From a virus: a DNA stretch of 47,784 nt. This document shows positions 1 to 47,784 of the stretch, one piece after another. Numbering within the stretch: the first letter of the stretch is position 1; every line of letters begins with the position of its first letter. Where the stretch lies: the UHGV virus genome UHGV-1372857; one strand, written 5' to 3'. Under the pieces are notes generated by a model. The model searched no databases. It was not told where the DNA came from and saw only the letters and a list, made by a program, of their open reading frames with translations. A program made the position numbers and the translations under genes.

Positions 1-2
1 AT

Positions 3-278
3 ACGCTTAACCACGGCTTTTCTTTCCCCGGCGCGACCATCACAGCCGTTGAAATTACGGGAGCCAAAACAGTACGTCTGACCCTCTCGGCGGCACCGGC
101 GCAACGTACCCTACGATATGCGATTGACGCATTTGATGATGTCACCTACTGGCCAACACGTCGCGGTAACCTAATGGTCGAAACCGACCGAAAATCCTGG
201 TGGAACAGGCAGGGTGTGAATATCCCGCGCAACGTTCGCCACTACGCTATTCGTTTTGAAATCACTGTTACGGAGTAA
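3..278 (+). CDS. 3' end of a tail fibre/tailspike gene (C-terminal ~92 codons); most likely the continuation of the ORF that starts at 45978 and runs off the window end
   Basis: Open frame starting at position 3 (…TLNHGFSFPGATITAVEITGAK…RFEITVTE*), stop at 276-278. The last complete codon of the end ORF finishes at 47783; base 47784 plus bases 1-2 make one codon, then position 3 continues in frame. Confidence 0.5.
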   Translation, partial: TLNHGFSFPGATITAVEITGAKTVRLTLSAAPAQRTLRYAIDAFDDVTYWPTRRGNLMVETDRKSWWNRQGVNIPRNVRHYAIRFEITVTE

Positions 279-283
279 TTAAC

Positions 284-1039
284 ATGCCCGGAATCATTGT
301 TGCACAAAATTTCAATAATACCGCGTTGCCGGCGGGGGAAAGTCTGGCATCGGCGCTGATTGCCGACTCAGGCGTAAAAAACTGGTTTCAGGCCGATGCG
401 AATTCAGTAACGCTGAGTGGTAATGATATTGTCTCATTCAACGATCGGAAAGGGACCGCCAGCAAGTTGACCCGCGCTGATGCAGCCAATGGCGCAACCC
501 TGGTCAGCAACGCATTTGGACAATACTCCGGGGCCAGATTCAACGCATCAGAATCTGATCGCTCTTTATTCAGCGGAGATGTGCTGGATTTAACGCAGCC
601 ATTCAGTTGGTCAGGTGTGGCCACACTAAGGGCGCTGGCGGCATCAAGTAACCTTTGTGGTACATTCACCTCCTCGTCTGTTCGGGCCATACTCAACGTA
701 AGCCCCACTACCAACGCCGGGAAATTACAGTTTCTGTATGGGTCAGCAAAATGCGTTGGCCCGACACTGGATCTTGATACGCCGTTTGCGTTCGTTTGTG
801 GTTATGATGGGACGAATATTTTCCTGCGCGTGAATGGTGTGATGGCATCCGTTGCTGCTGCTGGAAGTCCTTCCTCTTCGGCATTCGCCCTGGGCGCATT
901 ACCGGGTGGTTCTCAGTTCTGGGATGGTGACGTGTCCGACCTATTTCTGTGTACCGTCGCAATGAACACCAGTGCTGGAGCATCATTGCTCGCAAAACTG
1001 ACAGCCTTTTATAAAGACGTTTATGGACTGACGCTGTAA
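284..1039 (+). CDS. putative tail-fibre-associated / receptor-binding accessory protein (251 aa, Ser/Ala/Gly-rich, beta-rich lectin-like guess)
   Basis: ATG at 284, 5 nt after the stop of the fibre fragment. Last gene of the late rightward unit before the convergent terminator. No recognisable catalytic motif. Confidence 0.35.
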   Translation: MPGIIVAQNFNNTALPAGESLASALIADSGVKNWFQADANSVTLSGNDIVSFNDRKGTASKLTRADAANGATLVSNAFGQYSGARFNASESDRSLFSGDVLDLTQPFSWSGVATLRALAASSNLCGTFTSSSVRAILNVSPTTNAGKLQFLYGSAKCVGPTLDLDTPFAFVCGYDGTNIFLRVNGVMASVAAAGSPSSSAFALGALPGGSQFWDGDVSDLFLCTVAMNTSAGASLLAKLTAFYKDVYGLTL

Positions 1040-1296
1040 CTGTACCGCCCGGTAACCGTATGGAAGAATTACCGGGCGGTCATAGCATCTATCATAGAAA
1101 TTGATATCTGAAACTTTCTTGATCTACCATTTCCATAAAACTACTGTATATAAAACAGTGTTTACCGGATGGTAGGTCATGCACCATCAGTCAGACATCG
1201 CCGAGAACTTGTTCAAGGCTGATGGAATGCATCATGGCCCTGAAACTGGAGCTTGGTTGACAATCGTTTTGCTGTATTGGTCCTTATTTAAATAAC

Positions 1297-1322
1297 AAAA
1301 GGGCCTTTCGGCCCTTTTTTCA
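1297..1322. terminator. bidirectional rho-independent terminator (aaaa GGGCC tttc GGCCC tttttt)
   Basis: Perfect 5-bp GC stem with an A-run upstream and a T-run downstream. Sits where the plus-strand late unit and the minus-strand ssb operon converge. Confidence 0.7.
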
Positions 1323-1827
1323 TCAAAACGGGATATCATCATCAAAATCCATCGGCGGCTCGTTTGCCGGTGGTTTTTGTGTATTTGATGGTTGCTGAGG
1401 TTTACCCCATCCTGACTGCTGATTGCTTCCTGATTGTTGTCGCTGCTGTGATTGTTGGTTTCCATTATCACTTGATTTACCACCAATCATTTGCATAACG
1501 CCGTTCATCGGCTGCAAGACAATTTCAGTAGTGTATTTTTCAACACCGCTTTGATCTGTCCATTTTCGAGTGCGTAATTTACCCTCTATGTATACCTGAG
1601 AGCCTTTGCGCAGGTATTCGCCAGCCACCTCTGCCAGCTTATCCGAAGATAACAACGCGATGCCATTCAGTTTGCTCTTTCTTTTCACCTGTGGCCTTGT
1701 CATTCCACTGTTCTGACGTTGCCAGAGAAAGGTTGCACACAGCGCCGCCAGATGGCATATATTTAACCTCAGGGTCTTGTCCGAGAGTGCCCAAAATGAT
1801 TACTTTGTTGATTCCGCGAGATGCCAT
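1323..1827 (-). CDS. ssb: single-stranded DNA-binding protein SSB, interrupted by an apparent 1-nt insertion (frameshift) near 1640-1645
   Basis: Two overlapping ORFs (1639..1827 and 1323..1703) together give an E. coli-like SSB: [28 protein letters not shown]…WHRVVIFG | (D)[32 protein letters not shown]…[11 protein letters not shown]. Total length 505 nt is not a multiple of 3. Expected ttc ggN aag ctg is read as ttc gga taa gct g. Confidence 0.85.
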
Positions 1828-1836
1828 AATTTACCC

Positions 1837-2877
1837 TTAAAAGTTTTCGATGTTCTGTTGAGATGTTGATGACTTCTCTTCGTTTGCAGATGACGTAGGC
1901 GCATCTGCTTTCTGGAGTTTTGCCGGGTTGAAATCGTCCTGCGGCGTGATAGTTACAGCTGCTGGAGGTTCATCATTAATGAATGATTCAATGCGCTCAT
2001 ACTCTTCTGCTGATGCCTTGAGGGTTGACCATATTTCCCTGATTTTCTTTTTGACTGAATCTGGAATATTTGCAGCCTCAGCATTCAGTGCTGCAACTCC
2101 GCGTGAAGCGGTCATTTGCAACTTAGAACGCCAGTGCTCAAACTCCTCATCAATCTTAACACCAGACTCAACCCATTTAATTAAACCTCGCCCATGAGCT
2201 TCACCAATATATCCATGATGCTGACTATCTCGGCCAGATTCAAAAAATATCGGGCGCAGTTCTTCTGGTAGCTTGGTAAAATCCTGCACCTTTCCGTTGT
2301 CATACATCATCATGCTGACGGTCATTTCAAACATAAAATCCTTTTCACAGACCGGGTGCAGACCAAGTGGCATAGGGTCTTTGGGGTTGCTGAAGTCGGT
2401 TTTATTGCGTGCACGCAGGCACACGATGATATGCATATTACTCTGCAATAGCGCACTCATGAACTTCTTATGCTCAGCCTTGGCGCGCTTCCAGTCTGCC
2501 ATTTTTTTTCCTTGCAGCAGCGGCTGATCGGCAATATCTGAACAGCCACCCTCACCCTCCCACTCATGCGAACCGGAATCGATAACCAGCACTTTAACGC
2601 CTGCTTTCTGAAACTCTTCGATAGCCTGGCGATAACGGGCAGGACTAAATGGCGCATACAAATCAGCATGCAGGAATTTTCCATCAAGGATATTTGAATA
2701 AAGACGTCCGCGACCGTTTTCCGTGTCCAGAAAACCTATTTCAGATGGTGAGTCAACCATGCCGCGCGCAAGCTTGAGTGCGCTGTATGTCTTCCCACTA
2801 CCAGACTGGCCGGAGATGCCAATCACTACGCGAGAACCTGAACGTTCAGCAGGTTTGATATCAAGAATTCCCATCAC
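1837..2877 (-). CDS. P-loop ATPase, RecA-fold recombination-associated (Sak4-like / phage nucleotide-binding protein family)
   Basis: Walker A GISGQSGSGKT at residues 20-30. Lies between ssb and a nuclease in the replication/recombination module. 346 aa. Confidence 0.55.
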   Translation of the reverse strand: MMGILDIKPAERSGSRVVIGISGQSGSGKTYSALKLARGMVDSPSEIGFLDTENGRGRLYSNILDGKFLHADLYAPFSPARYRQAIEEFQKAGVKVLVIDSGSHEWEGEGGCSDIADQPLLQGKKMADWKRAKAEHKKFMSALLQSNMHIIVCLRARNKTDFSNPKDPMPLGLHPVCEKDFMFEMTVSMMMYDNGKVQDFTKLPEELRPIFFESGRDSQHHGYIGEAHGRGLIKWVESGVKIDEEFEHWRSKLQMTASRGVAALNAEAANIPDSVKKKIREIWSTLKASAEEYERIESFINDEPPAAVTITPQDDFNPAKLQKADAPTSSANEEKSSTSQQNIENF

Positions 2878-2903
2878 TTCACCTCATTTACTATAAATTA
2901 AAA

Positions 2904-3881
2904 CTACCAGTTGCTATGTTTGTCATTAATTCCATACTGGTGCTTGTACCATTCCGGTGTTTCCATTTCGATGACCGGATTACCCATTGAGTAGCCGGGC
3001 CATGAATTGGCTTTTTTGCATGCCTTATAGATTTCCATCGCGCTGCGCAGCTGAATGCGACCAATGCGTAACTGCTCATCAGTCAGGCGAATCAACGCAG
3101 GGATGAATGGAGATTTTTTCTCCTGAACCAGAAGGTTTACCGAGCGAGGAGCATGCCCATAAGCCTCGACAAACATGTCGTGCTGCATTGCCATCTTCAT
3201 AAAGTACCCGAGCCGGGCTGCATGGCGGAAAAAATCATCAGGCTTGGCGCTCACCGATGTTTTGTAGTCGATGATATCACCGCCGCGAGTAAGACAGTCA
3301 AAGCGTACCTTTGATGGCTCACCAAGCAACTCACCGAGAATTGACACTTCGGAATAAGCACCAGAAAGCAGGCTGCTGTAATAGCTGTTTGCATGGATTA
3401 CGGCGCGCATCTGCATGATGGCGTCATAATCATCGCCTTCCAGCATTGATTTACCAGTAGCGGCCTTCTCTGCTTCTTCACGGATAACATCGTAAATCTG
3501 CACTGTCTCGCCAGTGGTCTGAATGATTTTAATCACTTCAGCTTTCGACTTCCCTGAAAGGCCTTTGATACCGCGCTCTTTTGCCCATGAGTTCATGTCA
3601 GAAGCAGTTACCAGCACCGTGCGATTGCCATCTTTGTCTTTTGGGAAATCTTCAACAACTGGCATGCGGGCATATTCTGCTTCGAAACGCTCAGGCTCAA
3701 GCAGTGCGGTATGGCTACCAGTACCAAATATCAGAGCCTTTGACTGCTCATCTTCTTCGTCTTTGTAGCGCCATGCTGCCGGGCAGCGGTCGTATATGTT
3801 CCACAGACCAGAGCCGTTGATGTGCTCGGTGTCAGCATGATACTGGTCATTACTGAGTTCGTTGTTTAAATAAACTTTCAT
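2904..3881 (-). CDS. PD-(D/E)XK family exonuclease (Cas4/RecB-like phage nuclease)
   Basis: 325 aa with a D…IIDYKT (D-x-K) core motif. Sits next to the ATPase and ssb, the usual recombination-module partner. Confidence 0.55.
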   Translation of the reverse strand: MKVYLNNELSNDQYHADTEHINGSGLWNIYDRCPAAWRYKDEEDEQSKALIFGTGSHTALLEPERFEAEYARMPVVEDFPKDKDGNRTVLVTASDMNSWAKERGIKGLSGKSKAEVIKIIQTTGETVQIYDVIREEAEKAATGKSMLEGDDYDAIMQMRAVIHANSYYSSLLSGAYSEVSILGELLGEPSKVRFDCLTRGGDIIDYKTSVSAKPDDFFRHAARLGYFMKMAMQHDMFVEAYGHAPRSVNLLVQEKKSPFIPALIRLTDEQLRIGRIQLRSAMEIYKACKKANSWPGYSMGNPVIEMETPEWYKHQYGINDKHSNW

Positions 3882-3925
3882 CCATCACCTCTTTTTATTG
3901 TTAAATCAATCTACATCAAACCACG

Positions 3926-4342
3926 TCATTCATCAAGCCCAAAATAGAATAACGTCGCTCTTTTTATCTCCTCAAGACCATAAGCAATAGCGCCAAAGTG
4001 ACCCTCTGCAATGGCGCACTCAAGAACCTCAATCTGCGATGGCGATACCTTTGATTTTGTCTTATCACGCCTCTTCAGCTCAATCAGGCCGCATTTATGA
4101 TTAATGCCGTGAGTTAGTATCACATTGTCGCTTACTCCGCTCCTGACGCCCATTTTTCGGCGTTTTTCGATGAATTGCGGCCCGCTCTTTGTTCCAGTTT
4201 CGTTAGGCACATGAAACCACAGGGCTTCAGGGAATCGGTATTGCATCCACAGACCATACGCCATCTGGTCAGTGCCTTCCAGCGGACATTCACCGCGATA
4301 ACCGCTATCAAATACCCATATTCCACTATCAAGCTGCTTCAA
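3926..4342 (-). CDS. VRR-NUC domain nuclease
   Basis: HVPNE…GVRSGVSDNVIL…GLIELKRRDKTKSKVSPSQ fits the VRR-NUC (PD-(D/E)XK) signature. 138 aa. Confidence 0.75.
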   Translation of the reverse strand: MKQLDSGIWVFDSGYRGECPLEGTDQMAYGLWMQYRFPEALWFHVPNETGTKSGPQFIEKRRKMGVRSGVSDNVILTHGINHKCGLIELKRRDKTKSKVSPSQIEVLECAIAEGHFGAIAYGLEEIKRATLFYFGLDE

Positions 4343-6287
4343 TTTGTTCTCCTATGAAATCCTTGCGGTGGATGATATCGCGGCCTTTATCGTTAAAGCG
4401 ATGCGTGATGCGCTTAGGCGCGCGGATTAAACCGGAGTAATGCATGAAAGTCTTCGCATCATGGCAGTCCATCATTTTCTTCAGCATGGACTTATCTTCA
4501 AGATGAGGAAGCAGAGCCTTCATTTTAAACATGTCACGCAGGTGCTTTGGCTTGCCTCCGAACGGATAAAATACCTCATTTGCCCAGCCGGTCTTTCCAT
4601 CAGCTTTCACCACCAGGTAACGATAAAGAACCCCTTCAGCGTCTTTGGTCAACTCGACCTTAAAATCTTGCACATCTGTCCATTCCTTATCGGTATAAGC
4701 GCGCTCATTAAGCGCCGCATTAGGGTCGCGCAAAACGTGATCGCATTGACGGCAGTAACGAGCTGTCGGGTCGTTTTTTGTGCCGCAACCATCATCAAAA
4801 ATACGGATGCCGTGCTTGTCGAAACCGCAGCGAATGAAGCTGAAAAACTCTTCGCATCGTCCGTCTGGCGACGTTGAGTCTTTACCGATGCAACGCCGTG
4901 CATATGGGCTGTTCATCGTCTGGCATTTAGGGCATGGCACCTGCTCTCCGCTGCGCTTGGCGCGCTGTGCTTCTGCTTCCTCAAGAATAGGGTCTTCGTA
5001 CAGACCGCCAAGCTCAAACATGGTTCCGGTGAAGTCAAGGCAAAGATGGTTTTCTTTCACCAGACCTGCGGCAATCTGCTCAGGCTTTAAAAGGCGCATT
5101 GGTCGGCCAAGCAACTGCGTCAGAAGCGTCAGGGACATAATTTTTCTCAGGATGACAGAAGTATCCCAATATGGGATGTTGACGCCAGTAGTGAGGCAGC
5201 CGATTTGCAGCGTGTATTTTTTACGCCCGGTGGCCGCATCTTTCAGTGCTTTCCGTCTGGCTTTCTGCCCCATATCCTCGGTAACAATGGAATAACTGCC
5301 TTCTGGTAAGTATTTTGCAGCCTCCTTGCAATGTTTTTTACCGGCGCAGGTAATGAGCACACCGAGTCTGTCGCGCGTAAGTTCCATGACTTTGAGCATG
5401 ATTTTTTGTGTCAACGTACCCTGCTTAAGGATTTCTTCCTGCATCTCCTTTAGCTGGCTATCAGTAAAGTCCTGCACGCCGTCAACATCACTACTGGCAA
5501 ACTCATGCAGATCGTATTGCAAGTCCTCGATATCCTGCCCGCCAAAAATTGTCGGCACCAGAAAACCAAGGTCGACAAGGTATTTCGTGCTGATGTTGAC
5601 TATTTCGTGCTTCCAGTAAGCTCCCTTGATCGACTCAACGCCGCGAAATGGGCTTCCTGTGTAGCCAATGACAATCACCTCATGACCATATTTCGCTTTA
5701 CAGCGCCGGTTAAGTTCATTCATGATGACACCGTACTGCGTCTCTGGTTGCTCTGATATTATGTCCTGCCAGTTAACCTGATGGCATTCATCAACCAGTA
5801 TGTAGCGCGGGGAAAAGTCTGATAACAGTGATTTCGTCACAGTGCCATCATCGGCTGCCTTATCAAAAAGACCATTTATTATTGTGCCCTCCGTTCCCGC
5901 GATAAGCGGATAGGCATATGCCTTACGCCCAAGTGAAGCGCTAAACAGAGAGTTTTTTACGCTCAGATTCCAGAGTTCCTCTGCATCCTGCTCAATAATT
6001 TCGCCTTGTCGCGCGATGACAAGCCCCTCCCAACCCATATCCTGAAACCGACGGGCAATCATGGCTATCATGATGGTCTTACCGGCGCCAACTGAAGCGG
6101 TAACATAACTTGGCTTTGGCTGCTTACCAAACTTGCGGATAACCTCTGCTGTCTTTTCATATACCAGCCACTGATAGGGGCGCGGTTCAATTTCCCCGGT
6201 ATGGATGCTGGCCCGCAGCTTATCCATATCCAGCTCAGCAATCATTGCATCAATTTTTTGCACTTCATCCACCTTTGTGTTGCTCAA
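4329..6287 (-). CDS. superfamily-2 DNA helicase (DEAH/DECH box) with a C-terminal Cys-rich zinc-binding domain
   Basis: Walker A SVGAGKT and DECH (LVDECHQV) motifs, with a Cys-cluster C-terminus (CPKCQ…CRQCDH). ORF-track start 6287 is a TTG; the true start may be an internal ATG or GTG. Confidence 0.8.
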   Translation of the reverse strand: MSNTKVDEVQKIDAMIAELDMDKLRASIHTGEIEPRPYQWLVYEKTAEVIRKFGKQPKPSYVTASVGAGKTIMIAMIARRFQDMGWEGLVIARQGEIIEQDAEELWNLSVKNSLFSASLGRKAYAYPLIAGTEGTIINGLFDKAADDGTVTKSLLSDFSPRYILVDECHQVNWQDIISEQPETQYGVIMNELNRRCKAKYGHEVIVIGYTGSPFRGVESIKGAYWKHEIVNISTKYLVDLGFLVPTIFGGQDIEDLQYDLHEFASSDVDGVQDFTDSQLKEMQEEILKQGTLTQKIMLKVMELTRDRLGVLITCAGKKHCKEAAKYLPEGSYSIVTEDMGQKARRKALKDAATGRKKYTLQIGCLTTGVNIPYWDTSVILRKIMSLTLLTQLLGRPMRLLKPEQIAAGLVKENHLCLDFTGTMFELGGLYEDPILEEAEAQRAKRSGEQVPCPKCQTMNSPYARRCIGKDSTSPDGRCEEFFSFIRCGFDKHGIRIFDDGCGTKNDPTARYCRQCDHVLRDPNAALNERAYTDKEWTDVQDFKVELTKDAEGVLYRYLVVKADGKTGWANEVFYPFGGKPKHLRDMFKMKALLPHLEDKSMLKKMMDCHDAKTFMHYSGLIRAPKRITHRFNDKGRDIIHRKDFIGEQIEAA

Positions 6288-6320
6288 TCTACGTCACAAT
6301 AGTAGACTGAATCTACGGCA
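6284..6320. promoter_or_regulatory. two motif copies (TCAATCTACGTCA, GAATCTACGGCA) between the helicase start and the primase gene
   Basis: Plus-strand TTGCTC-17-TAGACT candidate promoter for the primase. The motif overlaps the helicase TTG start. Confidence 0.4.
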
Positions 6321-6337
6321 ATAATCAAGGTTAAATT

Positions 6338-7231
6338 ATGCGATACGACTGGAAGGATATAGAGCCTTTAATGGTAGGAAACTGGCAGGCTGCCATCATG
6401 TCGATAGTTAATGTCGACATGAGAATTTTCAATGGTAAACATCAGCCATGTCCAAGTTGCGCTGGTAAGGACAGGTTTAGATTCGATGACCACTTAGACT
6501 ACAAAGGTGACGGCGGCGCCATCTGCAACCAGTGCGGAAACGGTAGCGGCATCACCTGGCTAATGAAGCTGTCAGGAATGACGTTTCCAGAGTCAATGGA
6601 GGCACTGGCCGGATTTCTGAATATGCACCCACGCGAAAAACTTGAGGCTATTAGAAAGCAACTTCCGAAGGTCAACCATGCTTCTGACTACCTGACAGAG
6701 GCAGAAGTGGCGGCCATCATGGAAAAAGCAGGAGGCGACACCATAACCGGAAAAACTGGTGAACTGGTGGCGATACCGCTGTATATGGCTGGAACAATGA
6801 CGCCATGCAATGTGGCATTCATTGCTGACGATGAAAGCGTGTCATTTCGCGCGGGCTTTAGCCATGAGTACACTCGCGGAAGACTTACGCGCGGCGCAGT
6901 GACACCCATCGGCGATAATTCGGAGTGGACATACCTGGTTGCGGATTACTTCGACGCCTGGCGATCGCATCGGCTTACAGGTGCTCATGTCTGGTGTTGC
7001 TGGTCGCCGGAAAATATGTGGGAAGTTGTGCGCAATGTGAGAGATGAACAGCGAGCTAAACTTCGCTGCATCATTAATAATAATTTCGACGAAGTATGCG
7101 CCGCCGAGAATGCTGGCCTTCCGATACTGATTACTGATGACGGGCAGGATATCCGTTACAGCGGCGCCATCAGAAAAAGGCTGTATAAACCAGAAGAGCT
7201 ATTTGAAGCACTAAAAAATGAACCCTCCTGA
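6338..7231 (+). CDS. DNA primase (N-terminal primase zinc-ribbon CPSCAGKDRFRFDD…CNQCG plus catalytic domain)
   Basis: Zn-ribbon of the primase-helicase type. Lone plus-strand gene inside the minus replication module, followed by a terminator. 297 aa. Confidence 0.6.
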   Translation: MRYDWKDIEPLMVGNWQAAIMSIVNVDMRIFNGKHQPCPSCAGKDRFRFDDHLDYKGDGGAICNQCGNGSGITWLMKLSGMTFPESMEALAGFLNMHPREKLEAIRKQLPKVNHASDYLTEAEVAAIMEKAGGDTITGKTGELVAIPLYMAGTMTPCNVAFIADDESVSFRAGFSHEYTRGRLTRGAVTPIGDNSEWTYLVADYFDAWRSHRLTGAHVWCCWSPENMWEVVRNVRDEQRAKLRCIINNNFDEVCAAENAGLPILITDDGQDIRYSGAIRKRLYKPEELFEALKNEPS

Positions 7232-7245
7232 TGGAGGGTTTTTGT
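7221..7245 (+). terminator. rho-independent terminator of the primase gene (CCCTCC tgat GGAGGG ttttt)
   Basis: 6-bp stem overlapping the primase stop codon, followed by a T-run. Confidence 0.6.
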
Positions 7246-7432
7246 TATCGTATCATCAACTTTCTTATATCCACACTTCCAGAAAGATGACGATGCCAGT
7301 AACTATCAATAACGTGATAGTTTGATATTAACCAGCAGCCGTGCAATTTACTCCAGAAAAACCAAACACTCCAACCATAAGGCCTAAAATGATATGCGCC
7401 TTCTGACCTTACTAAGTAACCTTTTATCTTCA

Positions 7433-8986
7433 TCATTTAAGCCTCGGATTCAGGTAAACAGTGTTATTGAGGAATACGCAATATCCATCCTCTTCAAGAG
7501 ACGGCAAAACGTTTGACTTTAGTCTGTCATAAATATGCGGTATGCCCTTGAATGGTCTAACGTTTTTTAGTGAATCATACAGCCATTTCACCGTGACATT
7601 TGTCTTTCCTTTTTGCGCAGCTGTTCGCAATTTTTCAGCAACAACGTCTATTTCTGATTTCTCGCCAGCGTATCCATTTGACTCAACGGCATCGGTAAAT
7701 GTTTTTGTTAGTGCATCATAAACGCTTATGGCGCGGCTTATGTGCTCCTCACCAATAATTTTTGAGCGACGACCACCATCGCACCAGTTTTCAGCGGCAT
7801 GGAATATTGCCGAAAGCCTGATTATTTGTTTGTCAGCCTTACCCATGGCGCCACGAAGCAAAACGTGATCCCATTTACCACCTGGCAGGAAATTCTTTTC
7901 CCACTGGTTTCGTAAAAGTCCAATCATACGCTGCGATTCTTTAGCGAGGGATAAAACAACCTTCTCAGAAGCCACAAGGTTATGCACAAATCTGGCATAT
8001 TCGGCTTTTAATTCTTTCGGCATTGGTTTGCTTACCGGGCAATCATTTTCCACATCCCAATGCTCACGATAACCCAACATTGACTGCTCACGAAGCATCA
8101 GGAATCGCTCTGACAATCCATTACCCCTGTCGCCAGCCGAAAGAATGGCATCAATACTTTCATCCTGCGCAATGACGCTGATGTTACCAAGCACATAGCC
8201 AGATGAAACACCACGACCAACGCGAGCTGAACCAACAAACCCGCCATCCCAGCCTTTAAGGATGACTTCGGCGTTAGACTTTCCTCCATCCTTGCCATAC
8301 GAAAGTCCAAGACAGGTATTTAAAACGCTTGCCTCATCACTTATCAGGTTGAAAAAACCACCCTCATGAATTGCCTGGTGCTGCACAGCTTCTGGCGTTG
8401 CATCGGTTAACGGGTAGGTGATGGTGTAAAGACTTTCCAGCTTTTCCTTCTCTTTCGCAATGTCATCTCCAATGATGGCCTTCGCGTTCTGATTCGTCGC
8501 TTCCTTGTAAGCCTTCATCAGGTCTTCAATGCGAATGTTTATCTTTACAATTTCCTTCTCCATCTTTTTTGACAGGTTGTCATACTCAATTTTTATCGGG
8601 TTCATATGCATTGAGTTGATGGCTGTCTTGCCAGCTGATGGCGGCTGCGACGTCACCACATACAAGGAAACAGGCAATTCAGAACCGTAGTATTCAACGC
8701 TAAAATTTCTCGTCATGGCACTTGCTACGCAGCCAAGCAGGTGCATGAATGACGTGCTAACTGGGAATTGCACAGCCCTTGCCGCTGCAACTGAATATCG
8801 CGTTATCAGGTCTTTCCTGTTGTCGCTGGTAAGCTCTATCTCCGAATATGTTACATCCTTCTCCTGTCCTTCCTTGATTTCCGGCCACATGTTATGGCTT
8901 GGTGTCATGCCATGATGAATGGCTACACGAGCCGCAGAGGTGTGCGCCTCTCTTGCCTGGTTGAATATTTCCTGTGCTGTAATCAT
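7433..8986 (-). CDS. DUF3987-like replication protein (P4-type primase/helicase-associated C-terminal domain homologue; P-loop-like QPPSAGKT)
   Basis: 517 aa with a SAGKT motif. Positioned next to the primase and translationally coupled (ATGA) to the upstream AP2 gene. Confidence 0.4.
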   Translation of the reverse strand: MITAQEIFNQAREAHTSAARVAIHHGMTPSHNMWPEIKEGQEKDVTYSEIELTSDNRKDLITRYSVAAARAVQFPVSTSFMHLLGCVASAMTRNFSVEYYGSELPVSLYVVTSQPPSAGKTAINSMHMNPIKIEYDNLSKKMEKEIVKINIRIEDLMKAYKEATNQNAKAIIGDDIAKEKEKLESLYTITYPLTDATPEAVQHQAIHEGGFFNLISDEASVLNTCLGLSYGKDGGKSNAEVILKGWDGGFVGSARVGRGVSSGYVLGNISVIAQDESIDAILSAGDRGNGLSERFLMLREQSMLGYREHWDVENDCPVSKPMPKELKAEYARFVHNLVASEKVVLSLAKESQRMIGLLRNQWEKNFLPGGKWDHVLLRGAMGKADKQIIRLSAIFHAAENWCDGGRRSKIIGEEHISRAISVYDALTKTFTDAVESNGYAGEKSEIDVVAEKLRTAAQKGKTNVTVKWLYDSLKNVRPFKGIPHIYDRLKSNVLPSLEEDGYCVFLNNTVYLNPRLK

Positions 8987-9259
8987 TTAAACCTCATACT
9001 CGGTTGCAAATGATTCGTGTGGGTTTTCTGATAGCCACTTCTTGGCCTTTAAAACAGCAATATTTGCTTCTTCTGCTGTTTCGAATAACCCAAGATCATA
9101 CCTTTTTTTGAGAACCATTACTCTTGCTCTGAATTTTTTCGATGCCTTATGGTAATCAACGCCATAGTAGCCAGTTTTCGATTTTGGCGAAGCAACCCAT
9201 CTTGCACCACGGCCATTGTTTTTCATTTTTCGCTTCAATAAAACGCCATGATTACTCAT
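8987..9259 (-). CDS. stand-alone AP2/ERF-type DNA-binding domain protein (HNH-associated AP2 family), first gene of the leftward operon
   Basis: 90 aa with YYGVDYHKASKKFRARV…LGLFETAEEA, the typical AP2 pattern (YRGV..-..KWRARI…LG.F.T.EEAA). Confidence 0.65.
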   Translation of the reverse strand: MSNHGVLLKRKMKNNGRGARWVASPKSKTGYYGVDYHKASKKFRARVMVLKKRYDLGLFETAEEANIAVLKAKKWLSENPHESFATEYEV

Positions 9260-9717
9260 TTGCTAACCCCTCCCTTTTCATTCCCTAAAAAATACCACCA
9301 ATCTCCCCAAAAATCAACACCACTCAATTCAGCATGTTAGGGGCATCTGGGGCAGCATTGGGGCACCCTAGTTGCCCCAAACTTTTATGCTCTAAGTATA
9401 TGTATTATAATAATAATAGTAGTAGTTGGGGTAATGGGTAATATTATTATTCATATTATAGGTATTATTTTAACAATAAATTAACAAACTGGCGGCATTT
9501 TTATATATACAAGGGGATGGGTATCAAAATTGCCCCACTGCCCCAAAAATGTTAAATCCCTTTAGTGACAAGGATTGCGCGTGGGGCAGCACCATTCCCC
9601 AACGCCTTACCCACAGGGGTAAATTTTACCCCAGGCGGATTTATTTTCACCATCATATTGACGTAGATTGAGCGCCATCGTATAGTTACCACACCAACAA
9701 CAAAGAGGTGATGAAGA
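9260..9717. promoter_or_regulatory. divergent early control region / candidate replication origin
   Basis: GGGGCA/TGCCCCA iterons: three direct copies at 9340, 9349 and 9360, one inverted at 9373, two at 9531 and 9539, and GGGGCA at 9583. They flank a ~140-bp AT-rich tract (9383-9520). Contains a leftward TTGATT-17-TATTTT promoter and the rightward promoter at 9658-9686. Confidence 0.5.
9658..9686 (+). promoter_or_regulatory. strong sigma70 early promoter TTGACG-17-TATAGT driving the rightward early operon
   Basis: TTGACG at 9658-9663, a 17-bp spacer (tagattgagcgccatcg), TATAGT at 9681-9686, then RBS aagaggtg and ATG at 9718. Confidence 0.7.
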
Positions 9718-9933
9718 ATGGCGAAGATCTATAAGGCGGTAGATAAAAAGGATTCGGGAGCTGGTTACAAATGCTGGCTTTTAAATGATAAGGGTCTTGC
9801 AGTTAGTTATTGGCATCTTCCTGATGATGAGGAAGTTAAGGCAAACATGATTGCAGATGGTAGTTTTCTGTACTCAAGCACTGCAAGATTTAAAAATGAC
9901 GCCATCAATCCTGTACTCATCTCGGAGTGGTAA
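9718..9933 (+). CDS. hypothetical early protein (71 aa)
   Basis: First ORF downstream of the early promoter, with a good RBS. Confidence 0.55.
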   Translation: MAKIYKAVDKKDSGAGYKCWLLNDKGLAVSYWHLPDDEEVKANMIADGSFLYSSTARFKNDAINPVLISEW

Positions 9934-10121
9934 TCATGACCAAAGCAATCTACACACGCACTCAACTGGAACCAGAAATGGGCGCAGTGAAAGCGCAAAA
10001 CTTTATGATGGCGCAGGCAATGCATGCATACAGCAACGGTAAGCGCGTCTGTCGCGTTTTTAGTGGCGAAGGAAAGCAGAGAGTGCTTGAGCAGGTTATC
10101 GTGTCATCTGGTGGAAACTAA
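9927..10121 (+). CDS. hypothetical early protein (64 aa)
   Basis: Overlapping start, in operon. Confidence 0.45.
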   Translation: MVIMTKAIYTRTQLEPEMGAVKAQNFMMAQAMHAYSNGKRVCRVFSGEGKQRVLEQVIVSSGGN

Positions 10122-10136
10122 ACCGGTTTAGCAGCG

Positions 10137-10349
10137 ATGAATAAATTACTGGCAGTGGTTTTACTGGTTATCGCTAACGCGGCAAGCGCTGAGACTATAT
10201 GGGTCACGAAGTACGCGCTGACCCGTGGCATTCAAAAGTACGAAAGCGCACAGCTATTTGCTGATGGGCAGATTGCCGTAGTTGGCGATGTTTACTTTAA
10301 ACGTGGTGAGTACTGGCTTGATGAGCAACAGGCAAAAGAGCATGCGTAG
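10137..10349 (+). CDS. small secreted protein (Sec signal peptide MNKLLAVVLLVIANAASA|ET)
   Basis: Hydrophobic N-terminal core with an AxA cleavage motif. 70 aa. Confidence 0.5.
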   Translation: MNKLLAVVLLVIANAASAETIWVTKYALTRGIQKYESAQLFADGQIAVVGDVYFKRGEYWLDEQQAKEHA

Positions 10350-10421
10350 AATTTGCGGCAACGCCGTGTATCTGCACTGATGCGTGAGCTTGAGCGTTTA
10401 CAGGCGGTTAAGTGAGGATTT

Positions 10422-10778
10422 ATGGATATCGAAATTAACGAAGTTCAGGAAATTATTAAAAACCTTGAGGACAGTGGTGAACTCTCAATCAAAGAGGAGA
10501 AATACCTCAAGATTGCAAAGCTGTGCGTGCAGCTGGCTGCGGAGAATGTGGCACTGAAGGAGGAGTGTGGCGGCAATGGAAGTTATCGCAACTGCCCAGC
10601 TTGCACATTCTCTGAATACATTGAGGCACCGGAAACCCCCGCCACCGATCGCATCGTAGCCGGGATTAAGGCTGATGGGGTGGAGGAGTGGGTTTCCAGT
10701 AGAGGTGGACGCTGGAATGGAACGACCGAAGAAGCGCTGAAGTTCGCCAAGCAGCTGCGCGAGGGGGCCGACAAATGA
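10422..10778 (+). CDS. hypothetical protein with a CxxC…C Cys cluster (118 aa)
   Basis: ORF in operon. Contains CGGNGSYRNCPAC. Confidence 0.45.
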   Translation: MDIEINEVQEIIKNLEDSGELSIKEEKYLKIAKLCVQLAAENVALKEECGGNGSYRNCPACTFSEYIEAPETPATDRIVAGIKADGVEEWVSSRGGRWNGTTEEALKFAKQLREGADK

Positions 10779-11044
10779 GCAAGTCATTCATCGTAATTAT
10801 CCGGCGCGCCTGGTGTAACGAAGGTGGGCACGGTATCGAATATTCATCCGACCTCATCCACTACGAGACCCGCAATGGAGCCATATCGCACGGTTTTTGT
10901 ACTGTATATAGCGACGACTTCAACATCGGCGTAATCGAGGGCGGCAAGTTGATTTCATTTGACTGGATGGATAAGCCGGTTGGAGAAAGCGAAGACACGC
11001 TGGCGCAGATTGCCGAGCTAATCGGCCTGGAGGATGCAGCATGA
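10775..11044 (+). CDS. hypothetical protein (89 aa)
   Basis: Coupled to neighbours by ATGA overlaps. Confidence 0.45.
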   Translation: MSKSFIVIIRRAWCNEGGHGIEYSSDLIHYETRNGAISHGFCTVYSDDFNIGVIEGGKLISFDWMDKPVGESEDTLAQIAELIGLEDAA

Positions 11045-11649
11045 CAACTGATATCACCGAACTGGCGAAACGTATGAAGGCCGCTGCAGAGAAAGCGACT
11101 CCGGGCGAATGGTGGGCCGACGAAGTTAAAAACGAAGGATGCTACGGGTCTGACGATGACTGCGTGGAGGGATTCACCTCATACGCAATTTATGGCTCTG
11201 ACGGGCAAACCCTCTTTGATTCGCTCAACAGTGACGCCGCCTGCATCTGTGAGGAATACGACGGCGAGGGGCATGTGGCATGGGATGAGACGGCGCAGCG
11301 TAATGCCGAATTCATTGCCATGGCTAACCCTGCCAACATCCTCGCGCTGCTAGAGGCGCTGCTAGAGGCGCTGGAGAAGGCGCAGGGGATGGAAGCCTAC
11401 TGGAAAACTCAATGCCGTGGGATAACAGACCACTGCGAGGAATTGCAGGCGCGCATCGCCGGGCTGGAGTCCCGCACCGTCACCGTGAAGTTGCCAGACA
11501 TCATGCCACCAGAAGCGGCACCGGCTCATTACTGGGGCTCAGGTGAGTCAATGGCTTATGCGGATGGATACAACAAATCGGCGGCGGATTTAAAGACCTC
11601 TTTCGCTCTGTCCTGCTCTTCTGCTGGCGTTAACGTGGAGTTTGAATAA
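11041..11649 (+). CDS. Ead/Ea22-like family protein
   Basis: 202 aa with the characteristic …FIAMANPANILALLEALLEALEKAQ… segment and an acidic Cys-rich N-terminal half, as in lambdoid Ea22/Ead proteins. Confidence 0.6.
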   Translation: MTTDITELAKRMKAAAEKATPGEWWADEVKNEGCYGSDDDCVEGFTSYAIYGSDGQTLFDSLNSDAACICEEYDGEGHVAWDETAQRNAEFIAMANPANILALLEALLEALEKAQGMEAYWKTQCRGITDHCEELQARIAGLESRTVTVKLPDIMPPEAAPAHYWGSGESMAYADGYNKSAADLKTSFALSCSSAGVNVEFE

Positions 11650-12113
11650 TGGTCATCTCACCAATAACGCTGAAGACGGCGCAGGCATTTATCGCCCAGC
11701 ATCACCGACATAATAAACCGCCACGCGGACACAAATTCAGTATCGGGCTGAAAAACGCCGCGGGCGAACTGATTGGCGTTGCGACGGCCGGTCGCCCGGT
11801 AGCTCGTCACTTTGACGACGGGCTGACAATTGAGGTCAATCGCACCTGCACTACTGGTGAACGTAACGCTAACAGCGCTCTGTATGGCGCAATCTGGCGC
11901 GCTGCGAGGGCAATGGGATATCAACGCTGCATCACATATACCCAGGCCGATGAATCGGGCGCGTCACTGCGTGCTGCTGGTTTTGTGCGCGTCAAAGAGT
12001 TACCGGCTCGGCCTGGCTGGGCTGCGTCAAGCCTGGCATTGAAAGATAAGCGTGACCCGGTTGGTAATGGTGGTGTGCCTCGTGTTTTGTGGGAAATCAG
12101 GAGAATGAAATGA
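11649..12113 (+). CDS. conserved phage protein, possibly a GNAT-fold acyltransferase-like (Mom-like?) enzyme
   Basis: 154 aa with HHRHNKPPRGHKFSIG…ELIGVATAGRPVAR…TIEVNRTCT…NANSALYGAIWRAARAMGY…ITYTQ…GASLRAAGF. The pattern resembles small acyltransferase folds; this is unverified. Confidence 0.25.
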   Translation: MVISPITLKTAQAFIAQHHRHNKPPRGHKFSIGLKNAAGELIGVATAGRPVARHFDDGLTIEVNRTCTTGERNANSALYGAIWRAARAMGYQRCITYTQADESGASLRAAGFVRVKELPARPGWAASSLALKDKRDPVGNGGVPRVLWEIRRMK

Positions 12114-12712
12114 ATCACACGCTGAGCGATTCACAGTTGGAAGAAATGATTAAATCGGCTGTTAATTCATCCGGCCCGTTACCGCCTGACGAAAAATTCT
12201 CACAACTGGTTTCAGCGCTGCGAGAGCTACAGGAACGCCGCAAGGCTGACAGCGAGCCGGTGGCAGAAGTGGTTTCAATTTATGGCGACCCCGAAGCCTT
12301 TGGGGAGCGAGAGATTAGACCGCTTGTCGGCATTCAGCAAATGCCGTACGGGACAAAGCTCTATCGCCACGCGCAGCCGGTGCTGGAAATTGAGAGAGAG
12401 CCTGTTTTCACTCTCGAGGTTGCGCGCGCAGACTACAAAGGACAGAAACTGGGAAATCAATTTGGGTTTATCACTCTTGATGCGGCGCGTGAGCTGAAAG
12501 AGGGCAATTACCAACTCTACACTGCGCAGCTAGCGCAGGTAGTGCCGGATGATGTGCTGAACGCATTGCAGGAGGTTGCCCGAATACGCGCATACCTGAA
12601 TAACCTCGACGGAGATTGCCGTGGTGTAGGTAGTTGTCTTTGGGAGGCTGAAGAGAGGTTGCTTGAGATAGTAGCGCAGCGCTCAGCCATGCTCAGTGGA
12701 GGTAAACCATGA
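12110..12712 (+). CDS. hypothetical protein (200 aa)
   Basis: ATG overlapping the upstream stop (ATGA), with RBS caggag. Confidence 0.5.
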   Translation: MNHTLSDSQLEEMIKSAVNSSGPLPPDEKFSQLVSALRELQERRKADSEPVAEVVSIYGDPEAFGEREIRPLVGIQQMPYGTKLYRHAQPVLEIEREPVFTLEVARADYKGQKLGNQFGFITLDAARELKEGNYQLYTAQLAQVVPDDVLNALQEVARIRAYLNNLDGDCRGVGSCLWEAEERLLEIVAQRSAMLSGGKP

Positions 12713-12801
12713 AACCCTACATCATCCGAAGGCTTATTGCTGTAGCGTGCGTTGCATTCTGGATTGCTGCTGCATTAGCCGCCTACTTTATCGTGAGGTG
12801 A
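12709..12801 (+). CDS. small single-TM membrane peptide (30 aa)
   Basis: RBS ggagg 6 nt upstream, ATGA overlap. MKPYIIRRLIAVACVAFWIAAALAAYFIVR. Confidence 0.35.
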   Translation: MKPYIIRRLIAVACVAFWIAAALAAYFIVR

Positions 12802-12804
12802 TTT

Positions 12805-12963
12805 ATGCTGTGGAGCGATATTCAGGCTGCATGCGAAGAGGCCGACTTTCTTTATGAGGAGACCGGAAAGCATCATGCCGTCATTCAGGTTGGCAGTATG
12901 ATGATGGTTGTTGAGCATAACAGCATGCTTCGGCATATGTACTCAACGACGAGGTATCAGTGA
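12805..12963 (+). CDS. hypothetical small protein (52 aa)
   Basis: RBS gaggtg, coupled to the next ORF. Confidence 0.3.
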   Translation: MLWSDIQAACEEADFLYEETGKHHAVIQVGSMMMVVEHNSMLRHMYSTTRYQ

Positions 12964-13157
12964 TGCCGCAAAAATCAAAGCAGGAGGTGTGGCATTCCGC
13001 ACGGCTAGAAGGCGTCGACCACTTCATAGCAGCAATAGCCAAAGCTTTTCCTGATGCTATTGAAGTAGTTCACGTTCAAAGCAATAATTGTAATGTTTGG
13101 TGTTATGCGAAAACTGATGTACAATCATTACATCAATCATCACCCACCACCCTTTAA
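12963..13157 (+). CDS. hypothetical protein (64 aa)
   Basis: Last ORF before the terminator at 13155-13180. Confidence 0.4.
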   Translation: MPQKSKQEVWHSARLEGVDHFIAAIAKAFPDAIEVVHVQSNNCNVWCYAKTDVQSLHQSSPTTL

Positions 13158-13180
13158 CCCGCTTCGGCGGGTTCTTTTTT
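13155..13180 (+). terminator. rho-independent terminator ending the early operon (AACCCGC ttcg GCGGGTT cttttttat)
   Basis: 7-bp stem followed by a T-run. A promoter-like atctacgcca…TAAGAT follows at 13181-13201. Confidence 0.65.
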
Positions 13181-13237
13181 ATCTACGCCATGTGGTAAGA
13201 TATGTCCTATGTGAGTTACTCAAAGGACACATATAAA

Positions 13238-13681
13238 ATGGCAAATCCGAACCCTAAGCACAAATTTTCATCCAGTAATCAGCCGCCACCAAGGGGAAAA
13301 AGCTACAGAACAGTACTTCTTGAAGCATTGCGTGCTGCAAATACACCGATGAATGAGATTGAATTCGTTACGTATTACATCAATAAGGCGATGACATGCG
13401 AAGACGCTCAGGCTACCGGCATGCTGCGTGAGATATTCCTGCGACTGAACCCAATTCCAAAGCCTGTAGCCCCCCCTGTTGAGTTTGATTTCCCTGCTGA
13501 CGGCACACCTGTACAGAAGATGGATGCGATTATCAAGGGCGTCTCTACTGGTGTTGTTCCAGCTGACATTGGCAAGATGATGGCTGACATTCTGAAGGCC
13601 GGGCTTGATATCGAAGAAGTAACAGAGCTTGCGGCGCGCCTTGAGCGACTGGAGAAGCTACTGGAGCAGCAGAATGGATAA
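13238..13681 (+). CDS. terS: terminase small subunit
   Basis: Lies immediately upstream of terL. Basic N-terminus (MANPNPKHKFSSSNQPPPRGKSYRT) and an acidic coiled-coil C-terminus. RBS aaagga. The ORF-track start 13202 is less likely. Confidence 0.55.
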   Translation: MANPNPKHKFSSSNQPPPRGKSYRTVLLEALRAANTPMNEIEFVTYYINKAMTCEDAQATGMLREIFLRLNPIPKPVAPPVEFDFPADGTPVQKMDAIIKGVSTGVVPADIGKMMADILKAGLDIEEVTELAARLERLEKLLEQQNG

Positions 13682-13829
13682 GAGCATCATGGCTTGCTTT
13701 TTAGCATCAATTATTATGAGCTTAACAAGCATAACCCTACCAACTAATGATTTTACTGGAAGCATATTTGGCTTAATGTTCTGGTGCATTGGTTGGGTTA
13801 TTGCTTTTGCGAGGGTGAGATATGTTTAA
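13674..13829 (+). CDS. small membrane protein (51 aa) between terS and terL
   Basis: MDKSIMACFLASIIMSLTSITLP…FGLMFWCIGWVIAFARV with two hydrophobic segments. Overlaps the terS stop. Confidence 0.35.
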   Translation: MDKSIMACFLASIIMSLTSITLPTNDFTGSIFGLMFWCIGWVIAFARVRYV

Positions 13830-13977
13830 ACTATCAATGTCACTAATGGCCTGTGCCATGCTCATGTTTGCTATGGGTGGTAAGTCAAACGAGATTGCAT
13901 TTGCGATATGGGGCATCATGTTCATGATGTCAGCGACAATAATTACTATTGTGGGAACATCCCGCCATGGCTCGTAA
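13822..13977 (+). CDS. small membrane protein (51 aa) overlapping the terL start
   Basis: MFKLSMSLMACAMLMFAMGG…IWGIMFMMSATIITIVG. ATG follows gagggtgaga. Confidence 0.3.
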   Translation: MFKLSMSLMACAMLMFAMGGKSNEIAFAIWGIMFMMSATIITIVGTSRHGS

Positions 13978-15391
13978 ACGCCTATCTGCACTGGCAATCG
14001 AAAAGCTGGAGTCGCAGGTGGATGATGCGCTGACCGATGTTGCCGAGTCGGCTATCTTCGGCATCTGCGATATGCAGAAGAATGTCATCAAGCGCCTCAG
14101 AATGACTGCTAACGGCGTTGAAGATGTCACCCATGCAACCACGCAGGCCGATCACTTAATCCCCGCAAAACTCGAAAGGCTGCTTTATCCGAAGCGTAAT
14201 AAGGTCGTCTTTGGTGGTCGCGCATCAACAAAGACCCGTACCGTGGCAACCATACTCACCGAGTCCGCGCGATTCAGGCCAGAGCGTATTGGCTGCTTTC
14301 GTGAAATTCAGCAGTCTATCGAGGATTCCAGCTATCAGGAGCTGGTAGATGAAATCGACCGCAAAGGCGAATCATCGGAATATCGCTGCATCGACGGCAA
14401 GATAACCCACAAGCGAACCAAATCAAAATTCAGGTTCCGCGGCCTTTATCGCAACATCACCGGTGTCAAGGGTTTCGCCGGGATATCAAAAGCATGGGTG
14501 GAAGAAGCTGAAAACGTCAGCCAGGCATCCTGGGACATCCTCGAGCCTACCATCCGCGCAGAAGGTTCTGAGATATGGGTGACGTTTAACCCCAACAAAG
14601 AAACCGATGCCACATGGACTCAGTGGGTGGCGCCATATTACGATAAGATGGTTGATGGCATCTATGAGGACGATGACACATTAATCATTGAGTGTAATTA
14701 CCGCGACAACCCGTGGTTTTATGACACCCCGCTCCCGGCATCCATGGAGAAAATGAAGGCAGTCGACTTCGACCGTTACCTCTGGATTTGGGAAGGTAAA
14801 TTCAACAAGCGCAGCGACGAGCAGGTATTCGGTGGCAAATGGCGCACAGCATCGTTCGAGGTTAAACCTGAATGGCATGGCCCTTATCACGGCATGGACT
14901 TCGGTTTCAGTGGCGACCCTGCCGCAATGGTTGAGGTGTGGGTGGAAAACCTGCCCGGCGACCGGCGCAACGTTTATATTAATCGCGAGTATGGCAAGGT
15001 TCATCTTGAGATTACCGACCACCCGGCAGCAATGGACCAGGCATTTCCGATGGCACGTAAGGCCCGCTGGTATGCTGACTCATCAAGGCCGGAAACCATC
15101 AGTCACATCAAGCGCGCTGGCTTTGACATTCATCCATGCAACAAATGGCCTGGCAGCGTTGAGGATGGTGTGACGTGGCTCAGAGGCTGCGACAACATCA
15201 TCATTCACGACCGCTGCACGGAAATGAAAAACGAGGCTGCGATGTACAGCCACAAGGTCGACAAGAACACCGGCCTTGTGCTCACTGAAATCGTTGATAA
15301 ATACAACCACTATTGGGATGCTGTGCGCTATGCGCTGAATGACTACATTGTGCAACGAGGCTCTGGATGGATTAGGCGAAGCAGGAAATAA
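13967..15391 (+). CDS. terL: terminase large subunit
   Basis: Walker A-like GGRASTKT, a C-terminal nuclease-like region and ~475 aa. The ORF-track start 13949 is TTG; ATG at 13967 with ggga RBS is more likely. Confidence 0.85.
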   Translation: MARKRLSALAIEKLESQVDDALTDVAESAIFGICDMQKNVIKRLRMTANGVEDVTHATTQADHLIPAKLERLLYPKRNKVVFGGRASTKTRTVATILTESARFRPERIGCFREIQQSIEDSSYQELVDEIDRKGESSEYRCIDGKITHKRTKSKFRFRGLYRNITGVKGFAGISKAWVEEAENVSQASWDILEPTIRAEGSEIWVTFNPNKETDATWTQWVAPYYDKMVDGIYEDDDTLIIECNYRDNPWFYDTPLPASMEKMKAVDFDRYLWIWEGKFNKRSDEQVFGGKWRTASFEVKPEWHGPYHGMDFGFSGDPAAMVEVWVENLPGDRRNVYINREYGKVHLEITDHPAAMDQAFPMARKARWYADSSRPETISHIKRAGFDIHPCNKWPGSVEDGVTWLRGCDNIIIHDRCTEMKNEAAMYSHKVDKNTGLVLTEIVDKYNHYWDAVRYALNDYIVQRGSGWIRRSRK

Positions 15392-15392
15392 G

Positions 15393-15418
15393 AAAAAGCC
15401 CCGTTGCCGGGGCCTAGC
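15393..15418 (-). terminator. rho-independent terminator for the minus-strand gene 15424..15756 (GCCCCGgcaaCGGGGC, T-run on the minus strand)
   Basis: 6-bp GC stem. The T-run is present only on the minus strand. Confidence 0.55.
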
Positions 15419-15423
15419 TGTAA

Positions 15424-15756
15424 TCAATTGCAAAGCTGAATGCTTTTCCATGTTTTAAATGGGACACCTATCGCCTCCCAGAACTCCTTATCTTCAGCAG
15501 CAATTAATCTAAAAAAATCTCCCATCTTCCAATAAGAGCCATTTTTTATTGACTCACGCTCCTCGTTAAGTTTTTCAACAAAGTGCTCAGTCCATGTGCA
15601 ATCTTCATTCCAATTAGATTTAACGCCGTTGTAGAGTGAGTGAATAAAGCGATCAACGTATGACGACTTACTAACCTCAATCCCCATTAAAACCATATTT
15701 ATTACGCGAACCGCATATAAGTTTTGTAATTCAGTAGTACGTTCTTGATATTGCAT
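15424..15756 (-). CDS. hypothetical protein (110 aa), moron between terL and portal
   Basis: Opposite-strand ORF with its own TTGACG-17-TAGATT promoter (15833-15801) and a terminator. Confidence 0.5.
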   Translation of the reverse strand: MQYQERTTELQNLYAVRVINMVLMGIEVSKSSYVDRFIHSLYNGVKSNWNEDCTWTEHFVEKLNEERESIKNGSYWKMGDFFRLIAAEDKEFWEAIGVPFKTWKSIQLCN

Positions 15757-15844
15757 TTTTGCACCTCATTCATTCTCGGCCCCGAGCCGCCTCAATGACT
15801 ACAATCTACATCAGCCACGAATCCACGTCAACATTTATAATAAA

Positions 15845-16135
15845 TCATTTGTAAAGCCAGCAATGAATCCCCGCATTGCGCATGGCGGCATAAATCACAT
15901 CATCAGACACGACCGCCATTGCCACCCTTTCTGCGTCAATCTGCTGGTGCGAAGCCATGATGTCATCATAGAAAATATCGTTAGCATGCAGCCATTCATA
16001 CGCATGCTTTGCCCTCATGATAAGCACATCATGCCCGGCAGAGTAGAGTGACTTAGCCAGTGCGACGTTGCCAGCAATAGCATTTCCTTCCGCATCGCGC
16101 AGCACACCATCAAGCTCGAAAATGACACATTTCAT
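15845..16135 (-). CDS. hypothetical protein (96 aa) with HAD-like motif remnants (FELDGVL … VVSDDV)
   Basis: The DxDGxL-like motif I has Glu in place of the first Asp, and a GDxxxD-like motif IV is present. Too short for a full HAD hydrolase. Own promoter TTGACGTAGATT-N11-TAGATT at 16187-16160 (minus strand). Confidence 0.4.
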   Translation of the reverse strand: MKCVIFELDGVLRDAEGNAIAGNVALAKSLYSAGHDVLIMRAKHAYEWLHANDIFYDDIMASHQQIDAERVAMAVVSDDVIYAAMRNAGIHCWLYK

Positions 16136-16159
16136 AAGATTTCTCCGAGAGGTTTCATT

Positions 16160-16192
16160 TTAATCTACGCCATGCTAGAATCTACGTCAAGG
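16160..16192. promoter_or_regulatory. two motif copies (ttAATCTACGCCatg, agAATCTACGTCAag) in the divergent region between 16135 (minus) and 16224 (plus)
   Basis: The minus strand reads TTGACGTAGATT-N11-TAGATT. Confidence 0.45.
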
Positions 16193-16223
16193 CGCATTGA
16201 CATAACTACATCACCGGGGCATC

Positions 16224-16517
16224 ATGAAGGCATACTCATCTTTTTCGTGGGAGCAGAAGGAAAAAATATACTCACTCGCAAGAGCTGGTGTGTCGGATGA
16301 GGCGCTGTGCGAAAGGTATGATGTTGATGAGGCTATCCTGCTGCGTATGTATGATGAGGTGCTGTGTGAGTTGCAGCGGCGCCGGGGATACAGTGGACTG
16401 AAGACGATTAATGATTTCTTTCGGAACGTTGATTTGATTGGTGATGGTGATGATAAAGAAAAAGCTGCAAATGAAGATGCGCAAAGCCGCAATGGAGAAG
16501 TACACGAAAAAAATTGA
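16224..16517 (+). CDS. small HTH-like regulatory protein (97 aa)
   Basis: KEKIYSLARAGVSDEALCERYDVDEAILLRM resembles an HTH. First gene of the plus-strand accessory operon. Confidence 0.4.
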   Translation: MKAYSSFSWEQKEKIYSLARAGVSDEALCERYDVDEAILLRMYDEVLCELQRRRGYSGLKTINDFFRNVDLIGDGDDKEKAANEDAQSRNGEVHEKN

Positions 16518-16857
16518 TATTAGTTTTATTGATGGCGTCGGCATGTACAATCACGCCTGCCATCTGAATGCAGTTAATCGCGCAAGAGCAGGAAACAGCG
16601 CAGCCGTGGTTGAGGTTGTTATGATTAATGACGACTCAGTAACAGCGCATTACATCAATATGCAGACCGATGGTAAATATGTTGATTACACCCTTGGATG
16701 GCACTGGTCAGGGGCTGATTACCGATTTGTGCGATACGTTCCTTTCACTGAATGGAGTGATATAACAAGTTCTCTTGATCGACTCAAGGTAGAACTTTGT
16801 AAGCCAGTCAGCAAATGGATGCGCGCCTTTATGTTAACTAATAACGAAATGTGTTGA
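16492..16857 (+). CDS. hypothetical protein (~121 aa; start uncertain, 16438/16471/16492/16543 all possible)
   Basis: Overlaps the end of the preceding ORF in another frame. Sits upstream of the HigA-like gene and is a candidate non-canonical partner. Confidence 0.4.
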   Translation: MEKYTKKIDISFIDGVGMYNHACHLNAVNRARAGNSAAVVEVVMINDDSVTAHYINMQTDGKYVDYTLGWHWSGADYRFVRYVPFTEWSDITSSLDRLKVELCKPVSKWMRAFMLTNNEMC

Positions 16858-16865
16858 GGTGATTT

Positions 16866-17033
16866 ATGATTATTGAAGATGAAACCAAAACGTCAATGTG
16901 CGCAATAGCTATTAAATTTGGTCCTGAATTAGTGATTACGCAGGGGTGTGACGCTATTATCATCGACCAGCAGCAGGCCGCGCAGCTTTTCGAGGCTCTG
17001 CAACGCTGGGTTGATGATGAGGAGATTGAGTGA
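16866..17033 (+). CDS. hypothetical small protein (55 aa)
   Basis: Its stop overlaps the HigA-like start (TGATG). Confidence 0.35.
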   Translation: MIIEDETKTSMCAIAIKFGPELVITQGCDAIIIDQQQAAQLFEALQRWVDDEEIE

Positions 17034-17350
17034 TGTATATCAAAGACCCGATGCATCCAGGAGAATTCCTGTTAAGTGTTTTCATGAAGCCATATGGCAT
17101 CACTTGCGAGGAAATGGCAAGGAATCTAGGCGTATCCCCGTCAACTATCAGCAGGATTACAAGTAAGAAGATGAACTTGACTGCTGGTATGGCTATGCGC
17201 CTTTCTATCGTGGTTGGCAGGACGCCTGAGTCTTGGATGAACATGCAGAATAACTACAGCCTGAGACAATTCATCAATGATGATAAATCGGAGCTATCAT
17301 CTTTAAGGCCAATGAAATTTGAGGCCGTATTTGATAATGAGGCCGAGTGA
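17030..17350 (+). CDS. higA: HigA-family antitoxin-like XRE HTH protein (addiction-module antidote protein), orphan
   Basis: MMYIKDPMHPGEFLLSVFMKPYGITCEEMARNLGVSPSTISRITSKKMNLTAGMAMRLSIVVGRTPESWMNMQNNYSL matches the HigA (COG3093/VapI) pattern, H-P-G-(E/D)-hh…L…EhA..hGhSPST.SRhh.GK..hT..MAh+LS.hhG.oPE.WhNhQ..Y.L. No HigB-like gene is adjacent. Confidence 0.75.
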   Translation: MMYIKDPMHPGEFLLSVFMKPYGITCEEMARNLGVSPSTISRITSKKMNLTAGMAMRLSIVVGRTPESWMNMQNNYSLRQFINDDKSELSSLRPMKFEAVFDNEAE

Positions 17351-17538
17351 TGAGCATTTACTTTTATCGTGGTCATATTGAGGAGCCAGCATCCGGGCGA
17401 AATGTTGGTAACTTCTGCGGGACTGTAACGGCCTCTGATGCCGTAAAGGGCTTTAATGCTGCTTACGTCAAGCAAGTTCAATGCATTAACTCAAAAGGCG
17501 GCAGCGGTGAGATTGTGACATTGTTGCGCGTATCATGA
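17347..17538 (+). CDS. hypothetical protein (63 aa) coupled downstream of the HigA-like gene
   Basis: ATG overlaps the higA-like stop (gagtgATGagc). Confidence 0.4.
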   Translation: MMSIYFYRGHIEEPASGRNVGNFCGTVTASDAVKGFNAAYVKQVQCINSKGGSGEIVTLLRVS

Positions 17539-17568
17539 CCACATCCAGCGGTTACGCCATGCTATAAT

Positions 17569-17591
17569 CCCATCCATGCGATGGGATTTTT
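17569..17591 (+). terminator. rho-independent terminator (CCCATC catgc GATGGG atttttt)
   Basis: 6-bp stem followed by a T-run, just upstream of the portal gene. An extended -10 (TGcTATAAT, 17561-17569) sits immediately 5' of the hairpin. Confidence 0.55.
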
Positions 17592-17603
17592 TATGGTGAC
17601 GAA

Positions 17604-19058
17604 ATGTCAAAGTTAGAGGCGGTAAACGCCTATATTCAGCAGCGAGTGGCGAACAATAACAGACTCATCGAGCGGCAGCGCCGGGAGTTTGGCGGTGTAA
17701 ACATAGACCAAAAGCACACCCGACTGTATGTCGAATGCGGCTACCCTGAAGAAATCACCGCCGAGATGTTCCGCTATGCCTATGAGCGCTATGCACCGGC
17801 AACAGCTGGCGTCAATCGCGTACTCGATAAGTGCTGGCAGACTTCGCCGCAAATCCTTCAGGAAGGCGCCGATGATAAAGCAAGCACCCCGTGGGAGAAG
17901 GCCGCCAATAAGCTGTTTAAGCGTGCTGCGCCATTCATCAAGGATGCAGACCGGCGCAACCTCATCAACCGCTATTCCGGCCTAATCCTGCAAATCCGAG
18001 ATGGGAAACAGTGGAGTGAGCCGGTAGACACCACGAAAACAAGACGCATCAAGGATGCTGCCATTATCCGTTACATTCCGGCGTGGGAAGAACAGCTTCG
18101 CGTTAGCGAATGGGAAAATGACGAATCCAGCGAAGACTATGGTCAGCCGAAGATGTACGAATATCAGGAGTCGGTAGTCGGCGCCTGCAATAGCGACGGC
18201 AAACCAACGCGCTCCCTGAGCATTCACCCTGACCGCGTCATCGTATTTGCCGAGGGTGCGATGGATGGCTCCATTTACTCTGGCGTCCCACTTCTTCGTG
18301 CTGGGTATAACCACCTCATCGACATGGCGAAAGTCACCGGTTCAAGCGCTGAGGGCTTCCTGAAGAATGCCAGTCGGCAGCTCAACGTTAATTATAATAA
18401 AGACAACGTTTCCGCTCAGTCTCTAGCTCAGCAAATGGGCGTGCCGCTGGAAGAGCTGGCAGATGTGCTCAATGAGGATGTGGCGCGCCTGAATGAGGCG
18501 ATTGACGCAGCGATGTTCACTATGGGCGCTGATGTCAAGGTGCTATCAGTGACGCCAGCCGACCCAGGCCCAACGTGGACTATTGCGGCCAACCAGTTTG
18601 CGGCATCCATCAAGAAGCCATTCACCATCCTGTTTGGTCAGCAGACTGGCCGCCTTGCGTCCGATGAGGATAAAACCGACGACGCCATGAGCGCCAAACA
18701 GCGCCGTGAGGACTGGCTGGACTACATCATCTCGGTATTCATTGACCGGATGATTTCCTTTGGCATTCTGGACAAGGCGCCAGAGAGCGGTTATTACTGC
18801 AAATGGGACGACCTGCTTGCACCTTCCGAGCTGAACAAGGCCGACCTGCTAGTCAAACTTGCCACCGCAAACAAATCTGTATTCGACGCAGGCCAGATGG
18901 CCCTGATGACCGCAGATGAGATGCGCGGCATTGTTGGCATGGAGCCTCTGGAAGAGCAGCTTCCTGAAGGATTGCAGGAAGGTCAGCAGCAACAACAAGA
19001 CCAGCAATCGCAGCAAGACCAACAGCAGGGCCAGACTGATGCGCCTCCTCAAAATTAA
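17604..19058 (+). CDS. portal protein
   Basis: 484 aa, directly downstream of terminase with an accessory island in between. Gln-rich C-terminus ([17 protein letters not shown]). Confidence 0.7.
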
Positions 19059-19086
19059 TGCCCGGCTTCCGCAGCCAAAATTAAGC

Positions 19087-19983
19087 ATGAGCCTGACAGA
19101 CCCACTAGGTGCAGTGGGTCGCGTCAATAAGATGGTGCGCGATGTTGATGCCAGATATGTGACACTAAAATCGCAGGTTGCCGAGCTGTTCCGCACGATT
19201 CCTGTGGCTACCGGCAATGCGGAGGCTGGAAATTATTATTATGATTTCTCCGCCTACCGCGCATCGACATTCTTTGATGAACTTCAGCGCATTCTTGATG
19301 GTCAGTTGCTGGAAGGTGATGATTTCACGCATGGAAGGTTGTGGGCCTCATCCTACGTCAGCGACGCCATGTATGCTGGCACGCAGAAGGCAAATTCAGA
19401 CCTTGGCGACCTGTCGTCGGCATACAAAGACAGCAGGCCTCTTGCTGAAATCCTGTACTCTCAGCCGTATCTCGACAGACTTCAGCTTGCGTACACGCGC
19501 ACGTATAATGATTGGGGTGGCCTCTCTGATTACACGCGGCAGCAGGTGGCGGAAGTCATTACTGCTGGCATTGCAAATGGCGACGCTCCTGGGGTGGTTG
19601 AGCAAAACATCGTTAACCGCATGGACGTGTCAAGGAGCTATGCGCGGTCAATCGCTCAGACTGAAATTACCAACACCCTGCGTGAGGCTAACAGGCGCGA
19701 AGTGAAAGAGGCGCAGGTCACGCTGGGGATGGATACCATCATGCTCTGGCAGTCGGCGCTTATGAAAACTACCCGCGTCACTCATGCCGCGCGTCATGGG
19801 AAGTATTACACCCCGGAAGAGATTGATGAGTTCTACAGCGAAGGGGCAAACCGCCGCAACTGTCACTGCGCGCAGACTCCAGCGCTGGTGATGGATGGCA
19901 AGCCTGTGATACTTGAGAAGACGCAGGAAAGGCTCGATAAGCAGCGTGAGGCGTGGCAGGATGCACACAAGAAAGCCGCCTGA
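19087..19983 (+). CDS. head morphogenesis / minor capsid protein (Mu gpF / SPP1 gp7 family)
   Basis: Lies after the portal gene. 298 aa with a His/Cys-containing C-terminus (HAARHGKYYTPEE…NCHCAQTP). Confidence 0.6.
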   Translation: MSLTDPLGAVGRVNKMVRDVDARYVTLKSQVAELFRTIPVATGNAEAGNYYYDFSAYRASTFFDELQRILDGQLLEGDDFTHGRLWASSYVSDAMYAGTQKANSDLGDLSSAYKDSRPLAEILYSQPYLDRLQLAYTRTYNDWGGLSDYTRQQVAEVITAGIANGDAPGVVEQNIVNRMDVSRSYARSIAQTEITNTLREANRREVKEAQVTLGMDTIMLWQSALMKTTRVTHAARHGKYYTPEEIDEFYSEGANRRNCHCAQTPALVMDGKPVILEKTQERLDKQREAWQDAHKKAA

Positions 19984-20069
19984 TGGCGGCTTAATTTTAT
20001 CTAAGCATCATGCACACAACAAAGATTATTATTGCGTAGCATAATATCTCTATAATGCTGAATATTGTT

Positions 20070-20954
20070 TTAATCATCCAGTTTCACTCCTGGAATTTTA
20101 CCTGCTGCGATGGCATCGTAAGCCCTGGCGGCATACTTGGCTGCTGTTGCCATTCCTGTGTCAGGAATTTCTCCGCAAATTGCATCAGTTATTTTTGTTA
20201 TTGCCTCCTCGCGCTTCCGCTCCGCTTCTGAGCGGATGTGGCGGAATTTGTAACCATCATTTTCATACAGGATTGCAAAATCCCCGTTATGGTCAATTAT
20301 ACAAACTTGTGACTCTTGTCCTTTCTTGTGATTGAAGTGAACTATTTTGCATAAAGTCCACTGACCTGAAAATACGTTCCTGTCTTCTGTAACCTCACAC
20401 TCACAACCAACCGGCGGCAATCCTTCGCCATTCCAAACCGGCGCAGTATCCTGACCGATGCACTCATTCAGGTCGTTTTCGTCATCCGCTTTGGCCTGCT
20501 CTGCTTCCTGCGGCTTGTGCAGGCGGTAGGCGATAATATCAGAATCAGTTCCTTCATGAGTCCAGCGCCAACAGTCTGCAATGTTGGCGGACATTCTTCC
20601 ACCGTGCCCGAATATAACATCAACCATTTCACGGGCATCCACCGGGCACTCACCACCACCCCACTCAATCCAGCCGTCATTCTTCGCAGCCAGCGCGGCT
20701 TCGTACTGTTCGCGGGTGATGATGGCGGTGTCCCAATCGTCAGCAACGGCGTCATATTTTTTTATTTTTGCGTCTGCGTGACCTGTTCCATTATTTGCTA
20801 ACCATATATTTTTTTTAAGATACGGAGCTTTGTGGTATCCAAATGCCACCCCTTTGTATATGCTACTCCCGTTATCCTGTGTAATGAACTCCACTCCATC
20901 AGGCCATTGCCAGCCATTCATACCATCCTCAACCAGCATATCAATAAGCTTCAT
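20070..20954 (-). CDS. hypothetical moron protein (294 aa) with internal repeats and a DDENDLNECIG motif
   Basis: Opposite-strand ORF inside the head-gene region. GWQWPDGVEF and GWIEWGGGECP form an internal repeat. Shares a motif with the 23765..24313 product. Confidence 0.55.
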   Translation of the reverse strand: MKLIDMLVEDGMNGWQWPDGVEFITQDNGSSIYKGVAFGYHKAPYLKKNIWLANNGTGHADAKIKKYDAVADDWDTAIITREQYEAALAAKNDGWIEWGGGECPVDAREMVDVIFGHGGRMSANIADCWRWTHEGTDSDIIAYRLHKPQEAEQAKADDENDLNECIGQDTAPVWNGEGLPPVGCECEVTEDRNVFSGQWTLCKIVHFNHKKGQESQVCIIDHNGDFAILYENDGYKFRHIRSEAERKREEAITKITDAICGEIPDTGMATAAKYAARAYDAIAAGKIPGVKLDD

Positions 20955-21080
20955 TTCTTCTTCCGTTATAAATGCTTTTCAGTTCACCCATCACATTCAG
21001 CCATGCTGCATGCTCATCCATGCCGCGCATCACCAGCTTTACGTAGCGATTACGGGCCTTAAACATCAGGCGCGGGCACA

Positions 21081-21371
21081 TTACAAGTCACCCATGCTTG
21101 ATACGCAAAGCGCAATTGTGATTGCCTTGATTTCTTTTGGTGTCTTGTTCGGCATTGAGTAGGCCATCTTCACTGTTGCACCAAGCACCTTGTTGGCATC
21201 CACTCCGTACTCAGGACTTTGTGCTACCGCCATTGCTATGCTCTGAGGTACGCCGGAATCACGAGCATCAGCCGCGGCGAATCCAACATCACCAACTTTG
21301 TTGCACACTTCACCAGCCGATGCGCCAAATGAAGCCATTGCGAATACTGCTACTGCGATAAATTTTTTCAT
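21081..21371 (-). CDS. small secreted/periplasmic protein (signal peptide MKKFIAVAVFAMASFGASA|GE)
   Basis: Signal peptide with an AxA site. Promoter TTGACGTAGATT-N11-GATGAT at 21431-21403 (minus strand). Confidence 0.55.
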   Translation of the reverse strand: MKKFIAVAVFAMASFGASAGEVCNKVGDVGFAAADARDSGVPQSIAMAVAQSPEYGVDANKVLGATVKMAYSMPNKTPKEIKAITIALCVSSMGDL

Positions 21372-21405
21372 CTTGAATCCCCTGTGTTTGTGTAACTACA
21401 TCATC

Positions 21406-21431
21406 GCCTACGATTCAATCTACGTCAATAT
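21406..21431 (-). promoter_or_regulatory. promoter of the TTGACGTAGATT family (minus strand) for 21371..21081
   Basis: TTGACG tagattgaatcgtaggc GATGAT. The same 30-bp plus-strand context (TCAATCTACGTCAAyAykTTTATGATAAAAT) recurs at 33253-33283. Confidence 0.45.
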
Positions 21432-21469
21432 GTTTATGATAAAATAATCTGCATCACCGGAGGTAACAA

Positions 21470-21907
21470 ATGAAACTATCAACGCGCGGAAAGAATTTAA
21501 TTAAATCTCATGAAGGGCTGGTGCTTGCGGTCTACCCTGACCCGGCGACCGGAGGCGCTCCGTACACCGCCGGATACGGTCATACCGGAAGCGACGTTAA
21601 GCCGGGAATGAAGGTCACGCAGGCAATGGCTGACGCATGGTTTGATAAAGACGTAGCGAAATTTGAAAGCGGCGTCTCGTCACTCATTACCGCCCCAACA
21701 ACTCAGGGTCAGTTTGATGCAATGGTGTCGCTGGCCTATAACATCGGCCTTGGTAACTTTGGCAAATCAACGCTTCTGAAAAAGCATAACGCCCGCTGCT
21801 ACACCTGCGCCGCCGACCAGTTCAGGGTATGGAATCGCGCCAATGGCAAGGTTATGAACGGACTCACCAAGCGCCGCGCAGCCGAACGTGAGGTATACAT
21901 GTCATGA
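21470..21907 (+). CDS. endolysin, GH24 lysozyme family
   Basis: SHEGLVLAVYPDPATGGAPYTAGYGHTG matches the E-x8-D-x7-T catalytic signature of T4/P22-type lysozymes. Confidence 0.85.
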   Translation: MKLSTRGKNLIKSHEGLVLAVYPDPATGGAPYTAGYGHTGSDVKPGMKVTQAMADAWFDKDVAKFESGVSSLITAPTTQGQFDAMVSLAYNIGLGNFGKSTLLKKHNARCYTCAADQFRVWNRANGKVMNGLTKRRAAEREVYMS

Positions 21908-22137
21908 AGCGCCTCAGTAACTGGCTTATCGGCATTTGGGCGTCATTCTGCTCGCTGATTCAGCTCTGGCCTGACGCTATGGTTCATGTGTGGGCTTTCA
22001 TGCCTGAAGACCTCAAGTCTGCCATTCCGCCGATTGCGGTCAAGGCGATCAGCTACAGCATCCTTCTTGCCTCGCTATTTGGAAAAATGCACGGCATGAA
22101 GAAAGAGATTAAGGCGCTGAAAAATGACCAGAATTAA
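21904..22137 (+). CDS. putative holin (two TM segments)
   Basis: 77 aa with two hydrophobic helices and a charged C-terminus. Coupled to the endolysin gene and precedes the spanins. Confidence 0.5.
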   Translation: MKRLSNWLIGIWASFCSLIQLWPDAMVHVWAFMPEDLKSAIPPIAVKAISYSILLASLFGKMHGMKKEIKALKNDQN

Positions 22138-22504
22138 GTTAATTCTAATCGCCATAGGCGTCTCGGTAATCATTGCTGCATCTGGTTATGGCGCTGGATA
22201 CCTGAAAGGATGGTATGCGCGCAGCGAAAAGGTTAATCTTGACGCAGAAAAGCGCAGGCAGGCGGCGCAAAGCAAGCAGGCTAAGTCCACGACGCAATCT
22301 CAGCAGGTGCGTGTTGTGACTGAAACCAAATACAAAACCATTTACCGTGACGTGGTGAAATATGTCTCCGACCCGAATCGTAATGTGTGTGTTTTTGATG
22401 ATAACTATCAGCGGTTGCGCCAACAATCCCTCGACGCCGACGCCTCCATCAGCAGAGATGCTGGGTCAGGTGTGCGAATTGTCGAAAGTGGCGCCAAAAA
22501 ATAG
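22124..22504 (+). CDS. i-spanin (Rz-like) with N-terminal TM
   Basis: N-terminal TM MTRIKLILIAIGVSVIIAASG followed by a Gln/Lys-rich coiled coil. Confidence 0.65.
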   Translation: MTRIKLILIAIGVSVIIAASGYGAGYLKGWYARSEKVNLDAEKRRQAAQSKQAKSTTQSQQVRVVTETKYKTIYRDVVKYVSDPNRNVCVFDDNYQRLRQQSLDADASISRDAGSGVRIVESGAKK

Positions 22505-22610
22505 CGACGAAAGTATCGCTATGGAGAACCAGAACACGGAATGTGCCACGAAAAGAAAGATGACGATTTACGACTGGCAGGATTGGTATCGTGACAATTT
22601 TGGTAAGTGA
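22362..22610 (+). CDS. o-spanin (Rz1-like lipoprotein) in the +1 frame, overlapping the 3' half of Rz and extending past it
   Basis: Lipobox LMITISGC|AN followed by a Pro-rich segment. Overlapped arrangement as in P2 lysB/lysC. Confidence 0.65.
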   Translation: MSPTRIVMCVFLMITISGCANNPSTPTPPSAEMLGQVCELSKVAPKNSDESIAMENQNTECATKRKMTIYDWQDWYRDNFGK

Positions 22611-22616
22611 GATGAT

Positions 22617-22760
22617 ATGAAAGAAGACATCGCAAAGCAAAAATACAACAAGATGGCGTCTAATGTGGCGTCAGGCAGGGCTGGTTATCAACCAGCACGC
22701 AAAAGCCGGTATAGCAAGACGGCAAAAGATGAATACGGTCCTGCGCCTCAATTCCTGTAG
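22617..22760 (+). CDS. hypothetical small basic protein (47 aa)
   Basis: ORF after the spanins, before the terminator. Confidence 0.3.
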   Translation: MKEDIAKQKYNKMASNVASGRAGYQPARKSRYSKTAKDEYGPAPQFL

Positions 22761-22767
22761 CAATAAA

Positions 22768-22795
22768 AAAGCCCCGTAAAGGGGCTTTGTTTTAT
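22768..22795. terminator. bidirectional rho-independent terminator (aaaaa GCCCCG taaa GGGGC tttgtttt)
   Basis: GC stem with flanking A-runs and T-runs. Separates the plus-strand lysis genes from the minus-strand accessory block. Confidence 0.7.
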
Positions 22796-22797
22796 CG

Positions 22798-22974
22798 GAT
22801 TGATAGATACTTAGCTAACTCCCCATTCTTATCTAGTTTGGCCATCTCAATAATGTCTTTCCCTGACATTCCGGCAGTGTTACGCGCCACCACAACCCCA
22901 CCTTCTACAGTGAGGTTAACACCAGATGACTGCATTCTTTTGACGAATTCCTCAACTTTCTTACTCATATAAAG
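22798..22974 (-). CDS. hypothetical small protein (58 aa; MSKKVEEFVKRMQSSGVNLTVEGG…)
   Basis: Not in the ORF track because it is under 60 aa. Good RBS tgaggg, last gene of the minus block. Confidence 0.4.
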
Positions 22975-23173
22975 CCCTCATTTTATACCCAAACATAACT
23001 GCGTTCTGATGCTCAACACTACCAGCAAATGCCAGATAGCGGCGACTACGGTTGCTGGTGATGATGTAGGCTGCTGGTTCGCTGAACCTCGGTATGTGAT
23101 AATCTCGCCGGGCAGGCTCATGCAACTCTACCATGTCAATTTCAATGCGTGGCGTTGGATTTTCGATTGGCAT
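22961..23173 (-). CDS. hypothetical protein (70 aa)
   Basis: ORF in the minus-strand block. Confidence 0.4.
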   Translation of the reverse strand: MPIENPTPRIEIDMVELHEPARRDYHIPRFSEPAAYIITSNRSRRYLAFAGSVEHQNAVMFGYKMRALYE

Positions 23174-23535
23174 TATTTACCAGCCTCCTCTGCTACCTTT
23201 TCTTTCATCGCCATCATAAGGATAACCGCGGCAGCGTAAAAACCACCAAGCCAGAAGTAGCCAAGTGCGAACATCGCTGCTATCTCGCAGAAAGATGTTA
23301 TCGCTCCATACTTTTTCTGAATCCATAGCGGCTTTTTGTATCTTGCAACCGCCTTTTGTAGCAGATCATCAGATGAAATGGTGCTGATAGCAACAATGAT
23401 GCCACCAATGCTGATGAACCAGAAAAAAGCCATTGCCATATTGTACGCATACACATCCTGCATAAACAGGCCGAAGTAAATCAGCGGCCACATCAGGAAG
23501 ATATCCCATGCGATGTTTTTCAGGAGTCTTTTCAT
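23173..23535 (-). CDS. integral membrane protein (~4 TM), candidate superinfection-exclusion / immunity-type protein
   Basis: Hydrophobic segments IFLMWPLIYFGLF, MAFFWFISIGGIIVAIS and AAMFALGYFWLGGFYAAAVILMM. The ORF-track start 23586 is less likely than the M at 23535. Confidence 0.5.
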   Translation of the reverse strand: MKRLLKNIAWDIFLMWPLIYFGLFMQDVYAYNMAMAFFWFISIGGIIVAISTISSDDLLQKAVARYKKPLWIQKKYGAITSFCEIAAMFALGYFWLGGFYAAAVILMMAMKEKVAEEAGK

Positions 23536-23768
23536 AGCTTCACCATTGACGCTTTGCCTAGCTTGTTGTTGACGTGCTGGATGCACTTGATAATCTCCCC
23601 AACCTCATCATGAGTAAACAAGCTGCAATCATATGCAGCATTGACCTTATCACCTGTCACTTCAATAGTCAGGTGCTTGCCTTTAAATCGCGCAGCAAAC
23701 CCATTGCACTCAAAGTGCCCTGATTCTTGCGCTGCATTATCCGCGCATGCATTGGTAACTTTCATCAC
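23532..23768 (-). CDS. hypothetical protein (78 aa)
   Basis: Coupled ORF. Confidence 0.4.
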   Translation of the reverse strand: MMKVTNACADNAAQESGHFECNGFAARFKGKHLTIEVTGDKVNAAYDCSLFTHDEVGEIIKCIQHVNNKLGKASMVKL

Positions 23769-24313
23769 TTTATCTCCCCATTCAGTTCATTAACAATTAA
23801 TGTTGCATAGCCAGCAATGTCTTTCCAGCTATCGTCGTATGTCGGGTCGCCATTCAGGATGCGGCCAATTTTATGCTGAATCATGTCGAGCGCTTCCTTC
23901 TGGCTCGCCGTCAGGTTATTCCAGCCGTCAACGTCGCGCATGGTGTCCTTCAGTGACTGCATGATATCTGCGCAGTCTTTGAATTTGCCATAGCGGCTGC
24001 CGCGCTCGGTGATGAGTTGCTCCACGCCTGGATATTCAATGGCTACAGCTCCAGCAATATCGCGTAATGGAATGTCTTGTATTGTTGCCTCTGGGGCACC
24101 GATGCAGCCATTAAGGTCTTGCTCATCGTCAGTGATTGGCTCGCGATGGGCAATAACGATATCGCCAGTTTTTTTGATATCTTCTTCCCGGCCTACATAA
24201 GCCATGCTGAGATAGTAGATTTCTCCACTTATTTTTTGTTTAACAATAAAACAAGCGTCGCCATAGCTGTAAAAATCAGCTTCATTTCCTTTATGGTATT
24301 TGTATTTCATCAC
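23765..24313 (-). CDS. hypothetical protein (182 aa) carrying a DDEQDLNGCIG motif (paralogue of part of the 20070..20954 product)
   Basis: Shared DDE[QN]DLN[GE]CIG motif. Confidence 0.5.
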   Translation of the reverse strand: MMKYKYHKGNEADFYSYGDACFIVKQKISGEIYYLSMAYVGREEDIKKTGDIVIAHREPITDDEQDLNGCIGAPEATIQDIPLRDIAGAVAIEYPGVEQLITERGSRYGKFKDCADIMQSLKDTMRDVDGWNNLTASQKEALDMIQHKIGRILNGDPTYDDSWKDIAGYATLIVNELNGEIK

Positions 24314-24510
24314 TCCACCCTCAATGTAACTTTGTTTTTTTCATCCACGCTGAAGTGTTCACGCACAAACGCATACATTTCTTCAGCGCTCCATTCCCGC
24401 ATTGCTACATAGCAGTGCGCGTAATATCTGACATCTCGCAGGCTTAACGGCTGGCGCTTAGCGATAATCTCAGTCAGTACTTCCAGTGGTTCTTTGCGTT
24501 GTCTCGCCAT
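24310..24510 (-). CDS. hypothetical protein (66 aa), first gene of the minus block
   Basis: ORF directly downstream of the divergent promoter region at 24530-24590. Confidence 0.45.
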   Translation of the reverse strand: MARQRKEPLEVLTEIIAKRQPLSLRDVRYYAHCYVAMREWSAEEMYAFVREHFSVDEKNKVTLRVE

Positions 24511-24534
24511 TGTCGCTCTCCTGTGAAAATCATC

Positions 24535-24552
24535 TTGACGAATCTACGTCAA
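24535..24552. promoter_or_regulatory. face-to-face divergent promoter element cTTGACGaatctaCGTCAAtt (palindromic -35 boxes)
   Basis: TTGACG on the plus strand at 24535-24540 and on the minus strand at 24552-24547. A further motif copy lies at 24573-24585. Confidence 0.45.
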
Positions 24553-24606
24553 TTAGTCAATACTAGATGGTGTAGATTATATCACAGTGATGAGGAGTGG
24601 TGTGGA

Positions 24607-24822
24607 ATGAAGAAGTGGCAGGAGGTGACAGAGGTTCATAAGCGCGATTGCCGGGAGACTCTGCAAATGCTTAATGTGCCGGAGTCAATCATTAAATCTA
24701 TCGAGCAGCGCATTGACCTCGCTGCTATGGAGGCCGCCCATGAAGCCGAGGAAGCGCAAATGTTGTCATGGATGGACAGAACTCTACCGGGCGTTTTACA
24801 TCGTAGTAAGACTACCGATTGA
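24607..24822 (+). CDS. hypothetical protein (71 aa)
   Basis: ATG at 24607 preceded by gaggagtgg. An alternative-frame ORF 24674..24910 overlaps it. Confidence 0.4.
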   Translation: MKKWQEVTEVHKRDCRETLQMLNVPESIIKSIEQRIDLAAMEAAHEAEEAQMLSWMDRTLPGVLHRSKTTD

Positions 24823-24906
24823 AGATGATGACGGGTATCTGCACAACCATAGTCAGGTACTCAAATATTATGGCGTTCACTACAAAGTGCTGATGGAGAG
24901 AAAAAA

Positions 24907-25098
24907 ATGACTACTGATCAGGTGTACGAAAAAGAGTTGCTGAACAAGCTGGAAGAACTCGACCGCACTCGCGCATGGGTTGAAAGCGAATTGCGCGAAG
25001 TTCGCAACCGCATGCAGCGGCAGGTTAACCGAGAAATTATCGAATGGCGCGAAGGGCGCCCGCATTTCAGCAATATTGGTGAATGGGTGGCGAAATGA
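24907..25098 (+). CDS. hypothetical coiled-coil protein (63 aa)
   Basis: ORF in the plus-strand small-gene cluster. Confidence 0.4.
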   Translation: MTTDQVYEKELLNKLEELDRTRAWVESELREVRNRMQRQVNREIIEWREGRPHFSNIGEWVAK

Positions 25099-25334
25099 AA
25101 CCAATGATGAATGATGATGGGCTGCTGGAGTGTCCGTTTTGCAACAGCAATCCATATGAGGATAGAGACAAGGCTGATGGCGGTTATTTTGTGGCCTGCG
25201 AGCAGTGTGGATGTAGCACCGATCACTGGTTGAAACAGGAAACCGCAATCATGAAATGGAACACCCGCAACGGCAACCTCTATACCGCTGACGACTACAA
25301 ACAGGATGCAATGGAGCGCGCAAATGGACTTTAA
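25083..25334 (+). CDS. lar: Lar-family restriction-alleviation protein-like zinc-ribbon protein
   Basis: LLECPFCNSNPYE…GYFVACEQCGCSTD…AIMKWNTR matches the Lar pattern (CPFCG … Y.V.C..CG … A…WN.R). Confidence 0.55.
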   Translation: MGGEMKPMMNDDGLLECPFCNSNPYEDRDKADGGYFVACEQCGCSTDHWLKQETAIMKWNTRNGNLYTADDYKQDAMERANGL

Positions 25335-25794
25335 GACCCAACTCATCAGCATTATTGAAAGGCATCCAGGCGCAACAAACGCAATGCTTCGCAAGCAGAC
25401 TGGCGTCAATGACCGTGTAAGAATAAATCTCTGCCTGGTAGAGATGGAGAAGATGGGGTTCATTGTCAAAGAAGAAGGGATAAGTCATGGTCGGCGCTGC
25501 TTTAAGTATTTCCTCAATCCCGATAATACTGCGCTTGACCTGGCAATTCAGACGTACCTTGAGGCGAATCCGGGACGCAAGAGCAAGCAGATAGCAGAGG
25601 CTGTAGGCGTCAATTACACCATCCTCAAGGCACGCATGCGCTATCTGGCAAGCATTGGTCAGGTTGATCGTGAAATGCTTCCCGGCGGCGCATGGAAATA
25701 TTACTGGCAGGAAATCATCCCGTTTGGAATGAGCCGTGACAGGATGATGTTTGAAAAGCTGCTTGCTGGGGCGCGCCAGTTATGTGGGCGGTAA
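25324..25794 (+). CDS. putative winged-helix DNA-binding protein (two wHTH-like halves)
   Basis: Repeated …NAMLRKQTGVNDRVRINLCLVEMEKMGFIVKEE… and …QIAEAVGVNYTILKARMRYLASIGQVDRE… halves. Confidence 0.35.
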   Translation: MDFKTQLISIIERHPGATNAMLRKQTGVNDRVRINLCLVEMEKMGFIVKEEGISHGRRCFKYFLNPDNTALDLAIQTYLEANPGRKSKQIAEAVGVNYTILKARMRYLASIGQVDREMLPGGAWKYYWQEIIPFGMSRDRMMFEKLLAGARQLCGR

Positions 25795-26057
25795 AGCATA
25801 AATCAGGAACCGTGCTGTTTGTCACCAATTGTGAGCGCACGGCCAATAATCGCAGAGAGATGGGGTGGATAGTGGAACAAAGAAAATGCAGAGTAACAAT
25901 TGAGTGGCTAAACGGAAAGAAAAGCACCTTCTTCGCCGATGAATGTGTAGAGATGGATAACAGCATCATGCTGTCAGTTAATGGCACTGATTTGCACATT
26001 CCATGGCAAAACATGATAGATGGCGAGATTAAGTATTTTGATGAGGAGGAGAAATGA
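25782..26057 (+). CDS. hypothetical protein (91 aa)
   Basis: Coupled ORF. Confidence 0.35.
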   Translation: MWAVKHKSGTVLFVTNCERTANNRREMGWIVEQRKCRVTIEWLNGKKSTFFADECVEMDNSIMLSVNGTDLHIPWQNMIDGEIKYFDEEEK

Positions 26058-26344
26058 CGAGTAGAGAGCAGTTTGAATCATGGCTAGAAGATGTCCACGG
26101 ATTATACGGGGAAGATGTCGAATGGCAGCCAGAGCGCAATTGCTACGCTAAATTTGGCATTCACCTTGCCTGTGGCGCATGGCAAGCATCACGCGCAGCA
26201 ATTGAGATTGAGCAAATGAAAGCTCTAACAACCAGAGATGCATTGGCTGCTGGTTATACAGCGGATTATGCAACTGGAGTGGAGCATGGAATTCAGGTTA
26301 TGGAAAACGCAATAGAATTGGCTGGATTAAAGGTGAAAGTATGA
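26054..26344 (+). CDS. hypothetical protein (96 aa)
   Basis: Coupled ORF. Confidence 0.35.
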   Translation: MTSREQFESWLEDVHGLYGEDVEWQPERNCYAKFGIHLACGAWQASRAAIEIEQMKALTTRDALAAGYTADYATGVEHGIQVMENAIELAGLKVKV

Positions 26345-26667
26345 AACTACAACTTAACGAAATCATGGAAGCAACAATCAGCGAACTGGATGACATTGAT
26401 ATGACGCTTGCCTTTGAGATTGAGGCTATTGAGCGCCAGCTTGCTGGCAATCAGAATGGAAATAAGGTATGGAGAGAGAAGGCTATGAAGGCAAAGGGAC
26501 ATATGCAGCGCACTCGCGCGCTGGTTCGCACTCGCCTTGATAAGCTCTACTACGGCGAAGAAAGAATGTTGCACGGCGCTATTCTGGCTGAAATCCGCAA
26601 AACGATGCCTGTCGGGAAATTTATGGATATGGTTTATAAAGACAAACGTAATGCGGGGTTGTTATGA
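26341..26667 (+). CDS. hypothetical protein (108 aa)
   Basis: Coupled ORF. Confidence 0.35.
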   Translation: MKLQLNEIMEATISELDDIDMTLAFEIEAIERQLAGNQNGNKVWREKAMKAKGHMQRTRALVRTRLDKLYYGEERMLHGAILAEIRKTMPVGKFMDMVYKDKRNAGLL

Positions 26668-26849
26668 TGCGCATGTATCAGTGCTACAGGTGTGGTGAAT
26701 CAAAGGATTGGTACAGGTTTAACCCTGGTCAAAAATATTGGATTAGAAAGTGTATCCGTTGCGAGCGATCTCCTGTTGGGTCAATGCCTATTAGACAGGA
26801 TTCATCTCACGTGTTTCATAGTGGAAAGATAATGAAGGTGTGCAGATGA
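26664..26849 (+). CDS. small zinc-ribbon protein (CxxC…CxxC)
   Basis: CYRCGESKD…CIRCERS. Confidence 0.35.
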   Translation: MMRMYQCYRCGESKDWYRFNPGQKYWIRKCIRCERSPVGSMPIRQDSSHVFHSGKIMKVCR

Positions 26850-27048
26850 TTCCCGTGCTATGAATTACCGGAGCAGACAAATTCTGCAAGATAATTAATG
26901 TCGGCTAACTTACTAACGTAGATGCATATGGAATTCCTTTTTCTGCACAGCTGACGCCATGCTCGTGCTCACAGGTAATGCAATCTCGGACTAATCTGTT
27001 ACAGGAATTAACTCATGGCTGTTACCTTGCACTCAGGAGGTAGCAGCC

Positions 27049-27171
27049 ATGCCAATCATACTGATATCATTCTTTGCTACTCTTTTCGCTTTTACCGCAT
27101 CTCCGCTTTACCTTCTCGCGTCCGTTTCGTGGTGCATATTCATGGTGTGTTATAATCCTGGCATAAAGTAA
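27049..27171 (+). CDS. small hydrophobic peptide (40 aa) with a strong SD (AGGAGG, 8 nt spacing)
   Basis: MPIILISFFATLFAFTASPLYLLASVSWCIFMVCYNPGIK. Not in the ORF track because it is under 60 aa. Confidence 0.3.
   Translation: MPIILISFFATLFAFTASPLYLLASVSWCIFMVCYNPGIK
27148..27156 (+). promoter_or_regulatory. extended -10 promoter TGtTATAAT for the head-gene operon
   Basis: TG at 27148-27149 and TATAAT at 27151-27156, 30 nt upstream of the scaffold gene start. Confidence 0.45.
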
Positions 27172-27186
27172 GCGCGGAGAAAGGTC

Positions 27187-28587
27187 ATGATTGTCAAAAT
27201 TGGCGACAAGTGGGTCGTTAAATCTAAGGATGGCTCGCACCAGTTTGGCGAGTACGACACCGAAGAGGCGGCGAAAAAGCGCCTTGCTGAGGTGGAGGCA
27301 TTCAAGCACATGAATAATAAATTACAGGTTAACATCCTGTACACCATCAACTCAGCCAGCAATATCAGTGAAAAAGTCATTGATGGCGACCCGCATTATG
27401 TCATCAAGAACGTTGTGCCGGTTGTGGATGACATTGTCATGAATGGCGGCCTGTACCCTGGCGATGAGATTAAAAAATCATTCCATGGGCTTGACGGGAA
27501 GCCAGCGCCATATGACCACCCGAAGATTGACGGCAAATATGTGTCAGCCAACATGACGCGAGCTGCCAATCAGTTCAGTGTTGGGGCATGGATTGAGAAC
27601 TCATCTCATGACGGCAGCAAGGCGCTGGTAGACCTTTATATTAATAAGGTGGTGGCTGAGCGATCTGATAAAGGCAGGGAGTTGCTGTCTCGCATTGATG
27701 GCCTCAAGGCCAACAGCGCCGATGCTGAGCCTGTTCAGGTATCTACCGGCCTGCTGCTCAACCGCGAGCAGGCATCAGGAACTTCTAAGGGCAAAAAATA
27801 TTCCTGGATTGCCCGAAATATGGAATGGGATCACCTTGCCATTCTTCCGCCTGGTATTCCCGGTGCTGGTGGGCCTGCTGATGGTGTCGGTATCTTTGCT
27901 GCTAACGGCGAAGACATTGAGCGTGTTGTAGTTAACCTTGAGGAATCGGCAATGACCGACGAAAGTGCAAACAAAATCAAATGGTGGCAGCGCGCCATCA
28001 ATCGCCTGACTGGCAATCAACTGTCATTCACCGATATTACCGAGCAACTCCGCAATATCATCAAGGCCGAGATGCCAGCCGACTCATGGCCTTATATCGT
28101 CGCCGTTTATGATAATTACTTTGGCGTTGAGATTGACGGCACCATTTATATGCAGTCCTACATCGTCCGTGAGGATATGGTAGAATTAGTCGGTGAACGG
28201 GTTAAGGCTGTTTATAAGACAGAGCTTGAACCGGTAAAAACAACTCAAGGGGAAATCTCAATGACTAACGAGGAATTACAGGCTGTATTAGCCGATGCCC
28301 TCAAACCGGTTCAGGAATCGTTGACCGCAGTCAACCAGAAACTGGCCGATGTGGAGGCGCAAAACAAAACCCTGCGCGACCAGCTGCAAGCCAATGCCGC
28401 ACAGGAAGAAACCGCAATGCGCGCCGCCATTATGGCTGAGCTGAAGTTGCCGGAATCTGCTGTTAATGCGCTGACTGGCGAAGCACTGCGTGAAACCTAT
28501 GCACTCACCAGTAAAGCGGCTCCGATTTCCGGCGGGTTCCAGCCGAACCGTGCCGAAGAAGATTTTGATATGGAGGCACCTGAATAA
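27187..28587 (+). CDS. head scaffolding / prohead protease-like protein (466 aa, N-terminal globular domain plus C-terminal coiled coil)
   Basis: Lies between the small genes and the decoration and major capsid genes. The C-terminal third is Ala/Gln/Glu-rich coiled coil, typical of scaffolds. Confidence 0.5.
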
Positions 28588-29051
28588 TGGCTACTATCCG
28601 TTATGGCACCATCATCGGCGGCCCGGCCCGCAAAAACGACCCGCAGTTGCGAGAAGGTCTGATGAACGTCGCTCTGCAACCGGGCGCACTGGTCGACTTC
28701 AACTCCTCTGACAAAATCATCGCGCATGCGACTGCTGGCGGTCATGGTTTCCCTTACGTCCTGCAACACAACTATGTTGGTGGCGGAGACGTGAGCGAAG
28801 CTGTACCGGCAAATGCTACCGGCATGGCAGTGCAGTGCGAATTTGGCGTAACGTATCACGCTCTGGTTGCGGCATCATCCGCGCTGGTAAAAGGTACTCC
28901 GCTGGCAAGCAATGGCTCCGGCGCGTTAAAAGTGGCTGGCACAGGTGATAAAATCCTGTTCTATGCGTATGAAGCCTACACCGTAGCATCTGATGGCGCT
29001 GAACTCGTTGCAGTTCGTCGCGCTGGCAATGCTGCAATGCCTGCGGCGTAA
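28587..29051 (+). CDS. head decoration / capsid accessory protein (154 aa)
   Basis: Gly/Ala-rich small protein immediately upstream of the major capsid gene. Confidence 0.45.
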
Positions 29052-29062
29052 GGAGCCGAACA

Positions 29063-30151
29063 ATGGAAAAGATTATCTTTACGAAAGGCCTGATCACCAA
29101 CTCGCAGGTGGTTAAAGAGCAATGGCGCCATCTGACTGTTGACCGCAAGGTTTTCATCAATGGTGAAAACGCTCTGGCGAAAGAGTACGGCGTGAACGCC
29201 ACCGCACTGGTAACGAAAGACTACTGGCGCGAAGTGGATGACGTGACCACCCGTGTATTCCGCAACGAGTCCGGCATGGACATGATGGCCGACCTGATGA
29301 CGCTGGCGACCAACATCAACATCGGTAAGACCGTGGCAATCAGCCGCATGGCCTCTGATGCTGGTAAGGTTGTGCGCACCATCTCCGGTCAGGAACCTGA
29401 AGACCTGGATAAAACCCGCTATTCCTACAGCGGCGATGTAATCCCGATATTCAAAACAGGTTATGGCCGCGAGTGGCGTGAACTGCTGGGCATGCAGTCT
29501 GAAGGTTTCGACCCGCTGATTGATGACCAGGAAAGCACCACCTTCAACCTGCGTGCAGACATGGCGGATTATCTGCTGGTCGGCGATGCAAGCCTGAACG
29601 TAAACGGCGTTTATACTGCTTACGGCATCACCAACCACCCGAACACCGTGCAGCTCAACCTGAGTGCTTCTGGTACTGGCGCGCTGAACATCGACCTGCA
29701 AACGGCAACCCCTGATGAAATCGTTGAGTTCTTCAACCAGGATTTCCAGGCGGTTCTGGATGCACAGAACGTGTTCGAGCCGGTTACTCTGTGGGTATCT
29801 CCGTCTGTGCGCCGCTCCTTCAGCCGCCCGTACTCCAACGCGGCAGGCTTCAAAGGCGGCACCATTGAGGATTATATCCTCGCATTCGGCAAAACCGGCA
29901 ATGTTGGCCGCATCGCGTCTATCGGCACCAACTTCAAGCTGACCGGGAACCATTTCGTCGGCTATGTGAAGAATGCGCTGTATATCCGTCCTCGCGTCGC
30001 TCAGCCGGTATCCACGTATGCAGAGCCGCGTACCACGCCGCATGCTAACTTTAACTTCCTGACCTGGGCTGCTATGGGCTTGCAAATTAAAAAGGATTTT
30101 GCGGGCCGAAGCAAGGTATTCAACGCATACGGCACGCAAACCGCGCTGTAA
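29063..30151 (+). CDS. major capsid protein
   Basis: 362 aa with RBS aggag, followed by a strong terminator. Position after the scaffold and decoration genes. Confidence 0.7.
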   Translation: MEKIIFTKGLITNSQVVKEQWRHLTVDRKVFINGENALAKEYGVNATALVTKDYWREVDDVTTRVFRNESGMDMMADLMTLATNINIGKTVAISRMASDAGKVVRTISGQEPEDLDKTRYSYSGDVIPIFKTGYGREWRELLGMQSEGFDPLIDDQESTTFNLRADMADYLLVGDASLNVNGVYTAYGITNHPNTVQLNLSASGTGALNIDLQTATPDEIVEFFNQDFQAVLDAQNVFEPVTLWVSPSVRRSFSRPYSNAAGFKGGTIEDYILAFGKTGNVGRIASIGTNFKLTGNHFVGYVKNALYIRPRVAQPVSTYAEPRTTPHANFNFLTWAAMGLQIKKDFAGRSKVFNAYGTQTAL

Positions 30152-30178
30152 AAACAAAGGGGCGAATAGCCCCTTTTA
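30150..30178 (+). terminator. rho-independent terminator after the major capsid gene (AGGGGC gaata GCCCCT ttt)
   Basis: 6-bp stem followed by T's. Confidence 0.6.
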
Positions 30179-30194
30179 ACTATCAGAGGTTATC

Positions 30195-30389
30195 ATGGCT
30201 AAATATGAAGTAATCGCCAGCGGAATCTTCGTCAAGGATAAAGACGGCCGTCTGCGCGAGCTTGCCATTGGCGACGTCATTGACGAATCCACTCCGCACA
30301 TCGAGTCAAAACTTCGCCCGGTTAGTGAGAAAGTCCTGGAAGTTGCAACTCCGCAAGAATCGCAGCCAAAGGCAAAGAAAACCAAGTAA
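30195..30389 (+). CDS. hypothetical small protein (64 aa)
   Basis: RBS agaggttatcATGGCT, nearly identical to the translation-initiation region of the next gene. Confidence 0.4.
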   Translation: MAKYEVIASGIFVKDKDGRLRELAIGDVIDESTPHIESKLRPVSEKVLEVATPQESQPKAKKTK

Positions 30390-30392
30390 AAT

Positions 30393-30416
30393 AAACCCGC
30401 AAACAAGCGGGTTTTT
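30393..30416 (+). terminator. rho-independent terminator (ACCCGC aaacaa GCGGGT tttttatt)
   Basis: Stem followed by a T-run. Confidence 0.6.
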
Positions 30417-30430
30417 TATTGGGGGTTATC

Positions 30431-31249
30431 ATGGCTGTCAGGTACGAAATAAACACAACTCCAGCTGACGGAGAGGTTTTGCTTAGCGAAACCATGTCAG
30501 CAGACTGGACTGCATTGCAGGTGCAGATTGTTCCATTAGACTCTTCCGGCGGTCATGTACCATTAACAAGCGGCTCTGTTTCCGTAATGGTGTCGCCGTT
30601 CGCATCTGGTGACTTCTGGATTGACGTCAACAATAATAATTATTATGGGGTCGCACTGCGACTGAAGGTGATCAAGTCTCAGCTTCCTGCTGGCGTTGCA
30701 TCCCTGAAAGCCCTGGTGTGGCGAGCCGATACATCAGTGCCATCGAGTCAGGTTGTCGCGCAGTCCTACTCGGAGCTTGCCAATAAGCAGGGAAAGCTAT
30801 TCACCGCATCGCGTCGCGTAACTGATGTCGCTGGCGGAGCTAACCTTGACAGCATTTTTATTACCGGCTCAAAACAGGTTGTGTTTAACCAACGCATCAT
30901 CGGATACACCGGTAAAGGTGTCGTAGCGTCAATCTACCGTGGAGCCGTAGCCACTGGCGGCACCGCTGCGGAGATTAATAACCCAAATGACATCGCGCCG
31001 CATACTGCAACAGCGCAGCTTCTGACTGGCTCTACTGTGACAAGTATCGGCCAGCTGACGGTGGCCGCGACGTATAGTGAAGGAAACGCATCAAACCAGG
31101 GGCAGGGTAATTCACAGGCAAAACTTGGTGAGCAGGTCATCATGGCGCCTAATACTACCTATCTGTTACGCATCACGTCCCTGGATACTGCGGCGCAAAA
31201 TATCAATGCTTACGTTTCGTGGTTTGAGGATGACGCTTATCTTCCGTGA
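30431..31249 (+). CDS. putative virion structural protein (272 aa, Ser/Thr/Gly/Ala/Val-rich beta protein)
   Basis: RBS ggggg, ATG at 30431. The ORF-track start 30419 is TTG. Flanked by terminators. Confidence 0.4.
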   Translation: MAVRYEINTTPADGEVLLSETMSADWTALQVQIVPLDSSGGHVPLTSGSVSVMVSPFASGDFWIDVNNNNYYGVALRLKVIKSQLPAGVASLKALVWRADTSVPSSQVVAQSYSELANKQGKLFTASRRVTDVAGGANLDSIFITGSKQVVFNQRIIGYTGKGVVASIYRGAVATGGTAAEINNPNDIAPHTATAQLLTGSTVTSIGQLTVAATYSEGNASNQGQGNSQAKLGEQVIMAPNTTYLLRITSLDTAAQNINAYVSWFEDDAYLP

Positions 31250-31255
31250 TAAAAG

Positions 31256-31282
31256 AAAAGCCCCGTAAGGGGCTTTGTTTAA
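31256..31282. terminator. bidirectional terminator (aaaa GCCCCG taa GGGGC tttgttt)
   Basis: GC stem with flanking A-runs and T-runs. Confidence 0.65.
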
Positions 31283-31569
31283 AAGCGCTCTATGACAGAG
31301 GCAAAATAAGCGCCTCTTAGTTTTTTATCAACTGCATGATGGAATGTTGAGAATTGCCCGCTCCCATCAGGAACCGCTTTAAACCATGATTGATAATATC
31401 TGCCATATTCGCCAAGGTTTTCCCATTCTTTTCTTTCATCATCAGAAATGATTCCACTATTAATTGCCGCATCAAGTATTTGGCTTTCCGTGTAATCTCC
31501 TCTCATAACAAGCATCCCACAAGAAGAATCATTGTGCAGAATGTCAATTTCACCATCTCTCTTTTTCAT
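31279..31569 (-). CDS. hypothetical protein (96 aa; start at the internal Met MKKRDGEID)
   Basis: ORF in the minus-strand block. Confidence 0.4.
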   Translation of the reverse strand: MKKRDGEIDILHNDSSCGMLVMRGDYTESQILDAAINSGIISDDERKEWENLGEYGRYYQSWFKAVPDGSGQFSTFHHAVDKKLRGAYFASVIERF

Positions 31570-31594
31570 CACTAAATCCTCATCGGAATAACTG

Positions 31595-31768
31595 TTATTT
31601 TTTGTTCTTGATGTAATGCTGCTTTGCAATATACAGCATCTCATCAAATGATTTTCCGGTAACGCTTCGGCATTGTCGATAGTGTTGTAACGCAGCCTCT
31701 ATGGCCGCGTTGTCGATGCCTGGCAGTTTTTCGCGCAGGTTTTTCTCTATGAATTGTTCGTGGTTCAT
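31595..31768 (-). CDS. hypothetical small protein (57 aa; MNHEQFIEKNLREKLPGIDNAAIEAALQHYRQCRSV…)
   Basis: Not in the ORF track. Overlaps the 3' end of the next ORF in another frame. Confidence 0.25.
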   Translation of the reverse strand: MNHEQFIEKNLREKLPGIDNAAIEAALQHYRQCRSVTGKSFDEMLYIAKQHYIKNKK

Positions 31769-31983
31769 TGATTCATCCTTGTGTCGTACTGTGCTACATA
31801 GAAAAAGTCAATTGCACACCAGACACCTTTATGTTTAGTTTCACCAGTTTCTCGGCATACCCATTTTTCAAAACCTTTATTATCATTATTAGCAGTCCAT
31901 GTTGTCACGGAAAAAAGCGTACTTACCTGGACTATTGCCCCATTGCCATCCCTGTCTCCAAAGAGAATTATTTTATATGCCAT
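31765..31983 (-). CDS. hypothetical protein (72 aa)
   Basis: ORF in the minus-strand block. Confidence 0.35.
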   Translation of the reverse strand: MAYKIILFGDRDGNGAIVQVSTLFSVTTWTANNDNKGFEKWVCRETGETKHKGVWCAIDFFYVAQYDTRMNQ

Positions 31984-32798
31984 CACAGCTTCTCCAGAAT
32001 CGCCAGCACTTCACTCAACTCAGCGGAAGGAAGGCGCAAAAACTCCTCGGTCTCCTGTGCCACATGACCCTCAGCGACAACCATGTGATCTGCTTCTTTC
32101 AGCAACTGAATCAGGCGGTCAATCGGCTTAACTTTTTTGGCCTTGAGAGTTTTAGCTGTCACCTTATCCTTGCCCTGCGCTTTCGCTTCCTCAACGGCAG
32201 CATCAATAACGTTAACTGCATCATCGCCATGCTCACGCGCCACTGCAACGGCGTTGGCATAACTGATTTGGCCTGCATTGATACGCTGCTTGATAGCGTC
32301 AGGTACATCACCAAGTGACAGGTGCATCTGCACATCAGAAACAGAGCGGCCGACCTTCTTGGCGATTTCTTCATTCGTCCATCCGAACCCTTTCAGGCGC
32401 ACATAAGCCTTTGCGCGCTCAAGCGGGTCGAGCTGTTTACCCTGACTGGATGACACCATGAAGGCGATCTTGTCCGCTTCATCGCCGGTGAAGTCTTTGC
32501 ACTCAATGCGCGCAATTGGTATGCCGCGCTCAATGGCACGCAGTGCGCCAAGATAACGATGCTGGCCGTCAAGAATCTTAATGCGCTTTCCGTCAGCATC
32601 AGGAATAACAGTTAACGCCGGGATTGGCTGGCCTGACTCCCAGCACTGCGCGAAGTATTCAACATGCTGCTCATCGGCTTCGCGTATGTTGTACCCCGGC
32701 TCAAGATAAAGCTGATCGACAGGAACCTGATAACCTTTGTTGACCACGATTCCGCCGCGAGTTTCTTTGTCTGAGTAAATTTTTCCGAGAGATGTCAT
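31983..32798 (-). CDS. ParB/Sulfiredoxin-domain (ParB N-terminal nuclease-like) protein with a C-terminal HTH region
   Basis: ILDGQHRY motif (the ParB-N box, GxxR) followed by …EIAKKVGRSVSDVQMHLSL… HTH. Start at 32798 with RBS gagga. The ORF-track start 32834 is less likely. Confidence 0.65.
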   Translation of the reverse strand: MTSLGKIYSDKETRGGIVVNKGYQVPVDQLYLEPGYNIREADEQHVEYFAQCWESGQPIPALTVIPDADGKRIKILDGQHRYLGALRAIERGIPIARIECKDFTGDEADKIAFMVSSSQGKQLDPLERAKAYVRLKGFGWTNEEIAKKVGRSVSDVQMHLSLGDVPDAIKQRINAGQISYANAVAVAREHGDDAVNVIDAAVEEAKAQGKDKVTAKTLKAKKVKPIDRLIQLLKEADHMVVAEGHVAQETEEFLRLPSAELSEVLAILEKL

Positions 32799-32809
32799 CT
32801 TTTCCTCAC

Positions 32810-32926
32810 TTTGATAACCAGATTGCGCTGGCAATGGCGAATCCGATAACGATTAATGCCAGCTTGATTTTGAACTTATCCCACGCTTTCAGGTCTTCTT
32901 TGCGGATTTCGTGGCGGATCATTGGG
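32810..32926 (-). CDS. small membrane peptide (38 aa; MIRHEIRKEDLKAWDKFKIKLALIVIGFAIASAIWLSK)
   Basis: Not in the ORF track. C-terminal TM. Confidence 0.25.
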
Positions 32927-33215
32927 ATTCTCCGAGTGCTTTGGAGATTGCGGCGCGAGCGAATTCTATTTTATCAACCTCATCTTGATAAATGCCCACC
33001 CATGACTCGCCATTTTTATATGTTCCTGAAATGTCCACGTGGCCATTCTTTACTCGCTCCATACGATGCTGCTCCATAGCGATAATTGCCATCGGCAACG
33101 CCCACTGCAATGCATCCAGGAGATCACTGGCTACTTGCTTATTTACAACATGCTCATACGGTTCAACATTGGTTGCGTATTCAAATTTAATGCTCATCTT
33201 CATCACCTCTAACAT
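32919..33215 (-). CDS. hypothetical protein (98 aa), first gene of the minus block
   Basis: Lies downstream of a perfect TTGACG-17-TATAGT promoter on the minus strand. Confidence 0.5.
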   Translation of the reverse strand: MLEVMKMSIKFEYATNVEPYEHVVNKQVASDLLDALQWALPMAIIAMEQHRMERVKNGHVDISGTYKNGESWVGIYQDEVDKIEFARAAISKALGESQ

Positions 33216-33237
33216 TTATTGTTGTTTCTACGTCATC

Positions 33238-33266
33238 ACTATAGCGACACCCTCAATCTACGTCAA
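33238..33266 (-). promoter_or_regulatory. sigma70 promoter TTGACG-17-TATAGT (minus strand) for the 33215..31279 block
   Basis: TTGACG at 33266-33261, a 17-bp spacer, TATAGT at 33243-33238, then RBS agaggtg. Confidence 0.65.
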
Positions 33267-33427
33267 CACTTTATGATAAAATTAAACCAACAACACTCAC
33301 CCCGCGCTGTTCCGTCCTGAAAAACGTAAGGCGGCGAAATTGGATATAGCAATCGGCGTTATCGTCATAGCGTTTTCGCTGGTTCAGGTGTACAGATGCT
33401 GGAAGTTCATCATTCGGAGAATAATTA

Positions 33428-33715
33428 ATGAGAGACGCGCTTCAGCACGCCGCAAACCAGATAATTAGTGGCACTGTCGGCCAGGTAATCGACAAAGCCG
33501 GTTATACATCCATCGGCACGGGTCTTGGCCTGAAGGTGGCAGAGCAGACGCCGGTCGCGCAATCATACATTGCATCAATGATCCCCCATTCGATTACCGA
33601 GTGGGCAGCGGTAGCTTCTATACTTGGCGCGCTGTCACTGGTGGCAAAAAACCTTTTTGAGATGTGGTGGAAGATTCGGGAGAGCAAAAAGAATGGCAGC
33701 ACCGACAGCAAGTGA
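33428..33715 (+). CDS. membrane protein (95 aa), holin-like
   Basis: Two hydrophobic segments and a charged C-terminus (WWKIRESKKNGSTDSK). Confidence 0.35.
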   Translation: MRDALQHAANQIISGTVGQVIDKAGYTSIGTGLGLKVAEQTPVAQSYIASMIPHSITEWAAVASILGALSLVAKNLFEMWWKIRESKKNGSTDSK

Positions 33716-34085
33716 ACTTGTCGCCGCCATGGCGTCAAGAGGAGTAACTATCACCACGGCAGATGCAACGGGCATCCTGTGCCTGGTGGCGAGCATCACA
33801 GAGTGCCTTGAGCTTAATTACCCTGAGGACACATGCAGGCAGGATGCAATTCTGCTATGGGCATCTATCCTGATCGCCTCAAACACTGCCGGGAGATACA
33901 TCACCAGCCACCGGGCGCCATCTGGTGCGTCGCAGTCATTTGGTTATGGCAGCAAGCCGTGGATGGCCCTTTACAATCAGATGAAACTACTCGACACGGC
34001 AGACTGCACAGGCGACCTTGTGGAAGAGCCTGATGGGGCAGCAAAGCCGTGGTTTCGTGTTGTCACCGGGAGTAAGTGCAGATGA
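33693..34085 (+). CDS. head-tail connector (gp6-like) protein
   Basis: ~130 aa, first gene of the head-tail joining cluster. Confidence 0.45.
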   Translation: MAAPTASELVAAMASRGVTITTADATGILCLVASITECLELNYPEDTCRQDAILLWASILIASNTAGRYITSHRAPSGASQSFGYGSKPWMALYNQMKLLDTADCTGDLVEEPDGAAKPWFRVVTGSKCR

Positions 34086-34216
34086 AAACGTCAACATTAA
34101 CTGTAAATATCGCAATCCGTAAATGGTGCATTCCGCTGCTGGTTATCCTGGTATTGCTGCGCCTTCCTGTTCCGCGCTGGGTTTATACTCTTGAGGCCGC
34201 GCCATGTCAGCAATAG
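34082..34216 (+). CDS. small membrane peptide (44 aa)
   Basis: ATG overlaps the connector stop. Not in the ORF track. Confidence 0.2.
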   Translation: MKTSTLTVNIAIRKWCIPLLVILVLLRLPVPRWVYTLEAAPCQQ

Positions 34217-34548
34217 CGAGATGGAGCTATACGCAGCCATGCACAATCTGGCGGCTTACTGGCAAGGATAAGTATGGCAAGCCAACATTCGCCGCGCCAG
34301 AATCCATCATGTGTGATTATGGCTTCGATAAGAATCTGACTACTGGCACGGCTGGCAATGAAATTGCACAGAAAAACACATTCTGGACGGAATACCAGAA
34401 TGCGTCTGTTGGCGACTTCATCATGCTTGGCACTATCACCAGCGCTGACCCTTTGGCCGCCGGAGCTGACCAGATTAGAAACGTCGTGAATTACGGCAAT
34501 ACGCTGGACCGCAACGACCTTCCTGATTTTGCACTGGTAACGGGATAA
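34204..34548 (+). CDS. head-tail adaptor / head-closure protein
   Basis: 114 aa, position in the head-tail joining cluster. Confidence 0.45.
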   Translation: MSAIARWSYTQPCTIWRLTGKDKYGKPTFAAPESIMCDYGFDKNLTTGTAGNEIAQKNTFWTEYQNASVGDFIMLGTITSADPLAAGADQIRNVVNYGNTLDRNDLPDFALVTG

Positions 34549-34551
34549 TGT

Positions 34552-35019
34552 ATGGCCGCAAAAATGCGAGGTATCCAGCAGGCGATTAAGCGCACCCAGC
34601 AGATAGTCGGCGAGATTACTGGCGAAAAGGCTGTGCGGGCTATAAAGAGCGCCAACTTTATTATCCGCACTGAGGCGGCCAGCATGACGCCTGTTGATAC
34701 ATCCAATCTCATAAACAGTCAATATGACACTGTTGAGGTGAATGGCACCCGTATAACCGGAAAGATAGGGTATACAGCAAAATACGCCCTGTATGTGCAC
34801 AATGCGCCAGGTACGCTAAAAGGGCAGCCTCGCGCCCACTTTGGCAAGACAAGTAACCGCTCTGAGTTTGGGCCGCAGCAGGTCAGGGAGTTTGGTGGTG
34901 GCTCATTACAGGGAAACTATTGGGACCCGAGCGGCGAGCCTAAATTCCTTCTCAAGGCTGGCGAAAATACACGCGAGCTTGTCGATCAGGTAATTAAAAA
35001 AGAGATGACGCTAAAATGA
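34552..35019 (+). CDS. HK97 gp10-family tail-completion protein
   Basis: 155 aa, typical position and size. Confidence 0.5.
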   Translation: MAAKMRGIQQAIKRTQQIVGEITGEKAVRAIKSANFIIRTEAASMTPVDTSNLINSQYDTVEVNGTRITGKIGYTAKYALYVHNAPGTLKGQPRAHFGKTSNRSEFGPQQVREFGGGSLQGNYWDPSGEPKFLLKAGENTRELVDQVIKKEMTLK

Positions 35020-35399
35020 GAGATATGCTTGAGCTTGTTGACCAGTACCTTAGCGATGCCGGTCTTTATGATGGATGGACTTCTCAGCTTGAGTTCTGGA
35101 ACGATACCGAATTTGGCACCGACCGGTTTATGGTGCTGCAATCCAATGGCGGTACGAACGTAAGCAAAGACCTCAGCAATGATTATTATTTTTCGCTCTA
35201 TGTTGTCGGCCAGCAGGGTCAGTACAACATCGAGGAGACAAAAGCAAAAGCGCTTGATGTCATCTCATATATCAAAGAGCATCCAGTTGATAGTTGCATT
35301 GGCATGATTCAGTTGCAGGCGCCGCTTGGTCGCCCTACGCTTACGACAGAGAAAAGGCCTGTTTATGAGTTGCTGCTGAGGGTTGTTTTTGGTGAATAA
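35016..35399 (+). CDS. tail terminator (gpU-like) protein
   Basis: 127 aa, last gene before the tail tube region. Confidence 0.45.
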   Translation: MRDMLELVDQYLSDAGLYDGWTSQLEFWNDTEFGTDRFMVLQSNGGTNVSKDLSNDYYFSLYVVGQQGQYNIEETKAKALDVISYIKEHPVDSCIGMIQLQAPLGRPTLTTEKRPVYELLLRVVFGE

Positions 35400-35400
35400 A

Positions 35401-35425
35401 AAAGGCCGCTGACCGGCCTATTTAA
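35401..35425. terminator. terminator (aaaaa GGCCG ctgac CGGCC tattt)
   Basis: 5-bp GC stem serving both the plus-strand connector operon and the minus-strand tRNA transcript. Confidence 0.5.
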
Positions 35426-35577
35426 CCTTCATCCACAGTGATTTTGTGTTTAGCATGGACTTTCTTTTATGCGGGTTTGCTATATGGCTAATTGACTTCA
35501 TAAGCCGTTGCTTTTTATACCAATCAGAGCTTGGTGGAAATAATGGCATATTACCCTCTACATTTAGTTTGTAGTTG

Positions 35578-35654
35578 TGGTTCCCGCGACAGGATTCGAC
35601 CCTGTAATCATCCGATTATGAGTCGGGTGCTTTAACCAGTTAAGCTAAACGGGA
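35578..35654 (-). tRNA. tRNA-Met (anticodon CAT; could alternatively be Ile2/lysidine), CCA encoded
   Basis: Cloverleaf with acceptor TCCCGTT/CGCGGGA (one terminal mismatch), D-arm GCTT/AAGC, anticodon loop CTCATAA and T-arm ACAGG-GTCGAAT-CCTGT. Confidence 0.6.
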
Positions 35655-35657
35655 ATT

Positions 35658-35734
35658 TGGTGCACCATACTGGATTCGAACCAGTTACCGATTGCTTAGA
35701 AGGCAATTGCTCTATCCTGATGAGCTAATGGTGC
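35658..35734 (-). tRNA. tRNA-Arg (anticodon TCT, reads AGA), CCA encoded
   Basis: Perfect 7-bp acceptor GCACCAT/ATGGTGC, D-arm GCTC/GAGC, anticodon stem ATTGC/GCAAT with loop CTTCTAA, and T-arm ACTGG-TTCGAAT-CCAGT. Confidence 0.85.
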
Positions 35735-35815
35735 GTTGTGTTGTGGTGCTGTGCGTCAGCAATTCCTTCGTCGCCTTGGTATCCGCCGCAACCGAACCAA
35801 CTAGCATCGGGAAGA

Positions 35816-35903
35816 CCACAACGATAAGAGCACTGCACTTTGCTTCGTACTCCGTGGCAATAAAGTCCACCATGTAAACCTGCAATGCTCTTACCCGTTG
35901 TGT
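35816..35903. repeat. hairpin repeat unit A
   Basis: Arms CACAACG-AT-AAGAGCA … TGCTCTT-ACC-CGTTGTG enclosing 54 nt. Confidence 0.6.
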
Positions 35904-36025
35904 GTTGTGGTGGCCGGTGCTGATCTCCGGCTTTCTCTGGCATTACACGTACCCAAGACTATTCTCCAGAGATAGCGCTGTCCTCATCAAGGGGTGCCGT
36001 CTCTAACGTATCAGCCTACGCATTC

Positions 36026-36134
36026 ACCACAACGGAAAGAGCACTCAGTTGTACCTGCCAGTTGTGCCACTAGGAAACGCTTTCGCATACCGTTAAGCTC
36101 TTTGCAAGTTCTTTAATGCTCTTACCTGTTGTGC
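36026..36134. repeat. hairpin repeat unit B
   Basis: Arms CACAACG-GA-AAGAGCA … TGCTCTT-ACC-TGTTGTG enclosing 74 nt. Confidence 0.6.
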
Positions 36135-36291
36135 GCCCATTATTAATCACACCGGGCCAGTGCGCCGAATTCATTGACAAGGAGTCGGAAGACCTTGCTG
36201 GTGTTTAGCCGTTAGGCTGCTGCCAGATACATTTCTTCGTTTGCATTTATCTTTGTGGTCAGTTTCTAAAAACCCGCAAAGTCGCACCGAA

Positions 36292-36377
36292 AACTATCGG
36301 AAAGAGCACTGCCACTTTAACCCGCTCGACCCCACAATACGCCGCCGGCTGCTCCTCAATGCTCTTACCTGATAGTT
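36292..36377. repeat. hairpin repeat unit C (covarying outer stem)
   Basis: Arms AACTATC-GGA-AAGAGCA … TGCTCTT-ACCT-GATAGTT enclosing 51 nt. Confidence 0.6.
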
Positions 36378-36424
36378 GCCGGTTACGCGTCCGGCGTCTT
36401 TCGACCGCTAATTCGATCACTTCT

Positions 36425-36603
36425 TCAATTTTGCGTTGTAATGTCGCTATACCATGACCCTTTATCATGTGCGCCTGCGCATTTTAGCGCTTCGCCGGTA
36501 TTTTTTTTGATGAGGATTGTATCGTTAATCTCCTCTATCATTCCTGGACTTACCTCAACGCTAAGGATTACCAGTAGCGACATTATAATTAACTCAATCA
36601 AGT
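36425..36603 (-). CDS. hypothetical small membrane protein (52-58 aa; TTG or ATG start) with AGGAGG RBS
   Basis: caGGAGGttaacTTGattgagttaattataATGtcg… encoding (L)IELIIMSLLVILSVEVSPGMIEE…. The ORF track extends it to 36658, which has no support. Confidence 0.3.
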
Positions 36604-36657
36604 TAACCTCCTGTGCTGTTGATTTAAATCTACACCACCAATCAAAACCTGTCAACA

Positions 36658-36666
36658 TGATATAAT
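36658..36666 (+). promoter_or_regulatory. extended -10 promoter TGaTATAAT for the major tail gene
   Basis: TG at 36658-36659, TATAAT at 36661-36666. ATG at 36701 with RBS agagg. Confidence 0.5.
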
Positions 36667-36700
36667 GCGATTGTTTAGCTAAACACAGAGGATTCTAAAC

Positions 36701-37456
36701 ATGGCTATTTGTGCAAATGATAACGGCATCATCACAGGTCGCCAGTCGCTCATTGAGCTGGCTGATGGCTGCTGGGATGCTGTACCAGCAGAGGAAGACT
36801 GGAAGTTTTTTGCTCCCATGACCTCAAAAGGAGTCGACTTCAGCCCAAGCACCACCACTTCTGAGGCTGATGATGGCGATGGCTTTGTCGCAACGCTGGT
36901 CACTACCGCAGACCTCACCATTTCTGGTGATTTTGAAGTTCGCAAGGCTGACAAGGCTGATGAGTATGGCGTGCACAACCTCATCAAATACTTTGTCACA
37001 GAAGTAAAAGCTCGTCGCCAGCCGTCACTGTGGGTGCGTCAAACCACCGGTAATACCGTTGTCGTTGCTTACTGCAACATTACCGCTCTGAGCTATGATG
37101 GCGGCACCAACGACATCATCACCGGCTCGGTTGAATTCAAGCCGTATGATGGCTCTACCGTTGACGTGTCCAGCATCGAAGATTTGACGCTGACTACTGA
37201 TATCAGCGCAACAAAAAGCGTTGCTACTGGCGCAACTCTGACGCTTGGCCCTGTTGCGGCTTCTGGCGGTGTCGAGCCTTATACCTACCAATGGTATAAA
37301 GGCACTTCGCCGATCAGCGGTGCTACTACCGACACGTTCACCAAGGCCACTGCCGCCGCTGGTGATGCCGGTACGTACTTCTGCCGCGTGATGGACTCGG
37401 CAACCAGTCCTGATTACGTTGACTCCACCAAGTGTGTTGTTACCGTTGCGGAATAA
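36701..37456 (+). CDS. major tail (tube) protein with a C-terminal Ig-like (Big_2-type) domain
   Basis: 251 aa. C-terminal ~80 aa with …TLGPVAASGGVEPYTYQWYKGTSPISGATTDTFTKATAAAGDAGTYFCRV…, a classic Ig-like decoration. Confidence 0.7.
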   Translation: MAICANDNGIITGRQSLIELADGCWDAVPAEEDWKFFAPMTSKGVDFSPSTTTSEADDGDGFVATLVTTADLTISGDFEVRKADKADEYGVHNLIKYFVTEVKARRQPSLWVRQTTGNTVVVAYCNITALSYDGGTNDIITGSVEFKPYDGSTVDVSSIEDLTLTTDISATKSVATGATLTLGPVAASGGVEPYTYQWYKGTSPISGATTDTFTKATAAAGDAGTYFCRVMDSATSPDYVDSTKCVVTVAE

Positions 37457-37459
37457 AGA

Positions 37460-37485
37460 AAACCCCCGAAAGGGGGTTTATTTTG
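37460..37485. terminator. bidirectional terminator (aaagaaaa CCCCC gaaa GGGGG tttatttt)
   Basis: 5-bp GC stem flanked by A-runs and T-runs. Confidence 0.7.
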
Positions 37486-37780
37486 CACTCAGAATATCTC
37501 GAAACTTTTCTGAAAATTCACGCCTCATTCTCTCAATGTCATCGTCCATATCCTTAAATTCAACCTGCTTTCTTGATTTTTGCAGAGTGTACCCACATCG
37601 CGCCATATACCAAAGAAATGTATCAACCACGTAAATATGACCATCGCGTGGATTACCGTTTTCATTGGCGTTGGTGATTGTATTGTGCATGGCCTTGAAT
37701 ACGTCTTTCTGGTCATGGAAATCACGCATGAATTCAGGTAGATACTCCCCGCTTTCCAGCCACTTTGTCAATTTACTCAT
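37478..37780 (-). CDS. hypothetical protein (100 aa; start MSKLTKWLESGEY)
   Basis: Minus-strand accessory block between the tail tube and chaperone genes. Confidence 0.4.
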   Translation of the reverse strand: MSKLTKWLESGEYLPEFMRDFHDQKDVFKAMHNTITNANENGNPRDGHIYVVDTFLWYMARCGYTLQKSRKQVEFKDMDDDIERMRREFSEKFRDILSAK

Positions 37781-37921
37781 CACGCCTTCCTCGTCTTGTT
37801 CTTGATGCCCCACAAAATCAGATTAGCCATAAACTCAGATCGTCTCAGGTGAATTGCTATCGCGTAGTTTATGTCAATGCGCTGTCCTGCATATGCAGAT
37901 ATCACATCTTCGTCGTCTTTA

Positions 37922-38299
37922 TTAACTGGCATTTTTGGACTCCTGCATCATGAGGAAGACAATCATGGCGGCACGCAGTGGATTTGCATCAAAAACGGCA
38001 TCAGAGCTTGCATAAAAACAAACATCAGAATCTCCGGTGATGCCATCAATTACTGTATCAATTGGCGCAGCAATCCATTTGTTATCGAGTGACACGATGC
38101 TTATCTTATTAGCAACGATAATCGGCCATGCATCCGCTGGGTTGTTGCATGGGTTAAAAACATGCCAATTTGCACCGTCACCCCAATGCACCGCCATGTC
38201 AGTATACGGGAGCCTTGATATGCAGTCGTAATCGACCACAATCTCTGCAACACGTAAATTAATCTCAAAATCACTCATCTTGCTGTAATTAGTGCTCAT
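37922..38299 (-). CDS. hypothetical protein (125 aa)
   Basis: ORF in the minus-strand block. Confidence 0.4.
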   Translation of the reverse strand: MSTNYSKMSDFEINLRVAEIVVDYDCISRLPYTDMAVHWGDGANWHVFNPCNNPADAWPIIVANKISIVSLDNKWIAAPIDTVIDGITGDSDVCFYASSDAVFDANPLRAAMIVFLMMQESKNAS

Positions 38300-38432
38300 C
38301 TCTTATCCTCCACCACTACGCCAATCTTAGCCAGCAACAAAATCGCCTTTACGCGGGCCTCTTCATAGGTGTATCCCTGGTCAATGTAAAGGTCGATGTA
38401 AAACCTCAAATCAGCATCAGTCTCGTTCATAT
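38299..38432 (-). CDS. hypothetical small protein (~43 aa; MNETDADLRFYIDLYIDQGYTYEEARVKAILLLAKIGVVVEDK)
   Basis: Not in the ORF track. RBS gaggg. First gene of the minus block. Confidence 0.25.
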
Positions 38433-38489
38433 GTCAAACCCTCAATCACCTTATGCTTTCAATCTACGTCAGTCTTGCGCCCCCTGTCA

Positions 38490-38498
38490 ATGGTATAA
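38490..38498 (+). promoter_or_regulatory. extended -10 promoter TGgTATAAT for the chaperone and tape-measure operon
   Basis: TG at 38490-38491, TATAAT at 38493-38498. ATG at 38528. Confidence 0.5.
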
Positions 38499-38527
38499 TT
38501 ACGTCATTATGAAAACAGGATTTAGAC

Positions 38528-39235
38528 ATGAGACAACGCACACCGCTAACAGAAATCGGAGAGATGCGCATCTCCCTGGCTGACAAGTCTTTTTTCTTCA
38601 AACCATCATTTGCGGCGATGAATGAACTTGGCTCGCCAAAAGAGATTGTCGAGCTGTACGCTACTCTTAATGGCTATGAATACGCGGCCATACTCGGCGC
38701 CATTCAGTCAAGGCCGTATGGCGCGCAGATTCAGGTGGCAAAAATCCTGTCACGTCCTGCCTATGGCAAGAAAGTGCTCAGCGCCGCCTGCCTCATCATG
38801 CAGTCCTGTTGTGATGATGATATCTCGGTGCTCATTGGGTCATGGAAGCCGACTCCGCGCGGTGTGAAGTACGTCACCGGAAGAATGCCAGTAAATGACA
38901 TTATTATTATTGCTCGCAACCTGATGGAGCATGGCATCATCGGCAAGTCTCCGCTCAAGGTTCCTCAGCGCTCGGAAAACCAAAAGCGCACAACCAGTGA
39001 ATTGAGAATGTCGGATTACATCATCTCAGCTCGCACTCATTTCGGCATCACCCGTGAGGAAGCGGAAGACCTGACCATGACCGAGTATCAGCAGATGATA
39101 AAATCAAAATACCCGGAACCAGAAGGCATGACGCGCGAGCAGTATGATGCGTCTTATGAGCGGGCCAAGCTGAATAAACAGAAACTGAAAGAGAAAGCCG
39201 CCAGAAAGGCCGCTAAAAGCAAAGGAGCAAAATAA
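38528..39235 (+). CDS. tail assembly chaperone (single ORF; no G/GT-type frameshift evident)
   Basis: 235 aa immediately upstream of the tape-measure gene, with a basic C-terminal tail. Confidence 0.5.
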   Translation: MRQRTPLTEIGEMRISLADKSFFFKPSFAAMNELGSPKEIVELYATLNGYEYAAILGAIQSRPYGAQIQVAKILSRPAYGKKVLSAACLIMQSCCDDDISVLIGSWKPTPRGVKYVTGRMPVNDIIIIARNLMEHGIIGKSPLKVPQRSENQKRTTSELRMSDYIISARTHFGITREEAEDLTMTEYQQMIKSKYPEPEGMTREQYDASYERAKLNKQKLKEKAARKAAKSKGAK

Positions 39236-42150
39236 TGGCAGAAGAAGTTGGCGGCATTGTCTATGAGGTTGGCATGGAGGTCTCGGGCCTCACTGCTGGC
39301 GCCAAACAGGCTGAGGATGCACTTGACAGCATTGACAAGTCAGCACAGAACTCATCAAAAAGCATGGATAAGCTGGATGGTGCGGCATCATCATCTGGCA
39401 AAGAGCTTTCAGCCCTGGCAAAAATTGTAAGCTCCATTGATGCAACGCTGAAGGATATGGCTTCATCGTCGAAGACTGCCGCCAGTTCAGTAGAAGCAAC
39501 AACCTCAAGCGTCACTGGTGCCGAGAAAGTTATTGCAGCACTAAACCAACAGCTCGCACAGATGCAGCAGGCTCAGGTATCCGCGAACGCAACCGGCCTT
39601 GCACTTCAAAACTCAGTCAATCAGGTCACTCAGGCAATTCGCGCGCTTGGCGCTCAGTCAACTGAAACGGGTGGCTCAATATCTGGTATTGACAGGATGA
39701 TTGAGAGCCTTGGAAACCAGATCGCAATCCTCGACGAACAGGCGGAAAAGGGCGCAAGAAGTGCGGCGATACTGGCTGCGCAGCTTCGCGCTGGAGATAG
39801 CGCCACTGACGCACAGAAAGCAAAAATATCTGAGCTTACTGGCCGTCTGTACGACATGAAAAATGGCACCGAAGCCGCTGGGAAGTCCACCGGTAACTTT
39901 AAAAATATAATGCAGCAGGGTGGCTATCAGATACAGGACTTTATCGTTCAGGTTCAGGGAGGGCAGTCTGCGCTTGTGGCATTTAGTCAGCAAGGTTCGC
40001 AGCTGGCTTCTGTGTTTAGCCCCGTGGCAGGCGCCGTGCTGACCATCGCAACGGTTATTGCTGGCTCACTGATAGCGTCACTCGGAAACGGCAAAAACGC
40101 CGTTGATTCACTGAAAGAAGCCATAGCGACCATGGATAGCGTCGTGTCGGTTTCATCTTCTGGTGTCGCTGTCTATACCGACAAATTCGCCCAGCTTGCA
40201 AAAGCCAACTCAGCGGTAGCTACGCTGATGCGCCAACAGGCGCAGCTTGAGTTACAGGCAGCCCTGTCTAAAGTTTCAGCGGAAGTAACGAAAGCATCAA
40301 GTGACTTTATCGGATTTGGCGATTCGCTTGTTTCATCGCTTGGTGGTGGCTATGCCAGCGTGAAGCTTTTCAATGACTACATGTCGCAGCTTAATATCAC
40401 AACGAATAGCTGGACGGAAGCCATTAAACAAGCATCAGCAGCGGGCCAGGCCGGTCAGACGTCAATGAATGGCATGATTGCCACGGTAGGCGCGTTAGCT
40501 GGTAAATTCCAGCTCTCAGACCAGCAGGCTTTCGAATTTGCAAAACAGCTTTCTGATATTGCAAAAAACCCATCTGATGAGAAGCTAAAGGCGCTGATTG
40601 TCACGTTACAAAAAGTCAGCGAAGGAACATCCAGCGGAGCGGCAACGGCACGAGAGTATGCCAAAAGTCTACTGGCCATTGTAACTAGTACGGCTGATGC
40701 AACACAGCGCCTAAAAGTTTTAAAACAAATGACTGATGAGTTAACTGACTCTCAGGATAAGGCGTTGCAGCAGGCTAAGCAGACCCTTTTCATTGAGCGA
40801 CAGACTGGCGTAGAGAAGCAGAAGGCTCTGGCGTGGCGTGATGCTGAAAATCAGGGGCTGAAAGCCGGTACTCAGGCATTCCGTGACTATTACAATGTTC
40901 GCCTGCAAACCTATCAGCAACAGGAGAAAAATGCACAAGCCCTGAAGGATGAGCGTAGCGCGCAAAGTGCGGCAAACTCAGAGGCAAAAAAAGCAGCCAC
41001 AGAGCAGGAGAATATCGCCAATAAACTTGAACAGCTTCGCCAGAAGTCACTGCTTACCGCTGAAAGTACAAGAGAGCTTAGCCGCGAACAGTCAATACTG
41101 GCTGCTCAGCAGTCTCTTGGAAAGGGAGCCACTCAGGAGCAAATTAACCTCGCCGGGCAATATGCGGCTAAGGCATGGGATAATGCCAACGCGCTCAAGG
41201 CTCAGGCAGAGGCGGAGAAACAAAGGGTCGAAGCTGTAAAGGGCTTCGCTGCATTAAAATCGCAGACATCCCCAATGTTTGCCGTTGAAACAAATTATCA
41301 GAAAGATTTAGCAGCGCTCAATGCTTACGCGGTAGCTTACCCGCAAAAGATAGCGGAGGTTGAGCAGGCCAGAGCGGCTATTGAGGAGCAATACCGCCAG
41401 CAGCGTCTTGATGCCATGTGGCAGGAGTGGAGCCAGCAGAATGCGGCTACGCAAGCAGCAGCCGCTGCATTTGATGCTTTTGGGCAAACCGCAAGCAATG
41501 CCTTAACTGGCGTTCTGACTGGCTCAATGTCTGTTAGCGAGGCGCTACAGTCAATAGGGAGCACTGTGTTGAACGCTGTGATTAACTCATTCGTTCAGAT
41601 GGGCGTGGAGTGGCTTAAATCGGTCATCATGGGTCAGGTTGGAATGACCGCTGCATCAGGGATGGCAGCAGCTCAGGCACAAGTTATTGCAGCAGCCATG
41701 GCGCCAGCAGCAGCAATGACCTCTCTTGCTACATCTGGAGCCAACGCAATCCCTGCGCAGGCTGGCATTGTTTCCACCGTTGGTGTGGCTAAAGCAATGT
41801 CTGTTGCCGGGGCATTAAAGAATGGCGGCCCTGCGCAGGCTGGCTCAATGTATCAGGTCGGCGAGAACAACCTACCTGAAATCTTCCAGGCCAGCAATGG
41901 CAATCAGTACATGATACCCGGGGACAACGGAAAGGTTATCAGCAACAAAGACCTTACCGGCGGCGGCAGTGGCCTTGTGATTTATAATAGTGTGACAAAC
42001 TATACGTCATCAAACGTGACAACCACCGCAAAAGATAATGGTGACGGCTCTGTTACAATTGAGACTATCGTTGCCGACATAGAAAATGGCGGCCCTATTT
42101 CTCAGGCTATTACCAGCAATACCACTGCAACCAGAAGGGCAACAGAATAA
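39235..42150 (+). CDS. tail tape measure protein
   Basis: 971 aa, Ala/Gln-rich coiled coil throughout, with a hydrophobic Gly/Ala segment near the C-terminus. Confidence 0.9.
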   Translation: MAEEVGGIVYEVGMEVSGLTAGAKQAEDALDSIDKSAQNSSKSMDKLDGAASSSGKELSALAKIVSSIDATLKDMASSSKTAASSVEATTSSVTGAEKVIAALNQQLAQMQQAQVSANATGLALQNSVNQVTQAIRALGAQSTETGGSISGIDRMIESLGNQIAILDEQAEKGARSAAILAAQLRAGDSATDAQKAKISELTGRLYDMKNGTEAAGKSTGNFKNIMQQGGYQIQDFIVQVQGGQSALVAFSQQGSQLASVFSPVAGAVLTIATVIAGSLIASLGNGKNAVDSLKEAIATMDSVVSVSSSGVAVYTDKFAQLAKANSAVATLMRQQAQLELQAALSKVSAEVTKASSDFIGFGDSLVSSLGGGYASVKLFNDYMSQLNITTNSWTEAIKQASAAGQAGQTSMNGMIATVGALAGKFQLSDQQAFEFAKQLSDIAKNPSDEKLKALIVTLQKVSEGTSSGAATAREYAKSLLAIVTSTADATQRLKVLKQMTDELTDSQDKALQQAKQTLFIERQTGVEKQKALAWRDAENQGLKAGTQAFRDYYNVRLQTYQQQEKNAQALKDERSAQSAANSEAKKAATEQENIANKLEQLRQKSLLTAESTRELSREQSILAAQQSLGKGATQEQINLAGQYAAKAWDNANALKAQAEAEKQRVEAVKGFAALKSQTSPMFAVETNYQKDLAALNAYAVAYPQKIAEVEQARAAIEEQYRQQRLDAMWQEWSQQNAATQAAAAAFDAFGQTASNALTGVLTGSMSVSEALQSIGSTVLNAVINSFVQMGVEWLKSVIMGQVGMTAASGMAAAQAQVIAAAMAPAAAMTSLATSGANAIPAQAGIVSTVGVAKAMSVAGALKNGGPAQAGSMYQVGENNLPEIFQASNGNQYMIPGDNGKVISNKDLTGGGSGLVIYNSVTNYTSSNVTTTAKDNGDGSVTIETIVADIENGGPISQAITSNTTATRRATE

Positions 42151-42620
42151 TGGCTATAGCTTACCCATCATGGCTACCGCTTGCGCAGCGTGCCAGCAAG
42201 AACATGACGACTCAAACCCCATTCCGCAGCGATCAGCCTGCGGTTGGGGCGCCAATATTTCAAAAGTTAACGACCGATGTTGCAGTAACATGGAGTTTGA
42301 CATGGGTTTTTACTCTGGAGCAAGACCGGGCTTTCATGCAGTGGTTAAGGAGTCCAAAGTACCTCAATAAATGCAACGAATGGTTTACAATGGATGTTGA
42401 TCTTGGAGGTAGTGGAAGACAAAAACAGACATTGCATTTTACTGACTATCCAGTTCAAACCAGCATCAATGGTGGCGTCGTAACATGGACAGGAAACGTG
42501 ATAGCAAAAACGTTAAATAATAGTGATGATGGCTCTGATGATATTATAGTTGAATATCCACCAAGCCAAAGATTGTGGCTCGATGAAATTGTTAACAGAG
42601 ACTGGCCGGAGTATCCATAA
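42150..42620 (+). CDS. distal tail protein (gpM-like minor tail protein)
   Basis: First gene after the tape measure, 156 aa. Confidence 0.45.
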
Positions 42621-43090
42621 TGCCAACATTGCGTGAATACCAGTCGAAAAGGCCAAACTGGAAACTGTATGACACCATAACCTTTTATCATTCTTCATTT
42701 GGTTATGTCCGGCTAGTTGGCAATGAGTTTTCTGATATTGTACTTGGCGGTCAGACTTACCAGCCAGTGCGCATGGATGTAACCAGAAGCCAACAATCAA
42801 ACACGCCGGTAATCAATGCCACGCTGAAGTTTGCGAGACTAGCTAATGACTTTAAGCAATATTTAAAGTTATGGTCAGGTTCTGGACGCATTGAGCCCAT
42901 CACTGCGTTATACCAGCGTTTTGACGAGACTGACAAAGACACACCATTAAAACCATATACGCTTTATGTGAACGATGTGACGCTTGATCAGTCTGATGTA
43001 ACTGTCTCCATCTCCATAAAAAACCCAATCAATGGCAACGTGGCAAAACTTTATGACATCACAGAATTCCCCGGACTGCGTACCGTTTGA
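42620..43090 (+). CDS. minor tail protein L-like
   Basis: [11 protein letters not shown] resembles the gpL core (GRQYQPYPI). 156 aa. Confidence 0.45.
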
Positions 43091-43103
43091 CGATTTTGAA
43101 AGG

Positions 43104-43511
43104 ATGATGACTGGTAAGCCATACGTCGACAGGTGTTGTCACGTTGACGCGGTGGACTGCTGGGGTCTGGTGGTGCTGTTCTATCGCCTGTGCATGAATG
43201 TTAATGTCCATCATGATGATTCATATTCAAGTGGCGGCGATTTTGTCACTTGTTTCAATGGGGAAATTTCATTCTGGAAAGACACCGAGCGGCCAAAAAT
43301 TGGCGATGTGGTGGTTTCCTATCGTGGGAGTTATCCGGTACATGTCGCGCTGTGGTGGGGTCGTGATAAAATACTGCATGCGCGAGAGAAAACGGCAGTC
43401 AAGACAGACCGCCTTAAAACACTCGAAAAATTATCAACAAAATTAAGGTTCCTGACTTATGCCGGTTATTCACATTCAGAAGATGCCAGGGGTTCCAAAA
43501 GAGACGGGTGA
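43104..43511 (+). CDS. NlpC/P60 (C40) family tail tip protein, gpK-like
   Basis: [10 protein letters not shown] contains the catalytic Cys, with downstream His residues. Position matches lambda K. Confidence 0.6.
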
Positions 43512-45939
43512 TGTTCCTGCTGGCACTAATCTGTGGAGATGGCTGGAGAATTCTGGCCTTCCATCTGATATCAGGATCGCATTGAATGGCCGCATTTTTG
43601 GCCTTGATGATGAATTGTCGATATCGTTAAAACAAAATGATATAGTTAACATTTACTGCCAGCCTCGCGGCGCCATTGGCGACCTTATCAGCACGATACT
43701 CAAGCCTGTAACTAAGGTTCTTTCTTTTCTGTTGCCAAAAGCATCAACACCATCAACCAGCACTGGCACGACAGTTGAATCACCGAACAACAGCCTGAAG
43801 TCGCAGACCAATATTGCACGTAACGGTGAGGCAAGACCTGACAACTTCGGTCAGGTAAGGGCATTCCCTGACCTGATTCAGGAATCGCTTTTTGAATACA
43901 TTGACGATCTGAAGTACGTCACTGAGTTCATGAACTTCGGCCTTGGGAAATACACCATTTCATCAGTTCGCTATGCGGAAACTAATCTTGGTTCTCTGCC
44001 CGGCGCCACTCATGTCATCTACAATCCAGGTGATGTGATTGGACAAATCATTGAGCCTTACCAGTTCGACGGGCTTGATGGTCAGGAGGTTCCGGGGCTA
44101 AACGAGTCAGAAGATACCCCGATAGAGACGGCAACCACAACATCTGTTACCAGTGGAAATTATGCTGGCGGCCAGCTGTTGATGGTCATACCAAAAAACA
44201 CCGATTTCGATTACTTCATGGGGCTATCCCTTCCTCACTCGGTAACATTAACAATAAATATCACTTACAATACAACATCCGGACCTGTAACAAAAAATAT
44301 CGAACTCAGCGGTAACATCATTTCAGCTGAGGAAACTGAGACAGGCGTCATTCCTGATATTCAGTATTTTTATAATTTCACATTCAATAACCTGACTGGC
44401 GAAAATCTTGGCAACCTGAGCGGCGCAACCATCAACAACACTTATTTTCAGATTGTGGATAATGAGGCGCTTGTTGTTGGCCCATATGTTGGGGCTGTGG
44501 AATCAACGCAGGTTTGGGTTCACGTTCAGTCTGAGCTTGGGCCGACCAGTGGCACGGCAGATTATCTGATCAAGGTATGGGCGGTTGATGATAATGGGGA
44601 TGCCATTCCAGGAACTGAGGAGCAGCTCGCAGACAGCATTGACAACCCATTTAATCAGACAACAAAAACCTATTATCGCACGTATAAGTTAACCCCTGCT
44701 TATGGGCTGGCTAAGTATGCCATCAGCATTGAAAGAACAAACAACTCAAACTCTGGCAACCGCGTAACATTGCAGGCAGCGCACGCTATCAACATCCGCG
44801 AGAATGTGGTTTATCCTGATGATACCCTTGTTAAAGTAACGGTGAAGGCCACACTTCAACCAACGTCAGTATCTGAGCGCAAATATAATGCGCTGATCAC
44901 ACGCTGGACTATTGGATACAACAGAACAACCGGGACAGTCGACTATACGTTAACTCCATCAAGAAGTTTTGCAGATTCAGTGCTGCATAACTGGCTTATT
45001 ACCGCTGGTCAGTCTGAAAGCACTATTGACGTGGGAAGGCTCTATGAAATAGCTGATGCGCTGCCTGATGAGCGCCTTGGGTATTTTGATTACACATTTG
45101 ACGATGAGGATAAGTCTATTGGTGAGCGAATTCAGACCATCTGTGATGCGGCTCGCGTGACGGTGTTTTGGGATGATGGCGTCTTGTCTTTCTCAAGAGA
45201 TGAGCAAAAATCAACCCCTGAAACTGTTTTTAATACCAGAAACACGCAGGCTGATGGCTATAAAATGTCTTATGACATGACTTTGCCGGGTTCATATGAT
45301 GGCGTAAGCGTTCAGTACCGAGACCCAAACACCAACAAGCAGGCTTACGTTTATTATAAAGTTGGCACTTCTGGTATCGAACCGGGAGAGCCAACTAAGC
45401 CGAAAAAATTCGACATGCTATATGTTCGAAACCTGTACCAGGCAACAGACCGGGCCATGCTTGAGTGCAATCGCCTGATGTACTCACGTCGCGGAATGGA
45501 GATAAAAGCGCTTGCTGATGGCGAGTGGGTGAACGTTGGCGATATGATTTCTGTTGTCGACATTTATGATTCAGTGCAGCAGACTGGAGTTATCCGTTCA
45601 AGGTCTGGAAACGTATTTACCACCAGTGAACAGCTCACGGCGGGAAGCGGCCTGTTTGTGGTTATCACCGGCGCTAACGGGAATGTGTCAGAACGCCTGG
45701 CCTGCATCGTTACTGGATTGAATACATTCGAGTGCGCATTACCATCTGATTTCGAGTTGAACATTTTTGACGGTGTTAATGTTCAGTCAGAATCAAGATA
45801 TGCCATCTCCACAGAGGTCGAACTTGACTCAACGTTATGGACAGTCAGCCAGAAAACTCCAGGTACAGATGGCACGGTGTCTCTCACAGTAACTGAGTAC
45901 AATGACGCCATGTACGCCTACACCAACCCTGTTGCGTGA
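43459..45939 (+). CDS. tail tip / host-specificity protein with a gpI-like N-terminal segment fused to a gpJ-like body
   Basis: 826 aa. Residues ~100-150 ([22 protein letters not shown]) parallel the C-terminal region of lambda gpI. The remainder is a beta-rich gpJ-like domain. Start is uncertain (43459 or 43483). Confidence 0.55.
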
Positions 45940-45977
45940 TACAATAGGGCAATTAATGATTATGGAGATTGCAGCCA

Positions 45978-47784
45978 ATGGCTACTACCCCAACTAACAA
46001 CCCAATCCCTTCAAATGACCTCGATGATTTCAGATTCAACTGCGAAAAAGTAGATGAAGAGGTTAACGGAAGTGCTGATTACTACACCGACCGATTCGGT
46101 GTACAGCGGCTGACCAGCACAGGAAGAAACAATGCATTTGATGCTCAATTGGCAGAGCAGCAAGTAGAATATTCTGATTTATTAGAAAATTTAATCCCCC
46201 TAAGTCGTCAATACATGACCCTGGCGGCGGCGCAGGCTGATATTGCTAATATCCCCGAGGGTTCCACAACCTACGTGAGAAGTTCAGACGGCAGCTCGCT
46301 GGCTGACGAGTACATCAACAACGGTGGAACGCTGGAGGCAACCGGGCGCCGAATGCCATCACAGGTTTATATCGACTCCCGCCTGACCGTCATCCAGCAA
46401 ATCCAGGATCAGTCACTCTATCGAGACAGTGTGGCGGGGTTTTCATTTCCGGTCATCTCAGCTGATAAACGTGTTATCGGATTTAAAAACGACGGCGGCG
46501 TGTATGTAGCAGACGTTGAAATTCCCGGCACAGATAAAATACCTCCGCGCGACGGGCCGCAATATATTTCCATTGTTAAGTCAAAGACGGACGGTCGCGT
46601 AGGTATTGGCTTTAACCCGGATACTGGCTTAACATTCGCTCTGCTTGATGATGATTCCGTTGCGTACATTGCTGACAGAATTGGTGGTGGAGGCGCTACC
46701 GTTCCTGAAATTCGTGGGGAATGGGGTTCGCGTGTATTTAATCCCAGACACTATATCGGCGACGAATACAACACAGCTTCTGTCCTTGATAAAGGTTCAC
46801 GTACTTTCGACGCGCGTCAGTTATCTGACGGTGTCCAGGATACGCTGGTGATGGGGGCGCCACTGGCTACGGCAATCCGTATTGCGTTGGTATATGGCCA
46901 GTCAAATGCGGGGCTTGGTGGCTCGACAGGCCGCATTGTTGATAGTGCGCCGTGGGCGTTTTCTGCATGGGGGTTTGCGGGAGTCAACGGCAGTAGTCGG
47001 CAGGGAACCGTTCATTTATCGCCAGCATCGCTCACCGACTTTGTACCGGCGCTGGACTACTCTGCTGCGCAGTCCCCAGCGATTTGCTCGGCGTACGGAA
47101 TCACGCAGCGTAACGCAGAGCTTGGGCGGGATGACCCGGGTTATATCGCCGCAACCGCCTGGCATGGCTCGCAGCCTATTAGCTCATTCTACCCGAACGC
47201 GCAGTCGGGATACTGGAACTACGAGAACGCAGTGACGTTCCTGCAGCGTGCCGTAGAGATTGCTGCGGAGTATGGCCGATCTGCTGTGCTTGACGTTATG
47301 CAGTGGATTCAAGGCGAAGCGGGACCAACCGGTCGCGATAACTACGCCACTCAGTTGAATGACCTTTTCAACACTATTCTACCCGGGTACAAAGCCGCAA
47401 CCGGACAGGCTAATGATGTTCAGGTTGCTATCTGGCAAACAAACATGTCGAAAGCCGCAAGCGGCGAGAACTACGCCAGTCAGGGACAATGGGACGTAGC
47501 GAAGAGCCGCGCAGATAGTTTCCTGGCTGGACCGATGTACCAGTTTAAGCTCGGTGACGAACCGGGTACTGGTCCCAGCACTGTTCACACAGGGCCAGAG
47601 GGCAGGTTGATGCTGGGTGAGACCTATGCGGACGTTTACTCCAGCATCGTTGATAAAGGAGCGTGGAAACCGGTACAGCCGGTGTCTGCGGTCCTATCCG
47701 GAAATATTGTCGATATCACTTTTGAAGGCACGCCTTTCGAGGCCTTTGGCGCAAAACTGTCAATCGATAGCGATTGGGTTCCAG
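45978..47784 (+). CDS. tail fibre/tailspike with a sialate-O-acetylesterase-like (SASA/SGNH) domain; 3'-partial at the window end
   Basis: ATG at 45978 (RBS ggag). IALVYGQSNAGLGG at 46881-46922 is the GQSN block of SASA-type carbohydrate esterases. The ORF is open to 47784 and continues in frame at position 1. Not in the ORF track because it lacks a stop codon. Confidence 0.6.
   Translation, partial: MATTPTNNPIPSNDLDDFRFNCEKVDEEVNGSADYYTDRFGVQRLTSTGRNNAFDAQLAEQQVEYSDLLENLIPLSRQYMTLAAAQADIANIPEGSTTYVRSSDGSSLADEYINNGGTLEATGRRMPSQVYIDSRLTVIQQIQDQSLYRDSVAGFSFPVISADKRVIGFKNDGGVYVADVEIPGTDKIPPRDGPQYISIVKSKTDGRVGIGFNPDTGLTFALLDDDSVAYIADRIGGGGATVPEIRGEWGSRVFNPRHYIGDEYNTASVLDKGSRTFDARQLSDGVQDTLVMGAPLATAIRIALVYGQSNAGLGGSTGRIVDSAPWAFSAWGFAGVNGSSRQGTVHLSPASLTDFVPALDYSAAQSPAICSAYGITQRNAELGRDDPGYIAATAWHGSQPISSFYPNAQSGYWNYENAVTFLQRAVEIAAEYGRSAVLDVMQWIQGEAGPTGRDNYATQLNDLFNTILPGYKAATGQANDVQVAIWQTNMSKAASGENYASQGQWDVAKSRADSFLAGPMYQFKLGDEPGTGPSTVHTGPEGRLMLGETYADVYSSIVDKGAWKPVQPVSAVLSGNIVDITFEGTPFEAFGAKLSIDSDWVP

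Follow-up and report, generated by a model that had tools for sequence, protein, structure and literature searches.

The closest described counterparts of the locus considered here are the replication origins of SaPIs, whose Rep helicases bind iterons of 5-6 nucleotides on the flanks of an AT-rich region by means of a C-terminal winged helix and load themselves (PMC9371898). Members of the DUF3987 family are predicted to be replicative superfamily 6 helicases that also carry a C-terminal winged helix (PMC4889955), and a distant PriCT-DUF3987 protein has been shown experimentally to have 5'-3' helicase activity (PMC11724360). The literature on DUF3987/superfamily 6 treats its members as replicative helicases (PMC4889955, PMC5862659, PMC11724360). 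In none of the papers that we found has a cognate origin been assigned to them.

We have studied an intergenic region in a stretch of 47,784 nucleotides (hereafter the window) from the virus genome UHGV-1372857, a Klebsiella phage. Siphoviruses of this type that infect Klebsiella, Salmonella, or E. coli have been widely isolated for phage therapy. The original prediction for the region, which was of an iteron-rich, AT-rich origin with early promoters and with the product of the adjacent AP2-domain gene as a plausible binder of the repeats, held up in part: the origin-like reading was strengthened by the comparison with relatives and the rightward promoter pattern stood, but the AP2 protein as binder did not. 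Our conclusion is that the gap, AT-rich and studded with repeats, most likely serves as the origin of replication of this phage and that its recognition would fall to the neighboring MCM-like helicase and not to the AP2 protein.

The gap (positions 9260-9717) is bounded on the left by the gene for an AP2-like protein (8987-9259, minus strand) and on the right by an open reading frame for a 71-residue protein (9718-9933, plus strand). The only open reading frames inside it would encode 40 and 46 amino acids, and neither is conserved; in relatives the stretch beneath them is occupied by unrelated sequence of differing length. The hexamer GGGGCA is found exactly where it had been placed, at 9340, 9349, 9360, and 9583 on the plus strand and at 9373, 9531, and 9539 on the minus strand, although the copy at 9340 reads AGGGGCA and not TGGGGCA, the form in which the repeats had been described. 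Seven of the 19 copies of GGGGCA/TGCCCC in the window fall within 303 bp (all seven in 9340-9588) against 0.12 expected (Poisson tail ~7e-11, or ~2e-8 when corrected for window placement), and the looser motif GGGKHA has 16 overlapping matches (~12 distinct sites) in 9338-9640 against 0.59 expected. The repeats are real, and they cluster far beyond chance.

The left iteron cluster (9340-9380) consists of direct copies at 9340, 9349, and 9360, with spacings of 9 and 11 bp, and an inverted copy at 9373; its last two copies form a palindrome with a 7-nucleotide spacer, TTGGGGCA-ccctagt-TGCCCCAA (9358-9380). Next comes the AT-rich tract (9381-9512), a candidate unwinding region, which contains the conserved half-site-like sequence GGGGTAATGGGTAAT (9428-9442). 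On its far side lies a right-inner group (9513-9546) made up of GGGGATGGGTAT (9513-9524) and inverted TGCCCC copies at 9531 and 9539, which are opposed to the direct copies on the left. It is followed by the right palindrome (9582-9601), TGGGGCA-gcacca-TTCCCCA, which is imperfect and has a spacer of 6 nucleotides here and of 7 in most relatives, and by outer copies (9607-9632), namely TTACCCA (9607-9613) and the palindrome GGGGTAAA-T-TTTACCCC (9616-9632). The orientations thus run + + + - in the left group, - - in the right-inner group, and then + -. Elsewhere in the window there is no palindrome of the GGGGMA-N7-TKCCCC type.

Several of these copies had been overlooked (TTCCCC at 9595, GGGGTAATGGGTAAT at 9428-9442, TTACCCA at 9607, and GGGGTAAA-T-TTTACCCC at 9616-9632), as had the symmetry of the two outer repeat groups, which are built as palindromes (9358-9380 and 9582-9601). 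A possible DnaA box, TTACCCACA at 9607-9615, lies one mismatch off the consensus. Macdonaldcampvirus-type sequences have TGCCCCAC at this place, and the supposed box is more plausibly a variant of the half-site.

The AT-rich tract is the most AT-rich in the window, but its AT content is 76-80% and not the more than 85% that had been claimed: 76% over the best 140 bp (the top value of the whole window, with the runner-up at 68%), 78% over 9381-9512, and 80% over 9390-9490. The cumulative GC skew, which had been put forward as a check, does have its global minimum in the gap, at 9330, but this is not independent evidence because it coincides with the switch in coding strand.

The layout is conserved in 27 related phages or loci, in the order direct half-sites, GGGGMA-N7-TKCCCC palindrome, conserved AT tract, second palindrome group, and TTGACG-17-TATAGT promoter. 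We compared 22 distinct relatives from two genera position by position and found a conserved core that extends from the first half-site to just before the -35 element of the rightward promoter. Across these relatives the invariant columns of the left cluster are GGG..A..TGGG..A....TGGGG.......T.CCCCA. The AT tract likewise has many invariant positions across the two genera, a degree of conservation that exceeds the need of a mere unwinding element and hints at further functions. At position 5 the half-site has either C or A, independently in the two arms of each palindrome; this freedom fits a tolerated position in the site of a protein and not a base-paired stem.

The pattern of the rightward promoter had been read correctly: a σ70-type sequence, TTGACG-17-TATAGT, is present at 9658-9686 (plus strand), matches the consensus at 10 of 12 positions, is conserved in relatives, and is followed by the Shine-Dalgarno sequence GAGGTG and the ATG of the 71-residue open reading frame at 9718. 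All 22 relatives have TTGACGTAGA unchanged, with a -10-like hexamer at the same spacing. On the opposite side, positions 9260-9338 (minus strand) constitute a leader specific to what we call cassette type A and a candidate operator for the AP2 protein, with a Shine-Dalgarno sequence at ~9266-9275 and the direct repeats CCCTAAAAA (9283-9291) and CCCCAAAAA (9305-9313). It contains a putative leftward promoter, TTGATT (9317-9312), 17 bp, TATTTT (9294-9289), which matches the consensus at 8 of 12 positions and falls below the threshold of our scan; Macdonaldcampvirus type-A leaders have TTGCAA-17-TAGTAT in its place. Between cassette types the leader defies alignment, and it is exactly at 9339-9340 that the conserved core sets in.

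What the repeats do follow from phage to phage is the gene for the DUF3987 protein (7433-8986, minus strand). Six motif groups track the divergence of this protein. The motif is GGGGTR where the DUF3987 protein is 64% identical to that of the window, GTGGGGA at 51%, runs of five or six G at 39%, GGGCAY at 35% (GGGCGA in SB28-like loci), and GTGTCATC at 27%, and the layout is kept in each case. Every one of the motifs either occurs in its own intergenic region alone or is enriched there at least 22-fold. Within the GGGGMA group the upstream small gene is of three types and the downstream gene of at least five, with DUF3987 proteins that are 86-100% identical; since the genes on both sides vary, DUF3987 is the only common phage protein of the swapped block.

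An exchange of this kind can be seen between Vi II-E1 and SB28, two phages of the same genus and the same host that are 78.7-98.6% identical over most of the genome, including the terminase (~86% identical), the primase, the SF2 helicase, and the rightward operon. One block of 2.9 kb (E1 39271-42185), the largest of six unmatched segments, has been exchanged. It comprises the genes after the primase terminator, the DUF3987 gene, the small gene, and all of the repeats, the outer copies (9607-9632 in the window) among them, and it ends 4 nucleotides before TTGACG; the rightward promoter stays in place in such swaps of the repeats and DUF3987. In Vi II-E1 the counterpart of the right palindrome is annotated in the GenBank record as a 25-bp repeat, GTGGGGCAACCAACCTGCCCCACGA, and occurs on both sides of the AT tract. 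Judged by these genome comparisons, the repeat region is a conserved cis element that is exchanged along with the replication helicase gene. We also sought the same layout beside DUF3987 in the T1-like relatives KpV522 and tunzivis and in the non-phage element L062, where it was absent. In the T1-like relatives the DUF3987 gene lies within a co-directional operon with no repeat cluster nearby, and a 2024 study of the T1-like phage TLS did not find origin-like repeats (PMC11447400); not every member of the family, then, shows the coupling.

The DUF3987 protein (517 residues) is a candidate initiator-helicase. It matches its Pfam family with E=5e-36 (125 bits against a curated cut-off of 27) and the PHROG category "DNA helicase" with E=9e-195; a sequence search of the PDB returned no match for it. 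In its AlphaFold model (pLDDT 90) the order of helices and strands at the C terminus (approximately residues 442-512) is that of a winged helix. The top 34 matches in a Foldseek search of the PDB were all MCM-family proteins (MCM2-7, archaeal MCM) or ORC-Cdc6 loader complexes, with PriRep of SaPI5 (7ola_B) at rank 35 (E=0.017, TM 0.21), a weak similarity. The Walker A residue K120, the Walker B residue E218, and R294 are invariant. The model is that of a P-loop ATPase of the MCM-like type (superfamily 6) whose C terminus forms a winged helix. When we looked for its DNA-reading part by comparing identity segment by segment between specificity groups, the divergence was diffuse and not concentrated in the winged helix.

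We consider it probable, if by no great measure, that positions 9339-9640 act in cis as the origin of a portable replicon module, with the DUF3987 helicase as its predicted binder and self-loading initiator. The origin would comprise two groups of G-rich half-sites (GGGGMA and the weaker GGGKNA) around a conserved AT-rich tract of 130 bp, arranged partly as direct repeats about one helical turn apart and partly as 8-N7-8 palindromes, the two groups having opposite overall polarity. We infer that the DUF3987 product would bind to the half-sites and assemble on either side of the AT tract, which it would melt before loading itself, a scheme that has been demonstrated experimentally for SaPI Rep proteins; the primase of the phage (6338-7231) and DNA polymerase III of the host would follow. 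The origin would sit between divergent promoters, the cassette-specific leftward one and the conserved TTGACG-17-TATAGT, and transcription from them may help it to open. The replicon cassette as a whole would extend from the terminator after the primase gene to 4 nucleotides before the rightward promoter. A broader proposal, to which we give an even chance, is that the Roufvirus-Macdonaldcampvirus clade and more distant siphoviruses from Pectobacterium, Vibrio, and metagenomes share a self-contained replicon cassette that is swapped whole, in which the DUF3987 helicase would read its own cognate origin and the slot ahead of it would be filled by unrelated small DNA-binding proteins, among them an AP2 domain freed from its homing-endonuclease context.

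The repeats might instead be the operators of a regulator that switches the two divergent promoters between early and late expression, with no direct role in initiation. We regard this as unlikely, even though the region lies between two promoter-like elements, 8-N7-8 palindromes are typical of the sites of dimeric regulators, and the center of GGGGTAAA-T-TTTACCCC, ~70 bp upstream of the predicted rightward start of transcription, is at an activator-type position. The repeats all lie clear of the -35 and -10 elements, the N7 palindrome is confined to this locus in the whole window, and some 12 sites around a 130-bp AT tract are more than promoter control usually needs. Moreover, the repeats differ between Vi II-E1 and SB28, yet the rightward promoter and genes and every other DNA-binding protein of the genome are 79-99% identical; any regulator would therefore need to have its gene in the swapped block, whose one constant gene is that of the helicase. 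The operator and origin readings are not exclusive, because the initiator could also autoregulate.

Less likely still, and in our judgment improbable, is that the GGGGCA repeats are the target of the AP2 protein in the role of origin-binding protein or early regulator, as the original prediction had it. The gene lies next to the repeats, and there is no gap between its stop codon and the start codon of DUF3987. Its stand-alone, 90-residue product is, to judge from its model, a genuine AP2-fold protein with a true DNA-binding domain. It scores 22.6 bits (E=1.3e-4) against the Pfam AP2 family (PF00847), and an 85-residue variant scores 24.0 bits (E=4.9e-5), where the curated cut-off is 33.3 bits; in PHROG it matches part of the profiles of phage HNH endonuclease families (best E=2.8e-12), and a sequence search of the PDB gave noise only. 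The protein carries the signature YYGV...FRARV...LG.F.T.EEA (YRGV...A.I...LG.F.T.EEAA in the family), and its model (pLDDT >80) has strands at residues 34-37, 42-49, and 52-59 followed by a helix at 62-78. The top fold matches are the AP2 domains of Arabidopsis TEM1 and WRINKLED1, with rmsd values of 1.1-2.3 Å but E-values of only 0.13-0.26. The idea that it is a fragment of a local homing endonuclease was rejected, comparison with the endonucleases of Vi II-E1 and ZCKP8 having revealed no similarity. Also in keeping with binding to the repeats, type-A and type-A2 leaders contain additional CCCC-bearing motifs (CTCCCCAA at 9302-9309, for one) that look similar to inverted half-sites.

What counts against the AP2 protein as binder is that the slot beside the repeats is filled by three unrelated small genes: among 27 loci it holds AP2 in 17, a 77-residue protein in eight, and a third type in two, so that AP2 is replaced by an unrelated gene in 10 loci that have the same repeat layout. 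A tblastn search found a relative of AP2 in only 25 phage records. The isolated phages VLCpiS13a and ZCKP8, which are not among them, have the 77-residue gene in the slot, and VLCpiS13a keeps the repeat layout. A metagenomic locus (L021) with the 77-residue cassette has a left cluster that differs from that of the window at four positions, none of which is in a GGGGCA hexamer or the palindrome. Nor are the repeat variants (GGGGCA, GGGGAA, and GGGTTA) sorted by cassette type. Pfam and PHROG searches gave no match for the cassette proteins of types B and C, which look, from their sequences, as if they resembled winged-helix proteins. The AP2 gene appears to be an interchangeable add-on that is not tied to the repeats; it encodes a genuine AP2-fold protein, as had been recognized, but only some of these phages have it as the first gene of the leftward operon. 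The AP2 protein would most likely regulate its own cassette-specific promoter (in 9260-9338).

A site for the initiation of packaging (pac) or a genome terminus has a still smaller chance of being right. At least eight records or contigs of relatives (among them ZCKP8, ZCKp20p, ZC2, KpV2811, Akira, two IMG/VR contigs, and Pectobacterium phage Ymer) are linearized in the AT tract, but the break points are spread over ~80 bp, and PhageTerm analyses of relatives are reported to show packaging by the headful mechanism, the ends being permuted and the termini not fixed (PMC11769527, PMC9901506). The terminase genes lie ~3.5 kb away, and they are still ~86% identical between Vi II-E1 and SB28, two phages whose repeats and AT tracts have been exchanged.

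The last alternative, that the repeats work through the folding of the nucleic acid, be it into a cruciform, a G-quadruplex, or a hairpin or terminator at 9358-9380, or are low-complexity sequence arisen by chance, can hardly be entertained: 9358-9380 was flagged as terminator-like by our scan, some relatives have a longer T run after it, and one distant relative has four runs of five or six G on one strand, but no gene to the left of the hairpin is transcribed toward it, there is no T run at the right-hand palindrome, the arms mismatch at position 5 (GGGGCA with TTCCCC, GGGGAA with TGCCCC) with no compensatory pairs, the GGGCAY and GTGTCATC groups cannot form G-quadruplexes, an Rfam scan of 9000-10000 gave no match, and chance is excluded by the statistics and the conservation.

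If the broader proposal is correct, the locus and its helicase would constitute the first defined pair of origin and initiator for a large group of virulent phages that rely on the polymerase of their host, and a case from a bacterial virus of an MCM-type helicase that reads origin sequence directly. A defined cis element with a single candidate initiator opens the way to direct experiments, including swaps among the GGGGMA, GGGGTR, and GGGCAY groups. The origin reading would also explain a recurrent mosaic boundary in these genomes, and the AP2 gene would no longer be annotated as encoding an origin-binding protein or an early master regulator. For those who assemble such genomes, the AT tract is a frequent site of breakage.

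Three described systems other than the SaPIs invite comparison. The archaeal plasmid pRN1 resembles the present operon in that a small DNA-binding protein (the repressor ORF56) is encoded first and the replication protein (ORF904) after it; by this analogy the small cassette protein would control the operon promoter, although the replication protein of pRN1 is a primase-helicase fusion of another family (PMC4234260). From their position and the repeats in their own leaders, we infer a regulatory role for the AP2, type-B, and type-C cassette proteins. The origin of phage lambda with its O protein, found also in Stx phages (PMC7466680), has dyad repeats beside an AT-rich tract, a phage-encoded initiator (a candidate here), and the host polymerase, and nearby transcription aids its initiation, as it may at this locus. 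But the lambda origin lies inside the O gene and has its repeats on one side of the AT tract, whereas here the region is intergenic and has repeats on both. The O protein, moreover, is not a helicase and recruits host DnaB via P, whereas here the candidate binder is itself a helicase; a search for Pfam families of the O and P type among the nine open reading frames flanking the region gave no match. With the DUF3987/superfamily 6 helicases of other phages (PMC4889955, PMC5862659, PMC11724360) the protein shares the Pfam match, the Walker motifs, the MCM-like fold, the winged helix, and an associated gene for a DnaG-type primase.

Finally, the SaPI origins differ from this one in being located immediately downstream of rep, whereas here the candidate origin is upstream of the helicase operon and between divergent promoters, with a swappable slot (the AP2 gene and its leader in this phage) interposed between origin and helicase. 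Here, too, the half-sites are partly 8-N7-8 palindromes, the helicase belongs to Pfam DUF3987 and is only weakly similar in structure to PriRep5 (E=0.017), and the element is not a satellite but a virulent phage. Common to both are short repeats of 5-7 nucleotides that flank a central AT-rich region and are opposite in polarity from one flank to the other (PMC9371898), an adjacent gene for a hexameric-type ATPase helicase with a C-terminal winged helix, a separate primase gene nearby, and a repeat sequence that is specific to each variant of the initiator.

The window is closest by megablast to Roufvirus-like Klebsiella siphoviruses (pIS4-A, pYD38-A, VLCpiS13, and ZCKP8), followed by Macdonaldcampvirus (Salmonella phage Vi II-E1), Akiravirus, Shigella phage DS8, and IME207. 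Next to the intergenic region (9260-9717) lie leftward genes for an AP2-like protein (8987-9259), a 517-aa DUF3987 protein (7433-8986), a 63-aa product (7245-7436), and an SF2 helicase (4329-6287). The zinc-ribbon primase gene (6338-7231) is on the plus strand within this otherwise leftward replication module, an inverted arrangement also noted in phage TLS (PMC11447400). Among the flanking ORFs no DNA polymerase gene was seen; T1 and TLS reportedly have none and rely on host enzymes (PMC11447400).

Seven of the window's 19 copies of GGGGCA/TGCCCC fall within 303 bp of the region (0.12 expected; P ~7e-11 over 47.8 kb), on the plus strand at 9340, 9349, 9360, and 9583 and on the minus strand at 9373, 9531, and 9539. 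These are the positions of the original prediction, although the first copy, given there as TGGGGCA, is preceded by A rather than T. Degenerate copies are found at 9428-9442 (GGGGTAATGGGTAAT), 9595 (TTCCCC), 9607 (TTACCCA), and 9616-9632 (GGGGTAAA-T-TTTACCCC). The outer groups form palindromes, TTGGGGCA-N7-TGCCCCAA at 9358-9380 on the left, a pattern that occurs only here in the whole window, and TGGGGCA-N6-TTCCCCA at 9582-9601 on the right. The tract between them exceeds every other 140-bp stretch of the window in AT content (runner-up, 68%), but at 76% over 140 bp, 78% over 9381-9512, and 80% over 9390-9490 it falls short of the more than 85% that had been claimed. The rightward promoter TTGACG-17-TATAGT was found as predicted, at 9658-9686, and an Rfam search of the region matched no RNA family. 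GC skew, proposed as a check on an origin, does reach a minimum at 9330, yet this point coincides with the strand switch. At 9607-9615, TTACCCACA has one mismatch to the DnaA-box consensus TTATCCACA; it is kept in Roufvirus-type sequences, and Macdonaldcampvirus-type ones have TGCCCCAC instead.

Using the DUF3987 protein we retrieved 26 loci, from which 22 distinct intergenic regions were aligned. Over the initial 60-100 nt beyond the small gene, no alignment is possible between groups. Starting with the first half-site, the layout is kept column by column: GGG..A..TGGG..A....TGGGG-N7-T.CCCCA, the AT tract with many invariant positions (TTGGGKTAATGGGTAAT among them), GGGGAT, a second palindrome group, more CCCCA copies, and the invariant rightward promoter box TTGACGTAGA. 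The two palindromes are already annotated, as 25-bp repeats, in the Vi II-E1 GenBank record. At its fifth position the half-site has either C or A, and the base in one arm is independent of that in the other: several sequences combine GGGGCA with TTCCCC, and others GGGGAA with TGCCCC. Base pairing of the arms into a stem is therefore not maintained; a half-site for a protein that tolerates variation at a single position fits better.

Which protein might recognize the half-sites? The product of 8987-9259 is, as predicted, a real AP2-fold protein: the AP2 signature is present, and in its model three strands precede a helix, with the plant AP2 domains of TEM1 (rmsd 1.1 A) and WRINKLED1 as closest structures. 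Pfam AP2 matches two variants (E=1.3e-4 and 4.9e-5), both under the curated cut-off, and PHROG matches are to a stretch of phage HNH endonuclease family profiles (best E=2.8e-12). The family is very small, with just 8 clusters in the protein collection. In GenBank, the AP2 gene of Vi II-E1 is labelled a joined pseudogene (L060 41510-41811), but positions 41510-41782 contain an intact 90-aa ORF with 83% identity to the protein encoded in the window.

Of 27 loci from phages that share the repeats, however, 17 have an AP2 gene (90, 85, or 82 aa) in the slot adjoining DUF3987, eight a gene for a 77-aa protein (type B), and two one for a 66-77-aa protein (type C). The three are mutually unrelated; all come with a separate leader of 60-100 nt and either abut or overlap the start codon of DUF3987 (window 8987-9259; relatives L021-L046). 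VLCpiS13a and ZCKP8, both isolated phages, belong to type B and are absent from the 25 phage records that tblastn showed to contain an AP2 relative. In L021, a type-B locus with a 100% identical DUF3987 protein, the left cluster differs from the window's at four positions, none inside a GGGGCA hexamer or the palindrome. Because the slot varies while the repeats stay, and because repeat variants do not segregate by cassette type among the aligned relatives, the AP2 protein is, as judged by sequence comparison, neither required for the repeats nor specifically linked to them, and its proposed role as their binder is not supported.

The leaders carry repeats of their own. Type A (window 9281-9313) has the direct repeats CCCTAAAAA and CCCCAAAAA, 22 bp apart, whose CCCC motifs look like inverted half-sites and which overlie a weak putative leftward promoter, TTGATT-17-TATTTT; type B has two copies of TTGAATCAT, 21 bp apart, over TTGCAT-16-TATGAT. 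Both sets are candidate operators for the cassette proteins. Types B and C have no Pfam or PHROG match; by eye they seem to resemble small winged-helix proteins. The slot 3' of DUF3987 (window 7245-7436; equivalents in L021-L046) is a second hot spot, with at least five unrelated alternatives (63, 65, 77, 93-101, and 99 aa) among phages with near-identical helicases. In the group with GGGGMA repeats, the upstream gene is of three types and the downstream gene of at least five, while DUF3987 is 86-100% identical; since it alone is constant within the block exchanged with the repeats (see below), DUF3987 is by elimination the candidate binder of the repeats.

The DUF3987 protein has a strong Pfam match, and its Walker A lysine (K120) and Walker B glutamate (E218) are invariant. 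In the AlphaFold model (pLDDT 90), C-terminal residues 442-512 follow the winged-helix order, helix-strand-helix-helix-strand-strand. Foldseek against the PDB returned only MCM-family or ORC-Cdc6 loader complexes at ranks 1-34, with SaPI5 PriRep at rank 35. DUF3987 has been tied to MCM (superfamily 6), with a C-terminal winged helix and a predicted replicative role (PMC4889955, PMC5862659), and 5'-3' helicase activity has been demonstrated for a PriCT-DUF3987 protein (PMC11724360). We found no published origin for this helicase family in the literature.

The layout also holds for more distant DUF3987 genes, where the helicase is accompanied by a small gene and, upstream, by a gap in which repeats surround AT tracts. 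Each group has its own motif: GGGGTR in metagenomic contig L057 (DUF3987 64% identical to the window's), GTGGGGA(A) in Pectobacterium phage Ymer (51%), runs of five to six G in locus L061 (39%), GGGCAY with GTGCCCAC-A6-GGGCAC palindromes in Salmonella phage SB28 (35%), GGGCGA and GGGCAA in L054-L056 (~35%; 70% to SB28), and CGTGTCATC in Vibrio phage F18 (27%). Every motif is restricted to its own intergenic region or enriched there at least 22-fold. DUF3987 divergence between these specificity groups is not focused on the winged helix, and T1-like phages have the helicase gene with no repeat cluster nearby. In L061 (1059-1681), four G runs lie on one strand within 55 nt and could form a G-quadruplex, a feature that does not extend to the other groups in general.

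The cleanest test is provided by Vi II-E1 and SB28, which have genus and host in common. By blastn, 83% of the E1 genome aligns at 79-99% identity; the aligned part includes the genes for terminase, structural proteins, SF2 helicase, and primase, as well as the rightward operon. Six segments exceeding 300 nt have no match, and the longest of them (E1 39271-42185) contains DUF3987, the small gene, and all of the repeats. Its left edge is a bidirectional terminator past the primase gene (hairpin AACAAAAACCCTCCGACTGGAGGGTTTTTGTT, an unnamed repeat_region in the record at L060 39283-39318, between primase and helicase operon), and its right edge is 4 nt short of the TTGACG of the rightward promoter. 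Given this joint replacement, any specific binder must be encoded within the block.

The same exchange weakens the view that the repeats serve purely in transcription control, since the repeats change while neither the rightward promoter nor any other DNA-binding gene does; moreover, no repeat overlaps a core promoter element and the motif is exclusive to this locus. Could the region instead be a packaging site? At least eight public records or contigs of relatives start or end inside the AT tract (window 9400-9490), among them those of ZCKP8 (L019/L020), Akira (L002/L039), and Ymer (L058) as well as L028 and L029. The break points are scattered, however, PhageTerm indicated permuted headful genomes for two relatives (PMC11769527, PMC9901506), and between Vi II-E1 and SB28 the region is replaced and the terminase retained; the record ends probably reflect assembly breakage in low-complexity AT-rich DNA. 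Hairpin, terminator, and G-quadruplex readings are contradicted by the independent variation of the arms and by the non-G motifs of other groups.

A replication origin of classical design, belonging to the DUF3987 helicase family, is thus the well-supported, if unproven, reading. From the anatomy, conservation, module co-variation, and folds that we observed, we infer how it might work. The winged helix of the helicase would contact the half-sites, the direct copies, 9-11 bp apart, lying on one helix face and the palindromes suiting subunit pairs. The helicase would assemble on either side of 9381-9512, melt the tract, perhaps aided by the flanking divergent transcription, and load itself for bidirectional replication, with the primase and host polymerase completing the replisome. 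The AP2 protein, like those of types B and C, probably regulates the operon from its own leader.

This arrangement resembles that of SaPI origins, in which Rep proteins are self-loading helicases whose C-terminal winged helix binds 5-6-nt iterons that, as here, flank an AT-rich region on both sides and are oppositely oriented (PMC9371898). For the cassette proteins, the nearest analogue is the small repressor that precedes the replication gene of pRN1 (PMC4234260).

Follow-up and report, generated by a model that had tools for sequence, protein, structure and literature searches.

A toxin-less HigA-family antitoxin homologue carried as a stand-alone cassette in a predicted virulent Klebsiella siphophage

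The window, a 47,784-nucleotide stretch of phage DNA that was analysed over its whole length, carries a block of small accessory genes between the genes for the terminase large subunit (13949..15391) and the portal (17604..19058); two minus-strand genes (15424..15756 and 15845..16135) separate the terminase from the block. The plus-strand unit consists of five ORFs, which we refer to as genes A, B, C, HigA and D (Table 1). The first-pass annotation had placed a four-gene, translationally coupled operon here. The position and the compact, partly coupled nature of the block were confirmed, but the unit has five ORFs, the conserved 97-aa ORF of gene A being the first. Coupling of HigA to three unknown proteins by ATGA/TGATG overlaps had also been proposed, and such TGATG overlaps occur at the C/HigA and HigA/D junctions and at no other junction of the block: genes B and C are separated by an 8-nt gap that contains a GAGGTGA ribosome-binding site, and genes A and B share 26-68 nt, which each reads in its own frame. 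Upstream of the unit lies a member of the motif class ATCTACGYCA-N3-7-TAnnAT, which recurs upstream of other transcription units, and this site is probably the promoter of the accessory unit.

Table 1. Features of the accessory block and its putative transcription signals (window coordinates).
Feature	Coordinates	Strand	Basis
Promoter-like site: phage-wide motif ATCTACGCCA, then TGcTAGAAT (extended -10-like)	16163..16180	+	read from sequence
Gene A, 97 aa, small helix-rich protein, annotated elsewhere as InsA-C-terminal-like	16224..16517	+	phrog_13301, E 4e-40, residues 1-68
Gene B, 135 aa, phage-only family, predicted papain/transglutaminase-like fold	16450..16857	+	
Gene C, 55 aa, variable N-terminus, conserved C-terminal helix ...DKHQAAQLIEVLQRWVDGEEIE	16866..17033	+	phrog_13627, E 1e-13; alignment
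Left cassette junction GAGTGATG (Glu codon, gene C stop TGA, overlapping HigA ATG)	17028..17035	+	
HigA-family XRE-HTH antitoxin homologue, 105 aa, without toxin partner	17033..17350	+	TIGR02607, PDB, dN/dS, DNA contacts
Right cassette junction GAGTGATG (Glu codon, HigA stop TGA, overlapping gene D ATG)	17345..17352	+	
Gene D, 62 aa, small phage-only protein	17350..17538	+	phrog_26739, E 5e-8; alignment
Intrinsic-terminator-like hairpin and T-run, ending the unit before the portal	17566..17598	+	9-bp stem AATCCCATC/GATGGGATT, 5-nt loop, then TTTTTATGGTG

Profile searches, which could have spoken against the initial call of a HigA-type XRE antitoxin, upheld it. The product scores 92.9 bits (E 8e-27) against the NCBIfam equivalog TIGR02607 ('HigA family addiction module antitoxin'), twice the curated cutoff of 47.7, with a match that spans positions 3-77 of the 81 in the model. 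It also matches Pfam HTH_3 (30.7 bits, cutoff 23) and PHROG 1381, 'plasmid antitoxin with HTH domain' in the moron/host-takeover category (E 1e-22), and solved structures of HigA and GraA (4mcx, 6f8s, 2icp, 3trb) align to it with E-values from 2e-15 to 3e-9, the best being of the order of 1e-15. Residues 6-83 align with no internal gap to GraA and with one gap to Proteus vulgaris HigA, and the sequence fits a HigA architecture of five helices and ~95-105 aa, with HPGE at the N-terminus, an HTH in the centre, and a long C-terminal helix for dimerisation; H8, P9, G10 and E11 are invariant in the aligned phage, plasmid, and T4-like members. Homologues place the true start of HigA at the ATG at 17033 (MYIKDP...) and that of gene D at the ATG at 17350 (MSIYF...), replacing the GTG starts at 17030 and 17347 assigned earlier. 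Compared with three orthologues from Klebsiella, Salmonella, and E. coli phages, HigA has a dN/dS of 0.04-0.12 at synonymous divergences from 0.38 up to saturation, and is thus under purifying selection. About 30 protein clusters from phage-sized contigs keep an intact HigA frame of 103-110 aa.

The neighbouring genes differ in their conservation. Gene A was found in all relatives examined, although its 3' tail (residues 69-97), which overlaps gene B, is variable. Gene B had been read as a protein of about 121 aa starting at 16492; it most likely starts at 16450, since most full-length homologues have 135 aa and align from that Met. A recognisable homologue of gene C occurs in 14 of 15 relatives, and gene C is therefore present regardless of HigA; in phage DP01 its slot holds a same-sized, untranslated ORF. 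A Pfam match of gene C to DUF7189 was disregarded (18.5 bits, cutoff 27). Gene D of the window is a chimera of the D family and the C-terminus of another small protein, its tail GGSGEIVTLLRVS being the end of a 52-aa protein encoded at L103 2021..2179 and L102 2175..2333. The structure model of gene D, built from three sequences, has a pLDDT of 62 and is unreliable and too poor for a fold search.

Comparison of the window with 15 related phages revealed that HigA is, at the nucleotide level, a precise 317-bp insertion between genes C and D. The 8-mer GAGTGATG has only two plus-strand copies in the window, which are the two HigA junctions; in HigA-less phages GAGTGATG joins gene C directly to gene D, and in other HigA-bearing phages the junctions are GAGTGATG or the variant GAATGATG. 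In F14, KlebP_265, and DP01 gene D follows gene C directly, and the adjacent coordinates of the two genes in SeSz-2, LPST10, and D10 indicate the same. The closest homologue of gene C (89%, SCNJ1-C) and the closest GenBank phage homologues of gene D (85%, KlebP_265 and SCNJ1-C) belong to phages without HigA in this block, and HigA-less DP01 also has a gene D homologue. Conversely, HigA occurs without gene D in VLCpiS13d, Sa179lw, and L099 and without gene B in at least seven phages (VLCpiS13d, BS5, and five metagenomic phages), and gene B occurs without HigA in F14 and KP591P1. No neighbour is tied to the presence of HigA, and the flanking genes are cassettes in their own right. HigA is present in only a few of the 56 GenBank records that match the block (~30-35 distinct phages), so any benefit it brings must be conditional. 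The exact cassette combination of the window is absent from the GenBank phage set, in which every record covers less than 80% of the block. A lone HigA recurs in unrelated virulent phages, namely ICP1, the T4-like Aes012, and jumbo phages.

The initial claim that HigA has no HigB/RelE partner in the phage was likewise upheld. We built an HMM from 49 bacterial HigB proteins that adjoin relatives of phage HigA; run against all six frames of the window, it detected no match (best E 2.6), and it was also negative on 14 related phage loci and two P22-like contigs, while two plasmid HigB-like proteins used as controls were recovered at 1.5e-33 and 6e-22. Directly upstream of HigA, where HigB-HigA modules have the toxin gene, lies the 55-aa gene C known from HigA-less phages. 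Pfam, NCBIfam, and PADLOC assigned no toxin family to any neighbour of HigA, none of which proved to be a standard HigB, and PADLOC matched none of seven proteins, phage HigA included, to a defence-system component. All in all, the sequence comparisons argue with high confidence that the gene encodes a functional full-length HigA-family antitoxin homologue, carried between genes C and D of a virulent Klebsiella siphophage (Roufvirinae/Skatevirinae group) as a stand-alone cassette and not as half of a TA pair.

The reading that we prefer, with a probability of roughly 45%, is that phage HigA is a trans-acting decoy against HigB-type toxins of the host. The protein would be made during infection from the phage-type promoter, dimerise as bacterial HigA does, and act in trans on HigB-HigA-type modules of the chromosome, plasmids, and prophages. 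Its conserved toxin-binding pocket would sequester HigB-like, RelE-fold, ribosome-dependent mRNases, which would otherwise be freed once infection halts the resupply of labile host antitoxin, and would therefore shield translation from the abortive-infection response; the intact HTH may additionally occupy host hig operators. Of this scheme, we infer the timing of expression, the binding of host toxins, and the benefit to the phage.

Several observations are consistent with such a role. A scan of species-representative genomes with the single protein retrieved no close relative; when it was rerun with a HigA alignment, the closest cellular relatives were found at 80 bacterial loci (36-53% identity), and at 62 of these a HigB-like ORF of ~92 aa ends at the HigA start. 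The best plasmid relatives (49% identity) are on 3.6-kb Klebsiella and E. coli plasmids and adjoin a HigB-like RelE/ParE toxin. These matches suggest that phage HigA descends from real TA pairs and that potential targets are carried within the host range. Among the 13 GraA residues that contact GraT (PMC6393540), four are identical and six conservatively hydrophobic in an ungapped alignment with phage HigA, and the phage protein has conserved counterparts of the N- and C-terminal segments that become ordered when P. vulgaris HigA binds HigB (PMC12266136). Plasmid-style addiction would make no sense for this phage group, because its members lack integrase genes and are predicted to be virulent (PMC11769527). 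A toxin-less antitoxin homologue in the accessory, variable region of a virulent phage is also what orphan-antitoxin counter-defence genes look like: orphan antitoxin homologues of phages neutralise DarTG1 (PMC11825919), and toxin-antitoxin-chaperone (TAC) systems, with HigBAC as one example, mediate antiphage defence (bioRxiv 10.1101/2024.02.24.581848).

Other observations count against a decoy. The scan of species-representative genomes, in which the peptide patterns used were narrow, returned no relatives from Enterobacterales. Type II antitoxins are usually specific, and since the closest HigA found in the host range is only 49% identical, this makes a decoy less favoured. It is also less favoured because all seven DNA-contact positions are retained, which a pure protein decoy would not need. 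Phage HigA also fits no PADLOC model of a known defence system, which was likewise counted against a decoy. The decoy is plausible and consistent with all findings, and the fully conserved DNA-reading head keeps a regulatory role possible.

Such a role is the main rival explanation, which we regard as doubtful though well short of improbable: HigA would work via its HTH, either as an Aca-like repressor of its own block or as a host-takeover factor that represses host promoters such as hig-type operators and defence loci. The DNA contacts of P. vulgaris HigA, S23, T34, A36, T37, S39, R40, and K45 (PMC12266136), correspond to T24, S35, S37, T38, S40, R41, and K46 of the phage protein, so that all are the same or conservatively replaced, including Arg40, the sole base-specific contact, and S35, S37, S40, and R41 (phage numbering) are invariant in the HigA alignment. 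HigA and GraA alone are strong autorepressors (PMC12266136, PMC6393540), and bacteria have solo HigA-like proteins, e.g., YbaQ and VapI (matches 2eby and 3trb). Furthermore, a resemblance to HigA2 is seen in three of the ten Aca families (Aca6, Aca9, and Aca10) and one to GraA in the HTH-containing AcrIIA1; an Aca gene is usually preceded in its operon by small anti-defence genes (PMC9410906), a layout similar to the one here. The DNA around the block, however, counts against this rival. The 90-bp region upstream of it has no operator-type inverted repeat and does not differ by a single base between relatives that have HigA and those that lack it, and TGTA-Nx-TACA palindromes of the P. vulgaris type occur at chance level in the window, with none near the block. 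Close relatives with this promoter and these neighbouring genes have HigA only here and there, so it cannot be a required regulator of the block. Nor, as genes C and HigA overlap by 1 nt, is there room between them for a promoter of the kind that carries the autoregulatory operator of HigB-HigA modules, and the sequence search found neither inverted repeats in a promoter of the block nor known anti-defence neighbours of the kind that accompany Aca proteins. Between 16100 and 16260 there is a sole inverted repeat; it lies across the start of the minus-strand gene, is not operator-like, and was rejected as a HigA operator. The specificity of phage HigA may differ from the P. vulgaris-type palindrome, so that the lack of an operator counts as weak negative evidence.

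It had also been suggested that a coupled neighbour (B, C, or D) is a non-canonical toxin curbed by HigA, which would make the block a new TA-like module, and we consider this very improbable. The TGATG overlaps that couple C, HigA, and D would fit it, but the independent assortment of all three neighbours and the precise insertion of HigA contradict it; gene B in particular, entertained as a HigA-dependent papain-like toxin, was ruled out by its co-occurrence pattern. Genes C and D are, moreover, far shorter than the ~92-aa HigB-like toxins, and the search for a toxin among the neighbours by profile ended empty-handed: besides the profile libraries mentioned above, the family profiles of B, C, and D gave only noise against PDB sequences (E >= 0.5). 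Equally hard to credit is a decaying remnant, left from the capture of a higBA module and now functionless, for although the missing toxin gene and the patchy distribution would suit it, the low dN/dS despite deep synonymous divergence, the intact frames across the phage clusters, and the conserved ribosome-binding site and coupled junction oppose it.

Public phage genomes already carry annotations of lone HigA genes, which are common in phages, and the sequence itself is unremarkable. HigB-HigA ranks with the most common TA families of Enterobacteriaceae. Should the decoy reading be true, HigB-HigA modules would matter for phage defence in Klebsiella, and a simple marker gene would help to predict which therapeutic phages escape them; if HigA is a regulator instead, the finding is routine. 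A natural near-isogenic set exists, with the cassette in the window phage, VLCpiS13d, and BS5 and without it in F14, KlebP_265, and DP01. It is conceivable, though on the whole unlikely, that the ~105-aa phage HigA clade and the lone HigA proteins of ICP1, T4-like, and jumbo phages form a widespread anti-defence family that neutralises HigB/RelE-type toxins of host TA-based abortive infection, with the acidic tail and the junctions as adaptations for stability and rapid exchange between phages.

Among known counter-defence proteins, T4 Dmd acts against RnlA/LsoA. DarG-like counter-defence against DarTG1 (PMC11825919) shares with phage HigA that an antitoxin is encoded by a virulent phage without its toxin and that neutralisation of TA-based abortive infection is proposed. 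Both Dmd and the DarG-like proteins were shown experimentally to act, each on another toxin family and the latter enzymatically, whereas for phage HigA sequestration is proposed and we infer target and effect. Aca repressors (PMC9410906) are similar in being small HTH proteins whose genes lie with other small accessory genes on a mobile element; phage HigA differs from them in having no known Acr neighbour and no promoter-proximal inverted repeat, and in that the block promoter is unchanged in relatives without it.

HigA of P. vulgaris (Rts1) and GraA of Pseudomonas putida (PDB 4MCX, 6W6U, 6F8S) belong to the same family as phage HigA (~40-45% identity over a 75-residue core) and share with it a length of ~100 aa, the HPGE motif, the HTH DNA contacts, and largely the same hydrophobic toxin pocket. 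In contrast to the HigB-HigA and GraTA modules, the phage gene has no upstream HigB or GraT and no recognisable operator and is encoded by a virulent phage among unrelated small genes, and its product has at its C-terminus an acidic tail specific to the clade (...FEAVFDNEAE), the end of which lies in the cassette junction. The literature searched yielded no functional study of a phage-encoded or orphan HigA, of ICP1 HigA, or of any other PHROG 1381 member ('HigA' text matches in ICP1 papers are the surname Higashi). The nearest counterparts are members of PHROG 1381: VLCpiS13d gp05 (96% identical), Salmonella phage BS5 gp72 (85%), and E. coli phage Sa179lw gp62 (62%), with ICP1 'HigA' ORF97.2 and Aes012 gp240 as further examples. 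The phage members examined likewise lack HigB, and nothing substantive sets the HigA of the window apart from them; its orthologues lie in the same terminase-portal region.

The 105-aa product is a HigA family member by every sequence criterion tested: it scores 92.9 bits on NCBIfam TIGR02607 (HigA, equivalog; cutoff 47.7), exceeds the cutoff on Pfam HTH_3, and matches PHROG 1381 ("plasmid antitoxin with HTH domain", E 1e-22) as well as the solved structures of Proteus vulgaris HigA, Pseudomonas putida GraA, E. coli CFT073 HigA, and Coxiella VapI (E 2e-15 to 3e-9), which bears out the HigA/VapI-type call of the first-pass annotation. The residues through which P. vulgaris HigA contacts operator DNA (Ser23, Thr34, Ala36, Thr37, Ser39, Arg40, and Lys45; PMC12266136) align with phage Thr24, Ser35, Ser37, Thr38, Ser40, Arg41, and Lys46, in that order. 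Thirteen GraA residues contact the toxin GraT (PMC6393540); in an ungapped alignment, four of these positions are identical in phage HigA and six are conservatively hydrophobic. Because the DNA- and toxin-contact positions are largely kept, both functional surfaces of the antitoxin look intact.

The ~47.8-kb window is the genome of a siphophage, and its closest relatives are Klebsiella phages (e.g., vB_Kpn_F14, KP591P1, BUCT610, and VLCpiS13d) with 92-96% nucleotide identity, which in every case covers only part of the block. These relatives are assigned to the proposed Roufvirinae/Skatevirinae group, for which no integrase is reported, a virulent lifestyle is predicted, and mosaicism is strong (PMC11769527). 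The block does lie between terminase and portal, but the supposed four-gene operon is a unit of five plus-strand genes, all preceded by a Shine-Dalgarno-like sequence. The proposed translational coupling by overlaps holds for C/HigA and HigA/D (TGATG) but not for B and C, which are separated by 8 nt; A overlaps B in a different frame.

Coordinates of the block, promoter-like motifs, and compared HigA loci
Feature	Sequence	Position (nt)	Strand	Remark
Terminase large subunit	window	13949..15391	+	
Two small genes between terminase and unit	window		-	
Five-gene unit	window	16224..17538	+	
Gene A	window	16224..16517	+	97 aa
Gene B	window	16450 or 16492..16857	+	135 or 121 aa
Gene C	window	16866..17033	+	55 aa
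HigA	window	17033..17350	+	105 aa
Gene D	window	17350..17538	+	62 aa
Hairpin and T-run	window	17566..17598		after gene D, ahead of portal
Portal gene	window	starts 17604		
ATCTACRYCA sites	window	6287/6311, 13181, 15804/15821, 16163/16180/16204, 21394/21418/21447, 24542/24568, 33196/33226/33256, 36628, 38462		
HigB-like toxin	plasmid L010	287..568	-	L011 likewise
Plasmid HigA	plasmid L010	906..1199	+	L011 likewise
Lone HigA, ICP1	L095	1492..1785		
Lone HigA, Aes012	L007	1992..2282		
Lone HigA, Stx phage PA2	L104	801..1106		
Lone HigA, P22-like early region	L008	3001..3291		
Lone HigA, P22-like early region	L009	855..1145		

Gene A is conserved in residues 1-68, the length of its PHROG profile, and its tail (residues 69-97), read in a different frame from the B start that it overlaps (16450..16517), differs among relatives and is probably a recombination scar. 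A minus-strand ORF (15845..16135, 96 aa), 98-99% conserved in all Klebsiella relatives, carries the annotation "polynucleotide kinase" or "phosphatase". It covers positions 21-164 of the 218-position PHROG 415 with 96 residues, which leaves much of the profile unmatched. Instead of a kinase, the ORF may encode a truncated domain of the HAD-like phosphatase type.

The nearest cellular relatives were gathered by an alignment-based scan of species-representative genomes; its peptide patterns were narrow, and Enterobacterales chromosomes were missed. It yielded 80 bacterial loci with 36-53% identity to phage HigA, mostly from environmental Gammaproteobacteria, Planctomycetota, KSB1, and Ignavibacteria. 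In 62 of them, a ~92-aa HigB "killer protein"-type ORF (MIKSFKHKGL...NYEDYH) ends at, or a few bases from, the HigA start. Judged from these neighbourhoods, the HigA family of the phage is derived from genuine HigB-HigA pairs, of which the phage keeps the antitoxin half only. A HigB profile made from 49 of these toxins had no match when all six reading frames of the window were searched end to end (best E 2.6), and it likewise had none in 14 related phage loci or two P22-like contigs; as a positive control, it recovered the toxins of two Klebsiella plasmids (1.5e-33 and 6e-22). HigA thus stands without a HigB partner, as first annotated, and with the defining toxin gene tested for and absent, the locus is not a HigB-HigA module.

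Our tentative reading (probability roughly 0.45) is that phage HigA would act in trans as a decoy against HigB-HigA modules present in the host range. The host range does carry such modules (the 49%-identity plasmid relatives lie near a HigB-like toxin), and addiction is useless to a virulent phage; we counted both points for a decoy. There is precedent in orphan antitoxin homologues that act in counter-defence (PMC11825919) and in TAC systems, including a HigBAC example, that serve as phage defence (bioRxiv 10.1101/2024.02.24.581848), and orphan antitoxins are over-represented in plasmid anti-defence islands (PMC11541004). That HigA is instead a DNA-binding regulator is a possibility we hold with some doubt. 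Its DNA-reading head is fully conserved, HigA and GraA repress on their own, and three Aca families resemble HigA2 while AcrIIA1 resembles GraA (PMC9410906). Against autoregulation, however, the region upstream of the block has no operator-like inverted repeat and is identical in HigA-plus and HigA-less phages, P. vulgaris-type palindromes occur in the window at chance level, and close relatives without HigA do well. Both the decoy and the regulator readings survive, and they are not mutually exclusive.

The first-pass annotation had also proposed a neighbour as a non-canonical toxin. We compared the block in nine GenBank phages and six metagenomic phages carrying HigA of the same clade, all proteins against all; HigA-less here refers to this block (HigA tblastn, best 60 of 161 records), and more distant HigA genes could conceivably lie elsewhere in those genomes. 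Gene A is present in all 15 relatives and a recognisable C homologue in 14, the DP01 slot holding an ORF of the same size. Gene B accompanies HigA in the window, Sa179lw, and L096 (a related phage locus), occurs without it in F14 and KP591P1, and is missing from seven HigA-plus phages, in two of which an HslV-like peptidase gene fills the slot. Gene D directly follows C in HigA-less F14, KlebP_265, DP01, and KP591P1 (in SeSz-2, LPST10, and D10 by adjacent tblastn coordinates) and is absent from three HigA-plus phages. The closest C homologue (89%) comes from SCNJ1-C, and among GenBank phages D is matched most closely (85%) in KlebP_265 and SCNJ1-C; these phages lack HigA in the block. B, C, and D matched no toxin family in Pfam, NCBIfam, PADLOC, or PDB profiles. 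Since these neighbours occur independently of HigA, they are rejected as its toxin partner, and a new toxin-antitoxin module of HigA with an adjoining gene is highly improbable.

The 8-mer GAGTGATG flanks the HigA gene at 17028 and 17345 and has no further plus-strand copy in the window; phages lacking HigA have this 8-mer as the C-to-D join. In KlebP_265, ...gagatcGAGTGATGagcatttac combines the left half of the window's first junction with the right half of the second. Together with the shared 8-mer, this composition marks HigA as a 317-bp cassette inserted exactly at a conserved junction; other phages have this site empty or filled by a gene for a 98-aa membrane protein. The small genes of the block are joined by a conserved GA(G/A)TGATG, a terminal Glu codon whose TGA stop overlaps the next ATG (window 17028..17035 and 17345..17352; also compared loci L001-L006, L012-L014, and L096-L103), and unrelated cassettes (C, HigA, D, and membrane proteins) all terminate in ...E*. 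The pattern points to short homology at the junctions as the driver of cassette shuffling, with translational coupling kept. Relative to VLCpiS13d (L002 1735..2052), the HigA protein is 96% identical, yet its dS of 0.38 far exceeds the divergence of the aligned block parts (~94% nucleotide identity), which indicates that the cassette was probably exchanged independently of the backbone. Gene D encodes a chimeric protein in which the D family accounts for residues 1-53 and the final 9-13 residues (GGSGEIVTLLRVS) exactly match the C-terminal end of a different phage protein of 52 aa (L103 2021..2179, L102 2175..2333), which fits deletion or recombination via a shared GGSG-coding stretch. Six contigs encode a protein identical to D (P0066).

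The 10-mer ATCTACRYCA (up to one mismatch) has 34 copies in the window against 8.2 +/- 2.9 expected, mostly on the plus strand in intergenic clusters. Many copies are followed, after 3-7 nt, by a -10-like TAnnAT (e.g., ATCTACGCCAtgcTAGAAT at 16163 and ATCTACGTCAacacttTATGAT at 33256), and the position of the motif is conserved in BS5 and Sa179lw, both distant relatives. Judged by motif alone, these sites resemble a class of promoters or regulator-binding sites specific to the phage.

Pairwise dN/dS of HigA against its VLCpiS13d, BS5, and Sa179lw orthologues is 0.04-0.12, at synonymous divergence from 0.38 to saturation; that the gene is a decaying remnant is very improbable. There are ~30 protein clusters of 103-110 aa, many on phage-sized contigs of 45-49 kb and the remainder on shorter fragments. 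The next relatives (~50% identity) are early-region genes of P22/lambda-like phages, also without HigB; in L008 and L009 they are flanked by DUF2737 and a NinX-like gene. More distant lone HigA genes are found in Vibrio phage ICP1, the T4-like Aeromonas phage Aes012, Erwinia/Klebsiella jumbo phages, and Stx phages. With no HigB detectable at the loci of several unrelated virulent and temperate phages, lone HigA is a recurrent phage accessory gene.

Orphan antitoxins in phages are an established concept, and this family is already annotated in PHROGs and GenBank phage records (VLCpiS13d gp05, 96% identical); our literature search turned up no work on the function of any phage-borne HigA. Near-isogenic phages that carry or lack the cassette offer a clean natural experiment. 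The best plasmid relatives (49% identity) sit on 3.6-kb ColE1-type Klebsiella and E. coli plasmids with a HigB-like toxin nearby, and there the toxin and HigA genes are divergent and ~340 bp apart, in contrast to the usual higB-higA operon.

What the first reader, a model, noticed from the sequence alone, without database searches (positions are those of the whole stretch)
35816..36377. Three paralogous long-hairpin units with a conserved inner stem and a compensatorily varying outer stem next to the tRNAs
Units A (35816-35903), B (36026-36134) and C (36292-36377) each form a two-helix hairpin: outer 7-bp helix, small asymmetric internal loop (AT/ACC, GA/ACC, GGA/ACCT), and an inner 7-bp helix that is identical in all three (AAGAGCA/TGCTCTT). 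Each encloses a 51-74-nt interior that is not conserved in sequence. The outer helix is CACAACG/CGTTGTG in A and B but AACTATC/GATAGTT in C, so both arms changed together and base-pairing was kept. The sequence CGTTGTG(TG)TTGTGGTG also follows both tRNA-Arg (35734-) and unit A (35896-), so the units sit in tRNA-like cassettes. Candidates are stable processed ncRNAs co-transcribed with the tRNAs, protein-recognised inverted-repeat sites, or miniature TIR elements. None is annotated by any standard tool.
Basis: seen in the sequence. Interest (0 to 1): 0.75.

Follow-up and report, generated by a model that had tools for sequence, protein, structure and literature searches.

The report
Clamped RNA hairpin cassettes in phages
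The three hairpins are real, fold as RNA on the strand that carries the tRNA genes, belong to a large undescribed family in enterobacterial phages, and flank an RNA that carries a tmRNA-style tag and is antisense to the host's ribosome-rescue RNA.

Summary
AAGAGCA-N45-75-TGCTCTT occurs 3 times against 0.01 expected. The working strand is the minus strand, shared with tRNA-Arg and tRNA-Met, inside one promoter-to-terminator unit (36655 to 35403). Each unit is an 18-21-bp helix with one bulged base (consensus CACAAC-A-GG-UAAGAGCAUU ... AGUGCUCUU-UCC-GUUGUG) closing a variable insert.

I collected 82 distinct arm pairs from phages and prophages. 14 of 19 helix pairs show compensatory changes, G.U outnumbers A.C 193 to 26, and all 51 units with a tRNA within 3 kb share its strand. 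Inserts fall into about 62 unrelated families; about 10 carry a T-arm. No Rfam family or paper describes them.

Two neighbouring modules matter:
- A tRNA-shaped domain (35904-36033) whose closing stem overlaps unit B's outer arm.
- Between units C and B, an RNA with a 10-codon tmRNA-like tag (ANEEMYLAAA*), two pseudoknots and no tRNA-like domain. Its 5' 45 nt are antisense to host tmRNA nt 68-109. It is conserved in 814 phage records.

Unit C's different outer stem exists because its 3' arm is the start of that antisense domain.

Best reading, inferred: the units are clamp and processing stems that package small RNAs and punctuate a polycistronic RNA operon.

The parts
36627..36655 (-). Sigma-70-like promoter, TTGACA-17-TAGATT, at the start of the minus-strand RNA operon.
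   Evidence: Consensus scan, 10 of 12 matches. The same promoter sits directly upstream of the tag RNA in KlebP_265, HC8A and KFS-SE2. It is a consensus match only; no expression data.
36378..36395 (-). Small hairpin GCCGG-ACGCGUAA-CCGGC immediately 5' of unit C.
   Evidence: Read from the sequence. A homologous hairpin precedes units or tRNA-like elements in VLCpiS10a, P7 and SFP10.
36292..36377 (-). Unit C, a clamped hairpin. Outer helix AACUAUC/GAUAGUU, GG/CC step, inner helix UAAGAGCAUUG/CAGUGCUCUU, 45-nt insert.
   Evidence: Fold -41.6 kcal/mol, z -3.9. Homologous hairpins carry compensatory changes in HK620, St11Ph5, nithesis, VLCpiS10a and L118. Included in alignment A1.
36250..36298 (-). 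5' domain of the tag RNA (GAUAGUUUUCGGUGCGACUUUGCGGGUUUUUAGAAACUGACCA), antisense to host tmRNA nt about 68-109. Its first 7 nt are unit C's 3' outer arm.
   Evidence: RNAduplex selects the same ssrA region in all 14 phage lineages. Local alignment to the reverse complement of ssrA scores 20-31 in 13 of 14 lineages (SSU5 scores 16, inside the control range), against 10-19 for sense, reversed and complement-only controls. The target is near-invariant across the sampled Enterobacterales-type ssrA genes.
36212..36244 (-). tmRNA-like tag reading frame, GCA AAC GAA GAA AUG UAU CUG GCA GCA GCC UAA = ANEEMYLAAA*. It has no start codon and is preceded by AUAAAU.
   Evidence: Sub-threshold Rfam matches to tmRNA_permuted (24.8 bits) and beta_tmRNA. 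23 distinct versions, every one 10 codons plus a stop. Variable columns by codon position are 5, 7 and 11. Position -4 is always A.
36135..36198 (-). Two H-type pseudoknots after the tag: GCAAGG..CCGA..CCUUGU..UCGG, then CGCAC..GCCC..GUGUG-AUUAAUAAU-GGGC.
   Evidence: Pairings read by eye across phages in the sequences, not formally counted. GUGAGG/CCUCAU and CCAA/UUGG replace the first set in HY02. GACGGGAG/CUCCCGUC replaces GCCC/GGGC in SFP10. CGUAC/GUAUG occurs in HY02.
36026..36134 (-). Unit B, a clamped hairpin. CACAAC-A-GG-UAAGAGCAUUA ... GAGUGCUCUU-UCC-GUUGUG, 67-nt structured insert. It starts directly after the second pseudoknot.
   Evidence: Fold -37.4 kcal/mol. About 90% identical in the HK620 late leader. 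A five-ortholog consensus keeps both helices and an insert helix with a compensatory U-A to G-C change.
35904..36033 (-). tRNA-shaped domain. Closing stem GUUGUGGUG (36033-36025) with CACCACAAC (35912-35904); hairpin with GGCUGA loop (36006-36021); variable middle; hairpin GCCGG-AGAUCAGCA-CCGGC (35913-35931) abutting the 3' strand. It overlaps unit B's 3' outer arm.
   Evidence: 48 distinct versions collected by loop anchors only. The inner 7 bp of the closing stem are about 98% paired, 13 of 19 pairs show double changes, and 0 of 500 shuffles reach that. A canonical T-loop occurs in an E. coli prophage. Some versions end in G-CCA.
35816..35903 (-). Unit A, a clamped hairpin. CACAACG-G-GUAAGAGCAUUGCA ... 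UGCAGUGCUCUUAU-CGUUGUG, about 21 bp with one bulged G.
   Evidence: Fold -39.4 kcal/mol, z -4.2. A near-identical ortholog occurs in KlebP_265.
35735..35749 (-). Copy of the repeat CACCACAACACAACG forming the 5' leader of tRNA-Arg. ACCACAAC is complementary to GUUGUGGU at the 3' end of unit A.
   Evidence: Read from the sequence. Same 9-mer pair as in the tRNA-shaped domain. Pairing at this copy is inferred only.
35578..35734 (-). tRNA-Arg(UCU) 35658-35734 and tRNA-Met(CAU) 35578-35654, the last genes of the operon.
   Evidence: ARAGORN. Rfam tRNA, 67.3 and 55.3 bits.
35403..35419 (-). Intrinsic-terminator-like hairpin AGGCCGGUCAGCGGCCU followed by a U-run.
   Evidence: Consensus scan.

Best explanation
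The three units are RNA elements on the minus strand. They belong to a large, previously undescribed family of clamped hairpin cassettes found in enterobacterial phages and prophages.

Each unit is an 18-21-bp helix with one bulged purine and a nearly invariant core (AAC-A-GG-N-AAG paired with CUU-N-CC-GUU). The helix closes a variable 25-170-nt insert.

In this window the units sit in one roughly 1.2-kb non-coding operon: promoter, unit C, tmRNA-like tag RNA, unit B, tRNA-shaped domain, unit A, tRNA-Arg, tRNA-Met, terminator.

Proposed mechanism:
1. The clamp folds locally during transcription and isolates its insert.
2. It acts as a double-stranded processing and stability stem, with an RNase III-type activity as the most likely partner. 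Together with the adjacent tRNA-shaped domains and true tRNAs (RNase P and 3' trimming), it punctuates the polycistronic transcript into discrete stable RNAs.
3. This releases the insert as a stem-capped small RNA and sets the ends of neighbouring RNAs. Unit C would create the 5' end of the anti-tmRNA tag RNA, an end that other phages obtain directly from a promoter. Unit B caps the tag RNA's 3' end.

Shown: the structure, the strand, the family, the covariation, the co-orientation with tRNAs and the positions at module boundaries.
Inferred: cleavage, the enzyme involved, stabilisation, and any function of the inserts.
For: Structure and family:
- Three units in the window against 0.01 expected.
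- 93 of 131 matches to a 14-mer from the 5' arm in IMG/VR are full units. A second scan anchored on the 3' flank gave 83 more distinct hairpins.
- Alignment A1 holds 82 distinct arm pairs: 93.4% of cells paired, 14 of 19 pairs with changes on both sides, 0 of 500 shuffles reaching this, and slid controls 36-62% paired.
- Inner-helix variants are fully re-paired, for example AAGCCAAAU/AUUUGGCUU, AAUGACACU/AGUGUCAUU and AAGAAAG/CUUUCUU.

RNA on the minus strand:
- G.U 193 against A.C 26 in helix cells.
- HK620 keeps unit C's outer helix only through G.U pairs.
- The nearest tRNA within 3 kb is on the same strand in 51 of 51 cases, at a median distance of 133 nt.
- The window has a promoter and a terminator on the minus strand.

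Boundary positions:
- Unit B-type hairpins start directly after the tag RNA's last pseudoknot in the window, HK620, KlebP_265, VLCpiS10a, HC8A, nithesis, KFS-SE2, St11Ph5 and P7.
- Unit C-type hairpins use the tag RNA's first 7 nt as their 3' arm. In KlebP_265, HC8A, KFS-SE2, HY02, phiEa104, SSU5 and Y2 a promoter sits at that same place instead.
- In P7 a unit starts 1 nt after the CCA of tRNA-Thr.

Cargo-like inserts:
- About 62 unrelated insert families.
- Inserts swap independently of the outer helices (L097 and L030).
- Orthologous inserts are conserved across unrelated phage families with a compensatory pair.
- They have no ORF signal.
Against: - There are no expression or RNA-end data of any kind. 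RNase III cleavage is inferred only from helix length and position.
- The nearly invariant bulged core suggests sequence-specific recognition rather than generic double-stranded RNA recognition.
- Only 32 of 132 unit-bearing loci carry the tag RNA, and 95 of 146 units have no tRNA within 3 kb. The units are therefore not tied to either neighbour.
- In B/A-type units the 3' outer arm overlaps the 5' strand of the closing stem of the next tRNA-shaped domain. The two pairings exclude each other, and the RNAfold centroid prefers the long-range stem for unit B. That fits a switch as well as a static processing stem.
- My unit finder required at least 5 of 6 outer and 9 of 10 inner pairs. The percentage paired in A1 is therefore inflated, although the diversity of pair types is not.
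- A plain hairpin would be enough for processing, so the variety of inserts is not explained by processing alone.
Confidence: 0.45

Rival explanations
1. The clamp is a protein- or factor-binding scaffold comparable to a Y RNA. The conserved bulged helix would bind a host factor. The variable insert, in some members a tRNA-like domain, would be the effector or decoy, for example a mimic of a tRNA part that titrates a host nuclease, a modification enzyme or a defence protein.
For: - The core around the bulge is nearly invariant in sequence as well as in pairing: A4, A7, G8, G9, A12, T33, C36, C37, G38 and T40 are invariant in 82 sequences.
- About 10 insert families carry canonical T-arms, some with a D-arm-like hairpin and no anticodon arm, seated on the long helix.
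- Two unrelated insert families contain GGG/CCC stems with a CAU loop resembling the initiator-tRNA anticodon arm (resemblance judged by eye).
- The family occurs in unrelated phage types, which points to a host partner.
Against: - No Rfam match to YrlA or any other family on the units.
- The three window units have no T-arm.
- There is no general enrichment of anticodon-loop-like hairpins in inserts: 3 of 62 families against 2.85 in shuffles.
- Where a T-arm is present, it adjoins the long helix as an extended acceptor stem. To my knowledge that differs from the YrlA topology.
- No candidate partner has been identified.
Confidence: 0.2
2. The units are conformational switches. The 3' outer arm can pair with its own 5' arm or with the next module. 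That choice would regulate the folding or processing of the tRNA-shaped domain. For unit C, it would regulate exposure of the first nucleotides of the anti-tmRNA seed.
For: - GUUGUG|GUG is shared between the unit's outer helix and the 7-9-bp closing stem of the tRNA-shaped domain.
- Both pairings show covariation.
- In L228, a G-to-A change in the shared arm is compensated in the long-range stem and not in the unit's outer helix.
- The centroid fold gives the long-range stem for unit B and local hairpins for units A and C.
- Unit C's outer helix sequesters UAGUU, part of the UAGUUUUCG block that pairs with the tmRNA tag codons.
Against: - Many units are not followed by a tRNA-shaped domain. 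Only 70 of 129 downstream flanks have the hairpin plus CCA-type tail, and 78 of 130 flanks have a hairpin followed by a strand at least 6 of 7 complementary.
- There is no evidence of a ligand or signal.
- The overlap may simply reflect recombination at shared repeats.
Confidence: 0.15
3. The units are decaying relics of tRNA genes and their leader-trailer sequences. They would be carried along in a tRNA hot spot with no present function.
For: - They lie in tRNA regions or in lambdoid late leaders that often host tRNA genes.
- Some inserts keep T-arms.
- The flanking repeat CACCACAAC resembles a tRNA 3' end plus trailer.
Against: - The stems, not the tRNA-like parts, are what is conserved, and they are maintained by many compensatory changes across dozens of lineages.
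- Relics would lose pairing.
- The same clamp encloses about 62 unrelated inserts.
- One insert type alone is present in 334 of 5426 complete E. coli genomes at 95% identity or more.
Confidence: 0.07
4. The units are DNA-level elements: inverted repeats bound by a protein (such as the ParB-like or AP2 products), recombination sites for cassette exchange, or miniature TIR transposons.
For: - The arms are inverted repeats.
- Inserts shuffle between different outer arms, which implies recombination within the conserved arms.
- The window differs from KlebP_265 by a roughly 325-bp insertion that includes unit C's 5' half.
Against: - G.U pairs outnumber A.C pairs 193 to 26. DNA duplexes or cruciforms have no such strand bias.
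- Strand orientation relative to tRNAs is fixed in 51 of 51 cases.
- I saw no target-site duplication at the window/KlebP_265 junction.
- Element bodies are not conserved among copies.
- The family occurs in phages with unrelated proteomes, which argues against a cognate phage DNA-binding protein.
Confidence: 0.05

Closest known systems
RNase III processing stalks (rRNA operon stems; phage T7 and lambda RNase III sites). Compared from my own knowledge.
   Same: A helix of about 20 bp, interrupted by a bulge or small internal loop, is formed by sequences flanking an RNA that is to be released. It lies in a polycistronic non-coding transcript and at module boundaries.
   Different: Cleavage is untested. 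The core sequence is nearly invariant, which is unusual for RNase III sites. The enclosed inserts are short, hypervariable and of unknown function.
tmRNA, including two-piece (permuted) tmRNA. Rfam RF00023, RF04321, RF01850.
   Same: This applies to the RNA between units C and B.
- A 10-codon tag, A-N-D/E-x-x-x-L-A-A/V-A, starting at GCA with no start codon.
- A at position -4.
- The stop codon in a hairpin loop.
- Pseudoknots after the tag.
- Unit C resembles the long interrupted helix that precedes the tag in permuted tmRNA genes.
   Different: - No tRNA-like domain, no G3.U70 acceptor stem and no CCA end in the window or in HK620.
- Rfam scores of 13-34 bits against the gathering score of 47.
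- Only two pseudoknots.
- A 5' domain antisense to the host's own tmRNA, which no tmRNA has.
Bacterial Y RNAs (YrlA, RF02553).
   Same: A long terminal stem with a conserved bulged site carries a variable module. In some family members that module is a tRNA-like domain with T- and D-arms and no anticodon arm.
   Different: - No covariance-model match.
- The stem sequence is different.
- Most inserts, including all three in the window, are not tRNA-like.
- No Ro/Rsr link was tested.
tRNA-like punctuation elements and stable RNAs of phage tRNA clusters (T4 species 1 and 2 RNAs; mitochondrial tRNA punctuation). Compared from my own knowledge.
   Same: Non-tRNA structured RNAs are co-transcribed with phage tRNAs. 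The tRNA-shaped domain has a 7-bp closing stem, a hairpin 3 nt after the 5' strand and a T-arm-like hairpin abutting the 3' strand. It could be read by tRNA-processing enzymes.
   Different: - Not recognised by ARAGORN or the Rfam tRNA model.
- The loop is 9 nt (AGAUCAGCA) instead of a 7-nt T-loop in most copies.
- Processing is untested.
STnc100 / PasD prophage sRNAs (RF02076; bioRxiv 10.64898/2026.05.13.724894).
   Same: They come from the same kind of prophage regions, near the antiterminator Q and TerB genes. In P7 a sub-threshold STnc100 match (43 bits, gathering score 47) begins at the GGUGAAU-plus-hairpin segment that follows a unit's 3' arm.
   Different: There is no STnc100 match in this window. 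STnc100 does not include the clamp helix.

Membership tests
tRNA gene or pseudogene | Cloverleaf with a T-arm (GTTCRANNC loop on a 5-bp stem) recognised by ARAGORN or Rfam RF00005. | tested here: not met
   ARAGORN finds only tRNA-Met and tRNA-Arg. The Rfam E-value scan gives no tRNA hit on the units. A T-arm scan finds none in units A, B or C. Some other family members do carry T-arms.
tmRNA (standard or permuted) | Tag reading frame that starts at a resume codon with no start codon, has A at position -4 and ends in a hydrophobic Ala-rich tail. | tested here: met
   Window tag ANEEMYLAAA* at 36244-36212. 23 distinct versions, all 10 codons, with a third-position excess of variation. Position -4 is A in all 32 instances. 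The importance of A86 is taken from PMC2481249.
tmRNA (standard or permuted) | tRNA-like domain: acceptor stem with G3.U70, a T-arm and a 3' CCA, joined to the tag covalently or by base pairing. | tested here: not met
   No T-arm in the window outside the two tRNAs, and none at all in the HK620 locus. ARAGORN finds no tmRNA. The acceptor-like stem of the tRNA-shaped domain is UGUGGUG/CACCACA, with no G3.U70.
tmRNA (standard or permuted) | Score at or above the Rfam gathering threshold. | tested here: not met
   tmRNA_permuted 24.8 bits against 47 in the window. 13-34 bits in other phages.
Y RNA (YrlA) | Match to RF02553: a Ro-binding stem plus a tRNA-like module. | tested here: not met
   The only YrlA hits overlap true tRNAs. 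There is none on T-arm-bearing units.
RNase III processing stem | About two turns of mostly continuous double-stranded RNA flanking the RNA to be released. | tested here: met
   18-21 bp with a single bulge in units A, B and C. The 19-pair family consensus is 93% paired.
RNase III processing stem | Staggered cleavage by RNase III in vivo or in vitro. | not testable with these tools
   Needs end mapping in rnc+ and rnc- hosts, or an in vitro cleavage assay.
MITE / miniature TIR element | Terminal inverted repeats around a conserved body, target-site duplication, and insertion in either orientation. | tested here: not met
   About 62 unrelated bodies. No target-site duplication seen at the window/KlebP_265 junction. 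Orientation is fixed relative to tRNAs in 51 of 51 cases.
Intrinsic terminator | GC-rich hairpin followed by a U-run. | tested here: not met
   The only terminator-like site in 35350-36720 is at 35419-35403. The units have no U-run.
Small-protein gene | Insert reads as an ORF with a conserved frame and stop. | tested here: not met
   Insert lengths modulo 3 are 27, 41 and 42. In-frame stops fall inside the insert in more than half of the units in every frame.

The most novel reading that the evidence does not exclude
The RNA between units C and B is a phage-encoded surrogate coding piece for the host's ribosome-rescue system.

Its 5' 45 nt base-pair with host tmRNA across the 3' half of pseudoknot 1, the resume codon and the first six tag codons. 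This silences the host tag template and tethers the phage's own resume site, 10-codon tag and pseudoknots to the host tRNA-like domain and SmpB. A one-piece host tmRNA would thereby become a chimeric two-piece tmRNA that writes a phage-specified tag.

The clamped hairpins are the processing clamps that cut this RNA, and other small-RNA cargoes, out of tRNA operons and late leaders.

A weaker version is that the RNA is only an antisense inhibitor or sponge of tmRNA.
Probability: 0.25. Interest if true: 0.95.

Novelty: new variant of a known kind. Interest (0 to 1): 0.8.

Why it matters
- The clamp hairpin is a conserved RNA structure present in hundreds of phage and prophage genomes. One insert type alone occurs in 334 of 5426 complete E. 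coli genomes. No annotation tool or Rfam family reports it.
- It marks a modular and apparently exchangeable way in which phages package small structured RNAs next to tRNA genes and in lambdoid late leaders.
- It also led to an RNA conserved across P22-like, P1-like, FelixO1-like, ViI-like, G7C-like, SSU5-like and Klebsiella phages. That RNA combines a tmRNA-style tag with an antisense domain against host tmRNA.
- If that RNA reprograms or blocks trans-translation, it would be a new form of phage control over host translation quality control. It would also give a concrete handle on the old observation that P22-type phages depend on tmRNA.
- The annotation gain is immediate: these regions are currently labelled as intergenic or as spurious small ORFs.

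Tried and rejected
1. Rfam at gathering thresholds found only the two tRNAs. E-value scans gave no family for the units.
2. Unit C as the tRNA-like domain of a permuted tmRNA. The insert has a D-loop-like UGGGGUCGAGCGGG, but no T-arm, acceptor stem or CCA, and the Rfam alignment pairs poorly there. Rejected for the window.
3. Inserts as small ORFs with an SD-like AGGU and a UUG start in the 5' arm. There is no frame or stop-codon signal.
4. Inserts as anticodon-arm mimics in general. No enrichment: 3 of 62 families against 2.85 expected.
5. Y RNA membership. No covariance-model hit.
6. A self-contained tmRNA using adjacent tRNA-like elements (SFP10 TLD-like element, St11Ph5 odd tRNA-Ala, KlebP_265 tRNA-Ser sharing GAUAGU). 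These are inconsistent between lineages and absent in HK620.
7. The tag RNA's 5' domain pairing mainly with its own tag region. Predicted duplexes are -15 to -24 kcal/mol against -24 to -46 with host ssrA.
8. The 933W Q-to-stx tRNA region as a well-studied example. It has no units.
9. Literature. tmRNA surveys list no enterobacterial phage tmRNA. Searches by sequence string and by topic found nothing. The P1 genome paper is not held.
10. PHROGs gave no match for the small ORF upstream of unit C.
11. Hammerhead and other ribozyme cores were looked for by eye only. None was evident and Rfam gave no hit.
Full report
**1. Observation**

The three units are at the stated coordinates. AAGAGCA-N45-75-TGCTCTT occurs three times in the window against 0.01 expected, and none of 100 shuffles reached three.

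Each unit folds into a long hairpin, and all three fold better as minus-strand RNA. Energies are -39.4, -37.4 and -41.6 kcal/mol on minus against -31.6, -25.3 and -28.3 on plus. The z-scores on minus are -4.2, -1.7 and -3.9.

Two corrections apply. Unit B's 3' outer arm is TGTTGTG, not CGTTGTG. The 'asymmetric internal loops' resolve into one bulged base, a GG/CC step and a U.U mismatch or U-A pair, so each unit is one 18-21-bp helix.

**2. Strand and transcription unit**

tRNA-Arg (35658-35734) and tRNA-Met (35578-35654) are on the minus strand. A TTGACA-17-TAGATT promoter at 36655-36627 and an intrinsic-terminator-like site at 35419-35403 are also on the minus strand. They bracket a roughly 1.2-kb non-coding block that lies between plus-strand head-tail and major-tail genes.

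**3. The family**

Relatives of this phage and quite different phages carry homologous units.
- Klebsiella phages KlebP_265 and VLCpiS10a.
- P22-like HK620, where the units lie in the late leader between pR'/qut and the late terminator.
- P7, G7C-like St11Ph5 and nithesis, and the siphophages HC8A and KFS-SE2.

An IMG/VR scan with a 14-mer from the 5' arm returned 131 matches, of which 93 are complete units. A second scan anchored only on the 3' flank gave 83 distinct hairpins. Their inner helices are often rewritten but still paired, for example AAGCCAAAU/AUUUGGCUU, AAUGACACU/AGUGUCAUU and AAGAAAG/CUUUCUU.

On 82 distinct arm pairs (alignment A1):
- 93.4% of helix cells pair.
- 14 of 19 pairs show changes on both sides.
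- No shuffle out of 500 reaches any of the measures.
- Sliding the partner by 1-3 columns drops pairing to 36-62%.

One caveat applies. The finder required at least 5 of 6 outer and 9 of 10 inner pairs, so the percentage paired is inflated. The variety of pair types is not.

G.U pairs outnumber A.C pairs 193 to 26. This fits selection on RNA of the CACAAC...GGUAAGAGCA strand, which is the window's minus strand. Whenever a tRNA lies within 3 kb it is on the same strand: 51 of 51 cases, at a median distance of 133 nt.

In E. coli, one insert type alone is present in 334 of 5426 complete genomes. It sits in the Q-to-holin late leader, just after the first terminator-like hairpin.

**4. Inserts**

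110 distinct inserts fall into about 62 unrelated families of 25-170 nt.
- They have no ORF signal.
- They show no general excess of anticodon-loop-like hairpins.
- About 10 families contain a canonical T-arm, some with a D-arm-like hairpin. In those, the long helix acts as an extended acceptor stem.
- Inserts and outer helices reassort (L097 and L030).
- Orthologs of unit B from five sources keep an insert helix through a U-A to G-C change.

The three window inserts are not tRNA-like.

**5. A tRNA-shaped neighbour**

It is the exact complement of GUUGUGGUG, which follows units A and B.

In the window, 36033-36025 pairs with 35912-35904 and closes a domain with three features:
- a 5-bp hairpin with a GGCUGA loop, 3 nt after the 5' strand;
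- a variable middle;
- a 5-bp hairpin with a 9-nt loop (AGAUCAGCA) abutting the 3' strand.

I collected 48 distinct versions using the two loops as the only anchors. The inner 7 bp of the closing stem are about 98% paired. Six of its nine pairs show double changes, for example GAUUGGAUG/CAUCCAAUC. Over all three helices, 13 of 19 pairs do, and 0 of 500 shuffles reach that.

Some versions have a canonical T-loop. Some end in G-CCA.

The 5' strand of this stem overlaps the preceding unit's 3' outer arm. The two pairings therefore exclude each other. The RNAfold centroid picks the long-range stem for unit B and local hairpins for units A and C.

**6. The RNA between units C and B**

A relaxed Rfam scan gave sub-threshold tmRNA matches at 36212-36421(-) and 36164-36265(-).

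The minus strand reads AUAAAU GCA AAC GAA GAA AUG UAU CUG GCA GCA GCC UAA, which is ANEEMYLAAA*. There is no start codon and the stop lies in a hairpin loop. Two pseudoknots follow, and I read compensatory differences in them across phages by eye.

This segment is conserved in 814 phage records from P22-like, P1-like, FelixO1-like, ViI-like, G7C-like, SSU5, Erwinia and Klebsiella phages. In the loci I read it is on the same strand as the tRNAs.

The frame behaves like a coding sequence:
- All 23 distinct DNA versions have exactly 10 codons plus a stop.
- They give 15 peptides of the form A-N-[DE]-x-x-x-[LMR]-[AMV]-[AV]-A.
- Variable columns by codon position are 5, 7 and 11.
- Position -4 is A in every case. 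That matches A86, which is essential in E. coli tmRNA (PMC2481249).

No tRNA-like domain accompanies it in the window or in HK620. Published tmRNA surveys list no such phage gene.

Instead, the RNA's first 45 nt or so are antisense to host tmRNA.
- RNAduplex selects the same ssrA region, within nt 54-137 and always spanning the resume codon and the first tag codons, in all 14 lineages.
- Local alignment to the reverse complement of E. coli ssrA hits nt 68-109 with scores of 20-31 in 13 of 14 lineages. SSU5 scores 16, which is inside the 10-19 control range.
- Predicted duplexes are -24 to -46 kcal/mol with the host against -15 to -24 with the RNA's own tag region.
- The invariant GUUUUCGU is the complement of ACGAAAAC in the host tag codons.
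- The target is near-invariant across the roughly 117 Enterobacterales-type ssrA genes sampled.

In several phages a promoter sits right at this 5' end. In the window, HK620, VLCpiS10a and the G7C-like phages, unit C sits there instead and uses GAUAGUU as its 3' arm. This explains the 'compensatory' outer stem. Unit C's 3' arm is fixed by the antisense domain and its 5' arm has adapted to it.

**7. Interpretation**

Shown: the units are RNA structures of a widespread family, placed at the borders of other RNA modules (tag RNA, tRNA-shaped domains, tRNAs).

Inferred: they act as clamp and processing stems. They would fold locally, be cut or capped by a double-strand-specific activity with RNase III as the obvious candidate, release their inserts as small RNAs and define neighbouring RNA ends. 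The tRNA-shaped domains and the tRNAs would supply RNase P-type cuts.

Evidence against a purely generic processing role:
- the invariant bulge core;
- the variety of inserts;
- the competition with the long-range stem.

I therefore keep a factor-binding scaffold and a structural switch as live rivals. The DNA-level readings and the 'dead tRNA' reading are disfavoured.

Only 32 of 132 unit-bearing loci carry the tag RNA. The units are therefore an independent module.

**8. Novelty**

There is no Rfam family and I found no paper. The nearest curated neighbour is STnc100. A sub-threshold STnc100 match in P7 starts right after a unit.

I rate the units as a new variant of known kinds (processing or scaffold hairpins, tRNA-like punctuation). 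The tag RNA may be something categorically new.

Noticed in passing
window 36135-36298 (minus strand): A tmRNA-like RNA with no tRNA-like domain: resume context AUAAAU, 10-codon tag ANEEMYLAAA*, stop codon in a hairpin loop, and two pseudoknots. It is conserved in 814 phage records from at least eight unrelated phage groups and is annotated in none of the records I inspected.
   Followed up: yes
window 36250-36298 (minus strand), compared with E. coli ssrA (L134): The first 45 nt or so of that RNA are antisense to host tmRNA nt 68-109, which cover the 3' half of PK1, the A-rich tract, the resume codon and the first six codons. The invariant GUUUUCGU is the complement of ACGAAAAC in the host tag. 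The phage tags differ from the host tag at exactly that place.
   Followed up: yes
window 35904-36033 (minus strand): A tRNA-shaped domain closed by GUUGUGGUG/CACCACAAC, with a GGCUGA-loop hairpin and an AGAUCAGCA-loop hairpin. Covariation supports it in 48 versions. It overlaps unit B's outer arm and also occurs without a unit (L135, L088).
   Followed up: yes
window 36425-36601 (minus strand; the longest ORF runs to 36658): A possible small ORF with a hydrophobic N-terminus, preceded by AGGAGG and a UUG start, lies between the promoter and unit C. VLCpiS10a has an unrelated small hydrophobic ORF at the same place. It has no PHROGs match. It belongs to a roughly 325-nt insertion relative to KlebP_265.
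   Followed up: partly
L006 (Salmonella phage SFP10), about 1840-1905 on the minus strand, and two further elements downstream of the tag: tRNA-like elements that ARAGORN does not call. One has acceptor GGUGAGG/CCUCGCC with U3.G70, a canonical T-arm and no anticodon arm. It lies about 130 nt upstream of the tag RNA.
   Followed up: partly
L007 (St11Ph5) 1796-1867: The annotated tRNA-Ala(CGC), just upstream of a unit C-type hairpin and the tag RNA, lacks G3.U70 (it has C3-G70 and G4.U69). Among Rfam models at E below 1 it is matched only by tRNA-Sec, below threshold.
   Followed up: no
IMG/VR loci L149, L167, L045 and L113, L014; also P7 (L004, about 700-760): Two unrelated insert families contain a GGG/CCC stem with a CAU-containing 7-nt loop (GGGCUCAUAACCC, GGGUUCAUAUCCC). 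This resembles the anticodon arm of initiator tRNA.
   Followed up: partly
L004 (phage P7) 217-332: A sub-threshold STnc100 (RF02076) match, 43 bits against a gathering score of 47, begins at the GGUGAAU-plus-hairpin segment right after a clamp unit. P7 carries at least four clamp units interleaved with tRNA-Asn, tRNA-Thr and tRNA-Ser, downstream of the C1-controlled Op(ban) operator.
   Followed up: partly
L118 (IMG/VR contig) 9535-9610: ARAGORN calls a tRNA with a CUA anticodon (an amber suppressor type, labelled tRNA-Pyl). It lies in a phage tRNA array that is followed by three clamp units and a tag RNA.
   Followed up: no
window 35393-35419: The terminator hairpin GGCCGGTCAGCGGCC lies right after the plus-strand gene that ends at 35399. 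It has a U-run on the minus strand and an A-run upstream, so it could terminate both converging transcription units.
   Followed up: no
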